Source of the DNA: Atribacterota bacterium | Lineage (GTDB): Bacteria > Atribacterota > Phoenicimicrobiia > Phoenicimicrobiales > Stramentimicrobiaceae | Direction: 5' to 3' | Assembly: GCA_040767965.1 (NCBI GenBank) | Contig: JAXGNR010000004.1 | Coordinates: 352,001-416,000 of the forward strand | Length of the DNA stretch: 64,000 nucleotides | Part shown: positions 1-64,000 of the stretch, in pieces | How positions within the stretch are numbered: the stretch's first letter is position 1 | Layout of the letters: each line of letters opens with the position of its first letter | The notes under the pieces: generated by a model | The model's input: only the letters and a program-made list of their open reading frames with translations | What the model was told of the DNA's origin: nothing | Database searches by the model: none | Made by a program: the position numbers and the translations under genes

Positions 1-358
1 TACCAGTGGTGACAACATCTTCACTTATCAAGATATTAGATCCTTTCTTTACTGTAAAACCTCTTCTGAGAGTAACTGTATTGTCAACCCTTTCAGTGAA
101 AATTGTTTCCACATTCATTTGTCTACCCATTTCATATGAAGTAATAATTCCTCCAATGGCTGGTCCCACTATCAGATCAATTTTCAAATCACTTATTTTT
201 GCACATATTATTTTCATTATCTGCTCCGCATGCCAGGGGAACCTTAAGGCTTGTGCACATTGCACATACTGACGGGAATGCTTGCCTGAAGAAAGCAGAA
301 AATGGCCTTCTAGTAAAGCACCAGTTTCTTTCAAAATATTCAAGATTTTGGTATTCAT
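1..358 (-). CDS. pyrE: Orotate phosphoribosyltransferase (5' part; runs off window edge)
   Basis: Not in ORF track. Manual minus-strand translation from ATG at 358 gives MNTKILNILKETGALLEGHFLLSSGKHS... and the PRPP-binding ILISEDVVTTG near position 1. AAGGAG RBS upstream; last gene of pyr operon. Confidence 0.93.
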   Translation of the reverse strand, partial: MNTKILNILKETGALLEGHFLLSSGKHSRQYVQCAQALRFPWHAEQIMKIICAKISDLKIDLIVGPAIGGIITSYEMGRQMNVETIFTERVDNTVTLRRGFTVKKGSNILISEDVVTTG

Positions 359-383
359 ATTATTCTCCTTATTATCCTTACTA

Positions 384-1289
384 TTAAATTATCCCAACTA
401 TTTCTTTAAGAGTAGAGATTTTGTTTGTTTCTAAATAATTATATAAGTCTATAAGTATTCTTTCACCAATGTTAGGATTAATAAAATTTGCTGTTCCTAT
501 CTGGACAGCTTGTGCTCCTGCCATCAGGAATTCTAAAACATCCTCTGCACTCATAATTCCTCCAATACCCATTACCGGGATAGAAATATTATGCGATACT
601 TCATGTACCATTCTCAGGGCAATCGGTTTAATACATGGACCTGACAATCCTGCATAGGTATTCTCAAAAACCTTTCTTTTTTGGATTACATCTATAGCTA
701 AAGACCTGACAGTGTTTATTAGTGAAACAGCATCAGCCCCTTCTTCCTGGCACACCTGGGCAATTCTGACAATATCATCGGCATCGGGACTTAATTTTAT
801 CATTAAAGGGCAGTTTACAACATTTCTGGTTTCTTTAACTACTTCACGGGTAGTATTTTCTTTAATACCAAAAGGAATATTATTTTCCTTTATATTGGGA
901 CAGGAAATATTTAATTCAATCATATCTACTTTTTCCAGGGATATTTTTTCACACGCTGAAATATAATCATTTAAACTGGAACCACTTATATTTATTACAT
1001 GTACCAAGTTTAGTGATTTCATATAAGGAAGCTCTTTTTGTATAAACTGCTCAATTCCTGGATTTTCCAATCCTACACTATTCATCATTAAAGACTCAGT
1101 TTCCCAGACACGGATACCTTTGTTGCCGGATCTGGGTTGCAGAGTTAAACCTTTGCTGACAATTCCGCCTAATTTTTCAATTTCGTACAATTCAGCATAT
1201 TCACGACCAAAACCGAAGGTACCTGAAGCCATAAAAAGAGGGTTTTTTAATAAAAAATTTAAAAAAGGTAATTGTAAGGGGTTATTCAT
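384..1289 (-). CDS. pyrD: Dihydroorotate dehydrogenase (NAD+, class 1B) catalytic subunit
   Basis: KNPLFMASGTFGFG, ELNISCPN, GLSGPCIKPIALRMV motifs. Start moved to MNNPLQ (1289), overlapping the pyrK stop. Confidence 0.95.
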   Translation of the reverse strand: MNNPLQLPFLNFLLKNPLFMASGTFGFGREYAELYEIEKLGGIVSKGLTLQPRSGNKGIRVWETESLMMNSVGLENPGIEQFIQKELPYMKSLNLVHVINISGSSLNDYISACEKISLEKVDMIELNISCPNIKENNIPFGIKENTTREVVKETRNVVNCPLMIKLSPDADDIVRIAQVCQEEGADAVSLINTVRSLAIDVIQKRKVFENTYAGLSGPCIKPIALRMVHEVSHNISIPVMGIGGIMSAEDVLEFLMAGAQAVQIGTANFINPNIGERILIDLYNYLETNKISTLKEIVGII

Positions 1290-1989
1290 AAAAGATATCC
1301 TTTCCCAGAAAAACAGGTCCATCTTTGCATACTCTAGCATTACCATTTTTTGTTTGACAGGAACAAACCAAACAAGCCCCTACTCCGCAAGCCATTCTCT
1401 TTTCCAGAGAAAGATAATGTTTGATATTATAATTTCGGGCTTTTTCTTCTATTTTTCGCATCATGATTTCTGGTCCGCAACTGAAAATTATATTATATTT
1501 CTGATATGGAATATAATCTGTAATATATCCTCCATAGTTTATCTCCAGAAGATTGGATAATTTTTGAAAATAAGATTCGAAAACATTTTTTTGCTGTAAA
1601 CCTAAGAAAACATCAATGTTTTTAACTTCAGGATTACCTTGTAATTTTTTTAAAGCATAGAAGAGGGGGGCAATACCTGTTCCTCCTCCAACCAAAGCTA
1701 GATTTCCTGATATATTTGTGGGGAATCCGTTACCATATGGGCCATTAATAGTAATTTCATCACCAATTCTACATTTTGCTAAAACAGCCGTTCCTTTGCC
1801 GCTTATGCAGTAGAGGAAGGTAACTCCATCCTCCTCTAAATCATAAACACTCATTGGCCGGCTTAAAAACATTTCCTGACTATTTTTTCTAATCATAAAA
1901 AATTGCCCTATCTGAGCATGGTATTTACCTGCAATTTTTAAGAGATAATAATTATTTTTCAAGGGTTTATTAAAAGAAACTAGCGCCAT
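1282..1989 (-). CDS. pyrK: Dihydroorotate dehydrogenase electron transfer subunit
   Basis: RPMS, GPYGNGF, GGGTGIAP, and [2Fe-2S] motif MACGVGACLVC...VCKDGPVF; adjacent to pyrD. Confidence 0.95.
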   Translation of the reverse strand: MALVSFNKPLKNNYYLLKIAGKYHAQIGQFFMIRKNSQEMFLSRPMSVYDLEEDGVTFLYCISGKGTAVLAKCRIGDEITINGPYGNGFPTNISGNLALVGGGTGIAPLFYALKKLQGNPEVKNIDVFLGLQQKNVFESYFQKLSNLLEINYGGYITDYIPYQKYNIIFSCGPEIMMRKIEEKARNYNIKHYLSLEKRMACGVGACLVCSCQTKNGNARVCKDGPVFLGKDIFYE

Positions 1990-2837
1990 TGGCTTATATC
2001 CTTTTTCATTTTCAAAACTTTTTCTCTGGTAATAGTAACAAAATTGTCTGTTTCATCAAGACCTTTATGAGCAGCAATTATCCCACGAGATGAATTGATA
2101 ACTGCATTAATATTATTTTTAAATATTCTGGAAAAGTCTTTCCCGGTACCTCCCTGTGCTCCATAGCCAGGAATAAGGAAAAACGTGTGCCGGGCTACGT
2201 TTTTTATTTTGATGAATTCTTCAGGGTAGGTTAATCCTACCACTGCCCCAATGGTACTATAATTGTACTTACCTCTAAATTTCTCTCCCCATTCCTCAAT
2301 TTTCCTGGCAACATGCAGGTAAAGAGGTTGTCCTTCAACTACTAATTCCTGGAAGTCTTGTGAGCTTGGATTAGAAGTTTTTGCTAGGATAAATAATCCT
2401 TTTTCTCCATTATCTAAATATGGGAAATAAGGTTCAATAGCATCTAGTCCCATATATGGGTTGATAGTAAGAAAATCTGCCTCAAAATCACCTGAAAAAT
2501 GACCTTGCGCATATTCTTGTGCAGTAGAAAAAATATCACCACGCTTAACATCGGCAATAACTATATTTTCTTTTTTTCTAATATGTGCCAGGGTTTTTTG
2601 ATAAGCCTGAAGTCCCAGGATGCCATGTGCTTCATAACAGGCAATTTGTACTTTATAACAAGCAGTAATATCCGAAGTGTTATCAATAATAGCTTTATTA
2701 AAAAGAAATAATTTGTCTGCAATACTTATGTCCTGTTTACAGGCAAGAGAATCTGGAAGATAATCTAATCTGGTGTCAAGCCCTATGCAGACCGGCCCTC
2801 TTTCTTTTACTAATTCATAAAGTTTATCTATTATCAT
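1980..2837 (-). CDS. pyrF: Orotidine-5'-phosphate decarboxylase (subfamily 2)
   Basis: CIGLD, DVKRGDI, PGYGAQGG, NSSRGII motifs. Confidence 0.96.
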   Translation of the reverse strand: MIIDKLYELVKERGPVCIGLDTRLDYLPDSLACKQDISIADKLFLFNKAIIDNTSDITACYKVQIACYEAHGILGLQAYQKTLAHIRKKENIVIADVKRGDIFSTAQEYAQGHFSGDFEADFLTINPYMGLDAIEPYFPYLDNGEKGLFILAKTSNPSSQDFQELVVEGQPLYLHVARKIEEWGEKFRGKYNYSTIGAVVGLTYPEEFIKIKNVARHTFFLIPGYGAQGGTGKDFSRIFKNNINAVINSSRGIIAAHKGLDETDNFVTITREKVLKMKKDISQWR

Positions 2838-3987
2838 ATTTAATTTTTCCTTCTTTAAAAGTCATCAAAATTTTTCCATATACCACTTGTCCTAAAAAAG
2901 GTGTATTTCCTGCCTTAGAATGTAGAATATGCCTATTTATTTCATATTTTTTACTTAAATCGATAAGAACAAAATTAGCTTTAGAATAAATTTCAGAAAG
3001 AAAACTGGTTTTTTCAATCCCTAATAGTTTTGCTGGTTTTTCTGACATTAATTTACTCAGCAATTGAATACTGATATTGTATTTTTTGAAAAGAGTATAC
3101 ACAAGAGAAAAAGCGTGATCGAACTCAATTAAACCCCGGGCACCTTTAAGTTTATCTTCACTGCTATGAGGAGCATGATCTGTAGCAATAATGTCAACAG
3201 TTCCATCCAGCAGTCCTTCCAGTAAAGCTTCAGCATCTTCTTTCTTGCGAAAGGGGGGATGTACCATATAATCCAGATCATAGCTGAACAGATGATGTGG
3301 TGTAACTTCACAGCTAAATTCCAATCCTTTGCTTTTTGCCTTTCTTATAATCTGAAGGCTGTCTTTTTTGCTAACATGGCAAATATGTAAATTACCTCCG
3401 TATAATTTAAGTAACTCCAAATCCCGGGTAATTATTTCTGTTTCAGGTTCACAATGAGTGAGTATTTTAAAGTTATACTTTGTTGATGCCTGCAATGCTT
3501 TTATCATAGTATTTTCATCTTTTATAGGGATCCCATCATTGGAAAAAAGTCGGGTATAGGTAATCATTTTCTCAAAATCTACCAGATTAGTGGTATCAAG
3601 TCCATAAGTAACTGCTGAAATGGGGATTACATTACACAATCCCAGTTTTTGTGCCTTGTTTATAATATAATTGATTGTTTCTGGATTATCGCAAACAGGC
3701 AGAGTATTTGCCATACAGCAAATGGTGGTAAAACCGCCGGCCAAAGCAGCCTGTTGTCCACTTTCCAGATCTTCCTTATAAGTATATCCGGGATCTCTTA
3801 AATGGCAATGCAAATCTATAAAAGAAGGAAGTAGACCCCAATTCTCACCTGGAATAATTTCTGTGATAGATTCATTATTGACATTATTATCTTCCAGTAC
3901 TATAAAATTACCCTTCTTAATTAATATACTGGCAATCCTATCAGTATCTGAATCAATTATTCTAATATTCTTTAATAATACAGACAT
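2824..3987 (-). CDS. pyrC: Dihydroorotase
   Basis: DLHCHLRDPG, MANTLP, CEVTPHHL, IATDHAPH metal-binding motifs. Confidence 0.95.
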   Translation of the reverse strand: MSVLLKNIRIIDSDTDRIASILIKKGNFIVLEDNNVNNESITEIIPGENWGLLPSFIDLHCHLRDPGYTYKEDLESGQQAALAGGFTTICCMANTLPVCDNPETINYIINKAQKLGLCNVIPISAVTYGLDTTNLVDFEKMITYTRLFSNDGIPIKDENTMIKALQASTKYNFKILTHCEPETEIITRDLELLKLYGGNLHICHVSKKDSLQIIRKAKSKGLEFSCEVTPHHLFSYDLDYMVHPPFRKKEDAEALLEGLLDGTVDIIATDHAPHSSEDKLKGARGLIEFDHAFSLVYTLFKKYNISIQLLSKLMSEKPAKLLGIEKTSFLSEIYSKANFVLIDLSKKYEINRHILHSKAGNTPFLGQVVYGKILMTFKEGKIKYDNR

Positions 3988-3996
3988 TTCAATTAC

Positions 3997-4419
3997 CTAA
4001 ATTCTTGTTTTTTCATGACAATATTCACATTGATATTCCCCAATAGCAGGGTTAACCAGAGTAAACTCGATATCGCCAACATTTTCAACAGTGCTAATGC
4101 ATCTTGGATTTTTACATTTTAAAATACCATAGACCTTTTTGGGTAGTTCAAGTTTTATCTTCTTTTTCCTTTGTCCGTTTTCTATAATATTAATGGTGAC
4201 TCCTGAGTCTATTAATCCTAAGACAGTTAAATCAAGATAAATATCATTTTCTATTTTGATAAGGTCTTTTACTCCCATTTTAGTAGAAGGAATGTTCCTA
4301 AGCAATACTACGGTATCATCTAATTTATCCAGGCTTAACTGGCTAAATATTTTATATCCATTTCCAGACTTGATATGATCTATTACAATCCCTTTTTTTA
4401 ATTTGGAAACATTTATCAT
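3997..4419 (-). CDS. pyrI: Aspartate carbamoyltransferase regulatory chain
   Basis: [14 protein letters not shown], Zn-binding CKNPRCIS...CEYC. Confidence 0.96.
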
Positions 4420-5339
4420 AAATTATCTCCTTTCCCAAGTATCTTGGATATCAAAGCCATTCTAATAAACATTCCATATCTTGCTTGTTTGAAGTAAACT
4501 GCTCTTTCATCATCATCAACTTCAGCGGCTATTTCGTTAACTCTTGGCAGAGGATGCATAATGAGCATATCTTCATTTGCCATTTTTAAAATTTCATTGT
4601 TTAAGATATAAGAGTCTTTTAAACGCAAGTATTCCTGCTCACTAAAAAATCTTTCTTTTTGGATTCTGGTCATATAAAGTATGTCCAATTTGCCGATACT
4701 ATTTTCCAAAGAATTTGTTTCCTGATAGGATTCTTTACCAATTCCTTCTTTTATATAATCAGGAATACGTAATTCTTCTGGAGATATGAATACAAAATTA
4801 ATATTCGGGTATCTGGAAAGAATTTTAGTTAAAGAGTGGGTAGTTCTGCCAAACTTTAAATCTCCGCATAATCCAATTGTAAAATTGCTGATTGAACCTT
4901 TTAATTGTTTGATAGTCAGTAAATCTGTTAAGGTTTGGGTTGGGTGCTGATGACCGCCATCTCCGGCATTTATGACAGGTACCCTAGAATGTTTTGAAGC
5001 AAGTTTAGGTGCTCCTTCTTTTGGATGTCTGATAATAATTAAATCAGCATAACCAGAAATTGTCTGTATTGTATCTACTAGACTTTCTCCCTTAGAAACA
5101 GAAGAAGACATTGCATCTGCAAAGCCAATTACCTGTCCTCCTAATCTCAGGATAGCCGATTCAAAACTAAATTTTGTTCTGGTAGATGGTTCATAAAAGA
5201 GAGTAGCAATTAAATTGCCCTTGCAAAGGTTGGAATAATCATGTTCATTTTTTATAATTTCTGTTGCATAAGAGATCAGATCATCTATTTCCTCGAAAGA
5301 AAAATCATTTACTTCAATTAAATGCTTTCCTTTTATCAT
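4416..5339 (-). CDS. pyrB: Aspartate carbamoyltransferase catalytic chain
   Basis: [34 protein letters not shown]. Confidence 0.98.
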
Positions 5340-5347
5340 ACAAATCC

Positions 5348-5380
5348 TCCTTTTCAGTCTCTCCAGGACTAAATTAAAGT
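5348..5380 (-). promoter_or_regulatory. PyrR-binding RNA loop overlapping the pyrB ribosome-binding site
   Basis: Minus strand ACTTTAATTTAGTCCTGGAGAGACTGAAAAGGA matches the PyrR-site pattern CUUUAA..AGUCC.G.GAG.CU..GAAAG, and its 3' end runs into the AGGAGG RBS. Confidence 0.8.
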
Positions 5381-5389
5381 TTTTTACAT

Positions 5390-5420
5390 AAAAAAACCTT
5401 TTCGTATAAAACGAAAAGGT
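5390..5420 (-). terminator. Attenuator terminator in pyr leader
   Basis: Minus strand ACCTTTTCGT-TTTAT-ACGAAAAGGT followed by a T run. Confidence 0.85.
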
Positions 5421-5477
5421 AAATTTGAATTAATCTTTATTATTCTATGCTTTAAGAAGAAATATCTCATGAGTATA

Positions 5478-5508
5478 GCCTTTCTAACATCTCGTGTTAG
5501 TTTAAAGA
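5478..5508 (-). promoter_or_regulatory. Second, more divergent PyrR-binding loop upstream of the leader terminator
   Basis: Minus strand TCTTTAAA-CTAACA-CGAGA-TGTTAG-AAAGGC: CUUUAA, GAGA-loop hairpin and GAAAGG, positioned as an anti-antiterminator. Confidence 0.6.
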
Positions 5509-5517
5509 TTCCACAAA

Positions 5518-5546
5518 ATAATATATCATCGCTTTCAGATTGTCAA
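5518..5546 (-). promoter_or_regulatory. sigma70-type promoter of pyr operon
   Basis: Minus strand TTGACA-17 nt-TATTAT. Confidence 0.7.
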
Positions 5547-5714
5547 TAAGAGAGTCTAATTTTTTAAATAATGATTTTTTAAGAATAGTGCTTCAAATAT
5601 ACTATAAATTGAAATATTACTATGAAAAAAATCAGTTATTGTAATATAATAAAAATTATTATTATTATTTATTAATTGGATAAAAACTTTAAATAAAAAC
5701 AACCCAGAGAAAGG

Positions 5715-6488
5715 ATGAGAAAAATCAGTACACAATTTATTGAGACGCACGCCCACCTAGATATGATAAAAAGGAAATCTTCAGATGTTGTGCAAGAGGC
5801 CCTGACAAATGGTGTTTTTAAAATAATAACTATTGGAGTAGATATAGAATCCAGTGAAGATAATTTACTTTTATCTGAGAAATTAGAAAATGTCTATACC
5901 GCTATTGGCTTCCATCCGCATGAGAGCAAAAAAATGAACTCAGATGAATATTTTAAGTTGGAAAAAATGCTTTTAAATCCTAAAAATGTTGCACTTGGGG
6001 AAATTGGATTAGATTATTATTATCAACATAGTACTATTGAAGAACAAAAAACAGCTTTTCGTGAGCAGATTGACCTGGCAAAAAAATATGATTTACCTAT
6101 CATAATCCATGATAGAGATGCCCACCAGGATACTATGGAAATCCTGAAGGAAAAAGGGAAAAACTTAAAGATAGTTTTCCATTGCTTTTCTGGTGATCGT
6201 CAAATGGCTCAATGGTGTATAAAAAATAATTATTATTTTGGTATTGGCGGAGTTGTGACTTTCAAAAATGCGAAAAATTTAGTACAGATAGTTAAAGAGA
6301 TACCGCTGAAGAATATACTTTTGGAAACAGATTCACCTTTCTTAACTCCAATTCCTTATAGAGGCAAACCTAATGAACCAAAGTATATTCCGATAATTGC
6401 TGAAAAGATTGCTGAAATAAAAGGGATAAAAATTGACGAAGTTGGAAAGGTTACCACTGAAAATGCCCGAAAAATTTTTAATTTCTAA
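5715..6488 (+). CDS. tatD: TatD family metallohydrolase/DNase
   Basis: THAHLD, GFHPH, GEIGLDY, IHDRDA, HCFSG, LETDSPFL. Confidence 0.93.
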   Translation: MRKISTQFIETHAHLDMIKRKSSDVVQEALTNGVFKIITIGVDIESSEDNLLLSEKLENVYTAIGFHPHESKKMNSDEYFKLEKMLLNPKNVALGEIGLDYYYQHSTIEEQKTAFREQIDLAKKYDLPIIIHDRDAHQDTMEILKEKGKNLKIVFHCFSGDRQMAQWCIKNNYYFGIGGVVTFKNAKNLVQIVKEIPLKNILLETDSPFLTPIPYRGKPNEPKYIPIIAEKIAEIKGIKIDEVGKVTTENARKIFNF

Positions 6489-6591
6489 TTAAGAAATTAA
6501 GAACAAAGGAATTATATAGCTGGCGTGATGGAGATTTCACCAGTTGTTAATTTAGTTAATTAAATTGAAAAAATATTTCTTGCAACTTCCG

Positions 6592-6620
6592 TTGACTTTT
6601 TTATATTTAACAGGTATTAT
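6592..6620 (+). promoter_or_regulatory. sigma70-type promoter for leader peptide/ABC operon
   Basis: TTGACT-17 nt-TATTAT, 38 nt upstream of the leader ATG. Confidence 0.7.
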
Positions 6621-6658
6621 ATTTTTAACATTTAAAAATACTGAAAAGATAATAAATT

Positions 6659-6724
6659 ATGAAAACAAATAATATAATACAACAATTTTATAATTATTTT
6701 TACTACTATTATATTCCGGGGTAA
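6659..6724 (+). CDS. Tyr/Phe-rich attenuator leader peptide, 21 aa (MKTNNIIQQFYNYFYYYYIPG)
   Basis: Manual translation. Six Tyr and two Phe codons in a 9-codon run, followed by alternative hairpins and terminators. RBS is weak. Confidence 0.8.
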   Translation: MKTNNIIQQFYNYFYYYYIPG

Positions 6725-6774
6725 GTGCCTAGCGGTTTGGTAGTAGTAAGAAAAAATCATTTTGATAAAATATA

Positions 6775-6852
6775 CCACAGGCATTTACCTCAGAAAAATG
6801 CCTGTGGTTTTTTGTTTGCAACCACGGGTGTATAAAACATTCGTGGTTTTTT
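6775..6852 (+). terminator. Two tandem intrinsic terminator hairpins in the ABC operon leader
   Basis: ACCACAGGCATTT...AAATGCCTGTGGT+TTTTT and AACCACGGGTGT...ACATTCGTGGTT+TTTT. Confidence 0.85.
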
Positions 6853-6965
6853 ATATTTAAAAAAGAAAGGAGATGATTGATAGCCAAATAATTAGATCAA
6901 AAGATGATTGTTCAAAGCAAAACAAGTATGAAACTGTTCTTTAATAAAAAAAAGGAGGAAATAAA

Positions 6966-7988
6966 ATGAGAGCAAAAAATAATAGATCAATGATTTTTAC
7001 AGCAATTATTCTTGTGTTTACTGTAATTTTCTTATTCACCGGGATTTCTGCCCTGGCCAGTCCTTTAAAAATTGGAGTGAGCCAGATAGTAGAACATCCT
7101 GCTCTTGACAATTGTCGGGATGGCTTTGTAGATGGACTAGAAAAAGCAGGCTATGTTACAGGTGAAGATGTTGTTTATGATTTCCAAAATGCACAGGGAG
7201 AATTTAGCAATGCAATTTCTATTGCTCAGAAATTTAAAGATGATAAGGTAGATATGATTTTTGCAATTTCTACACCTATTGCCCAGGCGTCTGTCCAGGT
7301 TACTAACGATATTCCTATAATAATCTGCGCTATTACTGATCCGATAGCAGCGAATATTGCTGAAAGCTGGGAAAGCTCAGGAAATAATGTTACTGGAATG
7401 TCTGACGCAGCCCCCAATGAAGCACAATTAAAACTGATACCAAGATTTTTCCCTCAAGCAACGAAGGTGGGAACTATTTATAATGCAGGGGAGGCTAATT
7501 CTGTTGTCCAGGTTGAACTTTCCAGAGAAATATGCAAAGATCTAGGTTTAGAATTAGTCGAAACTACAGTCAGTAATTCTAATGAAGTTTTGATGGCTGC
7601 TCAATCCTTGGCTGGCAGAATTGATGTTTTTTATATTGTCACAGACAATGTTGCTGTTTCTGCTATCAGTTCAATTGTTAAAGTTTCTTTAGAGGAAAAA
7701 ATACCTATAATACTTGCTGATCCAACTAATGTTCCTGATGGTGGATTTGCCTCTTTTGGAATAGATTACTATACATTAGGGCAAAAAAGTGCTGAAAAAG
7801 CTGTCCAGGTTATTGAAGGAGCAGCCCCCAAAGAGATTCCTATCGGAAAACTCGATAAAGCTGATGAATTAAAATTTGTTATCAATATCGATGTAGCTCA
7901 GGAAATAGGAATTGCCATACCTGAAGAAATTTTACAGGAAGCTGATACTATTATTTTTAGTAGTACTAGCTGGAATCGCAGTGAATAG
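6966..7988 (+). CDS. ABC transporter substrate-binding protein, putative Trp/Tyr (TrpX-like) family
   Basis: Signal peptide; QIVEHPALD, QNAQGE, AITDP, NVTGMSD, EANS, TDN motifs. Confidence 0.88.
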   Translation: MRAKNNRSMIFTAIILVFTVIFLFTGISALASPLKIGVSQIVEHPALDNCRDGFVDGLEKAGYVTGEDVVYDFQNAQGEFSNAISIAQKFKDDKVDMIFAISTPIAQASVQVTNDIPIIICAITDPIAANIAESWESSGNNVTGMSDAAPNEAQLKLIPRFFPQATKVGTIYNAGEANSVVQVELSREICKDLGLELVETTVSNSNEVLMAAQSLAGRIDVFYIVTDNVAVSAISSIVKVSLEEKIPIILADPTNVPDGGFASFGIDYYTLGQKSAEKAVQVIEGAAPKEIPIGKLDKADELKFVINIDVAQEIGIAIPEEILQEADTIIFSSTSWNRSE

Positions 7989-8026
7989 ATTAAAGATATG
8001 TTAAAAAGAGGAGGAGTTAACATAAA

Positions 8027-8956
8027 ATGAGTTGGAGCTTAGTATTTCATGCAATAGAACAGGGACTTGTTTTTGGTCTGATGGCTTTAGGTGTTTATAT
8101 CACTTTTCAGGTTTTAGATTTCCCTGATTTGTCTGTTGATGGCAGCTTTCCTTTGGGTGCTGCTATTGCAGCCAAAATAATATTCTCAGGAGGACATCCT
8201 TTGGCTGCTATATTATTTGCAGTAATTGGTGGTATAATGGCAGGAGGTTTGACTGCTTTTTTCCATACCCGTCTTAAATTTACAAATCTTTTGTCTGGAA
8301 TATTAACTATGACTTTGTTGTATTCAGTAAACTTGAGGATTATGGGGAAATCCAATATTCCTTTATTAGGGAAAATTACTATTCTTGATAATATTAAAAG
8401 TTTGTTTCCTTTTTTGTCAACAGACCAGTTAACTCCTTTACTTTTTCTATTTATAGTAATTTTAGTAAAGTTATTACTTGACTATTTTTTATCTACAGAA
8501 ATTGGCATGACTATCAGGGCCACTGGAGATAATGAACAAATGATTCGCAGTCTGGGAGTAGATACAAAAGTAACCAAAATAATAGGATTATGCTTATCTA
8601 ATGGTTTAGTAGCATTTTCCGGAGCTTTATTTGCCCAATATTCTGGTTTTTCTGATGTTGGAATGGGTATAGGAACTATTGTATCAGGTCTGGCTTCTGT
8701 AATAATTGGAAGAAGCATAATTAAAAATGGTAGCATCTTTTGGATGACTACCAGTGTAATTATAGGTTCGATAATTTATCGTGCAACTGTAATGATTGCC
8801 TTAAGATATGGTTATCGTCTTGGGTTCCAACCAGGAGATTTAAAACTGATTTCTGTTGTTCTGGTAGTTATTGCCCTAACTTTCCCAATGGTCAGAGGGA
8901 GTGTAAATGCTATAATTGCCTCAAATGGTTCAGATACCACAGAAAAAGAAAAGTAA
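8027..8956 (+). CDS. ABC transporter permease (same system)
   Basis: GVYITFQVLDFPDLSVDGSFPLG, IRATGDN, GLCLSNGLVAFSGAL; multiple TM segments. Confidence 0.9.
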   Translation: MSWSLVFHAIEQGLVFGLMALGVYITFQVLDFPDLSVDGSFPLGAAIAAKIIFSGGHPLAAILFAVIGGIMAGGLTAFFHTRLKFTNLLSGILTMTLLYSVNLRIMGKSNIPLLGKITILDNIKSLFPFLSTDQLTPLLFLFIVILVKLLLDYFLSTEIGMTIRATGDNEQMIRSLGVDTKVTKIIGLCLSNGLVAFSGALFAQYSGFSDVGMGIGTIVSGLASVIIGRSIIKNGSIFWMTTSVIIGSIIYRATVMIALRYGYRLGFQPGDLKLISVVLVVIALTFPMVRGSVNAIIASNGSDTTEKEK

Positions 8957-8972
8957 GAGGAGGATAATAACT

Positions 8973-9764
8973 ATGCTGCGTTTAAAGTCAGTATATAAAT
9001 GTTTTGCAAAAGGAACCACTTATGAAGTAAATGCTTTAACAGGTATTAGTCTAAAAATATCTGAAGGTGATTTTATAACTATAATCGGTAGTAATGGAGC
9101 AGGTAAATCTACTCTTTTAAATATTATATCAGGGACTATGTTACCGGATCGGGGAATCATTAAAATCAATAACCAGGATGTAACTAAGAAACCCGAGCAT
9201 TTTCGGGCAAAATATATTGGTAGAGTATTCCAGGATCCGTTAATGGGGACTGCACCATCTATGAGCATAGAAGAAAATCTTGCTCTTTCTATCCAGCGTT
9301 TTGGCAGAAGCTTAAGATTAGGCTTAAACAGTGAACGTAGGGAATATTTTCGAACAAAATTGGCAGAATTAGGACTAGGGCTAGAGGGAATGCTAAATAA
9401 GAAAGTTGCTTTATTGTCTGGAGGACAAAGACAAGCACTTACTATACTAATGGCTACCATGTTCGATCCCAAGATACTACTACTGGATGAACATACTGCT
9501 TCTCTGGATCCAGGTATAAGCAAAAAAATACAATCAATTACCCAGGAAATAGTAAAAGAAAAAAAATTAACTACTATTATGGTAACTCATAATATGCAAG
9601 AAGCATTGAGATTAGGCAATAGGACTATTATGATGGATCGTGGACGAGTTATTCTAGATATTTCCGGTAAAGAAAAAGAAAATGTTACAATTGATTATTT
9701 ATTGAAACAGTTTGCTAAGTTAAGAAAAGAAGAATACATCGAAGATGAATTAGTACTGGCTTAA
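8973..9764 (+). CDS. ABC transporter ATP-binding protein
   Basis: GSNGAGKST, RVFQDP, LSGGQRQ, LLLDEHTA. Start placed at ATG 8973 after GAGGAGG. Confidence 0.93.
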   Translation: MLRLKSVYKCFAKGTTYEVNALTGISLKISEGDFITIIGSNGAGKSTLLNIISGTMLPDRGIIKINNQDVTKKPEHFRAKYIGRVFQDPLMGTAPSMSIEENLALSIQRFGRSLRLGLNSERREYFRTKLAELGLGLEGMLNKKVALLSGGQRQALTILMATMFDPKILLLDEHTASLDPGISKKIQSITQEIVKEKKLTTIMVTHNMQEALRLGNRTIMMDRGRVILDISGKEKENVTIDYLLKQFAKLRKEEYIEDELVLA

Positions 9765-9852
9765 TTTATAAATAAATTTCATACAGACAGATTAACCTAC
9801 AAAGTAATTATTTTGTTGTTTAAAAGAATTAATAAAAAGAATAAATAGACAT

Positions 9853-9884
9853 AAAAATCCCCGCATAATTTTGGGGATTTTTTA
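9853..9884 (+). terminator. Intrinsic terminator after ABC operon
   Basis: AAAAATCCCCG...TGGGGATTTTTT. Confidence 0.7.
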
Positions 9885-9979
9885 TTTATGGTAAAATATA
9901 CTAAATAATTAAAAAAAGTTATAAGTTATTTTATTCAAATTTTTTAAGAAATGAAAAAGCAGAAAGTATCGGGGGACAC

Positions 9980-11182
9980 ATGACTAAAAAATTATACCAT
10001 CTGGACTCTTATCAAACTGAATTTAAAGCAGTTATTTTAGAAAAAAAATTAGAAAATAATAGGACTTATTTAATATTAGATCATACATATTTTTACCCCG
10101 AGGCAGGTGGACAATTATGTGACAAAGGTTTTATTGAAGGAATACCAGTCATTGATGTACAAGAGAGGAACGGGGAGATCTTGCATTTTTTAAAAGAGGA
10201 AATTGATAGCAATCCTGGTAGTACAGTAAAAGGAGAAATAGACTGGGAAATACGTTTTGATCATATGCAGCAGCATACCGGACAGCACCTTCTTTCAGCT
10301 GTCTTGCTGGATTTGTGGAATCTGGATACGCTTTCGTTTCATATGAGCGAAGATGTGTGCACAATAGATATTAATGATACTGAGATTGATGAAGCAAAAT
10401 TAAAATGCCTGGAAAAAAAAGTGAACAGCATTATTTATGCCAATAAGCCTATTTTAAATTATTATCTTGAAGACCAAAAAGAAAACTCAGGCAGTATTAA
10501 TATTAGAAAAATAGCTTCTCTACAGGAAAAAATGCGTATAATTGAAATTGAAAATGTTGATAAAAATGCCTGTGGAGGAACTCATTGCAAGGCAACTGGT
10601 GAAATAGGTGTAATAAAAATAATCAACTGGGAACACCGAAAAGAGAAACTAAGATTATATTTTTTGTGTGGCAAGAGAGCCTTACTGGATTATCAGCAAA
10701 AACACCAGATTACTAAACAATTAGCCAATTTCTTTACCACTGGTATTGATCAATTAATAAAGAAAATATTACAGATTAGCCAGGAACAAAAAAATCTAAG
10801 TAAGCAGTGCCGGGCACAAGAAAAAAAATTATTTTATTTAGAAGCAGAGAATCTGATAGATAAATACTGTGAAAAAATGGATGACTATTTTTTGATAAGC
10901 AATATATATTCAGAGATGTCTTTGGATAATATACGGCGAATAGTTTCAATATTGCTGAATAAATCAAATAACAAATACCTGATATCCATTGGGGCAAAAC
11001 AACCAGAACCTATTATTTGTTTAGCTTGTTTTCAAGGCTATCAAATAAATATGGGTGAGTTAGTTAAAAATATCTTATTAACTATTGACGGAAAAGGTGG
11101 AGGTTCTGATTATTTAGGAATTGCAAAACTTAAAAGAGTTAGCGATATTCCCTTGTTTATACAGAAAGCCTCAGGGAATTAG
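9980..11182 (+). CDS. Alanyl-tRNA editing protein (AlaX-like, with C-terminal DHHA1-like domain)
   Basis: FYPEAGGQLCDKG, HMQQHTGQHLLSA, ACGGTHC, GKGGG. Confidence 0.9.
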   Translation: MTKKLYHLDSYQTEFKAVILEKKLENNRTYLILDHTYFYPEAGGQLCDKGFIEGIPVIDVQERNGEILHFLKEEIDSNPGSTVKGEIDWEIRFDHMQQHTGQHLLSAVLLDLWNLDTLSFHMSEDVCTIDINDTEIDEAKLKCLEKKVNSIIYANKPILNYYLEDQKENSGSINIRKIASLQEKMRIIEIENVDKNACGGTHCKATGEIGVIKIINWEHRKEKLRLYFLCGKRALLDYQQKHQITKQLANFFTTGIDQLIKKILQISQEQKNLSKQCRAQEKKLFYLEAENLIDKYCEKMDDYFLISNIYSEMSLDNIRRIVSILLNKSNNKYLISIGAKQPEPIICLACFQGYQINMGELVKNILLTIDGKGGGSDYLGIAKLKRVSDIPLFIQKASGN

Positions 11183-11249
11183 TTAAAGTTAAGCAATAAC
11201 AAAATATTTCAATATCTAAAGATATATTAAAAAATATGAGAGAATAATA

Positions 11250-12392
11250 ATGTTTTCACCAAAGTACATTAAATATAAAATAGTAATTTTCCTTGCCTTA
11301 GCATTATTGATGCCATTTATTTCGATTAATGTTTACTGTTCGGACCGTGATTTTGAAAAAGAAGAAAAAATTGGACAGAAAATGGCAAACAGAATTGAAA
11401 AACGGTATGAGATAGTAGAAGATAAAGAAAATTTAGCCAGAATAAAAGAGATAGGATCTAACCTTATAAAAATATCAGATTTAAAAGAGATAAATTACCA
11501 GATTAAAATAATTGATAGAGAAGGACCGAATGCCTTTGCTTTCCCTGGTGGTTTTATTTATTTAACTGCTGATTTATTTGATCATATCCATTCAGATGAT
11601 GAATTAGCAGCAATTATAGCTCATGAGATGGGGCATATTATTCACCAGCATTCGATAAAACAGATGCAGGATAATCGAAAATTAAAATTAGTTGAATTAT
11701 TTGCTATTTTATTAACAGGTGATCCCGCAATCGGCTTGTTAAGTGAATTGACCACCATAACCATATTGAATTCATATAGTAGAGAATATGAAGAAGAAGC
11801 TGATTTTACCGCATTAGAGCTGTTAAATAAAAGTTCAAAATATAGTCCGGTAGGGCTATTGACCTATTTTGAGAGAATAAGCAGCGAACGATTTTTAAAA
11901 CCTACTGTTAATATGGGAATTTTTCAAACCCATCCAGAAATGAAAGAACGCATTAGAAGAGTTCAACAATTCTTGGATGAGAACAACATTCATATTGATA
12001 GAAGAAAAACCACAAATTATCTTACTGTTTCCGGGGTGGTGGATATTTTTAAAGATATTTCTATAGCGAGGATATTGATTGATGAAGAGGAAATTTTACA
12101 ATTTTCCGGTAAAGAAAGCACCGCCTATCAAAAAATAGATCAGATTTTGAAAAGATTAGACGAATCTTTAAAAATAAGTTTAGAACCTTATCAGATAACA
12201 CTATACACTGATACCAAGAGCAATACCTGTACTATGCGTATAGGTAATAATGTTATTATTTCTTTAGCAGATGAAGAGGTAGAATACCAGGGATTTACTT
12301 CGACAGAAGCGTTGGAAAAAACAAAAAAGAATATCTCTAATATCTTATGGAAGTTAAAATTAAAATTACCTGCTTTATTGCTAAATAGTTAA
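11250..12392 (+). CDS. M48 family zinc metalloprotease, exported
   Basis: N-terminal hydrophobic segment; PNAFAFPGG, AHEMGH, YSREYEEEAD, THP. Confidence 0.9.
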   Translation: MFSPKYIKYKIVIFLALALLMPFISINVYCSDRDFEKEEKIGQKMANRIEKRYEIVEDKENLARIKEIGSNLIKISDLKEINYQIKIIDREGPNAFAFPGGFIYLTADLFDHIHSDDELAAIIAHEMGHIIHQHSIKQMQDNRKLKLVELFAILLTGDPAIGLLSELTTITILNSYSREYEEEADFTALELLNKSSKYSPVGLLTYFERISSERFLKPTVNMGIFQTHPEMKERIRRVQQFLDENNIHIDRRKTTNYLTVSGVVDIFKDISIARILIDEEEILQFSGKESTAYQKIDQILKRLDESLKISLEPYQITLYTDTKSNTCTMRIGNNVIISLADEEVEYQGFTSTEALEKTKKNISNILWKLKLKLPALLLNS

Positions 12393-12412
12393 AAAAGTAA
12401 AAGGGATTAAAA

Positions 12413-12464
12413 AAAGAACAAAACCCGGGAGTCATTTTAAAATGACTCCCGGGTTTTGTTCTTT
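12413..12464. terminator. Perfect 52-bp palindrome between convergent genes (bidirectional terminator)
   Basis: AAAGAACAAAACCCGGGAGTCATTTT|AAAATGACTCCCGGGTTTTGTTCTTT; 26-bp arms with no spacer. Confidence 0.75.
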
Positions 12465-12501
12465 AAATATGTGCTAGTAAAAATTAACAATCATTATAAG
12501 T

Positions 12502-13845
12502 TTAGCCAAGTAAACCTACGCTATTTAAAAAGACCACAAATACAGCAATTGGAACTACATATTTAATCAAGAAAGAATAACTGGAGCCAATTTTAGTTTT
12601 AGCACCATTATTAGCTTCTTCTACAGCCTTATCAGTTCCCCAGAACCATCCTATAAACACTGCTATCAGTAATCCGCCTAAAGGAAGTAAAATATTGTTG
12701 GCAAAGAAGTCAAAAGAGTCCAGGATGTCAAACCCTTTAATTAGTTTTACATGTGAAAGGGTACTATATCCCAGAGATGGGAAGATTCCAAGTATCCAGA
12801 TTGCTATTCCCATTCCAATTGTCGCTTTTTTACGATTCCATTTAATTTCGTCAATAAAGTAGGCGGCAACAACTTCCAGGAGAGAAATTGCAGATGTTAA
12901 GGCTGCTACAGTTAACAGGATAAAGAATATAGTACCAAAAATGTGACCAGCGGCTCCCATTTGGGAAAAAACTGCCGGTAATGTTATAAATGTAAGGCCA
13001 GGTCCTGTGGCAGGTTCCAATCCAAAAGCAAACACTGCAGGGAAAATTACAAATCCTGCTAAAAGGGCAATAATGGTATCAAAAGTAACTACATATTTAG
13101 CATTTAATGGTATATCTTCGTCTTTTTTCAAATAACTGCCGTAAGTTATCATACAACCCATTCCCAGGCTTAAAGTAAAGAATACCTGTCCCAGAGCTGC
13201 TAAGAAACCTTCGGCATTAAATGCGCTGAAATCCGGTCTCAGATAGAAGGACAAACCTTCTCCAGCGCCAGGTAAAGTCACAGAACGAATTATCAGTACT
13301 ATAAGCAACAAAAACAATACAGGCATTAAAATTTTTGACCATTTTTCAATCCCATTTTCAATTCCGCCATAGACAATACCAATGCAGATAGCCATAAAAA
13401 GAGTGTGCCAGAAAATACCACCAAAGGTAGAGGCAATTGAACCAACAAAGATATTAGCGGCATCAGAACCGGCGGCCATATAAGCACCAGACTTAAAGAT
13501 ATAAGAAAGAGACCATCCCGCCACTACTGAATAGTAGGAAAGGATGATGAATCCAGCAAGGACACCCATAAATCCAACGATTATCCATGGACTACCTGGC
13601 GAAAGGGCACTATAAGCACCAACAGGATTCTTTTCAGTTTTACGTCCTAATAACAACTCAGAGGTCATAACCGGATAACCAATAAAAATTAACAACAGGA
13701 TATAAATTAATACAAATGCTCCTCCACCATATCTACCAGTGATATAGGGGAAACGCCAAATATTTCCCAGCCCGATAGCTGAACCGGCAGCTGCAGCAAT
13801 AAATCCTGCACGTGACTGCCAATGTCCTCTTCCATTTTCACTCAT
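12502..13845 (-). CDS. Sodium-dependent transporter, NSS (neurotransmitter:sodium symporter) family
   Basis: GSAIGLGNIWRFPY, GGGAF, GQVFFTLSLGMG, AALTSAISLLE. Confidence 0.95.
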   Translation of the reverse strand: MSENGRGHWQSRAGFIAAAAGSAIGLGNIWRFPYITGRYGGGAFVLIYILLLIFIGYPVMTSELLLGRKTEKNPVGAYSALSPGSPWIIVGFMGVLAGFIILSYYSVVAGWSLSYIFKSGAYMAAGSDAANIFVGSIASTFGGIFWHTLFMAICIGIVYGGIENGIEKWSKILMPVLFLLLIVLIIRSVTLPGAGEGLSFYLRPDFSAFNAEGFLAALGQVFFTLSLGMGCMITYGSYLKKDEDIPLNAKYVVTFDTIIALLAGFVIFPAVFAFGLEPATGPGLTFITLPAVFSQMGAAGHIFGTIFFILLTVAALTSAISLLEVVAAYFIDEIKWNRKKATIGMGIAIWILGIFPSLGYSTLSHVKLIKGFDILDSFDFFANNILLPLGGLLIAVFIGWFWGTDKAVEEANNGAKTKIGSSYSFLIKYVVPIAVFVVFLNSVGLLG

Positions 13846-14258
13846 TTTTTCATCTCCTTATTAATATTAATAATAAAATATAAGAATGCAATTTTAGTAA
13901 AGTAAATAATGTAACACAAGTAATAGAAATATTTTAAAAATTCTTTTTATTATCTAAATTAACACCTCCTTATTGCTATTATTTAATTAATATACTATAT
14001 AATATTCATATTCTCGTTTTCCCAATTAGCAAATTAATAAATAAGTATATTAAGTATATTTTGATATGTTAAGTCAAAAAAGTAATAAATGCAAGAGGAT
14101 ATACAAAAAATTATAAAGAACATAATAAACAAGCAAAGCTAGATAGTATTATAAAATTACTTTTCATTCCCTTAAATTATTTGTATTTTTTATCGAAAAG
14201 GCCAGTAAAAACTGCTTTTCGGATTATTAGAAGGTCATATTTATATAATTAATTTCAA

Positions 14259-14287
14259 AGTTTAGCACCTTTTATTGTTAATGTCAA
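14259..14287 (-). promoter_or_regulatory. Candidate sigma70 promoter for NSS transporter
   Basis: Minus strand TTGACA-17 nt-TAAACT, about 410 nt upstream of the start codon. Confidence 0.5.
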
Positions 14288-14541
14288 AAAGAACTAAAGA
14301 CATTTTTATACTGCGATAAAATAAAAGTAAGCCAAGAAAATTGACATGATCAAAAAATTGTTTTAACAAACAGAAAAACACAATTCAAGAATCAGCTGTA
14401 ACAGAGTTTAATTATTGTTGAATTGCTATTCCTCTCTTGGTATATTATTAAACCAACTTTAGTTATAATTGAAAAGAAAAGAAAAAACTAGAAAATTTTA
14501 ACTCATTTTTTTTATTAAAAAATAAATAATAGGAGAATATT

Positions 14542-14862
14542 GTGTTAAAAGATCATTTTCAAGATAATAATTCTGAACATAATGATAATGATCTAGTAGG
14601 AGCCCTGGTGACAGTGAAAGGTAGGGTTCAGGGGGTTGCTTTTCGATATTATGCCCAAAACCAGGCAAGAAGGTTAGGCATAAAGGGATGGGTAACTAAT
14701 CTGATAAATGGAGATGTAGAATTACTGCTGGAAGGCAAAAAAAAATCAGTCTTGCAGATGATTCAATGGTGCAAAGAGGGACCCCGACTGGCAATTGTAG
14801 AAGATGTACAGATTGACTGGCAATTTTATTCTGGCAAATATTTTGATTTTAAAATAAGATAA
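14542..14862 (+). CDS. acyP: Acylphosphatase
   Basis: VKGRVQGVAFR, GIKGWVTN, GDVE, GPRLA. Confidence 0.92.
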   Translation: MLKDHFQDNNSEHNDNDLVGALVTVKGRVQGVAFRYYAQNQARRLGIKGWVTNLINGDVELLLEGKKKSVLQMIQWCKEGPRLAIVEDVQIDWQFYSGKYFDFKIR

Positions 14863-14912
14863 AATTAAGAATATATCGAGAAAATAAAAAAATAACTATA
14901 AAAGGAAGAAAA

Positions 14913-15629
14913 ATGTTAGCATATCAAGAAGTTTCATATTTTGCAGCATTTCTAGCAGGATTGCTGTCTTTCTTGTCTCCTTGCATATTGCCTCTAGTGC
15001 CTGGATACATATCTTTTATTTCTGGAATCTCCCTGGAGGATTTAAACAAGAACGATAATAGAGACAAACAAACACTTTATCGTGTTTTATTAGGAGCATT
15101 ATTTTTTATACTAGGGTTTTCAGTGGTATTTATTTTATTAGGAGCATCAGCTACTTTTTTAGGGCAATTTTTACAGCAATATTCTGATTGGTTTAAAAGG
15201 GCAGGTGGAATAATTATAATTGTTTTTGGGCTGCATATGATGGGCATTATTAACATCCCCTTTTTGAATATGCAAAGAAAGTTTCAAACCAATTCCGAGT
15301 TCTCTTTTAATTTATTCTTCACTCCCTTTGTTATTGGCTTTGCTTTTGCTTTTGGCTGGACTCCCTGTATTGGCCCTATTTTGGCTACCATTCTGCTGTA
15401 TGCTGGAACTCAGGATACTGTTTTAAAAGGAATGAGCCTGTTGGCAGTTTACTCGCTGGGGCTGGCAGTTCCTTTTTTATTCACTGCGTTGGCAGTAAAT
15501 AAATTTTATCAGATAAGTGTTCAAATAAAGAAGTACTTCAGAATAATAGAATTGATTGGCGGAATAATGCTTATCTTAATTGGGATTTTTATTTTTAGTG
15601 ATAGTATAGTTAGTTTGCCTTTTCTGTAA
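14913..15629 (+). CDS. ccdA: Cytochrome c biogenesis/thiol-reduction membrane protein CcdA
   Basis: SFLSPCILPLVP and FGWTPCIGP motifs; about 6 TM segments. Confidence 0.92.
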   Translation: MLAYQEVSYFAAFLAGLLSFLSPCILPLVPGYISFISGISLEDLNKNDNRDKQTLYRVLLGALFFILGFSVVFILLGASATFLGQFLQQYSDWFKRAGGIIIIVFGLHMMGIINIPFLNMQRKFQTNSEFSFNLFFTPFVIGFAFAFGWTPCIGPILATILLYAGTQDTVLKGMSLLAVYSLGLAVPFLFTALAVNKFYQISVQIKKYFRIIELIGGIMLILIGIFIFSDSIVSLPFL

Positions 15630-15711
15630 GGCCATAGATTTGACACCGGAAAGTTATATTGTATAATATAATACAACGTAACAAGTATCATTTAAAAAGG
15701 CAGGAAATAAA

Positions 15712-16254
15712 ATGAAAATCATAAAAGAAAAACTAAAAGATAATTTTTTATTATTTTTTTTTCTAATAACAATACTTTTTATTATTTTTACAATAAACAC
15801 AGCAGGACAGTCAGATAGAGGAGTTGAAACTTTCAGCTGGTTACCATATGATCAAGCTTTGGCTAAGTCAAAAATAGAAAATATCCCTACTTTGATTTAT
15901 TTTTATGCTGAAAATTGTAGCTGGTGCAGGAAACTGGAAAATGAAACTTTTACCAATGAACAAGTGTATCAGATAATGAAAAATGATTTTTCCCTGGCAA
16001 GAGTTAATAGCAGTTCTGATAGCCTCTTAAAAAATAATGGAAGAAGTATGACTGAAAGACAATTATCAGAACAAATTTATCAGGTTAGAGGAAATCCGAC
16101 TGTCTGGTTTTTAGATAGCAAAGAAGAAAGAATTGCCCCTTTACCAGGATTTGCTCCAGCAGAAGATTTTATTCATATTTTAACTTATATAAAAGAAAAT
16201 CATTATGAAAAATACACTTTTCCAGAATACATGGAAAATATAACAAATAAATAA
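15712..16254 (+). CDS. Exported thioredoxin-fold protein (SoxW/DUF255-like)
   Basis: Signal anchor, FYAENCSWC (CxxC), VRGNPT cis-Pro; follows ccdA. Confidence 0.85.
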   Translation: MKIIKEKLKDNFLLFFFLITILFIIFTINTAGQSDRGVETFSWLPYDQALAKSKIENIPTLIYFYAENCSWCRKLENETFTNEQVYQIMKNDFSLARVNSSSDSLLKNNGRSMTERQLSEQIYQVRGNPTVWFLDSKEERIAPLPGFAPAEDFIHILTYIKENHYEKYTFPEYMENITNK

Positions 16255-16326
16255 TTAGTTAATAAATATAAATATGTAAATTATTGACAGCAATATTTTT
16301 AGATTTTTTAAATATATTGTAAAATT

Positions 16327-16366
16327 AAAAAAGAGATAGTTGCAGATTGTAAACTATCTCTTTTTT
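16327..16366 (+). terminator. Intrinsic terminator
   Basis: AAAAAAGAGATAGTT...AACTATCTCTTTTTT. Confidence 0.75.
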
Positions 16367-16442
16367 AATAATCGTAAATTATTAATTTCTATAAATTTAG
16401 TTTTCTTTAATTGAAAAAAACTAAAAAAAGAAAATTAGGTAG

Positions 16443-17414
16443 GTGGTATTATTGTCCTCAATTGAAATAGAGATAGGGCACATAATAAAAGGAATTAGAG
16501 AAATTTTACAAAATCAGAGAGCGGTAATAGCTTTTTCTGGAGGAATGGATAGCACCGTAGTATTACATCTGGCTAAAATAGCACTAGGTGCTGATATGTT
16601 GACAGCTGCAAATATAGAATTTGGCATTTTTACTTATCAGCAAGCCAGAAAAAATGTAGAAAGTATCACTCATTCTTTGCAAATCAAACTTACCTCTATT
16701 TCCGGAGAAAAAGAGCAGGCCGCCATTATGAAGCATGGCCCAGACTGTAATCTTTGTACCAGAAAAGTTAAACTGGGCCTGATTAAAAATAATTTTCCTC
16801 AAAATGTTATTTTAACCGGATCTAATCAAAGTGACAGCTGGGGAAGTTATGGGCTTGCATTTCATTCTGGATATTATGCTCCATTATTAAATTATAAAAA
16901 AGATACAATAGAAGATATTGCCCGGTATTTAGGAATAAGCATTAAGAGAATAGGAGAGAATAACTATCGTGAAGGATGTAAGCTAAAACATTTATTGAAA
17001 CCGATGGTAAACAAAGAATATCATGGTCTGGCAGTCAGTAAAGCTAACGAGATATTATTGTCTAGAATTAAAGAGGATGGATTTTCTACCAGAATTGCCA
17101 ATGTAAAAGTTATGGGTCCTTTAAGTAAAAATATTGCCCTGGTGAATATAGACCCAATGCCATCTAAAAAATGGTTAGCCGGGATTAAAAATGAAATAGA
17201 AAAATTAGCAGAGATTGAAGAATGTCAGGTGGTTGATAAACCTTTGGAAATATTAATCAAGGCTAACAAAGGACAATTTAATAATATGCGTTCAAGATAT
17301 TGGATTGAAAAAGGAAGGCTGCAGCCGGAATTTACTTTCCCTTTACAATGCAAATGGCTTCTGACTACTAATCACAGGTTGAAAACATTTCAAGTAGTTG
17401 ATTATAATATATAA
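16443..17414 (+). CDS. PP-loop ATPase (ExsB/QueC/LarE-like), function unknown
   Basis: AFSGGMDS PP-loop, CNLC, EGCKLKHLLK. Confidence 0.75.
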   Translation: MVLLSSIEIEIGHIIKGIREILQNQRAVIAFSGGMDSTVVLHLAKIALGADMLTAANIEFGIFTYQQARKNVESITHSLQIKLTSISGEKEQAAIMKHGPDCNLCTRKVKLGLIKNNFPQNVILTGSNQSDSWGSYGLAFHSGYYAPLLNYKKDTIEDIARYLGISIKRIGENNYREGCKLKHLLKPMVNKEYHGLAVSKANEILLSRIKEDGFSTRIANVKVMGPLSKNIALVNIDPMPSKKWLAGIKNEIEKLAEIEECQVVDKPLEILIKANKGQFNNMRSRYWIEKGRLQPEFTFPLQCKWLLTTNHRLKTFQVVDYNI

Positions 17415-17480
17415 TAATCACTAAAAACAGATAATATTGAATTAAAATGATGAATAAAAAAATAAAAAAGGAGATTTATT

Positions 17481-18023
17481 ATGAGTAACCAATTAGGCTA
17501 TATTAACCCTGAAGATGTTGTTCGAAATGCAGTAGAATTAATGGCTTTATCAGCCCGAACCGCTCCTAAATCTGCAGGACAGGATTTCGTGGAGGTTAAG
17601 ATAATATATGGTGATAATGTCAAAAAATTAGGAGAAGAAATGATAAAGTATGGGCTGGAAAATAAAAAACGCAATTTTGACCGGGATGGCGAAAATGTAA
17701 AAAATTCTCCGGTAGTACTATTAATCGGCTTGAAAGATGCTGCACCTTTAGGTCTTAATTGTGGAGCATGTGGATATGATACTTGCGAAGAATGTAAAGA
17801 GCATGCCGGACCTGAATTTGACGGCCCCCAATGTGCTTTTAGAGTATTGGATATGGGCATAGCAATTGGATCAGCTGCTAAAATGGCCGGAATTTTAAGT
17901 ATAGACAATCGTATTATGTATAGAGCAGGGGCAGTTGCCAAAAAAATTGGGATAATAGATGCTAGTTTTGTAATGGGTATTCCGTTTTCAGTAACCGGAA
18001 AAAGTATTTATTTTGATAGATAA
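17481..18023 (+). CDS. Ferredoxin-domain protein (DUF2148-like)
   Basis: SARTAPKS, NFDRD, NCGACGYDTC, DMGIAIGSA, DNRIMY, GKSIYFDR. Confidence 0.8.
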   Translation: MSNQLGYINPEDVVRNAVELMALSARTAPKSAGQDFVEVKIIYGDNVKKLGEEMIKYGLENKKRNFDRDGENVKNSPVVLLIGLKDAAPLGLNCGACGYDTCEECKEHAGPEFDGPQCAFRVLDMGIAIGSAAKMAGILSIDNRIMYRAGAVAKKIGIIDASFVMGIPFSVTGKSIYFDR

Positions 18024-18231
18024 ACTATCTTGAGATGGGAAAAAAATTCACATATTATAATATAAGTAGGAAAATATTTCACATTTAGATCAATAATTCA
18101 AGGAGAAATACTTTTAAAAAACCCAAAAAATAATTTGATTAGTTGTTAAGAATCATAATGTTGAAGCAAAATCTAGAGATAATCATAATATTATAAAAAT
18201 ATTAAAAAATTATTTGCAGAATAAATAATTG

Positions 18232-18247
18232 TGGCATAGGAATTGCT
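18232..18247 (+). promoter_or_regulatory. sigma54 (-24/-12) promoter upstream of htrA
   Basis: TGGCATAGGAATTGCT matches TGGCAY-N5-TTGCW; a GAFTGA activator is encoded just downstream. Confidence 0.8.
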
Positions 18248-18417
18248 TATTATTTAAGATAAGAATAAAAAATTATTTTAAAAAAGGAGATGATTCTTAT
18301 GTCAGAGGATTTTTATGATAAATAATATTTTTACAATTTGTTGCTTTTTTATAAAAAACATATCGAATTAAAAAACAGATAAATTTAAATTTCGATTAAA
18401 ACTAAGGAGGAAATATT

Positions 18418-19833
18418 ATGATAATTGATAAAATTAAAAAGAAACATAAACTTTGTATTGTATTATTACTTTTCTTGTTATCTTTTTCAAGCCTAAGTTT
18501 CGCACAACAATCACTAAAATCTCTTAGTGATGATATTGCTCGAATTTCTGAAACAGTTGGACCTGCAGTAGTAAATATTGATGTGGTACGCTATGTTGAT
18601 ACTTCACCTTTTAGCAGTAGATTCAGAGATCCTTTTTTTGATAGGTTTTTTGAACAGTTTGAAGAATTTAGAAGAAGAATTCCTCAAAAAGGTGCAGGAT
18701 CAGGTTTTATTGTAGATACCGAAGGTCATATTTTAACAAATGAACATGTCGTTCATAACGCAGAAGAGATAAAAGTAACTCTATCAGATGGAAGAGAATT
18801 TATTGGTGAAGTTATAGGATCTGATATGACTTCTGATATGGCTATTGTAAAGATTGATGCAAATGATCTCCCGGTTGCAAAACTAGGAGATTCTGATGCC
18901 TTAAGAGTTGGAGAAATAGTTATTGCTATTGGTAATCCTTATGGACTGGAAAAAACAGTTACCATGGGTGTGGTTAGTGCGAAAGATAGAAATATAAATG
19001 CTGGTTCAGAAGGTCAGGAGTACCGTAATCTTATTCAGACAGATACTGCTATTAACCCTGGCAATAGTGGAGGACCACTATTGAACACTGACGGAGAGGT
19101 TATCGGAATTAATACTGCTATTATCCCTTATGCTCAAGGTATTGGTTTTGCAATTCCTGTGAATGTTGCCAAAAGAAATCTGGAAGATCTAATAACTCTT
19201 GGAAAAGTAAGACGATCATGGCTTGGTGTTTATATTCAGGAAGTTACTCCAGAAATTGCTCAGCAGTTTGGCTTAGAAGAAGCTGAAGGCGTTTTGATAG
19301 GAGATGTAATTCCTGATAGCCCTGCTGAAGAATCTGGATTAGAAAGAGGAGATGTGATTGTATCGGTGAATGGAATTGAAGTTAATAATCCTCAAGAGCT
19401 ACAGGATGCTGTTCGTGATATTGAAATAGGACAACAAGCTCAGTTGTTAGTTAAGCGAGATGGCAGAGAATCAACTTTTTTAGTGGAAATTGCGGAAATG
19501 CCTTCTGATGAAAGAATAGAAACAAAAGAAAAAGTATTTTCAGTACAAACAGGATTACGGGTAGAAAAAGTAACTCCTGAAATAGCTCAGGAAGCCAATT
19601 TGCCCTGGGTTAAGGGATTGGTCATAACAGATGTTGTTCCTGGCAGTTCTGCTGATGAGAGAGGATTAAGAAGCGGAGACATAATATTGGAAGCAAACAG
19701 AAGAGAAGTTTCTAACCTGGAAGATTGGGAGGAAATAATTAGCGGTTTGAAAGCCGGAGATACCTTCCTTTTGCTTGTTTACAGGGATAGTCATACATAT
19801 TATGTGCCTGTAAAAATAGAAGAGCTAGAGTAA
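18418..19833 (+). CDS. htrA: HtrA/DegP/DegQ serine protease with two PDZ domains
   Basis: Signal peptide, GSGFIV, TNEHVV, AIGNPYGL, INPGNSGGPL, two PDZ repeats. Confidence 0.95.
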   Translation: MIIDKIKKKHKLCIVLLLFLLSFSSLSFAQQSLKSLSDDIARISETVGPAVVNIDVVRYVDTSPFSSRFRDPFFDRFFEQFEEFRRRIPQKGAGSGFIVDTEGHILTNEHVVHNAEEIKVTLSDGREFIGEVIGSDMTSDMAIVKIDANDLPVAKLGDSDALRVGEIVIAIGNPYGLEKTVTMGVVSAKDRNINAGSEGQEYRNLIQTDTAINPGNSGGPLLNTDGEVIGINTAIIPYAQGIGFAIPVNVAKRNLEDLITLGKVRRSWLGVYIQEVTPEIAQQFGLEEAEGVLIGDVIPDSPAEESGLERGDVIVSVNGIEVNNPQELQDAVRDIEIGQQAQLLVKRDGRESTFLVEIAEMPSDERIETKEKVFSVQTGLRVEKVTPEIAQEANLPWVKGLVITDVVPGSSADERGLRSGDIILEANRREVSNLEDWEEIISGLKAGDTFLLLVYRDSHTYYVPVKIEELE

Positions 19834-19848
19834 AAGTAATTTTTTCCT

Positions 19849-19883
19849 AAAAAAGAGAACTGGTTTTGCCGGTTCTCTTTTTT
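19849..19883 (+). terminator. Intrinsic terminator after htrA
   Basis: AAAAAAGAGAACTGG-TTTTG-CCGGTTCTCTTTTTT. Confidence 0.8.
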
Positions 19884-19950
19884 ATTAATTTTTGATTATT
19901 AAAATTATTTAAATTTCTGAGTAATGAGAAAATATAATTAGATCAGTGTT

Positions 19951-21639
19951 ATGTTAAATATAAAAATTACAGCTCAAAAAAATAATATATATATTGTGAT
20001 AATCTTTGCATTGCTTTTTATCTTCATATTAGGTTATATAAGTTATTATGAGCTACAAAGGGAAAAAAATTACTTATGGGAATTAGCCCGAGTTGAAGGG
20101 TTAAATATTGCCTTTTCGATACAAACACTTGGCTCAGAATTTATACTGGATAGGGATATCTTATTAGAAGTGCTGGATTTGTTCCAGAAGGAAGGAATAA
20201 CCTTTATAGATGTGGTGGACAGGAGTGGTTCTGTCAGATTAAGCACTTCAGAACAAAGGGTAAATCATAATATAAAAATTAATTATCCAGGGACAATAAA
20301 TTATTTGCAAACAGTTGGTGCAGATAATCAAAGAATTCTACAAATTATCAAGCCTTTCGATTTTGATGATCGTTTTTCCTCTGATCTGTTTGGATACTTG
20401 TTTTTGAGAGATAAGTATTTATTAATTGGCATTAACATGGAAAGTTATTATGCTCGCTATGACCAGATAAAGCAAAGAATTTTCTTCAATTATCTGGTCA
20501 TTTTAATTATGTTATTATTTGGAATTTATACGATATTTAAATTACAGGAAAATCTCGTAGTAAAAAGGACTTTGCAAAATATTCAGGATTATACTACAAA
20601 ACTACTGGAAAATATGGATAGCGGAGTAATATCAGTAGATGAAAACAATATTATAAGAACTTTCAACCAGAAAAGTGAACAAATATTTCAGTTGACAAGA
20701 TCTGAAGTTCTGGGAGAAGATGCTGAAAAAGTATTGCCTATCAAAATATTGGGAACATCTCTTTATCAGTTAGGTTTGCTGGAAAAAAAGAAAATTGAAC
20801 AGGAAATTGAACTAAAAACAAACTCCAGCAGTAAAAAAATATTAGAAATAAACACATCTCTACTAACTGGAGAAAATGGAAAAAATAATGGAATGGTAAT
20901 TTTAGTAAGAGATATAAGTCAAATTAAAAAATTAGCAGAAGAAATTAACAGGAACAAAAGACTTACCTCTCTGGGGAAATTATCAAGTGGAATTGCTCAT
21001 GAAATAAGAAATCCTCTTAGCTCTATCAGGGGTTTAACTCAGTTCTTGCAGCAATCTTTTGCTGAAAATGATGAAAGGAAAAACGATGCCCGCATTATCC
21101 TGCAGGAAACAGACAGACTAAATCAATTAGTAACACAAATACTGGATTATTCACGACCAAAAAAATTGAGTATTAATGATTTTGTTCTAGCGGAAATGTT
21201 AGATGAATTAATACATTTATTGCAATCAGAAGAAAAAAATAAAGAGATTTCTTTTCAATTAAAAGAAAAACAAAAAAGTATCCATCTGGAAGGAGACCAG
21301 GATCAATTAAAGCAGGCATTCCTTAATATCATTATCAACTCAACTCAGTCTATAAATGGGAAAGGGGATATTATCATCTCCCTGGATAAACAGCTTATTG
21401 AAGAAAAAGAGATGGTATATGTTACAATTAAAGATAATGGTATTGGAATAGCCAGCCATGATTTAGTCCATATTTTTGATCCCTTTTTTACCAGCAAAGA
21501 AAACGGTTACGGTTTAGGCTTATCCATAGCTTATAATATAATAGAAACACATCAAGGCAGCATCAAGGTTGAATCAGAAAAAGGAGCAGGCACAAAAATA
21601 GAGATTATTCTGCCTGCAAGGAGCACAAGAAATGAATAA
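19951..21639 (+). CDS. Membrane PAS-domain sensor histidine kinase (ZraS/AtoS-like)
   Basis: Two TM segments, PAS region, AHEIRNPL H-box, N/G/F boxes (DNGIGI, FDPFFTSK, GLGLSI). Confidence 0.92.
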   Translation: MLNIKITAQKNNIYIVIIFALLFIFILGYISYYELQREKNYLWELARVEGLNIAFSIQTLGSEFILDRDILLEVLDLFQKEGITFIDVVDRSGSVRLSTSEQRVNHNIKINYPGTINYLQTVGADNQRILQIIKPFDFDDRFSSDLFGYLFLRDKYLLIGINMESYYARYDQIKQRIFFNYLVILIMLLFGIYTIFKLQENLVVKRTLQNIQDYTTKLLENMDSGVISVDENNIIRTFNQKSEQIFQLTRSEVLGEDAEKVLPIKILGTSLYQLGLLEKKKIEQEIELKTNSSSKKILEINTSLLTGENGKNNGMVILVRDISQIKKLAEEINRNKRLTSLGKLSSGIAHEIRNPLSSIRGLTQFLQQSFAENDERKNDARIILQETDRLNQLVTQILDYSRPKKLSINDFVLAEMLDELIHLLQSEEKNKEISFQLKEKQKSIHLEGDQDQLKQAFLNIIINSTQSINGKGDIIISLDKQLIEEKEMVYVTIKDNGIGIASHDLVHIFDPFFTSKENGYGLGLSIAYNIIETHQGSIKVESEKGAGTKIEIILPARSTRNE

Positions 21640-22987
21640 AATACTGGTAGTAGATGATGAAATAAATATTCGCCTGATGTTAAAAAGAGTTCTTTCTCAG
21701 GAACAATATTTAATAGACGAAGCATCCAATGGTGAGGAGGCATTGCAAAAAATATCCCGGGAAAAATATAGCGCTATTTTACTAGATTTAAAAATGCCAA
21801 AATTGAATGGTTTGCAGGTTATTGCCAGAATGAAAGAATTGGATATCAATATACCTGTTGTCATGATGTCTGCTTATGGTACTGTACCGGAAGCTGTAGA
21901 GGCGATGAAATTAGGAGCATTTGATTATATAGTAAAACCTTTTGATTTGGATGAATTAAAAATATCTCTAGCGCGCATGCTTACCCAATATGATTTAAAA
22001 AATGAAAATCAATATTACAGGGAAGAAGAAGACAAACGTTTTAATTTTAAAGAGATTATTCATCAAAGTAGTGCCATGCAGAAAGTATTGGAAATGATAA
22101 AAAAGGTAGCTCCTTTGCCCACTACGGTTATGATAAATGGTGAAAGCGGAACAGGTAAAGAATTAGTGGCCAGAGCTATCCATAAAAATAGTCCTCGAAG
22201 AGAAAAACCATTTGTGGTAGCTAACTGTGTTGCTTTTTCCCCCAGCATTCTGGAAAGTGAATTATTTGGTCATGAAAAAGGAGCATTTACTGGAGCTAAT
22301 AGCAGAAGGATCGGTAGATTTGAAATTGCCCATAATGGGAGTATCTTTTTAGATGAAATTGCTGAAATAAGTTTACTGACACAGGCTAAATTATTAAGAG
22401 TTGTTCAGGAAAAAGAATTTGAAAGAGTCGGGAGTTCAACTAGTATAAAGGTAGATACCAGAATTGTAGCTGCAACTAACAAGGATCTGAAAAAAGAAGT
22501 AGATGGCAAAAAATTTCGAGAAGATCTATATTATCGTTTGCATGTTTTTCAAATAACGATACCTCCTTTAAGAGAAAGAAAAGAAGATATACCCTTATTG
22601 GTTTCCCATTTTATTCAAAAATACAACCAGATTTTAAATAAACGTATTGGTGATATTTCTCCAACAGCTCTGACCTCTTTGCTTAGTTATTCTTTTCCAG
22701 GCAATGTAAGAGAATTAGAAAATATAATTGAAAGAGCTATGATAATGTGCAGCCAAAATATTATTGAGCAAGACTTGCTTTTCTTCTATGATACGGCAGG
22801 TACTTCTCTGACAAACAACCATTCAAGTCTATCTTTAAAGGAAATGGAAAAGGAAATGATTAAAAAACAGTTGCAGGAAAACAAAGGAAACCGTACTAGA
22901 ACAGCACAAATACTGGGAATCAGCAGAAGGAGTTTACATTCAAAAATAAAAGAGTATCATATTGATATACCTAAAGCTAATGAATAA
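21632..22987 (+). CDS. sigma54-dependent response regulator (NtrC/ZraR/AtoC family)
   Basis: REC domain, GESGTGKE, ELFGHEKGAFTGA, FLDEI, PGNVRELEN, Fis-type HTH. Confidence 0.95.
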   Translation: MNKILVVDDEINIRLMLKRVLSQEQYLIDEASNGEEALQKISREKYSAILLDLKMPKLNGLQVIARMKELDINIPVVMMSAYGTVPEAVEAMKLGAFDYIVKPFDLDELKISLARMLTQYDLKNENQYYREEEDKRFNFKEIIHQSSAMQKVLEMIKKVAPLPTTVMINGESGTGKELVARAIHKNSPRREKPFVVANCVAFSPSILESELFGHEKGAFTGANSRRIGRFEIAHNGSIFLDEIAEISLLTQAKLLRVVQEKEFERVGSSTSIKVDTRIVAATNKDLKKEVDGKKFREDLYYRLHVFQITIPPLRERKEDIPLLVSHFIQKYNQILNKRIGDISPTALTSLLSYSFPGNVRELENIIERAMIMCSQNIIEQDLLFFYDTAGTSLTNNHSSLSLKEMEKEMIKKQLQENKGNRTRTAQILGISRRSLHSKIKEYHIDIPKANE

Positions 22988-23021
22988 AAAGTCTATCTTG
23001 TCAATCAATAGGAGAAATAAT

Positions 23022-23789
23022 ATGTTATTAGTAATTGATGTGGGAAACACTCATACCGTAATAGGAATATATAAAGATAAAAATTTAATAGGACATTGGC
23101 GCATCTCTACGGACTTAAAAAAAACTGAAGATGAACTGGCCATGTTATTTATAAACCTGTTAAACCAAAAGGGATTATCCTACAATAATATAAAGGCAAT
23201 AGCCATCTCCTGTGTAGTTCCTTCTTTAACATGGACATTAAACAAGATGGCGAAAAATTATTTTCAAGTCCGGCCGATTTTGGTAAATACTGACCTAAAA
23301 CTAAATATTAATATCAAAACAGATTACCCGCAAGAACTAGGTGCTGACAGAATAGTAAACGCAGTAGCCGTCTCCTCTTTATACAGTTTGCCTGCAATTA
23401 TAATTGATTTTGGAACTGCTACTACTTTTTGTGCCCTTGATAAAGATAAAAACTATATTGGCGGAGCCATTGCTCCTGGATTATATTTATCAGGAGAGGC
23501 CTTATTTAAAAGGACTGCCAAACTACCTGAAGTGGAATTAACCAAGCCAGCCCAGGCTATTGGTAAAAATACGATTCATTCCATTCAATCAGGAGTGTAC
23601 CTGGGCCATATTGGATTAGCCAAAGAAATTGTTTTGCTCTTTAAGCAAGAGCTGGATGGGGAACCCCTGGTAATTGCAACTGGCGGACTGGCTGAATTAT
23701 TTGCTAAAAGCTGCACAGTAATTAGTATAGTTGATCCCTTCCTAACTCTTAAAGGATTGCAGATAATCCACCAATTGAATAGTCAATAG
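23022..23789 (+). CDS. coaX: Type III pantothenate kinase
   Basis: IDVGNTH, LGADRIVNA, IDFGTATT, ATGG. Start at ATG 23022 after AGGAG. Confidence 0.95.
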   Translation: MLLVIDVGNTHTVIGIYKDKNLIGHWRISTDLKKTEDELAMLFINLLNQKGLSYNNIKAIAISCVVPSLTWTLNKMAKNYFQVRPILVNTDLKLNINIKTDYPQELGADRIVNAVAVSSLYSLPAIIIDFGTATTFCALDKDKNYIGGAIAPGLYLSGEALFKRTAKLPEVELTKPAQAIGKNTIHSIQSGVYLGHIGLAKEIVLLFKQELDGEPLVIATGGLAELFAKSCTVISIVDPFLTLKGLQIIHQLNSQ

Positions 23790-23919
23790 TTAACGGAATA
23801 ATAGTATATTATGATAGCTATTTAATTGACATCTAAATTGATAAAAGATAAGATAGATAAAAATTTATTCAAAAACAAATTATCATTAAATATAAATTTT
23901 TGAAGAAGGGATTATAAAT

Positions 23920-25386
23920 ATGTGGAAAGATAAATTGATCAAAGAAGAAGGGCTAACATTTGATGATGTGCTTTTAATTCCGCAATACTCTAAATTGATT
24001 CCAAAAGAGGTCGATCTAACCACATCACTATCCAGACATATTCAACTAAATATTCCTTTATCCAGTGCTGCCATGGATAAAGTAACCGAATCAAGACTAG
24101 CTATTGCTTTAGCACGTGAAGGAGGCATTGGAATCATTCATAGGAATATGCCTATTGAAAAACAAGCTCATGAAGTTGATAGGGTAAAACGTTCAGAAAG
24201 TGGAATTATATTTGAACCTATTTCTTTAACTGAAGATAAAAAAGTCAAAGATGCTTTAGCATTGATGCAGCATTATCACATTTCCGGTATCCCGATTATT
24301 AATAAAGATAATCTGCTGGTGGGGATATTGACAAACAGGGATATCCGCTTTTTAGAGGATCTTGAAACACCCATCGGTGAAGTAATGACCAGAGAGCCTC
24401 TCATTACCGGGCAAGTGGGAACCACTTTAGAAGAAGCGAAGAAAGTATTATATAAAAATCGTATTGAAAAATTACCCCTGGTAGATCAGAATTATATTTT
24501 AAAAGGATTAATTACCATCAAGGATATTGAAAAAGTAAGACAATATCCCAATGCTTGTAAGGATAAAAATGGAAGATTAAGGGTAGGGGCAGCAGTTGGT
24601 GTATCTGTTGATACCATGCAAAGAGTGGAAGCTCTTGCTAAAGCACATGTTGATGTAATAGTAGTTGATACTGCCCATGCAGATTCTAAGAGAGTATTAA
24701 ATACTATTAAAGAAATTAAAAAGAAGTTTACCATAGAGCTGATCGGGGGAAATGTTGCTACTTATGAAGGTTCTAAACGCTTAATTGAAGCTGGTGTAGA
24801 TGCAGTTAAGGTAGGCATTGGACCTGGCTCTATTTGTACTACCAGAGTTGTAACAGGAGTTGGAGTACCTCAGGTGTATGCCATCAAAGAGTGTTCCAAA
24901 GCCTGCAGGGAAAACAATGTACCATTGATTGCTGATGGCGGTATCAGATATTCAGGTGATATTGCTAAAGCTATTGCTGTTGGAGCAGATTCAGTAATGA
25001 TAGGAAGCCTTTTTGCTGGCACTGAAGAAAGTCCTGGTGAAGTTGTACTTTACAAGGGAAGAAGTTACAAGGAATATCGAGGCATGGGTTCAGTAGGAGC
25101 CATGAAAGAAGGAAGTAAAGACCGTTATTTCCAGGAAGATAATGAAAATGCTAAGTTAGTACCAGAAGGCATTGAAGGAAGAGTTCCTTATAAAGGTTCA
25201 TTATCTAATTGTGTTTTACAAATGATGGGTGGACTAAGAGCAGGGATGTCTTATTGTGGGGCAAAAAACATAGAGGAAATGCATGAAAAAAGCCGTCTTT
25301 TAAAAATATCTAATGCCGGACTGAAAGAAGGACATCCTCACGATATTATCATAACCAAAGAAGCTCCTAACTACGAGATAGAATAA
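23920..25386 (+). CDS. guaB: IMP dehydrogenase
   Basis: [11 protein letters not shown] pair, [36 protein letters not shown]-17-TAAGAT promoter at 23826-23854. Confidence 0.98.
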
Positions 25387-25440
25387 AACTTTGATATGAA
25401 TTCCCTTAAAATTAAAGTAAAAAGAAGTGTTCACTAAATA

Positions 25441-26004
25441 ATGAATAAAAAAAATATTATTTCAACTAAAAACATAGCAATTGTTGGCCTTTTAATAGCA
25501 ATGAGTATAGTGCTTACCCGATTGGCCAGTATCAGAATTGCAATTGGAGGAGTAGAAGGTATTCGAATTGGTTTTGGAAAACTACCCATTGTTCTTGGCG
25601 GATTTATCCTTGGACCTGTCTATGGAGCATTTATTGGAGCTATTGCTGATATTGTAGGGTATATCATTCAGCCTATAGGCCCTTATATGCCACACTTTTC
25701 AGTTATTTCAGCATTAAATGGTTTTCTACCCATAACAATTCTGCATTTAATTGGAGGAGAAGAAGATTATCAGCTATTTAAAATGGCTGTTGCTATCGGA
25801 ATAAGTATTTTTGTAAACGATTTACTTTTTCTGCCATACTCTTTGCATTTGCTTTTCGGTATTCCGTGGAATATACTTATAATTCCACGATTGTTTAGTG
25901 TTCCTGTGACTATTGTTTTGTATACCTATATAGCACATGTATTTAAAAATAGGAATGTTATCCAGTTTAAGCAAAATCATCAACGCTTTAGAAGTTTTTT
26001 CTAA
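25441..26004 (+). CDS. ECF transporter S component, folate (FolT) family
   Basis: AMSIVLTR, GIRIGFG, GPVYG..GAIAD, GPYMPHF; about 6 TM segments. Confidence 0.8.
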   Translation: MNKKNIISTKNIAIVGLLIAMSIVLTRLASIRIAIGGVEGIRIGFGKLPIVLGGFILGPVYGAFIGAIADIVGYIIQPIGPYMPHFSVISALNGFLPITILHLIGGEEDYQLFKMAVAIGISIFVNDLLFLPYSLHLLFGIPWNILIIPRLFSVPVTIVLYTYIAHVFKNRNVIQFKQNHQRFRSFF

Positions 26005-26188
26005 AATAATCAAAGATCATATATAATTTTTTTGAAATAATTTGAAATAATCTGAAAATAAATATCATTTTTATTAGAAATTTAGTATAATATTTGTTAT
26101 AATTAATAAAACTTTACAAAAGAAATTTTTTTTTAACTTTAAATTAGTACTAGCTACTAATAGAACAATATAATAACAGGAGGAATAT

Positions 26189-26614
26189 ATGGCAGAATTT
26201 AATTTAAAAAAAGGATTAAAGGGATTAGCGCAAATAGTGGTTAATTATGGCAATATGGCTGGTAGATTTTCTAATCCTATGCCACAATCTTTTGCTACAC
26301 CAATGCTGGTATCTTTATTCGATAATGCTGCTATTGAAGCAGTAAAAAGAAAGTTGCCCGCAGAATATATTACAGTCGCTACTTCTATTAACATTAAACA
26401 TTTTACTCCAACTCCGGAAGGTATGACTGTAACCGCTGAAGCTGAATTAAAGGAGATCATCCAAAATAGGCTGATTTTTAAGGTAGAAGCTTTTGATGAA
26501 TTGGAAATAATTGCTACAGGAGAAGTTGAAAGGCATATTATCAACCTGGATAAATTTACCAAAAATGTAATAGAAAAAAAGAAACATCTGGAAATTCCAT
26601 CTCTGGTAACTTGA
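26189..26614 (+). CDS. Hotdog-fold thioesterase (FlK-like)
   Basis: ATPMLVSLFDNAA, IKHFTPTPEG, FKVEAFD. Confidence 0.8.
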   Translation: MAEFNLKKGLKGLAQIVVNYGNMAGRFSNPMPQSFATPMLVSLFDNAAIEAVKRKLPAEYITVATSINIKHFTPTPEGMTVTAEAELKEIIQNRLIFKVEAFDELEIIATGEVERHIINLDKFTKNVIEKKKHLEIPSLVT

Positions 26615-26675
26615 CTGGCTTTGTAAAACTAATTACTGTGTAATAAAGTATTGCCTTAAGAAGAGGTCCAGTTTT

Positions 26676-27593
26676 ATGGCCAAAAAATTTAAAATCGGCC
26701 TTGCTTTAGGTGGAGGAGGAGCTCGAGGGCTGGCTCATGTTGGTATTATTCAGGAATTGGAAAATTCAGGCATTCCTATTGATTTTATTGCAGGTACTTC
26801 AGTTGGTTCAGTAGTAGGGGTTTATTATGCGCTTTATCAGGATAGCAAACAACTAAAGGCAACGGCCTTGCAGATAGCCCAACAGCTGTCACAGATCAGT
26901 AATCAATTTGATTTTAGCCAATTGCAACAGAAAGATAGAAAAACTCTACCATGGGGAAGATTAACCGAGTTTATTAAAAAAGGCTATTATTTACATTCCG
27001 AGTTAAGGAAAATATGTTTGAATGATGGTAGAGTGTTAAAAAATCTTTTAGATAAGTTTTTGAAAGACTACCAATTTTCAGATACTAAAATACCTTTTTA
27101 TGCAGTAACTGCTGATTTGATAAGCGGAAAAGAGGTAGTTCTTAAAGATGGTCCACTTGTAAAAGCTATTTTAGCCAGTTGCGCTATACCTGGAATATTT
27201 CCTCCGATAGAATACCCAGACCAATTGCTGATTGATGGAGGAATTGTTAATAATGTGCCTGTGGATATTGTAAAAAATATGGGTGCAGATTTTGTGATTG
27301 CCTGTAATTTAAATAGAGAACTAAAAAGAAAGACCACATTTAAAAATGCCATCGATATTTTGTTTCGTTCTGAAGAGATAACTTCTAAAAAATTGAGAAA
27401 AATTCAACTACAGAATGCAGATTTTATAATAGCTCCGGAAATCCACCACATTGACTGGTGGAATTTTAGGAAACCGGAGCATTGTATTTTATTAGGGGCA
27501 GAAGCAACCAGAAAAATGGTTCCATATTTACAGAAGGTTTTGCAGAGTAGAATGCGTTCTGCAAGTATAAGAAGGTTTTTATTTAAGTATTAG
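26676..27593 (+). CDS. Patatin-like phospholipase
   Basis: [13 protein letters not shown] (GxSxG), DGG. Confidence 0.92.
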
Positions 27594-27891
27594 TGCTAGC
27601 TGTTTCTTTCTTTGTTTTACCAGTCACAGATTTGCCTTCAGCAATTGCCTTGTCATTATTTTTTTCAGTTTTTTTGCTTGTTGAAAGTTTATTGTCTTTA
27701 GGAATACTGGATTTTCGGTTATCAGTACTATAATAACCGCTACCTTTTAAAATAAAACTACCATTTTTACTTATTAAGCGACATACTTCACCATCACACT
27801 TAGGACATTTTTTTAAAGGATTTGCCTTGATGGATTGAAATTTTTCAAAAACATGACCACATTTTTTGCATTGATATTCATAAGTTGGCAT
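27583..27891 (-). CDS. FmdB-family zinc-ribbon protein
   Basis: [12 protein letters not shown]...CPKC...KGSGYYSTD, low-complexity tail. Confidence 0.9.
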
Positions 27892-28190
27892 ATTCCTTGA
27901 TTCCTCCCATTCTTATCTAAAAATCTTTCCGTATCTCTCAAATATAAAATATTATTCCATTTTGTTTTATTTGTCAAGATACATTATGGCTTTGCCTTAT
28001 TTGAAGCTAGAGAATCAAAAAAGACTATATTTTATTTAATATACGCCTTTGTTAGGCATTGAAACATTTCATTTTTAGTAAAAAACAAAAAGAATACCCA
28101 AGCAAATATATTGACAATAATCTAGTAATTTATTATTCTAAAAAGAATAGAAAAGAATATTTTATCAAAAAAAAGAAGGAGGAATATTAA

Positions 28191-29183
28191 ATGTTTAGCA
28201 AAAAAAGTTTTTCATGTTTACTGTTAGTTTTACTGCTGATTGCTAGCGCTACTTTTGCTGTAAGCGCACAGAGTAACCAGAGAATTGTTGTTTCAACAGG
28301 AGGGACCGGTGGCGTTTACTATCCTTTAGGTGGTGCAATGGCAGATATTTGGTCTGATAAGGTTGATGGTGTTTTGGCTAGCTCAGCATCCTCAGGTGCT
28401 TCAGTAGAGAATGTAAACCTGCTACATCATGGAGAAGTACAACTTGCTCTTATTCAAAACGATATAGCCTATTATGCCTTTAATCAGGAAGAGATGTTCG
28501 CTGCTGAAGGACCTTCTGCTGTTCCAGAACCCTTGAATAAGCTGCGCTGGTTAGCTAGTCTTTACCCTGAAGTAGTACAGGTAATTGCTTCAGCAGATGC
28601 AGGTATTGACACTATTAGTGATTTAAAAGGAAAAAGAATTGCCGTTGGTGCCCCTGGTAGCGGTCATGAAGCAAATGCCCGTCAAATTTTGATGGCTCAT
28701 GGATTCAGTTACGATGATTTTGCCAGAGTAGACTTTATTATGCATACAGAAGCAGGAGATGCAATTAAAGACGGTCATTTAGATGCTTATTTTACAACTG
28801 CCGGGATTCCAACAGCCAGTGCCGTAGATATTTTCAGCACTCACGATGTTAAGCTGGTCAGAGTTGAAAATGAAATGGCAGAAAATATTGTAGAAGAATG
28901 GCCATTTTATGCTAAATTTACCATACCTGCAGGAACTTATAGCGGTCAGGATGAACCAGTAGAAACTCTGGCAGTAATGGCTGCTTTACTTATCAACGCT
29001 GATGTTGAAGAAGACCTGGCATACAACTTAACTAAAGCCCTATTTGAAAACCTGGATGTAATGGCAGCAACACATCAACGTGGTGCTGATATTACATTAG
29101 AGGGAGCCTTGGAAGGACAGGCATTGGAGCTACATCCTGGTGTTGCTAAATATTATGAAGAAGTAGGAGCCTTAAACAAATAG
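28191..29183 (+). CDS. TAXI-family TRAP transporter solute-binding subunit
   Basis: TGGTGGVYYPLG, ASVEN, LYPE, GAPGSG, LHPG..KYY. TTGACA-17-TATTCT promoter at 28111-28139. Confidence 0.93.
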   Translation: MFSKKSFSCLLLVLLLIASATFAVSAQSNQRIVVSTGGTGGVYYPLGGAMADIWSDKVDGVLASSASSGASVENVNLLHHGEVQLALIQNDIAYYAFNQEEMFAAEGPSAVPEPLNKLRWLASLYPEVVQVIASADAGIDTISDLKGKRIAVGAPGSGHEANARQILMAHGFSYDDFARVDFIMHTEAGDAIKDGHLDAYFTTAGIPTASAVDIFSTHDVKLVRVENEMAENIVEEWPFYAKFTIPAGTYSGQDEPVETLAVMAALLINADVEEDLAYNLTKALFENLDVMAATHQRGADITLEGALEGQALELHPGVAKYYEEVGALNK

Positions 29184-29192
29184 GCTTTTTCA

Positions 29193-29714
29193 ATGAATAA
29201 TAGCATAGGTCAGAAAAAAAAGAACTGGTTTCTTGATAAAGTTTGCCCTATGCTATTATATTTTTTGAATCTTCTATTTATAGTGTCTTTATTTTTAATT
29301 TTTCTGCTTTCGCCTGTGTCTTATCTAAGAATAGCAAATAAAGACAATCAGGAATTATTTTCTAAAAAAAATGTTTCTGAGTTTCAAATAACACACATTC
29401 ACTCTGTTGCCAAATCTCTGGTAAAAGATTTTTACGAAATACATGATTATTCTTCAATTATCCAAAACAGAATGGAATATCATGATTATGGAGCTGGCTT
29501 ACCTACTGCCATTGATAATGGAAATTTTCAAATAATAAATGAAACAATGGTATTGTCTGATTTAAATTATGAGTTTAACGAAATAAGAATTATGGTAGGG
29601 CGTTATTCTGATCAAAAAATTGTCTTTACTGATGAAATAATCACTCTTAGTGAAATTGCAGATCCAGGTCAACTTTTAATTCTGAAACCTGGAATGACAT
29701 TTAAAGTATTTTGA
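29193..29714 (+). CDS. DUF1850-like protein of TAXI-TRAP operons
   Basis: HIHSV...YGAGLP motifs; located between TAXI SBP and fused permease. Confidence 0.8.
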   Translation: MNNSIGQKKKNWFLDKVCPMLLYFLNLLFIVSLFLIFLLSPVSYLRIANKDNQELFSKKNVSEFQITHIHSVAKSLVKDFYEIHDYSSIIQNRMEYHDYGAGLPTAIDNGNFQIINETMVLSDLNYEFNEIRIMVGRYSDQKIVFTDEIITLSEIADPGQLLILKPGMTFKVF

Positions 29715-29968
29715 AATTTATTTTTTATATATTCTTTTGCTCAAAGATATTCTATACTATAATAAATTATAATAATTAATTATAGTAATTATTATAATTA
29801 TGATAAAAGTATACTGAAATAATAAATTTAAGAAAATATATTTTATTTCAGCAATATTTTTATATTGTTATTTTTTATTATTTTATATTATAAGCATGGT
29901 AAATACTCACATAAGATGAGCGATTGCCCCTCAGATTGATTTGCCAAAAAGAAAGGTGGAAAACTAAG

Positions 29969-32026
29969 TTGGATAAAAAAGACAAAAGACTAGATGCCAG
30001 TAAAAAGGAAGAAAAGAAGCTAACAAAAAATATACAGGGCAATAATACCGGGAATATTGTTGATGAAGAAAATAATAATATTGATACCAAAAATACTGCA
30101 GAGAAAACAATTTCTAAAGCTGAACTGGAAGAGATGCTTGATCCAACCAGGGATGTGCAAGGCATTTCTAAAAAAATAATATTTATAATAGCAATAACCA
30201 TGTCTTTATTTCATCTTTACACTGCTGGTTTTGGTCTTTTGCTCTCAGCAATACAGCGTTCTTATCATCTGATGTTTGTTTTCGCATTAGGATTTTTACT
30301 TTACCCTGCCAGCAAAAATTCTTCTAAAACAAAAATACCTTTTTATGATTGGGTACTGGTAGCGGTTGGAATTGCAGTTACTTATTATATTCCAAACAAT
30401 TATGAACAGTTAATAAGAAGAGGAGGATTACCTACCCAGATTGATGTTGTAATGGGAGTCCTTTGCATCCTTCTGGTTCTTGAATTAACCAGAAGAGCAG
30501 TAGGAATAGCTTTGCCTTTAATCGCTATGGGGTTTTTATTGTATGGCCATTATGGGTATATTATTCCAGGAAGATTAGGGCATATTGGCTACAGTGTAAG
30601 ACGTTTAGTAAATCAAATGTATATGACTACTGAAGGTATATTCGGTACCCCACTAGGGGTGTCGGCCACCTTTGTTTTTATGTTTATTTTATTTGGCTCT
30701 TTTCTGGAGATAACAGGAGTAGGTCAATTTTTTATAGATATTGCTTTTGCTGCAGCAGGTCATATGCGTGGAGGACCCGCTAAGGCGGCTGTTATAGCAA
30801 GTGGTTTTATGGGTTCAATTTCTGGAAGTTCTGTTGCCAACACGGTTACTACAGGTAACTTTACTATCCCTCTCATGAAGAAAGTAGGATATAACCGTAA
30901 CTTTGCCGGAGCAGTTGAAGCGGCTGCCTCAACTGGTGGTCAGATATTGCCTCCTGTAATGGGCGCAGCTGCTTTCATCATGTCTGAATTTACCGGTATT
31001 GCTTATATAAAAATTATTATATCTGCTGCGATTCCAGCTTTATTGTATTATGCCGGCGTTTTAACCATGGTTCACCTGGAAGCCTGTAAACAAGGGTTGA
31101 AGGGTTTACAGAAAAAAGAATTACCCAACTTTAAAAAAATATTTAAAGATGGATTTCATTTAATTTTACCGATAGTTGCGCTATTGTATTTTTTAGTGAT
31201 ATATTCTCCTTTAAGAGCTGCTTTTTTAGCTATTGGTCTTTCTATTCTATGCAGTTTACTCAGGAAACATACAAGAATTAAATTTACTGATTTATTTATA
31301 GCTCTTGAGGATGGAGCTAGAAAAGCTATCGGTGTAGCGGTCGCCTGTGCCTGTGCTGGAATTATAGTGGGGGTTGTTACTTTAACAGGATTAGGGCTGG
31401 CATTTGGTGGCGTTATTGTGAGATTGGCATCAGGAATGTTACTGCCAACTTTAATTTTAACAATGTTAGCATCTATAATACTAGGGATAGGATTACCAAC
31501 TACCCCTAAATATATTATCCTGGCAACCATGGCTGTTCCGGCTATAATTTCATTTGGTGTTCCAATGCTGGCAGCCCATTTGTTTGTTCTGTATTTTGGA
31601 GTATTAGCTGATGTAACTCCTCCAGTTGCACTGGCTGCTTATGCCGGTGCAGGAATAGCTGGCGGTAATCAGGTTAAAACAGGTTTAATTGCTTTAAAAT
31701 TAGCCATGGCTGGTTTTATAGTTCCCTTCGTTTTTGCCATTAAACCAACCATGCTACTTGTTAACGTAACATTTTTCGATGCTGCTCTGGCAGTTGTAAC
31801 TGCATTTATTGGAGTAGTTGGATTGGGTGCAGCTGTAGAAGGATATTTGATAACTTATACCAGAATACATGATCGTCTTTTGTTATTATTGTCTTCTTTA
31901 ACCCTTCTTTTTCCGGGCATTGCCTCAGATATAGGCGGGTTCATCTTTTTTGGACTGGTTATTTTAATTCAAAATAAGAGGGTAAAAGACGAAAAATTAA
32001 AAAACAATCCTGCACCTATAGCCTAA
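29969..32026 (+). CDS. TRAP transporter fused 4TM/12TM permease
   Basis: GGPAKAAV, ISGSSVAN, EAAASTGGQ, GLPTT, DVTPPVALAAY. TTG start at 29969 inferred from AAGGTGG RBS. Confidence 0.92.
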   Translation: MDKKDKRLDASKKEEKKLTKNIQGNNTGNIVDEENNNIDTKNTAEKTISKAELEEMLDPTRDVQGISKKIIFIIAITMSLFHLYTAGFGLLLSAIQRSYHLMFVFALGFLLYPASKNSSKTKIPFYDWVLVAVGIAVTYYIPNNYEQLIRRGGLPTQIDVVMGVLCILLVLELTRRAVGIALPLIAMGFLLYGHYGYIIPGRLGHIGYSVRRLVNQMYMTTEGIFGTPLGVSATFVFMFILFGSFLEITGVGQFFIDIAFAAAGHMRGGPAKAAVIASGFMGSISGSSVANTVTTGNFTIPLMKKVGYNRNFAGAVEAAASTGGQILPPVMGAAAFIMSEFTGIAYIKIIISAAIPALLYYAGVLTMVHLEACKQGLKGLQKKELPNFKKIFKDGFHLILPIVALLYFLVIYSPLRAAFLAIGLSILCSLLRKHTRIKFTDLFIALEDGARKAIGVAVACACAGIIVGVVTLTGLGLAFGGVIVRLASGMLLPTLILTMLASIILGIGLPTTPKYIILATMAVPAIISFGVPMLAAHLFVLYFGVLADVTPPVALAAYAGAGIAGGNQVKTGLIALKLAMAGFIVPFVFAIKPTMLLVNVTFFDAALAVVTAFIGVVGLGAAVEGYLITYTRIHDRLLLLLSSLTLLFPGIASDIGGFIFFGLVILIQNKRVKDEKLKNNPAPIA

Positions 32027-32069
32027 TCTTGCTAAAAATCTTTTTTAATAAACAATAAAGGAAAATTTA

Positions 32070-32111
32070 AACGCATGGAGATTTTTAAATAAATGTCCAT
32101 GCGTTATTTTT
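32070..32111 (+). terminator. Intrinsic terminator after TRAP operon
   Basis: AACGCATGGA...TCCATGCGTT followed by ATTTTT. Confidence 0.7.
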
Positions 32112-32184
32112 ATCTGGAATCTTTAATAGATTTGCAGCAACTACAATTTAACTTTCTTTCAATTGCAAACCATAAACCCGTATT

Positions 32185-32247
32185 TTGACAATAAAGATAT
32201 GAACTGCTATAATTTTAACAAATAATGAAAAACCATTTCATTATTTG
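32185..32247 (+). promoter_or_regulatory. Consensus sigma70 promoter with a palindromic operator at the transcription start
   Basis: TTGACA-17-TATAAT (32185-32213), then perfect inverted repeat CAAATAATGAAA-AACCA-TTTCATTATTTG (32219-32247). Confidence 0.85.
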
Positions 32248-32285
32248 AAACATTAAACAAAAAAAATAAATAGGATTGGGGTATT

Positions 32286-33440
32286 ATGTTTAGAAAAAAA
32301 TTATCGGACTCTGGTCTAAAAATTCTACAAGGTAATGAAGCTTGTACTGAGGGGGCAATTGCCGCTGGATGCAAATTTTTTGCCGGCTACCCAATTACTC
32401 CTGCTTCGGAAATTGCTGAACACATGGCTGCAAGAATCCCTCAAAGTGATGGTGTATTTGTGCAAATGGAAGACGAGTTGGGGTCAATCAATGCAATTAT
32501 TGGTGCCCGCTGGGGCGGCAGTAAATCTATGACTGCAACTTCTGGACCTGGATTTAGCTTGATGCAGGAAGGATTAGGATATGGAATTATTACCGAAACT
32601 CCTATTGTGATTGTTGATGTGCAACGAGGAGGCCCTTCTACTGGTCAACCTACTTCATCTTCCCAACAGGACATTTACCAAGCCAAATACGGATCTCATG
32701 GGGATTATGAGCTAATAGCTTATGCACCTTCTTCAGTGCAGGAGATGTATGACTTTACTATAAAGGCTTTTAACCAAGCAGAAAAATATCGTGTGCCTGT
32801 AATTATTTTAGCTGATGAGATTGTAGGACATATGCGTGAAAGGATTGTGATCCCGGAAGAAATAGAGATTGAAAAAAAAGAATCTCCATCTTTTTGCCAG
32901 ACTCCTTATAGAGTAGACGAATCACTAATACCACCTTCAGTTGAGTTTTTCCAGGGGCATAATCTTATTATTGATGGACAGCTGCATGATGAAAGAGGGT
33001 TACGAGCTGCTCATTTGATCGATGTTAGTGAAAGATTAGTAAAAAGACTAAGTGAAAAGATACTGCAAAATATAGATGAAATAACAGATTTGGAAAGCTA
33101 TCAGACAGAAGATGCCTCCTTAATAGTGATAACTTATGGCAGTGTTGCCAGACCTTCCCTGGAGGCGGTTAAACAAGCTCGCTCTGCTGGTTTACCGGTA
33201 GGTTTTATTAAAATAAATACAGTCTGGCCTTTTCCAGAAAAAAAACTACAGGAGTTAACAGGAAAGTCCAATTCTATCATTGTACCAGAAATGAATCTGG
33301 GTAAATACTATCGGGAAATCAGAGGTGTTCTCAGAGATAAGAACATAATATCAATGCCTTTAGTAGGCGGGAATATTCACAAGCCTGTAGAAATCTTTAA
33401 TAAAATGAGGGAGGTATTTGATAATGCAAGAATTAGCTGA
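32286..33440 (+). CDS. korA: 2-oxoacid:ferredoxin oxidoreductase alpha subunit (KorA-like)
   Basis: GYPITPASE, QMEDE, TATSGPG, QRGGPSTG. Confidence 0.92.
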   Translation: MFRKKLSDSGLKILQGNEACTEGAIAAGCKFFAGYPITPASEIAEHMAARIPQSDGVFVQMEDELGSINAIIGARWGGSKSMTATSGPGFSLMQEGLGYGIITETPIVIVDVQRGGPSTGQPTSSSQQDIYQAKYGSHGDYELIAYAPSSVQEMYDFTIKAFNQAEKYRVPVIILADEIVGHMRERIVIPEEIEIEKKESPSFCQTPYRVDESLIPPSVEFFQGHNLIIDGQLHDERGLRAAHLIDVSERLVKRLSEKILQNIDEITDLESYQTEDASLIVITYGSVARPSLEAVKQARSAGLPVGFIKINTVWPFPEKKLQELTGKSNSIIVPEMNLGKYYREIRGVLRDKNIISMPLVGGNIHKPVEIFNKMREVFDNARIS

Positions 33441-34227
33441 AAAATATTTACGAAGAAATTCTCTGCCATTTATATTTTGCCCGGGGTGTGGTGACGGACA
33501 GATTCTTAATGCCACAATTAGAGCAATTGATTCCCTGGGGATAAAAGATAAAATAGCCTGTACCAGTGGAATAGGCTGTTCCGGATGGATACCGGTTTAT
33601 CTGGACTTAGACGTTATGCACACTGTGCACGGTAGGGCTATTCCAGTGGCAGAAGGATTAAAATTAAGTGCTCCCGAGAAAGATATTATTGTTTTTACCG
33701 GAGATGGAGATTGTATAGGAATTGGTGGAAACCATTTTATCCATGCAGCTCGAAGAAATATTGACCTAACTGTGGTTATGGTTAATAACTACATCTATGG
33801 AATGACAGGCGGGCAAAAAGCTCCAACAACACCACTGAAAGCAAAAACCAAAACCTCTCCATATGGCAATGAAGAAAGACCTTTTGATGGTGTGCAGCTG
33901 GCAATAGCTTCAGGGGCAACTTATGTAGCCCGTTGGAGCACATACCATATCCAGCAGTTGGAAAATTCAATTAAGAAGGCCTTGTTACATGAAGGATTTT
34001 CCTTTATCGAGGTATTATCTCAGTGTCCTGTCCAGGCCGGCAGGAATATCTTTAAAGAGAAAGATCCCTGGAAAATGATGCAGATATTCAAAAACAATAC
34101 AGTTCTCAAGGGAAAAGAAAAAAAAGGCGATCAGAGTAAAATAGTGATTGGGGAATTTGTCAACAAAGAAGAAAAGGAATATAGCCAATATTTAGCAGAT
34201 ATAAGGAGAGAAATAAATGAAAATTAA
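33424..34227 (+). CDS. korB: 2-oxoacid:ferredoxin oxidoreductase beta subunit
   Basis: FCPGCG, SGIGCS, HGRA, TPP motif GDGD...NNYIYGMTGGQ. Confidence 0.92.
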   Translation: MQELAEKYLRRNSLPFIFCPGCGDGQILNATIRAIDSLGIKDKIACTSGIGCSGWIPVYLDLDVMHTVHGRAIPVAEGLKLSAPEKDIIVFTGDGDCIGIGGNHFIHAARRNIDLTVVMVNNYIYGMTGGQKAPTTPLKAKTKTSPYGNEERPFDGVQLAIASGATYVARWSTYHIQQLENSIKKALLHEGFSFIEVLSQCPVQAGRNIFKEKDPWKMMQIFKNNTVLKGKEKKGDQSKIVIGEFVNKEEKEYSQYLADIRREINEN

Positions 34228-34432
34228 TATTGATGAACAATATTGTCAGGGATGCGGCATTTGTATCCATGTTTGTCCAAAAAATATTTTTCAACTCTCT
34301 GGCAAAAGAAGTAAAAGAGGTTATTTAATGCCTGAAACGGTCAATGAAGAAAATTGCATTGAATGTGGTTTATGTGAAAAGTATTGTCCTGATATCTGTA
34401 TAAATGTGGTAAAGGATAGGGTAAAAAAATGA
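34217..34432 (+). CDS. korD: 2x[4Fe-4S] delta subunit
   Basis: CQGCGICIHVCP and CIECGLCEKYCP. Confidence 0.9.
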   Translation: MKINIDEQYCQGCGICIHVCPKNIFQLSGKRSKRGYLMPETVNEENCIECGLCEKYCPDICINVVKDRVKK

Positions 34433-34971
34433 GAAAAGAAATAAGAATTTCAGGTTTTGGTGGACAAGGTGTAATTTTAAGCGGAATAATTTTAACACAA
34501 GCGCTAGGCCTGTATGAAAATAAAAAGGTTGCCCAAACTCAAAGTTATGGTCCTGAATCCAGAGGAGGTTCTTGCAAGTCAGAAATTGTCTTTTCGGATA
34601 ATGATATTGACTACATGAAAGTTGATAACCCGGACTATTTTTTAGCTTTTAACGAGATAAGTTACAAGAAATATATTCCCACACTATCAAAAGATTGTTA
34701 TATCCTGATTGACCAAACTTTTATCAGCGAAGTAAATTCAGAGTTTAAAAATGCACATAAAATCTATGCCACTAAAATTGCTGAGACAAAATTACGCGGA
34801 ATCGTGGCTAATTTGGTGATGCTGGGGGCTTTTGCGAAAACCAGTAATGTTGTTTCTTTTGAAGCTTTACAAAAAGCAGTACAAGATATTGTCCCTACTG
34901 CTTTTTGTAAAATGAACCTGGATGCTCTGGAAATCGGATATAAGGAAGTGGATAAAGATGAAGTGTTATGA
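34429..34971 (+). CDS. korC: 2-oxoacid:ferredoxin oxidoreductase gamma subunit
   Basis: SGFGGQG, QSYGPESRGG, ANLVMLGA. Confidence 0.9.
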   Translation: MRKEIRISGFGGQGVILSGIILTQALGLYENKKVAQTQSYGPESRGGSCKSEIVFSDNDIDYMKVDNPDYFLAFNEISYKKYIPTLSKDCYILIDQTFISEVNSEFKNAHKIYATKIAETKLRGIVANLVMLGAFAKTSNVVSFEALQKAVQDIVPTAFCKMNLDALEIGYKEVDKDEVL

Positions 34972-36119
34972 ATATGAAGGGAAAAGAATATTCGAGAAAT
35001 ACAATATTCCTATTCAAAGAGGAGTTTTGGCAGAGAATATAGATGAAGCCCTTTCCTTTTTTCAGAAAATAAACAAGCCTTGTGTTCTCAAAGCTCAGGT
35101 CTTAAGCGGAAAAAGAGGGAAGGCTGGAGGAGTAAAATTTGCCGAAAATGAAGTTGAATTAAAAGAAAAATTTGCTGCAATTAAAGGGATGGATATTTAT
35201 GGTGAAAAAGTAGAACGTTTGCTGGTATTGGAAAAAATAGACATTCAGCAAGAATTATATTTGGGCATTACTATTGATCCGGTTAAAATGGCACCAGTTA
35301 TGATATTTTCTCCTTCAGGAGGGATGGATATTGAAGAAGTTGCCCAAAAGTATCCGGAAAAAATATATAAATTTGAATTAGCTGAGAACCTGCAAATTTA
35401 CCATTATTATGATATGTTAACAGCTCTGGATTTAGACAACTCTCTCATGTCTCAATTGGCAAAAATAATGAGCAAGCTTACAAAATTATGTTTTCAAACT
35501 GATGCTACTACAGTAGAAATAAATCCGCTGGTTATAACAGATGACAATACTTTAATTGCCGCAGATTCCAAGCTGGTTATTGATGATAGGCCTTGTTCAG
35601 ACAAAAGTATTTAGGGCTGGAAAAAAGATAGAAGACCCTAATCCTTTAGTACAAAGAGCTGAACAGGCTGGTTTATCTTATGTACCTCTGGATAAAACCG
35701 GTGATATCGGTTCCATTGCCGGGGGAGCAGGCCTCGCTATGTCTACTATGGATACTATAAGATATTACGGAGGAAAACCGGCCAATTTTTTAGATATAGG
35801 CGGGGGAGCCAGTGAAGAAAAAATGGCTGAAGCGATTAAAATAATTGCTTCTCAACAAGGAGTAAAAGGCCTTGTTATAAATGTTTTTGGCGGGATAAAC
35901 AATTGCGAGTTTATGGCTAAAGGAATCAGAAAAGCAATCATTGAAGATAATATAAAAATTAAAATGGTAGTAAAGATGCGTGGCCATTTTCAGGAAATTG
36001 GCTGGAATATATTAGAAGAAATGCAAATTCCGGTAATTAAATATGGAACTACCGAGGAAGCTGTTAAATTGCTATTGGATATCCTGGGAGGGAGTAAAGA
36101 AAATGTCAGTACTAGTTAA
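34958..36119 (+). pseudogene. sucC: Succinyl-CoA synthetase beta subunit, split by two nearby -1 frameshifts (possibly sequencing errors)
   Basis: N-part (EYEGK, KAQV..GKRGKAGG, EINPL, DSKLVIDD) ends in frame 1. Conserved ALFRQ appears in the -1 frame at 35590. C-part (GGAGLAM, PANFLDIGGGA, NVFGGI) is in the third frame. Confidence 0.85.
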
Positions 36120-36966
36120 TAAAGATACTCAGGTTCTTGTTCAAGGTATTACCGGCACTCAAGGTCAGCTGCATACCAAATTGATGCTTGAATACAATGT
36201 TAAGGTTGTAGCAGGAGTTACCCCTGGTAAAAAAGGAGAAAAAGTCCATGGTATCCCGGTGTATAATACCATTATGCAGGCTAAAACAGATACTGCAGTG
36301 GATGCCTGCCTGATTCTAGTGCCGCCACCTTTCGTTTATTCAGCAGCCTGTGAAGCTATTGAAAATAAAATCCCTTTAATAGTTATAATTACCGAGCATG
36401 TTCCTGTGCATGATAGTATTCGTATTAGGAGAATGGCTCAACAGCATTCTATCAAATTAGTAGGACCAAATACAATAGGAGTAATTTCTCCCGGCAAGAG
36501 CAAGGTTGGCATCATGCCGGGTTATATTTATAGTGAAGGCAATATTGGAGTAATATCCCGCAGTGGTACTCTCACTCATGAGATTTCTTCTAACTTAACA
36601 TATCGAGGGCAAGGCCAATCCACCTGCATCGGTATTGGTGGAGATCCGGTAATCGGTCTGGATTTTATAGAAGCCTTTGAATTATTCCGTGATGACCCGG
36701 AAACAGAATCTTTGATTATGATTGGAGAAATAGGCGGTACCGGAGAGGAAAGAGCAGCTGAGTATATTAAACAATCAAAATATCCAAAACCTGTTTTTTC
36801 TTTTATTGCTGGACAAACAGCCCCTGAAGGGAAAAAAATGGGACATGCCGGAGCTATTGTTGGCAGAAATATGGGGTCTGCTAAATCAAAAATGCAAGCT
36901 CTATCCTCAGCAGGTGTGAAAAATGCTAATACCCTAGAAGAATTGCTGGACTTTGTTGCGAAATAA
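36103..36966 (+). CDS. sucD: Succinyl-CoA synthetase alpha subunit
   Basis: VQGITG, GVTPGK, GPNTIG, SRSGTL, GIGGD, GEIGG, phospho-His MGHAGA. Confidence 0.95.
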   Translation: MSVLVNKDTQVLVQGITGTQGQLHTKLMLEYNVKVVAGVTPGKKGEKVHGIPVYNTIMQAKTDTAVDACLILVPPPFVYSAACEAIENKIPLIVIITEHVPVHDSIRIRRMAQQHSIKLVGPNTIGVISPGKSKVGIMPGYIYSEGNIGVISRSGTLTHEISSNLTYRGQGQSTCIGIGGDPVIGLDFIEAFELFRDDPETESLIMIGEIGGTGEERAAEYIKQSKYPKPVFSFIAGQTAPEGKKMGHAGAIVGRNMGSAKSKMQALSSAGVKNANTLEELLDFVAK

Positions 36967-37079
36967 GCAGCAGTAAACCCAAATATTATTTATATTTATT
37001 TGTCATTAATCTAAAAATAATTCTATTTTGATTTATATAAATTATTTTAAATGAATTTATTTCATTCAAGGAGAAAGTT

Positions 37080-37895
37080 ATGAAAAGATTTGGTGCAATA
37101 GGTTTGTTTGATGCCGGTATAGGCGGTTTAAACATTGCTGATAGTATTTATAATAGATTTCCTGCTGAAAATATCATCTATTATGCAGATACTCTAAATT
37201 GGCCTTATGGAAATAAAAAACCTGAACAAATAATATCCTATAGCCTAAAAATAACCGATTATTTGAAAAGTGCACAGGGTTGTAAACTGGTTATTATTGC
37301 CTGCAATACTGCCTCTACTATTGCGGAAAAATTAGCAGCCAGTACTAATGAAATTCCGGTGTTAGGAACTATTGAAGCTACAGTTCAGGAAACTGCCCGC
37401 AAAACAAAAAGTAAAAAAGTAGGACTGCTGGCTACAGAAGGAACCATTGCCAGTGAGATATATCAAAAAATATTATGGGATACTTATCAGATAAAGACTG
37501 TAGATGTAGCAGGTATTGAATTATCCCCACTAGCAGAAAAAGGGGATTTTAAAAGCGAGAATACCTATCAGACCATCCTAAGATATCTGGAACCACTTTT
37601 AAAAGCCCAGGTGGATTCTATAATTCTAGGATGCACTCACTACTTGTATTTTCAATCAATTTTTGAAGAATTAAAAAAGCCGGGAATGGCCATTATTTCT
37701 CCTGCAAAAGGCATGTCTCAAGAAGTAGCTGATTTGCTGGAAAAATATACCTTGGCTTCTCCGTTGCCTGTCTGCAAGAGGAAAGTTAAATTTATTACCA
37801 GTAGCGAAAACGGTATTTCAAAAAATTTCCTTAAAAACAGCAAGCAGGTACTAAGTTTTAATCAAATGTCTTTTGAAGAAATCAATATTTTTTAA
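37080..37895 (+). CDS. murI: Glutamate racemase
   Basis: FDAGIGG, PYG, ACNTAST and LGCTHY with both catalytic Cys. Confidence 0.85.
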   Translation: MKRFGAIGLFDAGIGGLNIADSIYNRFPAENIIYYADTLNWPYGNKKPEQIISYSLKITDYLKSAQGCKLVIIACNTASTIAEKLAASTNEIPVLGTIEATVQETARKTKSKKVGLLATEGTIASEIYQKILWDTYQIKTVDVAGIELSPLAEKGDFKSENTYQTILRYLEPLLKAQVDSIILGCTHYLYFQSIFEELKKPGMAIISPAKGMSQEVADLLEKYTLASPLPVCKRKVKFITSSENGISKNFLKNSKQVLSFNQMSFEEINIF

Positions 37896-37938
37896 AATAT
37901 AAGTCAAGATAAATAATATTTCCAGGAGATAGCGTGAA

Positions 37939-38700
37939 ATGCCTGAACTTTCAAAAACAACACTTAGAACCCTTGATATATTAGAATTTTTAGCAAAATC
38001 AGAGAAACCTCTTTCTCTGGATGAAATAACTAAAAAAATAAACAAAAACAAAACAGCAGTTTTTCGCAGCTTACAAACCTTGATCTATAAAAACTATGTA
38101 GCCCAGGATAAGAATACCAACAAATATTTTGTCACTTTAAAATTAAGTACTTTGGGTAGAGAAGTAATGCAAAGAATTGATTTGGGTGAGATTGTATTTC
38201 CTTTCATGAAAGACTTGGTAGAAGAAGTCAATTTATCAGTTCACTGCTCTACCAGGGAAAGAAATGAAATAGTTTTTATTTATAATGTAGATCCATCTAA
38301 CAGCGATTTTAAGATATCCTTTGATCTGGGAAAGAGAAGCCCTATCTACTGTACTGCCGCAGGTAAGATTTTTTTAGCCTATCTTTCTGAAAATGATAGA
38401 GAAGAATTAATAGCAAATCTTAATTTTAAGCAATTTACCCAAAATACAATTACTGATCTGAACATATTACGTAAAGAGCTGGATCAAATTCTTAAAAAAG
38501 GATATGCTATTGATAATGAAGAACACAACCAGGGAATAATGTGTGTAGGTGCACCTATTAAAGATTATGATGGAAATGTTAATATAGCTATCAGTATTAT
38601 TGGATTAGCCAGCAATATAAAAAGCAAGGGAGTGCACAGATTAGGAAATATAATCAAAGAAACAGCTCTTCAAATCTCTCAGAAAATGAATTACAATTAA
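37939..38700 (+). CDS. IclR family transcriptional regulator
   Basis: N-terminal HTH; PIYCTAAGKIFLA, GYAIDNEE..G..CVGAPI. Confidence 0.93.
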   Translation: MPELSKTTLRTLDILEFLAKSEKPLSLDEITKKINKNKTAVFRSLQTLIYKNYVAQDKNTNKYFVTLKLSTLGREVMQRIDLGEIVFPFMKDLVEEVNLSVHCSTRERNEIVFIYNVDPSNSDFKISFDLGKRSPIYCTAAGKIFLAYLSENDREELIANLNFKQFTQNTITDLNILRKELDQILKKGYAIDNEEHNQGIMCVGAPIKDYDGNVNIAISIIGLASNIKSKGVHRLGNIIKETALQISQKMNYN

Positions 38701-38752
38701 ATTTCCATTGTGGGTTTTTCTATTTATTTTTATTGTATGTGAGAGGGATAGT

Positions 38753-40369
38753 ATGAATATTGCAATTATCGGAACCGGCTATGTCGGTTTAGTAACAGGT
38801 ACCTGCTTAACCAATTTTGGATTATCTGTCACCTGTGTTGATAAAGACAAGAAAAAAATAGATTTATTAAAAAAAGGGGAAATGCCCATTTATGAGCCTG
38901 GTCTAAAAGAGCTAATCTTTAAAAATGTAAAAGAAAACCGCTTAAAATTTACCACTGACTTGAAAAAAGCGGTTGAAGAATCCCAGGTAATTTATATTGC
39001 AGTTGGTACTCCTCAAAGACATGATGGTTCAGCAAACTTGCAACAAGTCGAACGGGTAGCTAAAGATATCGGCAAGTATATTAATGGGTATAAAGTCATT
39101 GTAAATAAATGCACTGTACCAGTAGGAACCGCCCGAAAAATCAAACAAATAATAAGTGATAATTATAAGAATCCTTATATTTCTAGTCATTGCGAGCCTC
39201 CTTCTTCTGGTCATTGCGAGGAGCGAAGCGACGAAGCAATCCCATCAATTCAGCTCAAGTTGGTATTTCAAAAAAAGATAAGGATTCTCCCAGTCATTTC
39301 GATGATCTTTCTTCCGATTTTCATTACGAGAGTACACCATCAGAAGCAATCTGAGTTTACCTCTTCGTCATTGCGAGCGACCAAAGGGAGTGCGGAAATC
39401 TCCTCCTCTTCTTCTTACCCTTCTCCCTTGAGAGAAGATTCTCCTCATATTCCCTCTCCCTTGAGGGGAGAGGGCAGGGTGAGGGTGAAATATTCCTTCG
39501 ACATAATCTCAAATCCCGAATTCCTCCGTGAAGGTTCAGCTGTATACGACTTCACCCATCCAGATAAAATTGTAATCGGTTACGAATCAGAAAAAGCCAA
39601 AATGATAATGCAGGAAATATACCGTCCTTTGTATCTCCTGGACACACCTTTTATCTTTACAACCCTAGAAACAGCAGAGATGATAAAATATGCCTGCAAT
39701 GCTTTTCTGGCAACCAAAATTACCTTTATCAATGAAATAGCCAACTTATGTGATAGGGTAGGAGCAGATGTACATCAGATTGCTAAAGCTATGGGCATGG
39801 ATGGGCGTATCAGTCCAAAGTTTTTACATCCCGGTCCCGGGTATGGCGGATCATGTTTTCCAAAAGATACCAGGGCTTTACAAGTAATTGCAAATGATTA
39901 TAATTATGATTTTAAACTAATCAAAGCGGTAATAGAGGTTAATTGCAGACAAAGAAAAATTGTTGTTGAGAAAATTGAAAAATCACTCTGTACTCTAAGT
40001 GGAAAAACAATAGGTATTTTAGGACTGGCATTTAAACAAAATACTGACGATATCAGGGAATCAGCTGCTATTGATATCATAAAGATGCTATTGCAAAAAG
40101 GAGCCATAATTCGCTGCTTTGATCCTTTGGCAACAGAAAATACCCAAAAGATATTGCCAGAGCTAACCTATTGTCAGGACGAATATGAAGTAGCTAAAAA
40201 TGCTGATGCTTTAGTTGTTTTAACCGAATGGAATCAATTTCGAAACCTGGATTTGAGCAAAATAAAAAATTCAATGAAGAATAATTTTTTATTTGATATA
40301 AAAAATCTTTACGAACCTTCTAAGGTAAAAGAATTAGAGTTTAAATATTTAGGCATGGGAAGAAACTAG
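38753..40369 (+). CDS. ugd: UDP-glucose 6-dehydrogenase with an in-frame repeat-derived insertion
   Basis: GTGYVG, IAVGTP, KCTVPVGT, SNPEFLREG, GGSCFPKD, AFKQNTDDIRES. 538 aa, about 100 aa longer than typical. Confidence 0.93.
   Translation: MNIAIIGTGYVGLVTGTCLTNFGLSVTCVDKDKKKIDLLKKGEMPIYEPGLKELIFKNVKENRLKFTTDLKKAVEESQVIYIAVGTPQRHDGSANLQQVERVAKDIGKYINGYKVIVNKCTVPVGTARKIKQIISDNYKNPYISSHCEPPSSGHCEERSDEAIPSIQLKLVFQKKIRILPVISMIFLPIFITRVHHQKQSEFTSSSLRATKGSAEISSSSSYPSPLREDSPHIPSPLRGEGRVRVKYSFDIISNPEFLREGSAVYDFTHPDKIVIGYESEKAKMIMQEIYRPLYLLDTPFIFTTLETAEMIKYACNAFLATKITFINEIANLCDRVGADVHQIAKAMGMDGRISPKFLHPGPGYGGSCFPKDTRALQVIANDYNYDFKLIKAVIEVNCRQRKIVVEKIEKSLCTLSGKTIGILGLAFKQNTDDIRESAAIDIIKMLLQKGAIIRCFDPLATENTQKILPELTYCQDEYEVAKNADALVVLTEWNQFRNLDLSKIKNSMKNNFLFDIKNLYEPSKVKELEFKYLGMGRN
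39186..39487 (+). repeat. Cluster of short palindromic repeat elements (5 GTCATTGCGAG-type, 2 CCCTCTCCCTTGAG-type) inside ugd
   Basis: Family 1 copies at 39186, 39210 (GTCATTGCGAGGAGCGAAGCGACGAAGCAATC), 39293, 39320, 39367. Family 2 copies at 39418 and 39452 (CCCTCTCCC-TTGAG-GGGAGAGGG hairpin). Confidence 0.85.
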
Positions 40370-40503
40370 ATTTTTTACTAACTCTTAATTTTTATGATAA
40401 TTGTGAATATGTCTTAAAATTAACTATAAATTTGAAAAGATCGATAAACCAATAAGTATAATTAGAAAATGAAAAAAATATTTAATTTTTCGAAAGATGA
40501 TTC

Positions 40504-42312
40504 ATGATACAAGAAAAATCTTTTCTAATAAAATTATATGAAATTTTTACTCCTCGGGAGCGTATGCAGGCAGTTTTAATCTTTATTGCCAGCATAATCA
40601 CAGCCTTTGCCCAGGCTTTTGGAGTAGTCAGTATTTTTCCATTTATCAATGTAGTAATGAACCCTGATATTGTCCATAAAAACAAATGGCTTTTCCTCAT
40701 ATACAATAAATTTCATTTCTCAGAGGTTAACTCTTTTATTTTATTTTTGGGAATAGCAGTTTTCTTAACAGTCATATTATCAAGTATTATTTCAGCTATA
40801 ACCACCTGGGGAAAGACAAGGTTTACCCTTGGCAAAAACCATTCCTTATCGAAAAGACTGTTAACTGCCTATCTGTCTCAGCCATATGAGTATTTCCTGC
40901 AAAAAAATAGTAATGAATTAGGTAAAAATGTATTATCTGAAATTAATCAGCTTACCGGCCAGCTCTTAATATCCCTGTTTGATATTATAATTAATGGACT
41001 AATGGTATTAGTAATACTTGGTATGTTATTCATGGCCAATGTGTCTGTTACTATAGGCGCTATTATTTTATTAGGTGGTAGTTATGGAATAATAAATTAT
41101 TTTGTAAAGAATAAGTTGCTTAAAACTGGCCAGGAAAGATTAGAAGCAAACAAGGGAAGATTCAGGATGGCAAATGAAGCCTTGTCTAGTATTAAAACCA
41201 TTAAAATTATGGGCATAGAATCATTTTTTCTCAATAATTATAGCTATTTTTCCTGGAAATTTGCACGTCATAATGTTTTTGCTCACGTAATTGGGGAGAT
41301 TCCCAGGTATCTTCTGGAGGCAGTTACTTTCGGAGGAATTATCTTCTTTGTAATTTTTATGATTGACAGAGGAGAGAGAGTAATAGATTTTGTCCCATTG
41401 CTCAGTCTTTATGCTTTTGCCGCATATCGAACATTGCCAGCACTTAACCGTTTATTTGGCGCCATGACCAGGGTTTATTATAATACAGCAGTTGTAGATA
41501 AAATCTATGAGGACATGATTGAAGTCGGGCTTCGACAACAATCTGATCCGCAATCAACTAACAAAGAAACTGAATTGATATTTAAAAAAGAAATCAGATT
41601 AGAAAATGTAAAATTTTCTTATACAGAATCATCATATGATGTTATTAATGGCATTAATCTGACTATTACCAAAAATCATATCATTGGGCTTGTCGGGGCG
41701 ACTGGATGTGGAAAGACAACATTAGTGGATATTATTCTTGGTTTGCTAACACCTCAATCAGGCCAGATTTTTATAGATAAAACACTAATTTCAGATAAAA
41801 ATATCAAAGCATGGCAAAGGAAAATTGGCTATGTTCCCCAGGAGATTTATTTAAGTGATGATTCTGTCAAAAAAAATATTGCATTTGGCCTGGAAGAAAA
41901 AGATATTAATATGAAACAAGTACAGCAAGTTGCCAGGATTGCAGCCCTGGCAGAATTTGTTGAAAATGAGCTACCCAAAAAATACAATACAATTATAGGG
42001 GAACGTGGTCTTCGCCTCAGCGGTGGCCAGCGTCAAAGAATTGGATTAGCCCGTGCTCTATATAGAAACCCTGAAGTATTAGTATTGGATGAAGCCACTA
42101 GTTCCCTGGATGGAGTCACAGAAGAGATTGTCTTAAAGGCGATTCAAAGTGCTGCTAAATCTAGAACAGTAATAATGATTGCACATCGCTTAAATACCCT
42201 GGAAGATTGTGACCGGATTTATATTTTGGAAAATGGACAGGTTACAGGGCAAGGGACTTATCTGGAATTACTTGATAAGAATCAGCAATTTAGAGATATG
42301 GCAAAACTTTAA
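40504..42312 (+). CDS. ABC exporter, PglK/MsbA-like glycolipid flippase
   Basis: TM domain fused to NBD (GATGCGKTT, GYVPQ, LSGGQRQR, LDEATS); inside glycan locus. Confidence 0.85.
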   Translation: MIQEKSFLIKLYEIFTPRERMQAVLIFIASIITAFAQAFGVVSIFPFINVVMNPDIVHKNKWLFLIYNKFHFSEVNSFILFLGIAVFLTVILSSIISAITTWGKTRFTLGKNHSLSKRLLTAYLSQPYEYFLQKNSNELGKNVLSEINQLTGQLLISLFDIIINGLMVLVILGMLFMANVSVTIGAIILLGGSYGIINYFVKNKLLKTGQERLEANKGRFRMANEALSSIKTIKIMGIESFFLNNYSYFSWKFARHNVFAHVIGEIPRYLLEAVTFGGIIFFVIFMIDRGERVIDFVPLLSLYAFAAYRTLPALNRLFGAMTRVYYNTAVVDKIYEDMIEVGLRQQSDPQSTNKETELIFKKEIRLENVKFSYTESSYDVINGINLTITKNHIIGLVGATGCGKTTLVDIILGLLTPQSGQIFIDKTLISDKNIKAWQRKIGYVPQEIYLSDDSVKKNIAFGLEEKDINMKQVQQVARIAALAEFVENELPKKYNTIIGERGLRLSGGQRQRIGLARALYRNPEVLVLDEATSSLDGVTEEIVLKAIQSAAKSRTVIMIAHRLNTLEDCDRIYILENGQVTGQGTYLELLDKNQQFRDMAKL

Positions 42313-42371
42313 ATAATATTTTTAAATAAAACAAAAATATTTCCTGAACAACAAAAAGGTTCAATAATTTT

Positions 42372-43862
42372 ATGTTTCAAATAATCGTAGATGGTCTTTA
42401 TCAATTGGCTTCAATCAAGGTTATAGCCGCAATGCTGCTGGGGTCATTTGTCGGGTTAGTTTTTGGATTTTTACCTGGTCTGGGCGGAACAATCGGGATT
42501 GCTATATTTATTCCTTTTTTATTTGGCATGCCTTTCAATTTAAGTTTGGCTTTTTTGTTGAGCTTAAGGGCTTCGGTAATGTTTGGTGGTTCAATTAGTG
42601 CAATTCTTTTTAATGTACCGGGAACTAGCCAGAATATTGCTACATGTTTTGATGGTTTTCCAATGGCCCAAAAAGGTGAAGCTGCCAAAGCAATTGGAAT
42701 TGCTGGAATTTCATCTATGATAGGTGGCTTATTCGGTGCTTTTATGCTTGCAATATTGCTTCCTGTAATAAGGCCGCTAATTATAAGATTTGGGCCTCCG
42801 GAATTTTTTATGTTGACTGTCTTTGGTTTATCTATGATTGTATTATTGACTGAAGGCAGTATTATTAAAGGTTTGATCTCTGCCTGTCTTGGCTTAATGG
42901 TTTCTTTTGTTGGACTGGATTATATTACCGGTTCTGCTAGGTTTACTTTCGGGCAATTAATTTTGTGGGATGGCATAAACTTTATTCCAGTTACTATTGG
43001 TTTATTTGCAATTACAGAGATGATTGAGATGTATATAAGCGGAGGTTCAATTGCAAAACAGATAAGTGATAATAAACAGAAAACAGCTTTGGATGGTATC
43101 TATGCAGCTTTCTCAAAAATTGGTCTTTTGCTAAGAGGAAGTATTATTGGTGTTCTGATAGGTATGATTCCAGGGATAGGTGGTTCAGTAGCAAATATTT
43201 TGGCTTATGGGCATGCAATGCAAACTTCAAAAGAGCCTGATACATTCGGTAGTGGTAATCCGGAAGGAATTATCTGCCCTGAGGCAGCAAATAATGCCAA
43301 GGAGGGTGGTGCATTAATACCTACACTAGCTTTTGGAATACCGGGGAGCGAAGGGATGGCGATTCTTCTGGGAGTATTAATAATGATAGGGTTAGTACCA
43401 GGACCGGAAATGCTGTCTAAACACCTTGATATTGTTTTTATGATTGTTTTTGTACTGGTTATCGGAAATATATTTGCAACAAGTATTGGCTTGTTATTTG
43501 CCAACAAGTTTCAGAGAATAACAATAATTAAAGCCAAACAGCTTATACCGGTAATTTTAATAATATGTTTGATCGGCTCATATGTCATAAACAGGCATTT
43601 TTCTGATATTATTATAACTATTTTTTTTGCTATTATCGGTTATTTTATGAAAAAGCTTCAGTATTCCAGAGCAGCCTTTATTACTGCATTAGTGCTTGGG
43701 ATAATGTTTGAGAGGTATTACCATATCTCAGTCAGGTTATATGGCTATTTATTCATTTTTATCAGACAAATTTCTCTAATAATATTTTTACTAACGATTA
43801 TAAGTCTTGTAATTCCATTTGTTAGAATGAAAAGAAGTAAAGAAAATGAGGTCAACATTTAG
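42372..43862 (+). CDS. tctA: Tripartite tricarboxylate transporter large permease
   Basis: GFLPGLGG, GGSISAILFNVPG, DGFPMA, EAANNA, PTLAFGIPG. Confidence 0.93.
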   Translation: MFQIIVDGLYQLASIKVIAAMLLGSFVGLVFGFLPGLGGTIGIAIFIPFLFGMPFNLSLAFLLSLRASVMFGGSISAILFNVPGTSQNIATCFDGFPMAQKGEAAKAIGIAGISSMIGGLFGAFMLAILLPVIRPLIIRFGPPEFFMLTVFGLSMIVLLTEGSIIKGLISACLGLMVSFVGLDYITGSARFTFGQLILWDGINFIPVTIGLFAITEMIEMYISGGSIAKQISDNKQKTALDGIYAAFSKIGLLLRGSIIGVLIGMIPGIGGSVANILAYGHAMQTSKEPDTFGSGNPEGIICPEAANNAKEGGALIPTLAFGIPGSEGMAILLGVLIMIGLVPGPEMLSKHLDIVFMIVFVLVIGNIFATSIGLLFANKFQRITIIKAKQLIPVILIICLIGSYVINRHFSDIIITIFFAIIGYFMKKLQYSRAAFITALVLGIMFERYYHISVRLYGYLFIFIRQISLIIFLLTIISLVIPFVRMKRSKENEVNI

Positions 43863-44371
43863 TGAAAAGACTAAGAATTTCTGTTATTTTCATAATAATG
43901 ATTTTGTTTATTGCTATCGGTTTTATTTTAATAGGGAAAAATTTGCCGGAAAGATCAAAATTAATTCCTAATATGATTAGCTCAATACTAATTTTATTAA
44001 CTGCTATTCAGATTTTTCTAGAAGTTAATCCAAAATATAAAGAACAAGAATTTGGAAAATTCAAACTATTTGTTAATTTTTCTAAAATACAAAAAAAGAA
44101 AATATCCTATAACAAAAATGAGGAAAAAGATGGCCATGAAAACAAAAAGTTTTTCCAAATATTAATGTGGATTCTATTTCTCGTTGTGGGGATATATTTT
44201 TTAGGTTTTTTGATGATATTACCAGTATTTTTCTTTTTATTTTATTATATTGAGTGTCATTACAAATGGAATAATGCATTGATTGTGACCTTTATTTTTT
44301 TAGCTATTATTTATTTAGTTTTTGAGAAATTTTTAGGAATAGATCTGTATAAAGGGATTGTGTTTTTGTAA
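43862..44371 (+). CDS. tctB: Tripartite tricarboxylate transporter small permease
   Basis: Four to five TM segments; C-terminal F..FL.I.L..G; lies between tctA and tctC. Confidence 0.8.
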   Translation: MKRLRISVIFIIMILFIAIGFILIGKNLPERSKLIPNMISSILILLTAIQIFLEVNPKYKEQEFGKFKLFVNFSKIQKKKISYNKNEEKDGHENKKFFQILMWILFLVVGIYFLGFLMILPVFFFLFYYIECHYKWNNALIVTFIFLAIIYLVFEKFLGIDLYKGIVFL

Positions 44372-44436
44372 AATATTTAAAAAACTAAATTTAAAACATT
44401 TTCTTTAATATATTTCAAATTTAAAAGGGGAAAAAA

Positions 44437-45469
44437 GTGGGAAGAAATTTGTCAATATTTTTAATAATATTTATTATATTTATTATAACAACCGGTTCAG
44501 TATTTTCGTCAAATAAACCTTTTTATGAAGGAAAAACAATAAAAATCATTGTTCCGCATGGAGCCGGAGGAGGATTTGATACATATGCTCGAATGATTCA
44601 ACCGTACCTTGAAAAATATCTTCCGGGAAGCAAAGTAATTGTTGAAAACATTCCGGGGGCTGGAGGTGAGATAGGCAGAAACCTGGCTTTCACAGCTAAG
44701 CCTGAAGGTAATACAATTTGTCTTACTGCAGGTAATGATATGGTATTTAATACAATTGCAGAATCAGAAAGTGTAAAATATAAAATAAATGAATGGATAT
44801 ATTTAGCAAGGATAAATATGGAGCCTTCGATATTAACTGTATCTTCCCATTCATCTTTGGAATCATTTGAAGATATTGTTAAATCTGATAATATATTTTA
44901 TTTTTCATGTTCCGGAGTTGGGGATGCAGATTACTTTGCCCTAGGGGTTACTGCTCCCGTATTTGATTTTAAAATCCTGCCTGTGACAGGTTATGCTGGT
45001 TCCAAAGAAGCCTCTATGGCAGTAGTTCGAGGAGAAGTTGAACTATGGCAGCCCTCTTTAGGAACTGCTTTGCCCTTAATTAATAATGGAGATGTCAAGG
45101 CAATGGTTTTGTATAGCATGGAGAGGAAGCACGTTCTTCCCGAAATTCCTACTTTGATGGAAATAGCCAAAAATAATAAATTCCGATTAACCGAAATAGA
45201 CAAGAAGATTATTAAAGCTTTGATAAATGTTAATGAAGTAAGAAGGGTAATAATTGCACCGCCAAATGGACGAAGAAAAGACTATAATTTTAAGAGAAGC
45301 TCTCAAAAAAGCATTGAATGATTTTGAGTTAATAGAATTTTCTGAAAAAATAAATCGGCCTATAGTTTATCTGGAAGGTGGTAAAGTCGCAGAGCTTATA
45401 AGTGAAACAATGGGAATAAAAGATATAATTAAACCAATTCTTGTAGAAACATTAAAATTAGCTAATTGA
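44437..45469 (+). pseudogene. tctC: Tripartite tricarboxylate transporter substrate-binding protein, one frameshift near 45265
   Basis: FYEGKTIKIIVPHGAGGGFDTYAR, VENIPGAGG, EIPT. After IIAPP the C-terminus (MDEEKTIILREALKKALND...) continues in the -1 frame (ORF 45254..45469). Confidence 0.85.
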
Positions 45470-45539
45470 TATTAATAATCTGCTAATAAATACTGAAGAA
45501 AAGTTAAAATTCTTATTTTAATTAAAACAATTGAGGCAA

Positions 45540-46499
45540 ATGAATAGAATAAAAAAAATAATACTTAAAATTATTAAAAGATATGAATTTTCATATATTT
45601 TTTTCAAAAATCTAAAAATATATATCTTATATTATATAAATAAGATAACTAATAACCGATTAGAAAAAAATGCTTTTTATAATAGACTGGGTTATAGTGT
45701 AAATTTAAAGAACCCTAATTCTTTTAATGAAAAGGTTGTTTGGAAAAAAATTCATGATAGAAACCCTTTGCTGCCGATTATTACTGATAAATACCAGGTG
45801 CGCTCTTATATAAAGAACCTCCTTGGTGGAAAAAAAGCACAAGAAATTCTGATACCTTTGCTCTATATAACTGATAAGCCTGAAACGATTCCATTTGACG
45901 AGCTCCCGGCAAAGTATATTATAAAACCAAACAATGCAGCTGGAAGAAGAATTATAGTAGAAGATAGTATCGCTATTGATAAAGAAGATATTATAAAGAC
46001 ATGTAAGAGATGGATGAAAATACCCTATGGGTTAGCTGCGCTGGAATGGTCATATATTCCTGTAAAGAGAAGAATAATTATTGAAAAATTATTAAGAGAT
46101 GATAATGGCAAAACTCCAAAAGAACTGAAATTTTTTATGTTTCATGGTAAGTGTAAAGCTGTTTATTTGATTTTAGATAAGCTTAACACTCCTTTCAGGA
46201 GCTATTATGATGAAAAATGGAATATACTGCCTGTAAGAAAACCAAATCGGCTTCAGGGTAAAAAAATCGAAAAACCAAAAAATTATGAAGAAATGGTTAT
46301 GTTAGCTGAAAAACTTTCGAAGCCCTTTGATTTTCTCAGAGTTGACTTATATAACCTGGATGGGAAGATATGGTTTGGAGAATTAACCAATTACCCTTAT
46401 AGCGGGAAATTAAAATTTATACCAGAATCATTTGATTATGAATTAGGAAAATATTGGAAAATAGAACCTGAATATTGGAAAAATAATAATAAAATTTAA
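45540..46499 (+). CDS. TupA-like ATP-grasp amidoligase (copy 1)
   Basis: NPNSFNEK, DKYQVRSY, IIKPN, EWSY, IIIEKLL, FLRVDLY, FGELTNYP. Confidence 0.9.
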   Translation: MNRIKKIILKIIKRYEFSYIFFKNLKIYILYYINKITNNRLEKNAFYNRLGYSVNLKNPNSFNEKVVWKKIHDRNPLLPIITDKYQVRSYIKNLLGGKKAQEILIPLLYITDKPETIPFDELPAKYIIKPNNAAGRRIIVEDSIAIDKEDIIKTCKRWMKIPYGLAALEWSYIPVKRRIIIEKLLRDDNGKTPKELKFFMFHGKCKAVYLILDKLNTPFRSYYDEKWNILPVRKPNRLQGKKIEKPKNYEEMVMLAEKLSKPFDFLRVDLYNLDGKIWFGELTNYPYSGKLKFIPESFDYELGKYWKIEPEYWKNNNKI

Positions 46500-46570
46500 T
46501 AAAAAGAATTGTTTTTTAAAAAGGTAATACATAAAAAATTCTATTAAATTTGTTCTTTGACAATGAAAAT

Positions 46571-46760
46571 CTATTGATTCAGTATCACCCTTAATAGTAT
46601 AGCAGGGTTCTCATTACGGTGGTTAAACCTCCTTTATACTTCTTTTAAGTAGAGAGTAAAATAGATACTTGAGATACAGTGGTAATCATACTGCCAGTGT
46701 TTGACAAATAACCTGAAGTCTTCAATATCATTCAGACTATCTCATCCTTTGGGTATAACT
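46571..46760 (-). mobile_element. Degenerate IS1595-family transposase C-terminal remnant
   Basis: Minus-strand translation KG*DSLNDIEDFRLFVKHWQYDYHCISSIYFTLYLKEV*RRFNHRNEN resembles the IS1595 motif N.IE.FW...K...Y...LYLKE.E.RFN.R, with in-frame stops. Confidence 0.7.
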
Positions 46761-46954
46761 TAAGCAATTATTTTGGATGTATTAAATGTTTTATTAAACT
46801 AACATTATTTACCGGATATGTATAATTATAAGTGCTTCGATAAATACTCTTGTGGCTGATTTTTTACTAAATATATTATATGAAGCTTTTTTACGAAAAT
46901 TTGATGGATATTTTCTTTAAAAGTAAAGTCTTTAAATTTAATAGGGAGTTGTAA

Positions 46955-48190
46955 ATGAAAATACTAACAGTGGTCTGCAATTTAGAAAAGGGTGGTACTC
47001 AAAGGGCTGCTCAAAACTTTTGCGAAGGTTATTATGAGCTTGGAGCAGATAGCAAAATATTAGCTGTTAGTGGTGGTGGGATAAGAGTAAAAGAATTAAG
47101 GGAAAAAAATATAGATATATGGTTAGATTTTAATGAAAATACCTTAAGTGAAATAAAAAGATGGTTTCCAGATGTAATTCATATCCATTCTCATAGAATA
47201 GAAGAAAGTATTATTTATAAAATAAAAGAATTGTTACCAACAGCAAAATTTATAGAAACAAATGTATTTTCGATTCCTTCTAATTACGCGCATATAATAG
47301 ACTATAGTTATCAATTATCAAGTTGGTGTGAATATTTATATGCTTCAAGAGGTGGAAAAATAAGCAAATCTTTAGTATTGCCTAATCCAGTTAAAACAAA
47401 AAATTTTTATAAATCAACTGAAATGGAAATAATTAATTTTAAGCAAAAATATAATATACCAAATAATAATTTTATATTTGGTAGAATTGGCCAACATTTT
47501 TATGGAAAATGGTCTTTATATTTAATTGATCTATTCAAAAGATTTGTCAATAATGTTAATAATAAATGCATTTTATTATTAATTAATCCTCCAAAAGAAA
47601 TCTTTGATCATATTAAAGTTAATAAAATAAAAGAAAAAGTCGTTATAATTAATCAAATTACAAATGATAATGAGTTACGAAATTGCTATTCAGCTATAGA
47701 TGTTTTTCTTCATATAGCTAATAAGGGTGAAAGTTTTGGCATGGTCCTGGCAGAGTCTCTATTATGTAAAACACCGGTTATAAGTTTAAATACCCCTTGG
47801 GGAGATAACTCTCAAAATGAAATTATAGGAAAAGGTGGTAAATGTGTAAATACGATAGATGAGTTTTATAAAGAAATGATATATTTATATAAAAACAAAC
47901 GCTTAAGAGATAATCTAGGGACAAATGGACGTATACAAATAATTAATAATTATGATTATTTAAAGTTATCAAAAAATAGTATAGATATAGTTAATAATAA
48001 TTTTAATAAAAGTAAATTATCAAAAAATAATATTTTTAAATTTTATAAAATAGATGGGCTAAAAGATTTGATTGCATTATTATTAATTTGGATTAAATTT
48101 AATATTAGAATTAGAAATTCTCATAAATATATAAATTACTTATTAAGAAAATTATATAATTTTGAGCTTAAGAAAGGATATTTTATATGA
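46955..48190 (+). CDS. Glycosyltransferase family 4
   Basis: GGTQR N-terminus, [16 protein letters not shown] (E-x7-E). Confidence 0.88.
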
Positions 48191-49140
48191 AAAAACGTAT
48201 TCTGGTAACTGGTGGTGCCGGATTTATAGGTTCTCATCTGTGCAAAAAACTTTTAGATTCCCGGAATGAAGTCTTATGTGTAGACAATTTTTTTACCGGC
48301 CGTAAAGAAAACATTATCCATCTTATAAATAATCCTTATTTTGAATTTCTGCGTCATGATGTTACTTTCCCACTATATGTAGAAGTAGACGGAATTTATA
48401 ACTTAGCCTGTCCTGCAAGTCCGTTTTATTATTCAATTGACCCAGTGCAAACCACTAAAACTTCAGTTATAGGTGCTATCAATATGCTAGGCCTGGCCAA
48501 AAGGCTAAAAATAAAGATATTACAGGCATCCACCAGCGAAGTTTACGGAGACCCGGCAATTCACCCCCAACCAGAAAGTTATCGGGGAAATGTTAATCCC
48601 ATAGGCCCAAGAGCCTGTTATGATGAAGGGAAAAGGTGTGCTGAGACTCTTTTTTTTGACTATCACAGGCAACTTAATATAAAAATAAAAGTAGTCAGAA
48701 TTTTTAATACCTATGGACCTCGAATGAGACCAGACGACGGAAGGGTTATCAGCAATTTCATCATTCAAGCATTGCAAAATAAAGACATTACCATATATGG
48801 AGATGGCAGCCAAACCAGAAGTTTTTGCTATATAGATGACATGATTGAAGGAATTACCAGGATAATGGATAGTCCTGATAAGGTAACAGGGCCTATCAAT
48901 CTGGGAAATTCTGAAGAAATAAGTATTTTAAACCTTGCTGAAAAAATCATTAATCTAACCAATTCAAAATCGAAAATTATTTTTAATAGTTTACCGGAAA
49001 ATGATCCCAAACGCAGATGTCCGGAAATAAGCAAAGCAAAAAATATAATTAGATGGCAGGCAGAAACAAAAATTGATGATGGTTTGAAAGCAACCATTGA
49101 ATACTTTGAAAAATTATTAAAAGAAGGAGCTCATGAATAA
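48187..49140 (+). CDS. uxs: UDP-glucuronate decarboxylase (UDP-xylose synthase)
   Basis: [55 protein letters not shown]. Confidence 0.93.
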
Positions 49141-50557
49141 AAGGGAAGTAGTTATTATTGGAGCAGGACCTGCTGGTCTGGGAGCTGCACTTGAATTGCA
49201 AAAAAATAATATAAAAGATATTTTGGTAATTGATAGGAATTCTATACCAGGAGGACTATCAAGAACAATTAATTACAAAGGCAATCATTTTGATATCGGC
49301 CCTCACCGTTTCTATACAAAAAATAGGGATGTTAACGAAGTATGGCATCAAACTTTAAAAAGCAATTTTAAAGCAGTTAACCGACTCACTAGAATATATT
49401 ATAAAAACAAATTTTTTAATTATCCCTTGAAACCATTTAATGCCCTTATAAATTTAGGAATTAGTGACTCTGCCCAGGTAATACTGGATTACTTTATTAC
49501 AAGAGTTCAGAACAATAAAAAGGAAGTGCATTCTTTTGAGGACTGGGTAAGTAGACAATTTGGCAACAAACTATATCAAATATTTTTTAAAACATATTCC
49601 GAAAAGATTTGGGGGATTGACTGTAAAGATATCAGCGCTGATTGGGCTGCTCAGAGAATTAAAGGACTTAACTTATATAGAGCAGTAATAGACTCATTGA
49701 ATCTATCTAAAAATAATAAAAATAGCAAAACTTTAATAGATGAATTCGATTACCCTGTTTTCGGTGCTGGCATGATGTATGAAAAAATGGCGGAAAAGAT
49801 TATTCAGAATAATGGGGATATAATCTACAATTCAAGAGTTAAACAGATAAATATCAAGAATGACAAAATAGAATCAATTTTAGTGAATACAAATGAAAAA
49901 GATTATTTAGTTTCAGCAAAAATGTTTTTTTCTTCCATGCCTTTAACAAAAATAATACAGGCAATCACGCCGAAAGCCAAAGAAAGCATCATAAATGCCT
50001 CAAAAGAACTTTTTTTTAGAGACCATATCACAGTGAACCTATTGATTGACAGCGGTAGATTGTTCCCGGACCATTGGATTTATGTACATTCACCTGAAGT
50101 AAAAATGGCAAGGTTGGCTAATTATAATAATTTCAGCAGCAAGATGACCGAAAACAAGAATGAAACAGCAATGAGTGTTGAATATTTCGTATTTAAAAAT
50201 GACGACATATGGACCATGGATGATAAAGATATATTTAAACTTGCTGTGGAAGAGCTGCACTATCTGAATTTAGTAGACAAAAAATTAGTCATTGATGGTT
50301 TTACAATCAGAGAAACTGACACCTATCCAGTGTATTTTATTGGATACGAAAAATATTTTAATATTATTAAAGAATATATCAGTCAGCTTTCCAATTTGCA
50401 ATGTATCGGCAGGGGTGGAATGTATAAATATAATAACCAAGACCATTCGCTGTATACAGGCATGCTCGCTGCAAAAAATTATTGTGGTTCAAATTATAAT
50501 ATCTGGAATGTTAATGTTGATGCAGAGTATCATGAGGACGCTAAAAGATATTCATGA
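49133..50557 (+). CDS. FAD-dependent oxidoreductase, NDP-pyranose mutase-like
   Basis: GAGPAG, GGLSRT...[36 protein letters not shown]. Confidence 0.75.
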
Positions 50558-50616
50558 TTGATAATTCATAGATATTTAAGTTATTATAGGTAAGTAATCA
50601 AGAAATATTAAAAAAA

Positions 50617-51030
50617 ATGAAAATAATAAAATATTTTATTGTAGGTTCTGTTGCGGCCATAACAGATATTTCGCTTTTTTATATATTTGCAAAATTATTA
50701 GAATTAAATTATTTTTTAGTTGCTTTTTTCAGCTACACAATCGCGACTTTTGTAAATTATATTCTCAGTATAAGGTTTGTTTTTAAAAGTGGAATAAAAT
50801 ATTCAAAAAAAGCAGAAATCATTTTAATATACTTGATTAGCGGAATTGCTATTTTTATAAATCAACTCAGTCTGTATATATTAGTGAATTTACTATTCAT
50901 TAAATTAATAACCTCAAAAATAATTGCAACTGTAATAACTTTTTTCTGGAATTATTATATGAGGAATAATTTTATTTTTAGAAGCATATATTTAAAAGAA
51001 AAGAGCAGGATTATTATTGATAAAGAATAA
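50617..51030 (+). CDS. GtrA-family small flippase
   Basis: KYFIVG, four TM segments, NY..S.RFVF, WNY....FIF. Confidence 0.88.
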   Translation: MKIIKYFIVGSVAAITDISLFYIFAKLLELNYFLVAFFSYTIATFVNYILSIRFVFKSGIKYSKKAEIILIYLISGIAIFINQLSLYILVNLLFIKLITSKIIATVITFFWNYYMRNNFIFRSIYLKEKSRIIIDKE

Positions 51031-52525
51031 AAATTTTGAAATAGCAAAGAATATCTATGATTCAAAATATTTTATCTGGGCAATCATTTTTACTGGTATA
51101 CTCATCCGCTTTCGACAATATCTGTTTAACCGTTCATTATGGATAGATGAGGCATCTTTGGCTTTGAATATCTTAAAATTAAATTATTCCGAACTTCTTG
51201 AACCCCTTCTACATAAGCAAGCAGCTCCGCCATTTTTTCTTTTAATTACTAAATTATTTACTGATATTGCAGGTTATAGCGAATATGTGCTCAGATTATT
51301 ACCTTTTTTTTGTGGAATAACATCAGTAATACTTTTCTATTATCTAGCTACACAGTTCCTGCAAAAAAAAGTAATACCCATAGCTGTTGGTTTATTATCT
51401 TTCTCCTATTATGCAATCTATTATTCTGCCGAGTTTAAGCAGTATTCTGTTGATTTGTTGTTTACTATATTAATCATCTTTTTTGCTTTCAAATTAGATG
51501 AATCACAATACCAGAAAAAATATTCGATGTATTTTGGTTTTATCGCTGTTTTATCAACATGGCTTTCCCATACCTCAGTATTTGTATTAGCAGGGGTTGG
51601 TTTTGCGTTATTATATAAGATAACGTTAGAAAAAAGAAAATATGAGAAAGCCAATATTAATATAATTCACCTAAAGGGATTAATAGTTATTGGCATCCTT
51701 TCTATTTCCAGCTTTTTCTTTCACTATTTTTTTATTATCAGGCCTGTTCCTAAGGAATATTTTTACGACTTCTGGGAAGATTCATTTGTTCCATTTCCAC
51801 CACTTGGATTATCCGAAATAAAATGGTACTTAATAAAAGGTATAAATGTTATGAAAAATCCTCTGGGGTTTACATTTCTCTATGGGATTGCTTTTGTTTT
51901 TCTTGTTATTGGAATCATCAGTTTTTTGAAAAGAAAAGACAAGCTAAATTTAAATTTATTATTATTCCCAATTGTTTTTTTATTGATTGCATCAATTTTT
52001 CATATCTATCCAATAAATAGCAGATTAATTCTTTTTATACTTCCTATCATGTACCTTTTTATGTCTGAAGGGATGTGTCAATTTATAAAATATTTTTACC
52101 CCAATAAAAGATTGGTTTCTATATTAATAATAATATTTTTATTAGTATACCCTGTGTCAAATGGATTTAGTTACTTAATCAGACCAATATTAAGGCAAGA
52201 AATAAAATCTGTTATTGAATATTGCTTAGATAATAAAGAAGAGAATGATAAGATATATATTTATTATGGAGCAAAAACAGCTTTTGAATATTATACTTGG
52301 GATAATAAGATTGACACATTAGAATCTGTTGGTTCCAATAAGGAAAAACCAGATGAGTATTTTAGGGACCTGGATAGATTGAGAGGAAAAGACAGGATAT
52401 GGTTTATTTTTTCTCATATAGTTAGAGACGAAGATAAATTATTCTTAACTTATTTAGATCATATTGCTACTCAATTAGACTCATTTGAAACAAAGGGCTC
52501 TGCGGTTTATCTATATAAATTATAA
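51017..52525 (+). CDS. GT-C fold membrane glycosyltransferase (GT39/ArnT-like)
   Basis: RSLWIDEA, APPFF, EYVLRL, YSAEFKQYS; multiple TM segments plus soluble C-terminal domain. Confidence 0.8.
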   Translation: MIKNKNFEIAKNIYDSKYFIWAIIFTGILIRFRQYLFNRSLWIDEASLALNILKLNYSELLEPLLHKQAAPPFFLLITKLFTDIAGYSEYVLRLLPFFCGITSVILFYYLATQFLQKKVIPIAVGLLSFSYYAIYYSAEFKQYSVDLLFTILIIFFAFKLDESQYQKKYSMYFGFIAVLSTWLSHTSVFVLAGVGFALLYKITLEKRKYEKANINIIHLKGLIVIGILSISSFFFHYFFIIRPVPKEYFYDFWEDSFVPFPPLGLSEIKWYLIKGINVMKNPLGFTFLYGIAFVFLVIGIISFLKRKDKLNLNLLLFPIVFLLIASIFHIYPINSRLILFILPIMYLFMSEGMCQFIKYFYPNKRLVSILIIIFLLVYPVSNGFSYLIRPILRQEIKSVIEYCLDNKEENDKIYIYYGAKTAFEYYTWDNKIDTLESVGSNKEKPDEYFRDLDRLRGKDRIWFIFSHIVRDEDKLFLTYLDHIATQLDSFETKGSAVYLYKL

Positions 52526-52598
52526 AAAATATATAGCCATTTGTCTGAAAAAAATAATTAAAATTTATTTAAAAAAGTAACATTATAAGAAAAGTAAA

Positions 52599-52826
52599 AT
52601 GAACAGAGATAAAAAATTAATTATTCATATTGGTGTGTCCAGAACTGCAACTACTAATTTACAAACAGGCCTTTTCCCCCAGCTGCATAATGATGGAGTG
52701 ATAAATTACCTGGGGAAGGCGGCAGATAATGTGTACTGTAAAATCAACAATGGGGATAATATCAAAAAAACTTTAATAAGATATAATTTTAAGTTAAGAA
52801 TATATATATGTGAAAGAGGTGAATAA
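52599..52826 (+). pseudogene. Truncated sulfotransferase-family gene (N-terminal fragment)
   Basis: LIIHIGVSRTATTNLQ resembles the HIGxxKTxTTxLQ PAPS-binding loop; only 75 aa. Confidence 0.6.
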
Positions 52827-53763
52827 AATCAAAATTAAAAAAGTAAGTGTAATAATCCCAACATACAATAGGGCACATCTAATAGGCAGGGCAATTAACA
52901 GTGTATTGAATCAAACTCATCAGGGATTTGAATTGATTGTAGTGGATGATGGCTCGACAGATAATACAGAAGATGTCACTAAAGAATTTCAGCAAAAAGA
53001 TGAAAGAGTAATATATTTAAGGCACAAACAAAACAAAGGTGGTTCAGCAGCAAGGAATACTGGTATTAAAGCTTCCAAAGGAAAGTATATTGCATTTTTA
53101 GATTCAGACGATGAATGGCTACCAGAGAAATTAGAAAAGCAAATAAATATGTTTAACATAGTACCTGACAATATAGGGTTAATTTATTGTGGATATTACA
53201 AAATATTAGAAAAAAATGGGGAAATATTAAAAGAAATAATCCCTATTTACAAAGGTGATGCTTATATTAAAATGCTAAAAAGGTGCATCTTAGGTAGTCC
53301 TACTCCTCTTGTAAGGAAAAATTGTTTCGAAAGGGTAGGTTTATTTGATGAAAATCTTCCAAGTTGTCAGGATTGGGATATGTGGATTAGAGTAGCAAAA
53401 TATTATAATTTTGATTTCATAAAAGAATCTTTAGCGAAATATTATATACACGGTAACCAAATTTCAGCAAATTTGAATAATAAAATATTATCAAGAAAAA
53501 TAATACTTGAAAAATATCAAGAAGACCTATTAAAAAATTTCCAAATTATTAGTTTTCATTATAATAATTTAGGCTTGCTGTATTCTTTAAGTGGGAAATT
53601 AAGTGAAGCTAGAAAAAATTTTATCTATTCTATCAAGTATAATCCCTCTAAAAGAAGCAGTTATTTTCATTTGTTACTTTCTTTTTTGAGCCCTATTCTT
53701 CATAAGAAAATAATTCTCAAAAGAAGAGTTAAATATATCAATGGTATTACTATCTATAATTAA
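52810..53763 (+). CDS. Glycosyltransferase family 2
   Basis: VSVIIPTYNR, VVDDGSTD, ARNTG, FLDSDD, QDWD. Start codon uncertain. Confidence 0.92.
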   Translation: MKEVNKIKIKKVSVIIPTYNRAHLIGRAINSVLNQTHQGFELIVVDDGSTDNTEDVTKEFQQKDERVIYLRHKQNKGGSAARNTGIKASKGKYIAFLDSDDEWLPEKLEKQINMFNIVPDNIGLIYCGYYKILEKNGEILKEIIPIYKGDAYIKMLKRCILGSPTPLVRKNCFERVGLFDENLPSCQDWDMWIRVAKYYNFDFIKESLAKYYIHGNQISANLNNKILSRKIILEKYQEDLLKNFQIISFHYNNLGLLYSLSGKLSEARKNFIYSIKYNPSKRSSYFHLLLSFLSPILHKKIILKRRVKYINGITIYN

Positions 53764-54008
53764 ATAAACAGTTCGAAGTAGTTATTCTTAAGCTATTAAC
53801 ACCCCTAATAGTTTTAGTTGTTTTTATAGTGAAGATTCAATAATGAATGTATTTATAAAAAATATTTATTTTAAGGTAAAATGAATAAAATATAAGGCAT
53901 AAGTGATAATGTGATAATAATCGAAGAGATAAGTGTATTTTTAATATTATCCTAATAATAATTAGATACAAATACAGTTTAAAGATATTTAAAAAATAAT
54001 GATAGGAA

Positions 54009-54215
54009 GTGATATTTGAGAAATTACTATATAGAAAAAAATTTTATGCAGGTTTAAACAGATCTAAAAAAAGAAAATATTTAGAATTAAGAGCTTTTTC
54101 AGCAAGACAAACGAGAATCCAGTAATTATTCTTGGAAATCAAAGATCCGGGACTGCTGTTATTGATACATTACTGCGAAGTGTATTAATAAAAACCTTGC
54201 ATTGGATATATAGTT
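54009..54215 (+). pseudogene. Second decayed sulfotransferase-family gene
   Basis: From 54113, ENPVIILGNQRSGTAVIDTLL matches the P.I..G..RSGT...LL PAPS-binding motif; flanked by frameshifts and stops. Confidence 0.6.
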
Positions 54216-54337
54216 ATCCATTTGTTATGAAATAGATGGTTTGATATTGCAGAAAATAATTTAAGGATTCTGTTAAAAACATGTGTAGGCATTGCCAAAT
54301 ATTAAAAATATATTATTTTATTATCAAGAGAAAATAA

Positions 54338-55450
54338 ATGAAAATATTACTATTAGCATCTGGAAAAGATATTCATAGTGTTAGATGGGCAAACCAGTTA
54401 AGCAAGAATGGGAATGTCGTACATTTATGCTATGTTTCCGATCATAAACCTTCTTTAGATAAATTTAATCCTAATATTTTTTTACATGAATTAAAATTTA
54501 AATCACCTTATGGTTATTATTTAAATGTCTCTCAATTAAAAAATATTATTAATTATGTTAAACCGGATATATTTAATGCGCATTACGCAAGTGGCTATGG
54601 CACTCTTGGCAGGATGTGTAATTTTTTTCCTTACATACTTTCTGTTTATGGTAGCGATGTATATGATTTTCCTTACAAGAGAAAAATAAATATGCAGATA
54701 ATCAAAAAAAACTTAAAATCTGCCAATGTGATAACTTCAACAAGCCATTCCATGGCAAATCAGGTAACAAGATTAATCGATATACCATTAGAAAAAATAT
54801 ATACTGTGCCATTCGGTGTAGATATAACAAAATTTAGAAAAAAAAATACTGAAAAAGAAAGCAATCAAATAGTTATAGGTAGTGTAAAAAAATTATCCCC
54901 AAAATATGGCATAAAATATGGTATATTAGCTGTTCGTCATCTGGTTAAAGAATTGCTAAGAGATAAAAAAGAGAAGACAAGAATAAGATATCTTATTTAT
55001 GGAGAAGGCAAGGAGAGGAATACGCTTAAAAAGCTTGTTGAGGAATGTAAATTACAGGATATAGTTGAATTTAAAGGAAGAATTCCCAATAATATGGTCC
55101 CAAATGCTCTTAATAATTTAGATATATTTTTAGGAACAAGTGTTTTGGATAGTGAAAGCTTTGGGGTTGCAATAGTCGAAGCAATGGCATGTGAAGTGCC
55201 TGTAATAGTAACAGATGTTGACGGTTTTAAAGAAGTGGTAGATGAAGGTGCTGCAGGAATTATTGTGCCAAGAAAAGATTATAAGGAGATGGGTAAACAG
55301 ATATTCAATATTATAAATAATCCAAAAAAACGTATTGAACTAGGCAGGATAGAAAGAATTCGTGTAATTAAGCATTATAATTGGATGGAAAATGTTAAAA
55401 AAATGGAGACTATTTATAATAAGGCCATTGAAATATTTCAGATAAAGTAA
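54338..55450 (+). CDS. Glycosyltransferase family 4
   Basis: HSVRW, HYASGYG, GSDV, ESFGVAIVEAMAC. Confidence 0.92.
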   Translation: MKILLLASGKDIHSVRWANQLSKNGNVVHLCYVSDHKPSLDKFNPNIFLHELKFKSPYGYYLNVSQLKNIINYVKPDIFNAHYASGYGTLGRMCNFFPYILSVYGSDVYDFPYKRKINMQIIKKNLKSANVITSTSHSMANQVTRLIDIPLEKIYTVPFGVDITKFRKKNTEKESNQIVIGSVKKLSPKYGIKYGILAVRHLVKELLRDKKEKTRIRYLIYGEGKERNTLKKLVEECKLQDIVEFKGRIPNNMVPNALNNLDIFLGTSVLDSESFGVAIVEAMACEVPVIVTDVDGFKEVVDEGAAGIIVPRKDYKEMGKQIFNIINNPKKRIELGRIERIRVIKHYNWMENVKKMETIYNKAIEIFQIK

Positions 55451-55512
55451 CCATATATTAGTTATTTTAAATTAATCTACGGTTATAATCTAGTTAAAGT
55501 TAAAGGTATGAA

Positions 55513-56679
55513 ATGAAAAAAATTGTGATGTACACTACTAATCAGTTGTTTGGCGAAAGAAGGACTGGTGGAGTAAAAAGATTTTTAGAGTTATACGAAG
55601 GGATGAAGAATAATGATATTGATATTGATTTATTTTGCGGTGATACCCAGGAGGTTTTAGTAAAAAATAATATAAAAGCATATTCTCTTCAGAATGTCAA
55701 AAAGGGTAAAAATGTTTTTATTCCAACAGAATTAAAAATATTTATTAAAAATATAAATAAGATTAGAAAAATAAAAAAAATGAAGTATGATGCAATTATT
55801 ATTTTTGATGTTCCTACAGCCATAGGATTAAGTTTAATAGGAATTAAAAAAATTCAATTATTTATTCGTCAAGATTTAATTGAGTATAAAAAAATTACCA
55901 TAAGCAATAGAATAAAAAACAAATTACTTGCAAGTATATATTTATTTTTTGTTATGTTATGTGAAACAGTTTGTCTTATTAAAGCAAATAGAATATTTTT
56001 ACAATGCAAATATGATTATTATGCTCTAATAAATAGACATAGGTTAATAAAAAATAATATAGAAAAAAAATCAATAATTCAAATTAATAATGTTAATCCT
56101 TCATGGATTATTAATAAATCAAATTATACTTTAAACGATAGGATTGCTATACTTTTTAAAAAAAGTGATTTTTTAATTGGATTTATAGGAAACTTTAATA
56201 GTGACAGGAAAGGGCATAAGATATTCCTTGATGCGATGAGAAAACTTTTAGATAAAAAACATAAACTCAAAGCAGTTGTAATTGGAGATGGTAGACAATT
56301 ATTAAAATACAAAGAAAAATATAAAGGGTATCCCGAAATAATTTTTACAGGGCACTTAGATAATCCAATGCCTGTAATAAAAAAATGTAATTTAATAATT
56401 GTACCATCAATAGCTGATTCTTGTCCAAATACAGTAATGGAGGCACTGTATAATAATGTACCAGTTATTGGTGCCCGATCTGGAGGTATACCAGAAATAC
56501 TTAAAAATGAAGAATGTCTATTTAATCCAAATTCTTTATCTATACAAAAAAAAATAGAATATTACATGGATAAAACTAACCTAAGGAAGTTGAAAGATCA
56601 ACTAAAGATTAGAAAAGAAGAATTAGAGTTCGACTGGCCTTTGGCAATTATAAAACAAATACAATTGACATACAAGTAA
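55513..56679 (+). CDS. Glycosyltransferase family 4
   Basis: TGGVKR, RKG, DSCPNTVMEA, GGIPE. Confidence 0.88.
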   Translation: MKKIVMYTTNQLFGERRTGGVKRFLELYEGMKNNDIDIDLFCGDTQEVLVKNNIKAYSLQNVKKGKNVFIPTELKIFIKNINKIRKIKKMKYDAIIIFDVPTAIGLSLIGIKKIQLFIRQDLIEYKKITISNRIKNKLLASIYLFFVMLCETVCLIKANRIFLQCKYDYYALINRHRLIKNNIEKKSIIQINNVNPSWIINKSNYTLNDRIAILFKKSDFLIGFIGNFNSDRKGHKIFLDAMRKLLDKKHKLKAVVIGDGRQLLKYKEKYKGYPEIIFTGHLDNPMPVIKKCNLIIVPSIADSCPNTVMEALYNNVPVIGARSGGIPEILKNEECLFNPNSLSIQKKIEYYMDKTNLRKLKDQLKIRKEELEFDWPLAIIKQIQLTYK

Positions 56680-56797
56680 TAAAATGTCTTATCTTTTATT
56701 GGGCAATTACTTGGAAATAAATTATAAAACTTAAAACCCTGAAACCAAGACTACTAGCATTAAATAATTAAATTCAAATAAAATACAAAATAATTGA

Positions 56798-58600
56798 ATG
56801 AATTTGAGAATGACTACTAAAAATATACAAATTAACAGTATAATTAATGTAATAATGTTTCTTTATATACTAAATATTTATTTATTGAGTGTGTTCTATA
56901 TTTTATTTAAAAGTAGAATAAGTTAATTCAAATAATAACTTGAAATAGACCTCAAGAACACCATAATAATATAGATAAAACTCTAAAAAATTAAGGAGGA
57001 TAAATTCAAGATGACCCAATTAAATATATGTCTATTTTGCAAGCGGAATTAAATAAGGACGGAGATTTCCTAAAGGAAATGGTAAAAAGTATTATGCAAC
57101 AGCTAATGGAAGAAGAAAGAGATGCTCAGGTGGGAAGTATTGTCTCATAAAAGAGACAATGCCAAAAAAGGCCAATCGTAACGGCTATAAGCCCCGCTCT
57201 TTGAATACCAGAGTCGGTAATCTACTTTTGGCCAAACCCCAGATCAGAGAATTTGCCTTTCAGACTCAATTATTTGAAAACTACCAAGAAGCGAAAAGGC
57301 CTACTTGCCAGTATCTGCCAGATGGTTACCGATGGAGTCTCCTGCTTGGGTCAAAGATTGTCGCTAAACTATCACCGGATCTCATCTATTCCAAATCTAC
57401 AGTCAGCAGAATCACCCAGGAACTGGATCCCAGATAACAAAATGGCAACAAGCACAATTACAAGATTATTACCTCTATCTATTTACCGATGCCCTCTACT
57501 TTTTTATCCGGGTAAACCACCGGGTCATCTCCTGCCCGTTATTAATTACCATAGGTGTAGACAAGAACGGATACGGAAGGTTCTGGGTATTGATATCGCC
57601 CTTTGAGAGAAAGCTACCAAAGCTATCTACAATCACTTTAACCAAATCAAAGACAGGGGATTAAAATACGTAGATTTAACGATCTCCGATGACCATAAGG
57701 GACTCATCAAAGCTCAGCAGGAAGTATTCCCCAATACACCCCATCAGCGCTGTATCTGTCATTTTATGCGTAATGTCCTATCTTGTGTTCCCTATAAGGA
57801 AAAAGCAAAACTGGCCGATTATCTCAAGCAGATCTTTAATTCTCCCACCAGAACAGATGGCTGTTACTGTAGCTAAGATGATTGCCGAAAATACCAGACC
57901 AGTTATCATAAAGTAAGTGAAATGTTACAAGAGGAACTGGAATTTACTCTGACTTACCTTAACTACTCCAAACATCACCGTCGCAAGATTAGAACCGCAA
58001 TTTGGTGGAAGGGGTAATCAATAAAGACCTAAAACAACGCTCCAGGGTAGTTGGCATTTTCCCGAACCAGGAATCCTGCCTAAGATATGCCTCCTGAGAC
58101 TCATGGAGATTGATGAGGAATGGCAGACCGGTAGAAGGTATCTGAAGATAAATAAAGAGGATCAATTCCTACAAAGAGATGATCCTCTCTTAGAAGAAAT
58201 AAAACAAATGAAAGAAGGAGTCAAGGCTCAGGAGGAATTGGTGGCTACTTAATTTTACAGAAAAATTGGGATTGACTCTATTTATTATTCTACTGAGAAT
58301 ATCATAATCATATAAGTAATGCTATTAATTATATGATTATTGGATTAATTTACTTTTAAAAAAAATAAATTAATATTTAATTTTTATTTTGCTTGCATTC
58401 TTACTATTTATTATAACATGTAGAATATTTATTTTTTTGCTATAAACCAAAATATTGCACTGGTTAGAGCCAGGATTGTGATATTGTTATTTATATTGAT
58501 AATTTCTTTGATAAATTATTTGGATAAAAAAGAAAAAATAATATGTTTAATGAGATATTTTGAAAAGTCACAATTTGAATCAAACAGATACTTTTTTATT
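56798..58600 (+). pseudogene. Decayed O-antigen ligase/polymerase-like membrane protein gene, interrupted by IS256
   Basis: Hydrophobic N-terminus MNLRMTTKNIQINSIINVIMFLYILNIYL stops at the IS. Hydrophobic fragments resume after it (e.g. AINQNIALVRARIVILLFILIISLINYLDKKEKIICLMRYF near 58440-58560) with stops and frameshifts. Confidence 0.5.
56887..58278 (+). mobile_element. IS256-family insertion sequence, 1392 bp, transposase inactivated
   Basis: 8-bp target duplication TATTTATT (56879-56886 and 58279-58286). Imperfect 28-bp terminal IRs starting GAGT (18/28 match). Transposase fragments RNGYKPR, ISDDHKGL, HQRCICHFMRN from ATG 57011 to about 58252, with several frameshifts. Confidence 0.9.
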
Positions 58601-58704
58601 GACTTCAGATTTTGCTACAATTGCCGGTTTCGGGAATCAATTGTCTAATGCGAATACAGAAAATAGAAGATCTAAATTAGAAAAATATCAGCTGGAGCTT
58701 AAAA

Positions 58705-59610
58705 TTGATAAATATTTTTATCAAAATCTTAAGAAAACCAAAAATTATTGTTTTGTATCTTTTGTCAACCAAAATATCAAGAATCATTCCAGATATTATT
58801 TTTTTAAAAACCAAATTTAGACTAAGGATAGGTAAAACTCTAAACTTGTCAAATCCAAAAACTTTTAATGAGAAACTACAATGGCTGAAGTTATATGATA
58901 GAAATCCCGAATACATAGATTTGGTTGACAAATATAAAGTTCGTGATTATATTGCTAAAACAATTGGTGGTGAGTATCTTATACCTTTACTAGGAGTATA
59001 TAATAGCTTTGAAGAAATAAACTTTAATACACTACCTGATCAATTTGTACTAAAACCAACTCATACATCTGGAGATATATTTATTTGTAGAGACAATTCA
59101 GGAATAGACTATAATGATTTGAAGAAAAAAATTAATAAATGGTTGAAACGGGATTATTATTTTCTATCAAGAGAATGGTGCTATAAAAACATTAAACCAA
59201 GAATAATTTGTGAAAAATATCTTAAAAATGAAAGAAAACAAGTTCCTGATGATTATAAAGTCCTTTGTTTTAACGGTCAGCCAAAACTAATACAAATTCA
59301 TGTTAATAGATATAGTAAAGATTATTCTAAAGTTATTTATGACTTAGACTGGAATAAAACTACAATTTCAATAGGGACTTCAGATTTTAACTTAAATATA
59401 CCAAAACCAAAAAATTATAAATCAATGTTAGAATTTTCTAAAATATTAGCAAAAGATATTCCTTTTGCGCGAATAGATTTTTATGAAGAATATAATAAGT
59501 TATATTTTGGAGAAATCACTTTATACCCAGCGTCAGGATTTAATCCTCTTCAAAAACACGAAGACAATATTAAATTAGGTAGCTGGATTGAACTGCCTTT
59601 TGACAAATGA
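58705..59610 (+). CDS. TupA-like ATP-grasp amidoligase (copy 2)
   Basis: NPKTFNEKLQWLKLYD, DKYKVRDY, FVLKPTH, EWCY, DYK, RIDFY, FGEITLYP. Confidence 0.92.
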   Translation: MINIFIKILRKPKIIVLYLLSTKISRIIPDIIFLKTKFRLRIGKTLNLSNPKTFNEKLQWLKLYDRNPEYIDLVDKYKVRDYIAKTIGGEYLIPLLGVYNSFEEINFNTLPDQFVLKPTHTSGDIFICRDNSGIDYNDLKKKINKWLKRDYYFLSREWCYKNIKPRIICEKYLKNERKQVPDDYKVLCFNGQPKLIQIHVNRYSKDYSKVIYDLDWNKTTISIGTSDFNLNIPKPKNYKSMLEFSKILAKDIPFARIDFYEEYNKLYFGEITLYPASGFNPLQKHEDNIKLGSWIELPFDK

Positions 59611-59632
59611 AATATTTAGAAAGGAACTTAGT

Positions 59633-60763
59633 GTGGAAATATTAATTGCTGGTGATTTAGTACCAACAAATTCAAATATGAATTTATTTAAAAATGCAGA
59701 TGTAAAAAATTTGCTTGGCAAGGAATTATTGTCTCTATGGAATTCTTCAGATGCAAGGATATTTAATTTGGAAGCGCCTTTAGTTGATACAGAAAGTCCA
59801 ATTGATAAATTTGGTCCGAATCTAATTATGCCTACTGAAACAATAAAAGGAATTAAAGGCCTAAACCCAACTTTAATTACACTGGCAAATAATCATATAC
59901 TTGATCAGATGGAACAAGGATTATTCTCTACACAGAGTATTCTAAATGAAGCAGGTATACCATTTATCGGAGCAGGCAAAAATCTACACGAAGCAAGCAA
60001 ACCATTTATAATAAAAAAAGATGGTTATAAAATAGGCATATATGCGTGTGCAGAAAATGAATTTTCAATTGCAACAGAAAAGAATGCCGGAGCAAATCCT
60101 TTTGATCCTCTGGAAAGCTTGGATCATATTAGTGAGTTAAAACAAAAAAGTGATTATGTTGTTGTTCTTTACCATGGGGGAAAAGAATACTACCGTTATC
60201 CTTCTCCCTATTTGCAGAAAGTATGTAGAAAAATGATAGATAAAGGTGCGAATATAGTTATATGTCAGCATAGTCACTGTATTGGATGTTTTGAGGAATA
60301 CAATAATGCAACAATTATTTATGGACAGGGAAATTTTATTTTCAATAAGCAAGATAATGAATTTTGGAATAATAGTTTAATAATAAGAATATATTTTAAT
60401 AAAAACATAAAAATTGAATATATTCCGATACTTGAAGAGAAGCCAGGAATACGGATGGCAAAAGAAAACGAATCAAAAGATATACTGTCTAAGTTTTATA
60501 ATCGTTCAAAAGAAATATTACAGGATGGTTTTATTGAAGAACAATATCAATTATTTGCAGAGAAAAATATTGATAATTATTTAAGAGCTTTTTCTGGAAA
60601 GAATAAGTGGCTTTCAAGAATTGATAGATTTATTTTAAAAGGATATCTCTTGAAAAGTAAATATAATAAAAAGAAATTGTTAGCTTTGCAAAATTTTATT
60701 GAATGTGAAGCACATAGAGAACTATTAAGTAAGGGGATAAATAATTATATAAATAGGAAATAA
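59633..60763 (+). CDS. CapA/PgsA-family metallophosphoesterase-fold protein
   Basis: IAGD, NLEAP, LANNHILD, HGGKEY, QHSHC, YGQGNF. GTG start inferred from AAGGA RBS. Confidence 0.88.
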   Translation: MEILIAGDLVPTNSNMNLFKNADVKNLLGKELLSLWNSSDARIFNLEAPLVDTESPIDKFGPNLIMPTETIKGIKGLNPTLITLANNHILDQMEQGLFSTQSILNEAGIPFIGAGKNLHEASKPFIIKKDGYKIGIYACAENEFSIATEKNAGANPFDPLESLDHISELKQKSDYVVVLYHGGKEYYRYPSPYLQKVCRKMIDKGANIVICQHSHCIGCFEEYNNATIIYGQGNFIFNKQDNEFWNNSLIIRIYFNKNIKIEYIPILEEKPGIRMAKENESKDILSKFYNRSKEILQDGFIEEQYQLFAEKNIDNYLRAFSGKNKWLSRIDRFILKGYLLKSKYNKKKLLALQNFIECEAHRELLSKGINNYINRK

Positions 60764-60767
60764 AAAA

Positions 60768-61895
60768 ATGAAAATATTGCATGTTTCTTGCGGAGGTCTG
60801 GGCAATGGCGGTGTTCAAAATATCATTATGAATATCTGCCTTAATAATAAAGATATTTATTTTGATATAATATTATTTACCAGTGAAAAAAGATATTATG
60901 ATGATGAATTTAAGAGACTGGGAGGAAAGATATTTAGAATTCCTAATTATGAAGGAAAAAATAAATATAGAAAGAAAATAGATTTCTATATCAGGTTTTT
61001 TCGTATTTTTTTTGGAACTTATAAAATAATAAAGAATGAAGGATCATATGATGTTATACATTGTCATAATAATTTGGAGAGTGGTATTTGCAATCTTGTA
61101 GCCTATTTAACTGGAATAAAGATACGCATTTCACACTCTCATACCTCCAATAATAGATTTCAAAAAAGAAATATTATCACATATATTTATAAAAGATTTT
61201 TGCAAAGATTAGTTAATTGTTTTAGCAATGTTAAAATAGGTTGTTCCAAGAAGGCTTTTCTTAGTTTATTTGGAGATAAATATTTATATAAAGCCAATTC
61301 ATTAATTGTTCATAATGCTGTAGATTTATCAATATTTCACAGAACACAATCTAATGTAAAATTAAACACTGAAATCAATATTGTACATATTGGAAGATAC
61401 TCCGATAATAAGAATCAGATGTTTCTTATTGAGGTTTTCTCGTATTTATTAAAAGAGTGCCCTAAAAGTGTTCTTCAATTAATAGGCTTTGGAGAAGAAT
61501 ACAAAGGAAAGCTTCTTAAAAGAACAAATCATTTGCGTATAAAATCTAGGGTAAAATTTTTACCATCAGATTCGAATAAAATAGAAATCCTTGAAAATGC
61601 TGATTTATTTATTTTTCCCTCTATATCAGAAGGTTTCCCTATTGCGTTGCTTGAAGCCCAGGCTATGGAAGTACCTTGTTTGGTTTCAGATTCAATTCCC
61701 AAAGAAATAGATTGTGGATTATGTAAATTTTTGCCATTATCGGGGAAACATGAATTGTGGGTTAAAGAAGCAATCAGCATAATTAACCATAATTTCCCTT
61801 TACAATTGAATAAAGAAAAACTTATTTCTTTTAATATAAATAAGTATGCTGAAAAAATAAAAAAAGTATACGATGGCAGTAAATATAAAAAGTGA
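60768..61895 (+). CDS. Glycosyltransferase family 4 (EpsF-like)
   Basis: GGVQ, RISHSH, HIGR...KNQ, EGFPIALLEAQA. Confidence 0.9.
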   Translation: MKILHVSCGGLGNGGVQNIIMNICLNNKDIYFDIILFTSEKRYYDDEFKRLGGKIFRIPNYEGKNKYRKKIDFYIRFFRIFFGTYKIIKNEGSYDVIHCHNNLESGICNLVAYLTGIKIRISHSHTSNNRFQKRNIITYIYKRFLQRLVNCFSNVKIGCSKKAFLSLFGDKYLYKANSLIVHNAVDLSIFHRTQSNVKLNTEINIVHIGRYSDNKNQMFLIEVFSYLLKECPKSVLQLIGFGEEYKGKLLKRTNHLRIKSRVKFLPSDSNKIEILENADLFIFPSISEGFPIALLEAQAMEVPCLVSDSIPKEIDCGLCKFLPLSGKHELWVKEAISIINHNFPLQLNKEKLISFNINKYAEKIKKVYDGSKYKK

Positions 61896-62203
61896 GATTT
61901 GTTTTGTACTAAAAAGACAAACATTGTTTGTAATAATTTAAATTCGTGGGAATGTGCAATAATTTTAAGAATTTAGAAATATATTTACTGTCTATTTTAG
62001 AAAGTAATAGGCAAAGATATTATGTCTTTATTAATGATATTGATTATGAAATCTACTTGTTCAAATATTAATAAGGTAAAAATAATTTTAGTAGATAATA
62101 ATCAATAAGTTTTGATGAGGATGTTAAAAAGAACTTTAAGTAAACAAAAAAATAACTAAAGCTATTTTTTAATAATCTATTTTAGAGGTTAGGTGTTTTT
62201 ATC

Positions 62204-62420
62204 TTGGTAGAAAATAAAAAAAGGATTGCTATTATAGTTCCAAACCTTAATGGTGGTGGTGTGGAAAGAGCTGCATAAAATATTATCAATGTATCTTTCT
62301 AAAGATAAATATGAAAAATATATAATTGTGTTCGATAATAGTGATATAGAATATGAATACGAAGAGACATTTGGGGCCTTTATTAATTTAGATTTAAGAG
62401 CAAAGATAATATTATTAATA
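62204..62420 (+). pseudogene. Glycosyltransferase family 4 N-terminal remnant
   Basis: TTG start gives MVENKKRIAIIVPNLNGGGVERAA* (stop 62276-62278). The continuation ILSMYLSKDKYEKYIIVF lies in another frame, then the similarity is lost. Confidence 0.65.
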
Positions 62421-62530
62421 AAACTTTCAAGAATGAGTGTTATAATTTCTGTAAATATTACAAAACTATTACAAAACTATGATATATTAAAATTTAAATT
62501 ATTTTTTATAATTATAATAAAAAGGTGCTC

Positions 62531-63499
62531 ATGAAAAAAATAATTGTAACCGGTTCAGCTGGCTTTATTGGAAGCAAAGTTACCGAAAAGCTATTAGAAG
62601 AAAATAATGACGTTATTGGAATTGACAATCTAAATAATTATTATGATATAAGGTTAAAACAATGGCGTTTGGAAATATTAAAGAAATATGAAAATTTTAC
62701 TTTTTATAAGGTGGATATTGAAAATATCAACATTTTAAGGGAAATATTTAAAAACCAAAGGATAGAAGTGGTGATCAATCTTGCAGCTAGAGCGGGAGTT
62801 CGGTATAGCATAGAGAACCCTTTACTGTACCATAGTACCAATATTGGTGGTAATTTAAATTTACTGGAAATGTGTAAAGAATTCAAAATAAAAAAGTATA
62901 TTTTAGCTTCTACATCTTCTTTGTATGCCGGGCAACCTACTCCATTTATTGAAGACTTGTCTGCGAGTAATCCTATTTCTCCATATGCTGCTACTAAAAA
63001 AGCTGCTGAGATTATGGCATATACCTATCATTATCTATATGGTGTTGATGTCAGTATTGTTCGCTACTTTACAGTATATGGTCCAGCAGGCCGTCCGGAT
63101 ATGAGTCCATTTCGTTTTGTTAAATGGGTATTAGAAGGAACACCTTTAACTATTTATGGAGATGGCAGTCAGGAAAGAGACTTTACTTATGTGGATGATA
63201 TTGCCGAGGGAACAGTTAGAGCAATAAAACCGGTTGGATATGAAGTTATCAATTTAGGGAGTAGTGAACCATATAAACTCTCAGATATGATTAAAATAAT
63301 TGAAAAATATACTGGGAAAAAAGCTAGTTATAAATATGAAGGCTTTCATAAGACAGATATGAAATCTACCTGGGCAGATATCAATAAAGCTAAAAATATT
63401 CTTGACTGGAGACCACAGGTTGACCTTGATGAAGGAATTAAAAGAACTGTAAATTGGACAAAAGATAATAACGGTTGGGTTTTAAAAATAAAAATATAA
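62531..63499 (+). CDS. NAD-dependent epimerase, UDP-glucuronate 4-epimerase-like
   Basis: TGSAGFIG, AARAGVRYS, ASTSS, YAATK, YFTVYGPAGRPDM. Confidence 0.88.
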   Translation: MKKIIVTGSAGFIGSKVTEKLLEENNDVIGIDNLNNYYDIRLKQWRLEILKKYENFTFYKVDIENINILREIFKNQRIEVVINLAARAGVRYSIENPLLYHSTNIGGNLNLLEMCKEFKIKKYILASTSSLYAGQPTPFIEDLSASNPISPYAATKKAAEIMAYTYHYLYGVDVSIVRYFTVYGPAGRPDMSPFRFVKWVLEGTPLTIYGDGSQERDFTYVDDIAEGTVRAIKPVGYEVINLGSSEPYKLSDMIKIIEKYTGKKASYKYEGFHKTDMKSTWADINKAKNILDWRPQVDLDEGIKRTVNWTKDNNGWVLKIKI

Positions 63500-63522
63500 T
63501 TTAACAAAAAGGACATGTTGAC

Positions 63523-64000
63523 TTGAGAAGATCTTATATTAAGAGAATTATTAATAATATTTACTCTTATTATGAACCTTTTGATAGCCTTGGAATAATA
63601 AACATATACAGAAAATTCAAAGATCGTAAAGAGGTGACGCCTGAAAACAAGAAATTAGACAGTGCCACACCAGTAAAAATATTATGGCCTCCTGATGTAC
63701 GTAAACCCAGAGTAGGTTTAGTAAAATCCGAAAAAGGATGCAATGCTTATTGGCCTAAATTTGAACGATTCCTCAAAACAAATGATATAAATTACAGTTA
63801 TTTTGATATTAAATCATCTGATTTTATTTTAGAAATAAAAAAATATGATGTCATTATATGGAGAACGCCTCCTGAATATGCAGACCAATGGGAAGCCGCT
63901 GATAAAATAGAATTTATGGAAGAGTATCTTAACAAGATTGTAATGCCTCCCAGGCAGTCATTATGGATGTATGAAGACAAAGTAAGAATGCAGTGGCTGC
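63523..64000 (+). CDS. ATP-grasp (RimK-like) domain protein, 5' part, runs off window edge
   Basis: Not in ORF track. Open frame from TTG 63523 to the end: ...YWPKFERFLKTNDINY...YDVIIWR...KIVMPPRQSLWMYEDKVRMQWL, resembling the pre-ATP-grasp region of glycan-locus RimK-like ligases. Confidence 0.6.
   Translation, partial: MRRSYIKRIINNIYSYYEPFDSLGIINIYRKFKDRKEVTPENKKLDSATPVKILWPPDVRKPRVGLVKSEKGCNAYWPKFERFLKTNDINYSYFDIKSSDFILEIKKYDVIIWRTPPEYADQWEAADKIEFMEEYLNKIVMPPRQSLWMYEDKVRMQWL

Follow-up and report, generated by a model that had tools for sequence, protein, structure and literature searches.

This locus raises the question of why a short, tyrosine-rich open reading frame and two successive intrinsic terminators should stand upstream of the genes for an ABC importer in an organism that, to judge from how its closest homologues are named, belongs to the Atribacterota and not to the Firmicutes. 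Analysis of the window, i.e., the whole stretch of 64,000 nucleotides under study, and of related loci led us to the view that the region is probably a ribosome-mediated transcription attenuator, which would sense charged tRNA-Tyr and control an importer for tyrosine, possibly also for other aromatic amino acids.

All elements of the leader lie on the plus strand. It opens with a promoter-like site (6592-6620), in which a -35 element TTGACT (6592-6597) and a -10 element TATTAT (6615-6620), with 10/12 matches, are separated by a 17-nt spacer; transcription would start approximately 30 nt before the uORF. Taken alone, such sites are no more numerous than chance predicts (5 found, 4.1 +/- 2.2 expected); however, 25 of 30 related leaders have the pattern TTGAC[AT]-17-TAnnnT at a distance of 20-48 nt from the uORF ATG, on its upstream side. 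The uORF, MKTNNIIQQFYNYFYYYYIPG (6659-6724), read directly, consists of 21 codons and a stop, from the ATG at 6659 to the TAA at 6722-6724, and includes the block F-Y-N-Y-F-Y-Y-Y-Y (6686-6712), with six Tyr and two Phe codons. Within this block, TTACTACTA (6700-6708) and TAGTAGTAA (6741-6749) are exact reverse complements, a pairing that RNAfold extends to a protector stem of 15 bp, P (6697-6752), between the Tyr-codon segment 6697-6711 and positions 6738-6752. Stem P encloses the 5' arm of a first antiterminator (AT1), which forms a small hairpin of its own. This arm, GGGGTAAGTGCCT (6718-6730), spans the uORF stop codon and is complementary over 13 bp, including G-U pairs, to AGGCATTTACCTC (6779-6791), which comprises the 5' arm of the first terminator and part of its loop. 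Terminator T1 (6774-6813) is a 13-bp hairpin (6774-6808, -19.3 kcal/mol) with a T-tract at 6808-6813, and terminator T2 (6820-6852) a 12-bp hairpin (6820-6848, -15.9 kcal/mol) with a T-tract extending to 6852, six T following each hairpin. A simple terminator scan reports T2 only, because the 9-nt loop of T1 exceeds its limit. Finally, the 3' arm of T1 (6798-6809) and the 5' arm of T2 (6820-6831) are complementary over 12 bp, three of them G-U, and could form a second antiterminator (AT2, 6798-6831). The fold of the whole leader reaches -64.7 kcal/mol, against a shuffle mean of -37.7 (z = -6.5), and none of 200 shuffles was as good.

The first-pass annotation of this DNA had proposed most of this layout: a promoter, the 21-codon uORF with its Tyr-rich block, a protector stem formed by the Tyr codons, an antiterminator running from the stop codon to the 5' arm of T1, and two terminators. 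Each of these elements was recovered; the conserved uORF, the terminators and the mutually exclusive antiterminator of an attenuation architecture are all present. How the second terminator would be relieved had been left unexplained there; the conserved AT2 was found in the present study. Beyond T2, a strong SD-like element (AAGGAG) followed by a small non-conserved ORF (6873-6947) occupies positions 6866-6947. In relatives the element at 6866 reads GGAGGTG and is common to all three leader subgroups, and in most of the group B leaders compared it is followed by ATG-TAG. The operon then encodes a substrate-binding protein of family PF04392 (6966-7988; 287.4 bits, Pfam cut-off 25.9), an ABC permease (PF02653, 8027-8956) and an ABC ATPase (PF00005, 8916-9764, with the start as given by the ORF finder).

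Conservation was assessed in GTDB representatives, one genome per species, which provided 80 loci; the window's own genome is not part of this set, whose best match to the window is 81% identical. In 29 of the 34 Atribacterota loci, the orthologous gene is preceded by a uORF that starts with ATG and contains 4-12 Tyr codons in a row, and one more locus (L031) has a uORF reading Y-G-Y-Y-Y followed by the same downstream helices. The other four end at a contig edge, and T1 and T2 are still visible in L005, whose contig ends before the point where the uORF would lie. Thus the Tyr run, whose absence from relatives had been named in the first-pass annotation as an argument against attenuation, is found in a Tyr-rich, ATG-started uORF at the same place in all 30 Atribacterota loci that extend far enough upstream. 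Outside the phylum, 41 of 46 loci had enough upstream DNA, and among these one clear Tyr-run uORF (L048) and one doubtful case (L036) were detected; at L048, the locus of a homologue from the Halobacteroidaceae, a separate Tyr-rich uORF is accompanied by a good SD sequence and by a terminator, in favour of tyrosine as the substrate. Two other candidate uORFs in the window were dropped: a minus-strand His run near 62282, which is antisense within a plus-strand ORF, and a (TAY)4 run at 5657-5668, which lies in AT-rich low-complexity sequence and in another frame.

Since the leader is conserved across the Atribacterota, the importer is most likely switched on at low tyrosine. In the mechanism that we infer, from the translation of the uORF and ribosome stalling to the kinetic order of folding, the substrate and the response to tyrosine, a ribosome supplied with plentiful tyrosine would reach the stop codon and cover the 5' arm of AT1 (6718-6730); T1 would then form, and any read-through would run into T2. 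If the uORF were not translated, the Tyr codons would pair with 6738-6752, the 5' arm of AT1 would be sequestered, and both T1 and T2 would form. When tyrosine is scarce, the ribosome would stall in the Tyr run and leave the AT1 5' arm free to pair with the 5' arm of T1 once this has been transcribed. The released 3' arm of T1 could then pair with the 5' arm of T2, and with AT1 and AT2 in place neither terminator would form, so that the genes for the binding protein, the permease and the ATPase would be transcribed.

The helices on which this scheme depends are present as complementary arms in the aligned leaders, and they are conserved. AT1 is paired in 97.4% of 389 cells from 30 leaders, against 24-52% in slid controls, and the outer 9 bp of T1 in 95.9% of 270 cells. 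Stem P is paired in 75.4% of 240 cells in group A, where its 10-bp core pairs well; its control slid by -3 still reaches 72.9% because of codon periodicity. Two-sided changes were detected at three pairs of AT1, three pairs of T1 (17 cells) and two pairs of AT2, and most of the changes are one-sided ones involving G-U, so covariation is modest; shuffle statistics are inflated by the relatedness of the leaders. The spacing of the uORF fits the scheme as well. Indeed, the Tyr run ends 4-9 nt before the 5' arm of AT1, and therefore most stalls at Tyr codons free the whole arm: the exceptions are the last two Tyr codons or, in L002, L010 and L014, the last one.

When the bases of the window up to 6716 are masked, a check suggested with the original annotation, the minimum-energy structure shifts from T1 to the AT1 helix, an outcome in favour of the annotation. 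When the ribosome footprint is placed on the stop codon, all 30 leaders have T1 as their minimum-energy fold, as do 26 of them as free RNA. With the ribosome stalled in the middle of the run, the lowest energy belongs to AT1 in just 12 leaders and to T1 in the other 18, the window being among the latter; between the AT1 and T1 states, the energy difference ranges from -8.1 to +10 kcal/mol, with a median of +1.75. In full-length RNAs carrying a stalled ribosome, AT2 is kept in 3 of 30. Equilibrium folding is not decisive as a test of the switch; in the absence of a clean switch at equilibrium, the attenuator model needs kinetic control.

What happens at T2 separates two versions of attenuation. 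The conserved helices suggest a relay, in which a single stalled ribosome would disarm both T1 and T2 through AT1 and then AT2. Alternatively, T2 could be a leaky fail-safe, or a separate checkpoint recognised by a protein or another factor, and tyrosine starvation alone would relieve T1 only. Such an arrangement, which we regard as rather unlikely, fits the observation that stalled full-length RNAs contain T2, instead of AT2, in the minimum-energy fold of 27 of 30 leaders and of the window. However, as long as the 3' arm of T2 is unmade, 28 of 30 leaders have AT1 combined with AT2 as their minimum-energy state. In group A the stabilities of AT2 and T2 are about equal (in the window, -15.2 and -15.9 kcal/mol, respectively), and in group B AT2 additionally pairs the U-tract of T1 with an A-tract. 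The pattern of sequence change also bears on both versions. Across 10 bp, AT2 is paired in 94.8% of 291 cells (slid controls, 33-49%), its complementarity is kept in all three subgroups despite their differing arm sequences, and in eight sequences a G-C pair has become A-U; in the window itself, the 5' arms of T1 and T2 differ at three positions, all of them transitions that keep pairing with the 3' arm of T1. Against these stand 4 of the 16 group A leaders, in which a change to C-G in T1 creates a mismatch in AT2, and the T2 stem of group A, which is invariant in 16 of 16 leaders with its 3' arm included, more than a plain hairpin needs. This full invariance is not accounted for by the attenuator model. 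Cognate arms are just about 2 kcal/mol better than arms taken from other subgroups, which is weak evidence of co-evolution. To our knowledge, a double-lock design in which one stall acts on two terminators has not been described for leader-peptide systems.

A more distant alternative dispenses with the ribosome: the UAY repeats and hairpins would form a translation-independent element that binds a protein or a small ligand, the ORF being incidental. The start regions of the uORFs are compatible with it, and their weak translation signal speaks against the attenuator: the uORF of the window has no Shine-Dalgarno sequence and an SD-like 4-mer precedes just 2 of the 30 uORFs, whereas in the window as a whole such a 4-mer accompanies 35 of 52 long ORFs, and the rate at random positions is 11%. 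Nevertheless, this alternative appears improbable in view of the reading frame. Only in the Tyr frame do all 30 leaders preserve the ATG, the open frame and the stop, a stop-free in-frame ATG upstream of the run occurring in 0 of 30 and 4 of 30 leaders in the other two frames and in 11% of shuffles. The runs, which together comprise 131 TAT and 71 TAC codons in alternation, vary in length by whole codons; in all 30 leaders the stop is so placed with respect to AT1 as to suit occlusion by a ribosome, and the conserved structure is limited to simple hairpins.

The same alternative could draw on a weak resemblance between the window's T1-T2 segment and the trpB motif (RF04312; 32.5 bits, E = 0.16). 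Membership was rejected because this score lies below the gathering score of 59 and because the relatives do not share the resemblance, with no match at E <= 1 in any of 10 other Atribacterota leaders. In the available text of Narunsky et al. (2024; PMC11109978), the motif is presented as an orphan and a "strong riboswitch candidate" of Firmicutes and Fusobacteria, for which its authors state that a classic attenuator cannot be excluded. As described in that text, it likewise has two hairpins, the second an intrinsic terminator, with an antiterminator on the right shoulder of the first hairpin that follows the logic of AT2, and it is most often located upstream of an uncharacterised ABC amino-acid transporter, as here; in the present leader, by contrast, a Tyr uORF comes before the first hairpin, and this hairpin, with its U-tract, is already a terminator. 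Because both follow one logic, from a hairpin through an antiterminator in its right shoulder to a terminator, and similar transporters lie downstream, the relay invites a testable re-reading of this orphan motif. We advance it tentatively, leaning somewhat against it as a whole: a stalled ribosome would disarm two terminators via a helix relay and, by extension, the trpB motif would be the downstream half of leader-peptide attenuators instead of a ligand-binding riboswitch.

That the uORF encodes a Tyr-rich micropeptide as a small gene in its own right, closed by tandem terminators and followed by a transporter operon with its own promoter, would suit the two strong terminators downstream of it and the ~110 nt, with a strong SD-like element, that separate T2 from the binding-protein gene, but is very improbable, given that the ends of the peptide are not conserved among relatives, that in the window, L001 and L004 a frameshift alters its C-terminus by truncation while the RNA arm stays, that a conserved antiterminator overlapping T1 would be purposeless in a plain terminator, that in the window the interval from T2 to the gene yielded no promoter-like site, and that the leader always lies directly upstream of this operon in the Atribacterota loci, with no further stretch of at least five Tyr codons found on either strand of the 579,029 bases of fetched loci.

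If the leader is an attenuator, its codons predict the substrate of the importer, which the first-pass annotation had taken to be tyrosine. Comparison of the binding protein with solved structures turned out favourable to this idea: its best PDB match is 6HNI (E = 5e-70, residues 34-320), the structure of CD0873 from Clostridioides difficile, a demonstrated tyrosine binder. According to the available text on CD0873, Glu263 bonds the hydroxyl of Tyr and Tyr279 excludes Trp (PMC6816091). Both proteins belong to PF04392, and these two residues align with Asp252 and Tyr268 of the binding protein, the combination of Asp and Tyr being present in 35 of 35 Atribacterota proteins. Thus the Trp-excluding tyrosine is conserved, whereas the hydroxyl-bonding residue is Glu in CD0873 and Asp in the Atribacterota protein. 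Tyrosine is therefore the predicted substrate; the prediction carries some uncertainty because of this replacement and because two Clostridiales homologues (L058 and L060) have a T-box whose specifier is read as UUC (Phe).

The resemblance to known regulatory RNAs was explored in Rfam and in the literature. No family reached its gathering score anywhere in the window, the matches to trpB, Thr_leader and PyrR all lying below threshold. Thr_leader (RF00506) was rejected at 24.8 bits in the window and 26.8-28.2 bits in two relatives, with a gathering score of 55. The T-box family (RF00230) was also rejected, as there was no match at E <= 10 between 5000 and 13000 and none at the gathering score in the window. 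The assumption in the first-pass annotation that homologous transporters are usually under T-box control did not hold in the loci sampled, a T-box lying directly upstream of the binding-protein gene in just 2 of the 33 non-Atribacterota loci scanned. T-box leaders such as those of L058 and L060 and, in the available part of its source, that of TrpX of S. suis (PMC9382623) serve the same purpose, coupling tRNA charging to antitermination of a PF04392 aromatic importer; they differ in that the uncharged tRNA is bound directly and translation is unneeded. In the published literature searched, no tyrosine-specific leader peptide was found, nor any paper linking Atribacterota with leader peptides. 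The nearest known case is the AroR leader of C. glutamicum (Phe-Tyr-Phe), which, in the available part of a review, responds to Phe and not to Tyr (PMC11802643).

The attenuator would extend ribosome-mediated attenuation to tyrosine, to a transporter and to the largely uncultured phylum Atribacterota. It also offers a prediction, from regulation, of the substrate of a widespread and poorly annotated family of ABC importers, and this prediction, tyrosine, agrees with the one close relative that has been characterised biochemically. The relay between the two terminators, if true, would propagate a single sensing event along the RNA and provide a tighter off state.

Leader-peptide attenuators are known from the trp, phe, his, leu, thr and ilv operons of Proteobacteria and Actinobacteria. 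Under the proposed mechanism, the leader described here shares with them a short uORF in which codons for the regulating amino acid form a run, the selection of antiterminator or terminator helix by the position of the ribosome, and termination as the default without translation. It differs in its Tyr codons, in an uORF without an SD sequence, in the control of an importer instead of a biosynthetic operon, in its Atribacterota host, and in the position of the antiterminator 5' arm, which lies inside the loop of the protector stem and not after it. In addition, two successive intrinsic terminators would be joined by a second antiterminator; the his attenuator likewise relies on more than four pairing segments in a chain. 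Thus the leader is probably a case of classical ribosome-mediated attenuation, set apart by tyrosine, a transporter as its target, a new phylum and two terminators.

The layout proposed in the first-pass annotation, a promoter and a leader ORF followed by two terminators, was borne out by the sequence of 6300-7100 together with promoter and terminator scans and folding. Downstream of a TatD-family gene ending at 6488, a promoter-like site (6592-6620, plus strand, TTGACT-17-TATTAT) precedes a short Tyr-codon ORF (uORF; 6659-6724, plus strand), which comprises an ATG at 6659, 21 codons (MKTNNIIQQFYNYFYYYYIPG) and a TAA at 6722-6724. On the same strand there follow two hairpins with T-tracts, the intrinsic terminators T1 (6774-6808) and T2 (6820-6848), and then the genes of the ABC importer operon, encoding a substrate-binding protein (PF04392; 6966-7988), a permease (8027-8956) and an ABC ATPase (8916-9764). 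The promoter scan by itself was not above chance (5 sites vs 4.1 +/- 2.2 expected), and it placed no promoter-like site in the window between T2 and the binding-protein gene. The leader folds at -64.7 kcal/mol against a shuffle mean of -37.7 (z = -6.5), with 0 of 200 shuffles as good. In the unmasked fold, the Tyr codons at 6697-6711 pair with 6738-6752, forming the protector stem, and both terminators are present. As the annotation anticipated for ribosome-covered RNA, masking up to 6716 replaced T1 by a 13-bp helix between 6718-6730, an arm spanning the uORF stop, and 6779-6791 (antiterminator AT1); with masking up to 6737, T1 and T2 were both present.

The proteins most similar to the binding protein (62-81% identity) carry the name Atribacterota or Atribacteria in their sources. 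From an alignment (A1) of 18 of the 120 listed homologues, a pattern was scanned over one genome per species, giving 132 matches. A relative was encoded at 92 of them, from which the top 80 were retained as loci L001-L080 (L001-L034 from Atribacterota, L035-L080 from other phyla), the window's own genome lying outside the 80. The Tyr run, whose loss in relatives had been named as a potential refutation, is kept upstream of orthologues: 29 of the 34 Atribacterota loci have a uORF that opens with ATG, contains 4-12 Tyr codons in a row and starts some 250-340 nt ahead of the binding-protein gene, and L031 carries Y-G-Y-Y-Y followed by the same helices. In the remaining four (L005, L017, L023 and L025) the contig ends before the uORF position, L005 retaining the segment complementary to the Tyr codons as well as T1 and T2; therefore, the element is present in every Atribacterota locus that reaches far enough.

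Thirty leaders, falling into group A (16 sequences; window and L001-L016), group B (11) and group C (3), all aligned well (alignment A3). The Tyr frame has an in-frame ATG at most 25 codons upstream of the run, with no stop, in 30/30 leaders (window counted), vs 0/30 and 4/30 for the other two frames and 11% of mononucleotide shuffles. The runs contain 131 TAT and 71 TAC codons, differ in length by whole codons, and are interrupted by codons one base away from TAY (F, H, N, C), indicating that the conserved signal is Tyr, not Phe. Across both strands of the 80 loci (579,029 bases in total), no further run reaches 5 Tyr codons. The uORF peptide outside the run is not conserved, and the frame stops inside the antiterminator arm in the window, L001 and L004, extending by about 6 more codons in the other group A leaders; despite the differing frame ends, all retain the arm at the RNA level.

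Only 2/30 uORFs have a Shine-Dalgarno (SD)-like 4-mer 4-20 nt upstream of the in-frame ATG, compared with 35/52 long ORFs of the window and 11% of random positions. The ATG is preceded by A-rich sequence, and we infer that translation would have to start independently of an SD. Between T2 and the binding-protein gene's own ribosome-binding site, within 6866-6947, lies a strong element resembling an SD, which reads AAGGAG in the window and GGAGGTG in many relatives and recurs at this position across L001-L034. It is followed by tiny non-conserved ORFs, of 24 codons in the window and ATG-TAG in most group B loci, or in group C by one of about 30 codons overlapping the binding-protein gene start; the element might serve to load ribosomes or to stabilise the mRNA.

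Three helices are conserved across A3. AT1 is paired in 97.4% of 389 cells, with 3 pairs (15 cells) changed on both sides (shuffles 0/500; slid controls 24-52%), and the outer 9 bp of T1 (6774-6782 with 6800-6808) in 95.9% of 270 cells, also with 3 such pairs (17 cells; shuffles 0/500; slid controls 28-46%). A second antiterminator helix of 10 bp, AT2, joining the T1 3' arm to the T2 5' arm (6799-6808 with 6821-6830), is paired in 94.8% of 291 cells, with 2 pairs (9 cells) changed on both sides (shuffles 1/500; slid controls 33-49%). The significance from shuffles is overstated because the sequences are related; variation in AT1 is mostly one-sided G-U change, and replacing a cognate arm by that of another subgroup weakens pairing by only about 2 kcal/mol. 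Within group A alone, 96.1% (AT1), 93.9% (T1) and 89.6% (AT2) of cells are paired, and 75.4% for the protector stem, which has a solid 10-bp core.

The leading edge of the ribosome footprint was assumed to lie 12 nt downstream from the first A-site base. On this assumption the AT1 5' arm is fully occluded in 30/30 leaders when the ribosome sits at the stop codon, and T1 becomes the lowest-energy structure in 30/30. Between the end of the Tyr run and the start of this arm lie 4-9 nt, usually 6, and a ribosome stalled in the run leaves the arm fully free unless it sits at one of the last two Tyr codons (in L002, L010 and L014, at the last one). T1 is present in 26/30 free RNAs, so the default state is off. 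In the stalled state at equilibrium AT1 forms in only 12/30 leaders, the median difference between the AT1 and T1 states being +1.75 kcal/mol, and the window's stalled-state fold depends on the assumed footprint edge.

Passage of T2 had been left without account in the first-pass annotation. Three transitions distinguish the window's T2 5' arm (6820-6831) from its T1 5' arm, and all three retain pairing with the T1 3' arm through G-U. AT2 reaches -15.2 kcal/mol vs -15.9 for T2 in the window, and in group B, where the T1 U-tract also pairs with the A-tract before T2, it is longer (-17 to -22 kcal/mol). When the ribosome is stalled mid-run and the RNA ends at the T2 5' arm, 28/30 leaders have AT1 together with AT2 as their lowest-energy state; with the T2 3' arm included, T2 prevails at equilibrium in 27/30, and a relay could therefore work only kinetically. 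In classical attenuators, too, the antiterminator is less stable than the terminator. The T1 3' arm, freed by AT1, would pair with the T2 5' arm before the T2 3' arm exists, and the two terminators are probably linked by such a relay. The T2 stem including its 3' arm (window 6820-6852) is invariant in 16/16 group A leaders, T1 varying with compensating changes; this exceeds what a simple terminator needs, and the relay model gives no account of it.

The best solved relative of the binding protein is CD0873, a lipoprotein of Clostridioides difficile (6HNI; E = 5e-70). According to its published description, CD0873 binds tyrosine, as seen in the crystal structure and in thermal shift assays; Glu263, replaced by Ala in 3LKV and 3LFT, which bind Phe and Trp, bonds the Tyr hydroxyl, and Tyr279 blocks Trp (PMC6816091). 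In the HMMER alignment these positions correspond to Asp252 and Tyr268 of the window protein; Ala-Asp and Tyr occupy them in 35/35 Atribacterota proteins, and other homologues have Asp or Glu at the first and Tyr at the second (45/46 each). In two Clostridiales MAGs, L058 (3680-3932) and L060 (3638-3893), a T-box directly upstream of the homologous gene has a specifier read as UUC (Phe), the binding protein having Glu at the tyrosine-marking position; these apparently Phe-reading T-boxes speak against a strict tyrosine assignment. A T-box specifier is followed by a purine, and the register was calibrated on the L045 T-box (5697-5946), which reads ACC (Thr); the gene that this T-box precedes encodes a protein with TGS and tRNA_SAD domains, a threonyl-tRNA synthetase.

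Other features were seen in the window and loci. On the minus strand at 5297-5512, two sub-threshold PyrR binding site matches (37.2 and 26.3 bits vs a gathering score of 54) mark a possible PyrR-type attenuator; the minus-strand genes downstream of them (2824-5339) encode an amidohydrolase and both chains, catalytic and regulatory, of aspartate carbamoyltransferase. Directly after the operon, the gene at 9980-11182 carries tRNA_SAD, a C-terminal alanyl-tRNA synthetase domain fragment and DHHA1, presumably resembling an AlaX-type trans-editing protein. The strong symmetric hairpin at 12388-12472, with an M48 peptidase gene (plus strand, ending at 12392) on one side and an ORF of the minus strand (12502-13845) on the other, is probably a terminator acting in both directions; miRNA models match it on both strands. 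In L051, a Thermoleophilia MAG, a pyrrolysine insertion sequence match (PYLIS_2, 50.4 bits vs 36; 3299-3398) lies just upstream of the binding-protein gene.

Homologous transporters in Firmicutes had been described as usually under T-box control, a generalisation that the loci sampled here did not bear out: only 2 of the 33 non-Atribacterota loci scanned have a T-box directly upstream of the binding-protein gene; in five Bacillota MAGs (L042-L045 and L049) it lies downstream of the operon. L048 (Halobacteroidaceae; binding protein 42% identical) shows at 2830-3000 a promoter, a canonical SD, a uORF (MINLPSAFSSFYYSYYYVLFTGE), a single terminator and then GGAGGTG, and appears to be a second, simpler Tyr-rich leader outside Atribacterota. 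No Rfam family reached its gathering score anywhere in the window. The best sub-threshold match over the element (6776-6858; 32.5 bits vs 59) was the trpB motif RF04312, described in the literature searched only in PMC11109978. There it is presented as an orphan candidate riboswitch, reported from Firmicutes and Fusobacteria, that most often precedes an uncharacterised ABC amino-acid transporter. Of its two hairpins, the first contributes its right shoulder to an antiterminator and the second acts as terminator; the authors could not exclude a classic attenuator. This logic resembles AT2 plus T2; membership was rejected, as the score is below threshold and 0/10 other Atribacterota leaders match at E <= 1, leaving a resemblance of design only.

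In the literature searched, most subscription journals being outside it, no tyrosine-specific leader peptide attenuator and no title pairing Atribacterota with leader peptides was found; the accessible part of Naville and Gautheret 2010 reports a His leader in Firmicutes and no Tyr leader (PMC2965389). The first-pass observation is confirmed, and sequence analysis, as far as it can reach, supports its attenuator interpretation. The element is best described as a putative variant of ribosome-mediated attenuation in Atribacterota, tyrosine-specific, importer-controlling and with two terminators. Its nearest published case is the Phe-Tyr-Phe AroR leader of C. glutamicum, which, according to a review, responds to Phe and not to Tyr (PMC11802643).

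Follow-up and report, generated by a model that had tools for sequence, protein, structure and literature searches.

An in-frame mosaic of dispersed hairpin repeats within the UDP-glucose 6-dehydrogenase gene of an Atribacterota bacterium

Introduction

How can a housekeeping enzyme come to carry about a hundred residues written by repeat sequences, and is it still an enzyme when it does? The question is raised by ugd, the gene for UDP-glucose 6-dehydrogenase, in a 64,000-nucleotide stretch of an Atribacterota genome (hereafter the window; contig JAXGNR010000004.1, positions 352,001 to 416,000). Few ways are documented by which bacteria gain wholly new peptide in old proteins; the capture of selfish palindromic repeats in frame is one of them and, to our knowledge, is described mostly from Rickettsia and from scattered single cases. 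A first-pass annotation of the window had read the middle of ugd as such a capture, and the computational analysis that followed is reported here.

Results

An intact enzyme is interrupted by an in-frame insert

The gene occupies 38753..40369 on the forward strand, within an open frame of 38708..40369 in which the ATG at 38753 is the likely start, giving a product of 538 aa; a search of the genome returned one match to Ugd, and the gene is thus single-copy. Three Pfam domains were recognised in the product, all above cut-offs (PF03721, 218 bits; PF00984, 132.9 bits; PF03720, 125.6 bits), with the central domain at residues 306-397 and the C domain at 421-522. The NAD-binding domain was split, residues 1-140 covering profile positions 1-142 of 187. 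Alignment to PDB 4a7p (E 6.3e-135) paired residues 2-137 with chain positions 10-146 and residues 250-537 with 153-442, and the gap between these blocks therefore holds 112 residues in the ugd product against 6 in 4a7p. The insert, put at about 105 aa in the first-pass annotation, came to some 106 extra residues and forms the gap in both the Pfam and the PDB alignments. It spans 39170..39493 on the forward strand (approximately residues 140-247) and, within the NAD domain, separates helix 126-137 from strand 249-253; AlphaFold2 predicted here a disordered, low-confidence loop (pLDDT <50 for residues 144-245, without secondary structure). No Pfam family matched it at E values up to 1. The GC content of the insert is 0.458 versus 0.35 in the remaining ugd, and its used frame contains no stop over 107 codons, whereas stops number 6 and 2 in the other two forward frames and 2, 8 and 6 in the three reverse ones.

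The enzyme parts on either side are intact, as had been noted at first sight. C368, K322, N327 and D372 were invariant in 56 aligned orthologues, as were G7, Y10, V11, G12 and K371; we take the catalytic Cys to be that within GGSCFPKD, and GxGYVG to be the NAD motif. Between the N parts of genomes G000 and G005, 60/134 third codon positions and 294/402 of all positions were identical, and the enzyme parts are under purifying selection. A suggested role of the insert as an RNA-structure or phase switch found no support: the RNA fold of the whole insert was no better than that of shuffles (z -0.41), no terminator-like site was found within it, and no length change of the A7 run at 39270-39276 was itemised in the covering contigs of two other samples. 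An Rfam scan of 38000-41000 gave only a sub-threshold whalefall-1 match on the B element described below (18.3 bits versus a gathering score of 37), and neither repeat type was assigned to a family when 59 kb of repeat-rich loci were scanned.

The insert is composed of two types of hairpin repeat

Five elements of the GTCATTGCGAG type (A) were counted in the insert, 3 with intact and 2 with decayed heads, together with two of the CCCTCTCCC..GGGAGAGGG type (B), of which one is intact and the other decayed. This is the same tally as in the first-pass annotation, and all are given here on the forward strand. The first A head (39186..39196) is an exact GTCATTGCGAG, is read as S-H-C-E and is followed by a pyrimidine spacer at 39197-39209. 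Next to it stands a full A element of 32 nt (39210-39241) with a short 3' extension (39210..39246 in all), read as GHCEERSDEAI, which opens with an exact GTCATTGCGAG head at 39210-39220 and ends in GAAGCAATC; the identical 32-mer was also found in the genomes of relatives, and in their ugd in other frames. A decayed second pair of head and full A follows at 39293..39351, read as VIS.../FIT..., with heads at 39293 and 39320. The decayed head (39293-39303) is GTCATTTCGAT, and the decayed full element (39320-39351) retains the GAAGCAATC tail at 39343-39351. The earlier proposal that this pair is a decayed duplicate of the first fits these observations, and the unit of head, pyrimidine spacer and full A recurs between genes at C9:110670, C9:113311, C16:20335 and C17:26412. 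The third A element (39367..39400), of the GAGCGACCAAAGGGAG subfamily, has an exact head and a decayed tail and is read as SLRATKGSAEI. Its nearest intergenic copy, at C9:110696-110729, is identical at 23/24 aligned bases, and its module is seen as SLRATEGSAAI in 18/120 orthologue loops.

Towards its 3' end the insert holds a B' unit (39419..39447) consisting of a decayed hairpin and a spacer, read as PSPLREDSPHI and 85% identical to B; the hairpin itself (39419-39438) is weak, at -3.5 kcal/mol. The B element proper (39452..39489), read as PSPLRGEGRVRVK, has a 9-bp hairpin (39452-39460 / 39466-39474) with arms of 9 nt that are 100% complementary, and a G-quadruplex motif at 39465-39485. As DNA, this hairpin folds with -10.5 kcal/mol (z -3.48, matched by 1/200 shuffles) and is the sole strong hairpin of the insert, the 32-nt A copy in ugd folding no better than shuffles (z +0.72). 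In other A subfamilies the inner stem covaries, with 5 pairs changed on both sides in 2-9 of 18 sequences.

The claim that A elements are read in all three frames was upheld by coordinates relative to 38753, with heads giving S/G-H-C-E (39186/39210), V-I-S and F-I-T (39293/39320) and S-L-R (39367), but the second of these frames reflects a lineage-specific compensated frameshift. Protein P0002, 98% identical outside the loop, has some 30 codons in another frame than the ugd of the window: it contains ...NSAQDGISKKHKDSPSNCDDLSSDFHYENA... where the window reads IQLKLVFQKKIRILPVISMIFLPIFITRV, and frame 2 of the window gives SHFDDLSSDFHYES. The segment 39248..39335 (forward strand, ends inferred), which includes the A7 run, is thus a compensated frameshift relative to P0002, the closest relative. 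As P0002 reads the VIS/FIT pair as HCE-type, that frame is not the mark of a separate insertion event. Contigs from samples X1 and X2 carry a net +3 letters in 39248..39335, 2 of them behind 39333. In sense orientation the 32-nt A consensus is open in all three frames, and the 120 orthologue loops held 65 forward-type A motif matches and 0 reverse-type.

Both repeat types are dispersed, and ugd is the only coding host seen

The exact A 11-mer occurs 8 times in the 2.33-Mb genome, versus 0.41 expected from composition. Across 22 genomes of the family a strict A pattern returned 0-83 copies per genome, and a reversed control pattern 0 in all. A and B are dispersed repeats of Atribacterota, and all non-ugd copies examined were intergenic. 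The two families are not unrelated, A and B standing side by side in intergenic composite arrays. In these arrays an intact B is preceded by successive decayed units, as in ugd, and in G009 the A core lies within a composite repeat of ~250 nt with B-like hairpins on both sides. As imperfect palindromes of 20-40 nt, mostly extragenic and arranged in clustered mosaics, A and B have the character of REP/BIME sequences.

Among the copies examined, ugd was the only coding host. Long open frames contained 0/18 genuine non-ugd A copies and 0/11 non-ugd B loci in G000, 0/30 non-ugd A copies sampled in relatives, and 0/22 A copies examined in the 83-copy genome G009; one apparent in-frame case, L082, is a frame without family assignment on the strand opposite an Inositol_P gene. 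When the insert alone was searched against 1.84 billion protein representatives, 6 matches were obtained at E up to 1e-3 and no second enzyme with an internal insert, in a search from which HMMER composition filters may hide further matches. Five of the matches are short or repeat-only ORFs, and the sixth (P0121) has a C-terminal extension of tandem A-type repeats. Searches of literature outside subscription journals with GTCATTGCGAG, CTCGCAATGAC and the element-encoded peptides gave unrelated primer matches only, and those for palindromic repeats in Atribacterota returned defence-system and virome papers only; no description of the elements or of the Ugd loop was found in this literature. As a separate observation, small toxin-antitoxin gene pairs in G000 have B/A elements between them, spaced 0.7-1 kb apart, and these elements are imperfect hairpins with polarity.

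The loop differs in length and content among relatives

Alignment to homologues located the ends of the insert and revealed loops of 21-126 aa among the 120 closest Ugd clusters, as measured in the 113 that had the first anchors. In six-frame searches, orthologues with both halves on one contig were all open across the loop and ranged from 437 to 538 aa. At least one module was called in 105/120 clusters and none in 15/120, by a motif classification using our own regular expressions. On a tree built without the loop (FastTree), the minimum number of state changes was 8 for A1, 11 for A2, 14 for A3, 25 for D, 3 for E, 6 for C, 8 for B-long and 19 for B, on a topology in which 43/116 forks are under 80 and with counts that recombination between strains would inflate. 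Proteins P0003 (515 aa) and P0004 (468 aa) are identical in sequence outside the loop and 47 aa apart within it. A peptide-pattern contig search also returned distant Ugd genes of 37-54% identity from Pelagibacterales and others, and nothing on close relatives.

These comparisons show that the loop is remodelled far more rapidly than the enzyme itself diverges, and that the loop peptide is unconserved, its reading frame changing even between near relatives. The total length stays a multiple of three, without stops; since databases of predicted proteins keep only open frames, broken alleles may be under-sampled there. The differing mosaics, open frames and invariant motifs support, beyond what the sequence alone could show, the first-pass proposal of a repeat-insertion hotspot that is kept in frame and makes new peptide in an otherwise intact Ugd.

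Discussion

A probable tolerated loop that gathers repeats

The reading that we consider likely, as one joint judgement over all of its parts, is that the ugd of the window is a working UDP-glucose 6-dehydrogenase gene, insert notwithstanding, that the insert is translated as a disordered surface loop of about 106 residues, and that this tolerated loop gathers hairpin repeats under little more than the constraint of keeping the frame. An early B insertion would have made the loop a landing place, with a junction (...RVRVK, then H or Y, then P or S, joined to FD) that is common to many lineages. A-type and related GTCATT..AATC hairpins would have inserted beside resident elements, as in the intergenic composite arrays. 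Slippage at hairpins may have given tandem 5' partial copies, that is, repeated heads ahead of a full A or repeated B' ahead of B; three 27-nt head units stand in tandem in the G001 loop, and runs of B' units occur in the P0008 loop and in intergenic arrays. Deletions and paired frameshifts would have reshaped the array further, with selection acting solely against a stop codon or a net shift of frame, the enzyme being required and its gene present once.

A linked nuclease or transposase had been proposed as something to look for, and no transposase, nuclease or integrase tied to the elements was found; as no mobilising enzyme is linked to them, transposition of the elements is something that we infer. 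Candidate movers were considered and set aside. An integron was ruled out for lack of integrases, integron integrase TIGR02249 scoring above cut-off in 0/22 family genomes and 1/86 phylum genomes, these being incomplete MAGs. A RAYT/IS200 origin was rejected because the Y1 genes of G000 have different hairpins of their own (on both sides of a RAYT-like ORF at G000:C4:184.3k lies another repeat, of 34 nt and with 12 copies) and because Y1 counts are unrelated to A copy number across the 22 genomes, G009 having 83 A copies and 0 Y1 matches and G018 having 0 and 4. The idea of a target site, based on a chance resemblance of the native IISNP codons of G000 to the A tail (AATCTCA), was dropped as the resemblance is not conserved in G005, G015 or G031. 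An unsystematic search identified no target-site duplication at the elements.

Alternative explanations

It is unlikely that the loop or at least B is functional and selected, with the B hairpin or G-quadruplex acting in cis in DNA or mRNA; B could pause replication or translation, control the fate of the mRNA or seed recombination, and the variability beside it would be a consequence or itself the selected property. The B 38-mer is identical at 38/38 positions in the ugd of three genera (G000, G005, G015), against 41-60% identical third positions in the enzyme parts, and the identity ends exactly at the element boundaries. With synonymous sites near saturation in these genera, the hairpin is conserved at the nucleotide level, and its identity goes beyond what purely neutral drift of the loop would leave. 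No second B copy within 3 mismatches, as a possible conversion donor, was found in any of these three genomes. A B-type peptide is present in 76/120 loops from both major clades, strong folding within the insert is confined to B, most loop modules lie directly 5' of B, and 5 of the 7 G-quadruplex motifs in the genome are B elements (shuffles, 0-3 motifs). Against selection on B, 15/120 orthologues lack modules altogether and well-populated clades without B (G031, G001, P0024-P0046) keep A mosaics, from which it follows that B is needed neither for the enzyme nor for the variability. The nucleotide-level comparison, moreover, comprises three genomes, the U-tract or terminator signature is absent, and the same 38-mer is identical to intergenic copies in three other genomes and is the consensus of such copies in other Atribacterota, so that its invariance could stem from the biology of the element itself, or from site-specific insertion that occurred repeatedly, and not from a host function.

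A more speculative version, which we hold to be improbable, would make B a hairpin switchable to a sense-strand G-quadruplex and a cis-acting site of accretion and instability within the gene. Replication or transcription would stall at B, and hairpin repeats would be recruited there in a single orientation. The loop would expand and contract as a miniature cassette array without an integrase, and the same B module would organise the toxin-antitoxin cassette arrays. Were this true, the loop would be an inbuilt source of novel peptide within an essential enzyme.

The tolerated, repeat-gathering loop was also weighed against one ancient composite insertion in an ancestral ugd, all diversity having arisen by slippage, duplication, deletion and decay. 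The right-hand B junction common to several genera, the tandem head units and B' runs (classic products of slippage) and, in the window, the second A pair that repeats the first in decayed form are what such a history would leave. Perfect 32-nt A consensus copies nevertheless stand beside decayed ones at different frames and positions in G000, G005 and G001, and the loop modules D (VIPAKAGIH), E and B-long are restricted to some sublineages that are scattered on the tree. Genomes with no strict A copy (G003, G018) have remnants or nothing in ugd and those with many (G001, 24; G031, 23) have intact copies, a contrast drawn from few, non-independent genomes. A single insertion is accordingly given little credence.

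That the gene is a pseudogene, or that the insert is removed (as an intron or intein) or bypassed before it reaches the protein, is very improbable. The position of the 106 extra residues, only four to six residues before the substrate-binding NPEFLREG motif, would suit such a reading, as would the RNA contigs of run X19, which apart from those on the repeat itself lie outside the insert (one of 270 nt on 38887-39156) and are uninformative for its expression. However, although the inserts differ greatly, all orthologues examined have an open frame, conservation of the enzyme parts is strong in this single-copy gene, and the insert contains no Rfam intron or other RNA family and no intein or other Pfam family. 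Splicing would require conserved ends or content of the insert, neither of which is conserved, and the openness of the used frame only would be pointless were the insert removed before translation.

In Logan contigs from three metagenomes, depth at 39210..39246 was over 200-1600 versus about 5 in the flanks, with loose contig ends at 39210, 39241 and 39246; uncovered parts in X1-X3 and an X1 joint of 39204>39451 (side 22 nt) were kept out of the evidence. Misassembly, in which repeats from elsewhere were mis-joined into ugd, is hardly credible. In its favour, metagenomes of the same kinds contain A in extreme abundance, assemblies of short reads are interrupted there, with many loose ends at 39210 and 39241, and ugd is not covered from end to end by any one Logan contig. 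Against it, at least six other species have, in independently obtained genomes, repeat inserts at this codon position with frames intact, and dozens of separately sourced database proteins do likewise. Contigs from X1 (669 nt, 39215-39880) and X2 (39233-39453), moreover, run with few differences through the greater part of the insert and across its 3' junction.

Implications

The ugd loop illustrates how a working gene can gain new peptide from selfish repeats. A single loop in a housekeeping enzyme preserves the traces of many repeat captures across a poorly known, uncultured phylum, and its more than 100 natural Ugd alleles, with 0 to over 100 extra residues, amount to a natural experiment on the tolerance of a Rossmann fold to random peptide, on selection of frame over sequence and on the choice of target and orientation by hairpin repeats. 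Such loops also break short-read assemblies and inflate calls of 'novel domains' in MAG proteins. The nucleotide-level conservation of a hairpin/G-quadruplex element in coding sequence is a testable lead on the biology of widespread repeats.

Comparison with known systems

The B/A elements resemble integron attC sites in separating toxin-antitoxin pairs in G000 and in being imperfect hairpins with polarity. They differ in the near absence of integron integrases from family and phylum genomes given above, and in the spacers of their arrays, which contain tandem decayed hairpins that are absent from attC sites; of the R''-L''...L'-R' architecture of attC sites with its GTTRRRY core, inspection by eye found only GTTAGGG or GTTGGGG in some B copies, without a matching partner box. 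Small mobile sequences with open frames inside genes are said to have been described by Delihas in 2007 (cited in PMC10969869) as intragenic, in-frame fusions derived from ERIC and MITE sequences. Those fusions are single longer elements with terminal inverted repeats, unlike the multi-family mosaics at one conserved site seen in ugd.

The BIMEs or REP clusters of enterobacteria are extragenic, are tied to RAYT transposases and consist of mosaics of hairpin types and spacers in which new units are placed beside residents. The ugd and intergenic arrays are likewise mosaics of hairpin types and spacers, but the ugd array is coding and a RAYT link was not found. In the available part of their description, intragenic REPs carry a GTAG or CGTC tag at one end of the stem-loop and are hairpins of 20-40 bp, mostly intergenic and clustered, which occasionally occur in genes as single units, dimers or clusters that encode 20-82 residues; some species have one ORF as the only gene so modified, tyrosine transposase genes show no obvious link to the REP families, and the hosts are chiefly genes for DNA replication and repair (Di Nocera et al. 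2013, PMC3733652). As to such tags, A starts with GTCA and B with CCCT, there is no terminal GTAG, and an internal CGTC lies on the reverse strand of A, away from the ends. The ugd gene is outside the hosts named in that part of the source, at least two families, read in three frames, make up its cluster of about 106 residues, and its loop is a long-lived, hypervariable hotspot across many lineages.

The first-pass annotation had likened the insert to Rickettsia palindromic elements (RPEs), which were reportedly described by Ogata et al. According to the available parts of two sources, RPEs are dispersed palindromic repeats that lie in frame in functional genes and are translated, are thought to occupy fold-compatible loops and give new peptide (PMC10969869, PMC3733652); they measure ~100-150 bp, with 44 insertions across many unrelated genes of one genome (PMC10969869). 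The likeness stands in that the ugd elements are a dispersed palindromic repeat family in frame within a working gene, and fails in that in-frame copies were found in no other gene. The ugd units are 32-60 bp, with several families stacked in one loop and read in three frames, ugd is the sole host among the copies examined and its array varies between close relatives, the distinction being drawn from descriptions of RPEs rather than from a comparison of sequences. By analogy, the ugd loop appears to be a case of the same kind as the Rickettsia RPEs and the intragenic REPs, but one confined to a single gene and very labile.

ugd and Its In-Frame Insert

The ugd ORF was open from 38708 to 40369, with a likely start at ATG 38753 giving a protein of 538 aa, and was the only ugd copy in its genome (2.33 Mb in 30 contigs, about 33% G+C). 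All three Pfam domains of the UDP-glucose/GDP-mannose dehydrogenase family were present, the N-terminal one being interrupted: the match of residues 1-140 runs over profile positions 1-142 of 187 before breaking off, and the rest of the domain follows after about residue 248. The best solved homologue, 4a7p, aligned to residues 2-137 and 250-537, with 112 residues in the window protein where 4a7p has six. The closest Ugd proteins with a source name came from Atribacterota, Candidatus Atribacteria or Caldatribacteriota. Behind ugd come a PglK-like ABC exporter, glycosyltransferases and an NAD-dependent sugar epimerase/dehydratase-family protein, which puts ugd at the head of a glycan locus and agrees with the first-pass annotation; the last of these neighbours best matched dTDP-glucose 4,6-dehydratase and LegB, all below the curated cut-offs, and UDP-xylose synthase and ArnA more weakly. 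All 56 aligned orthologues keep the NAD motif and the cysteine of GGSCFPKD unchanged, and between genera the third codon positions of the enzyme part were only 41-60% identical, compared with 74-83% for the proteins, so the enzyme is under purifying selection.

Two kinds of repeat were found within the insert. The first, A, is a short dispersed ATTGC...GCAAT repeat with a head and a tail; its heads start at 39186, 39210 and 39367 (exact, GTCATTGCGAG) and at 39293 and 39320 (decayed), and tails (GAAGCAATC) lay at 39233-39241 and 39343-39351. The second, B, is a 38-nt hairpin; the copy at 39452-39489 is intact, its 9-nt arms pairing without a mismatch, and a decayed one (B') lies at 39419-39438. 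These are the repeat elements that the first-pass annotation listed. Counted from 38753, the A heads read (S/G)HCE, then VIS/FIT, then SLR, in three different frames. Across 107 codons the used frame contained no stops and the five others 6, 2, 2, 8 and 6; the G+C content of the insert was 45.8%, against 35% in the remainder of ugd. A 15-nt inverted repeat, 93% complementary (39168-39182, AGAATCCTTATATTT; 39274-39288, AAAGATAAGGATTCT), encloses the first A pair and an AT-rich spacer, and GATTCTCC recurs at 39437-39444; additional hairpin units may have left these traces. Elsewhere in the window, sucC (succinate-CoA ligase beta subunit, 34922-36119) occupied two overlapping ORFs in different frames, 34922-35614 (profile positions 1-220) and 35556-36119 (positions 235-381). 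A frameshift, a sequencing error or recoding might explain this split; no A or B repeat was visible at the ORF junction.

The Frame Is Kept, the Peptide Is Not

Leaving the loop aside, the closely related protein P0002 shares 98% identity with the window protein; it carries one extra head unit. Over the second A pair, P0002 reads ...SNCDDLSSDFHYENA... and the window protein ...VISMIFLPIFITRV..., both rejoining at HHQKQSEF. Translated in frame 2, the window DNA yields SHFDDLSSDFHYES; the window allele thus has -1 and -2 changes about 85 nt apart. Contigs from two other samples (X1, 39215-39880; X2, 39233-39453) agree: each is longer by a net three letters, with two of these placed behind 39333; we infer that the third lies near 39248. 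The third frame described in the first-pass annotation, VIS/FIT, is therefore a compensated frameshift. This provides direct evidence that the loop peptide itself is not under selection. None of the three forward frames of the A consensus has a stop, and one reverse frame does; despite this, the A-type motif matches in 120 loops comprised 65 forward and no reverse copies, a bias that suggests an orientation-specific process or selection acting on RNA or DNA.

An AlphaFold2 model built with the 56 orthologues gave a confident Rossmann N domain (pLDDT blocks of 83-97), in which residues 144-245, between helix 126-137 and the strand 249-253 leading to NPEFLREG, had a pLDDT of 27-34 and were predicted to have no secondary structure. 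No Pfam family matched the insert. The model fits a tolerated, disordered surface loop.

A Repeat Mosaic in Related Genomes

Six-frame searches of related genomes recovered Ugd orthologues whose loops varied widely in length and which were all open (G005, 537 aa; G031, 538; G015, 494; G003, 458; G016, 455; G018 and G021, 440), and the genes of G001 and G013 were open up to the contig ends that truncated them. The stretch from the VPVGT anchor to SNPEF was 21-126 aa long in 113 of the 120 closest protein clusters with the first anchors used, and looser anchors allowed all 120 to be classified. By motifs devised in this analysis, at least one module was present in 105 of these loops, the commonest being a B-only form of 443 aa. 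The modules comprised B (SPSPLRGEGRVRVK), a longer B variant (B-long), A in three frames (HCEERSDEAI, VIARSEATKQS and SLRATEGSAAI), D (SVIPAKAGIHP; a GTCATTCC..GGAATC hairpin not present in the window's own genome, G000), E and C. On a loop-free FastTree tree, D needs at least 25 state changes and B at least 19, while the minimum is 8, 11 and 14 in the three A frames, 8 in B-long, 6 in C and 3 in E; any recombination would inflate these counts, and the tree has support below 80 at 43 of 116 forks. Two proteins, P0003 (515 aa) and P0004 (468 aa), were identical outside the loop. The ugd loop is a repeat mosaic in relatives. These mosaics and open frames support the earlier interpretation of a repeat hotspot kept in frame and making new peptide.

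A and B as Dispersed Families

The exact A head occurred 8 times in G000 against 0.41 expected. A looser full-A pattern matched 23 places, of which two were the ugd pairs, 18 were intergenic elements and three, within genes, were judged chance because they lacked the T-rich leader and TCAT trailer. The intergenic copies share one layout: a T-rich tract, GTCATTGCGA[GA], a variable centre, GCAATC and TCATCCAnTTATnCC. A set of 18 copies taken from 12 genomes had a constant outer stem (ATTGC/GCAAT); in each of the five inner pairs, 2-9 sequences carried changes on the two sides together and pairing was almost never lost, so a hairpin is selected; the 32-nt subfamily found in ugd itself forms only a weak hairpin. 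B-type hairpins lay at 11 G000 loci besides ugd. A and B are not independent families: in intergenic regions a pyrimidine tract and then an A element come within some tens of bases after the B hairpin and its G-rich tail. A SAM riboswitch (85.5 bits; L060 5742-5858, G000:C5:19742-19858) was also noted in a repeat-rich region.

Strict A copies numbered 0-83 per genome among 22 family genomes, and a reversed control pattern gave 0 in all. In G009, which has 83, the A core belongs to a composite repeat, about 250 nt long and highly conserved, in which B-like hairpins flank the core on either side (loci L124-L143: TATACG-rich leader, TTTT, A element, TCATCCACTTATACCCGC), and a recent burst of A is suggested. 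In Logan contigs from three metagenomes, the 39210-39246 element had a summed depth of about 200-1600, against about 5 in its flanks, and dozens of different loose ends fell exactly at 39210 and 39241/39246, so this element is very widespread in those communities. In a 575-aa protein of a G+C-rich organism (P0121, from the representatives library), the C-terminal 290 or so residues are tandem units of about 41 aa, each with one forward (SGHCEERSDEAI) and one reverse (DCFVPPAAGLAMT) A-type element, so the A family extends well outside Atribacterota.

The copies were examined for a frame with at least 60 open codons on each side of the element. Besides the ugd copies, none of the 18 A copies or 11 B loci in G000 lay in such a frame, nor did any of 22 copies fetched from G009. 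Among 33 distinct elements at 30 loci in 18 genomes, only the ugd copies of G000 and G001 and one copy in G017 lay in long frames, and the frame of this last copy matches no Pfam family and overlaps the end of an Inositol_P gene on the opposite strand. ugd was thus the only coding host of A or B among the copies examined. G014 holds 45 strict A copies, and neither of its two more distant ugd genes (59-60% identity) carried an insert.

Conservation of B and Growth of the Array

The 38-nt B was identical in the ugd genes of G000, G005 and G015, where the immediate flanks differ and synonymous sites outside B are near saturation; none of these genomes held a further B copy within three mismatches. 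The identical 38-mer was intergenic in G069, G027 and G022. B overlaps a canonical G-quadruplex motif (39465-39485); five of the seven such motifs in G000 are B elements (three on contig C16, one on C19 and one in ugd), and composition-preserving shuffles of this AT-rich genome gave 0-3. Three possibilities may account for the identity: constraint from B's own biology, site-specific insertion more than once, or a cis function acquired in ugd. The whalefall-1 RNA motif of Rfam matched B (39450-39486) below threshold, at 18.3 bits against a gathering score of 37 (E 0.23). An intergenic B in L109 (G083:C182, about 1501, minus strand) is followed by ...NLIFPII*NPEFF..., like the ugd junction ...NHPFDIISNPEFL..., which suggests either the decayed remains of a ugd gene or a copy of B that took ugd flank along.

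Two patterns were common to ugd and intergenic arrays: partial 5' copies ending in one intact element, [head + pyrimidine spacer]n + full A (with three 27-nt head units in G001), and [decayed B']n + intact B, in which six or more units can stand downstream of toxin-antitoxin genes. Such runs of partial copies probably arise where a hairpin stalls copying, by slippage or template switching. Repeated insertion is argued for as well, since the intact A consensus occurs in differing frames and positions (G000, G005, G001 and G031) and D and E are limited to sublineages.

Candidate movers were considered. An IS200-like element was rejected as the source of A and B, having its own hairpins, and Y1 transposase counts did not track A copy number. 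The RAYT-like Y1 transposase ORF of G000 (262 aa; G000:C4:184244-185121, L068 1375-2256) was rejected because its flanks hold a different repeat, perfect 34-nt inverted repeats of GTTGTCA...TGACAAC type, with 12 copies within three mismatches in G000, several sharing repeat-rich regions with A; gene and repeat are a separate REP/RAYT system. Arrays of small toxin-antitoxin gene pairs (ParE-like, HicA/HicB, MazE, PemK/MazF, then RhuM and Fic/Doc) were seen at G000:C4:680300-683000 (L056 4170-7650, minus strand) and G000:C17:21400-25000 (L057 7395-11240), with tandem decaying B'-type hairpins between the pairs, up to about 6-8, intact B last and often A next. They resemble a cassette array in layout, but an integron integrase was not found; above cut-off there was none in the family and one among 86 phylum genomes.

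Comparison with Known Systems

The ugd repeat insert is real, and the loop is of solid interest for the study of mobile repeats and protein evolution. It works like the RPEs of Rickettsia and the intragenic REPs of Di Nocera et al. (PMC3733652), whose clusters are described as encoding 43-82 residues, with a single decorated gene in some species. No RAYT link was found for the ugd elements. RPEs, in the account of PMC10969869, are located in many genes, whereas A and B were in ugd alone among the copies examined, and the ugd elements fall outside the RPE family by size, host range and frame usage. Literature searches returned no description of this ugd repeat combination, and it is the combination that is new: one loop in which several element families are stacked, an insert exceeding 100 residues, three frames, sense-only orientation, a conserved hairpin/G-quadruplex core, and a hotspot maintained and reshuffled over a large part of an uncultured phylum.
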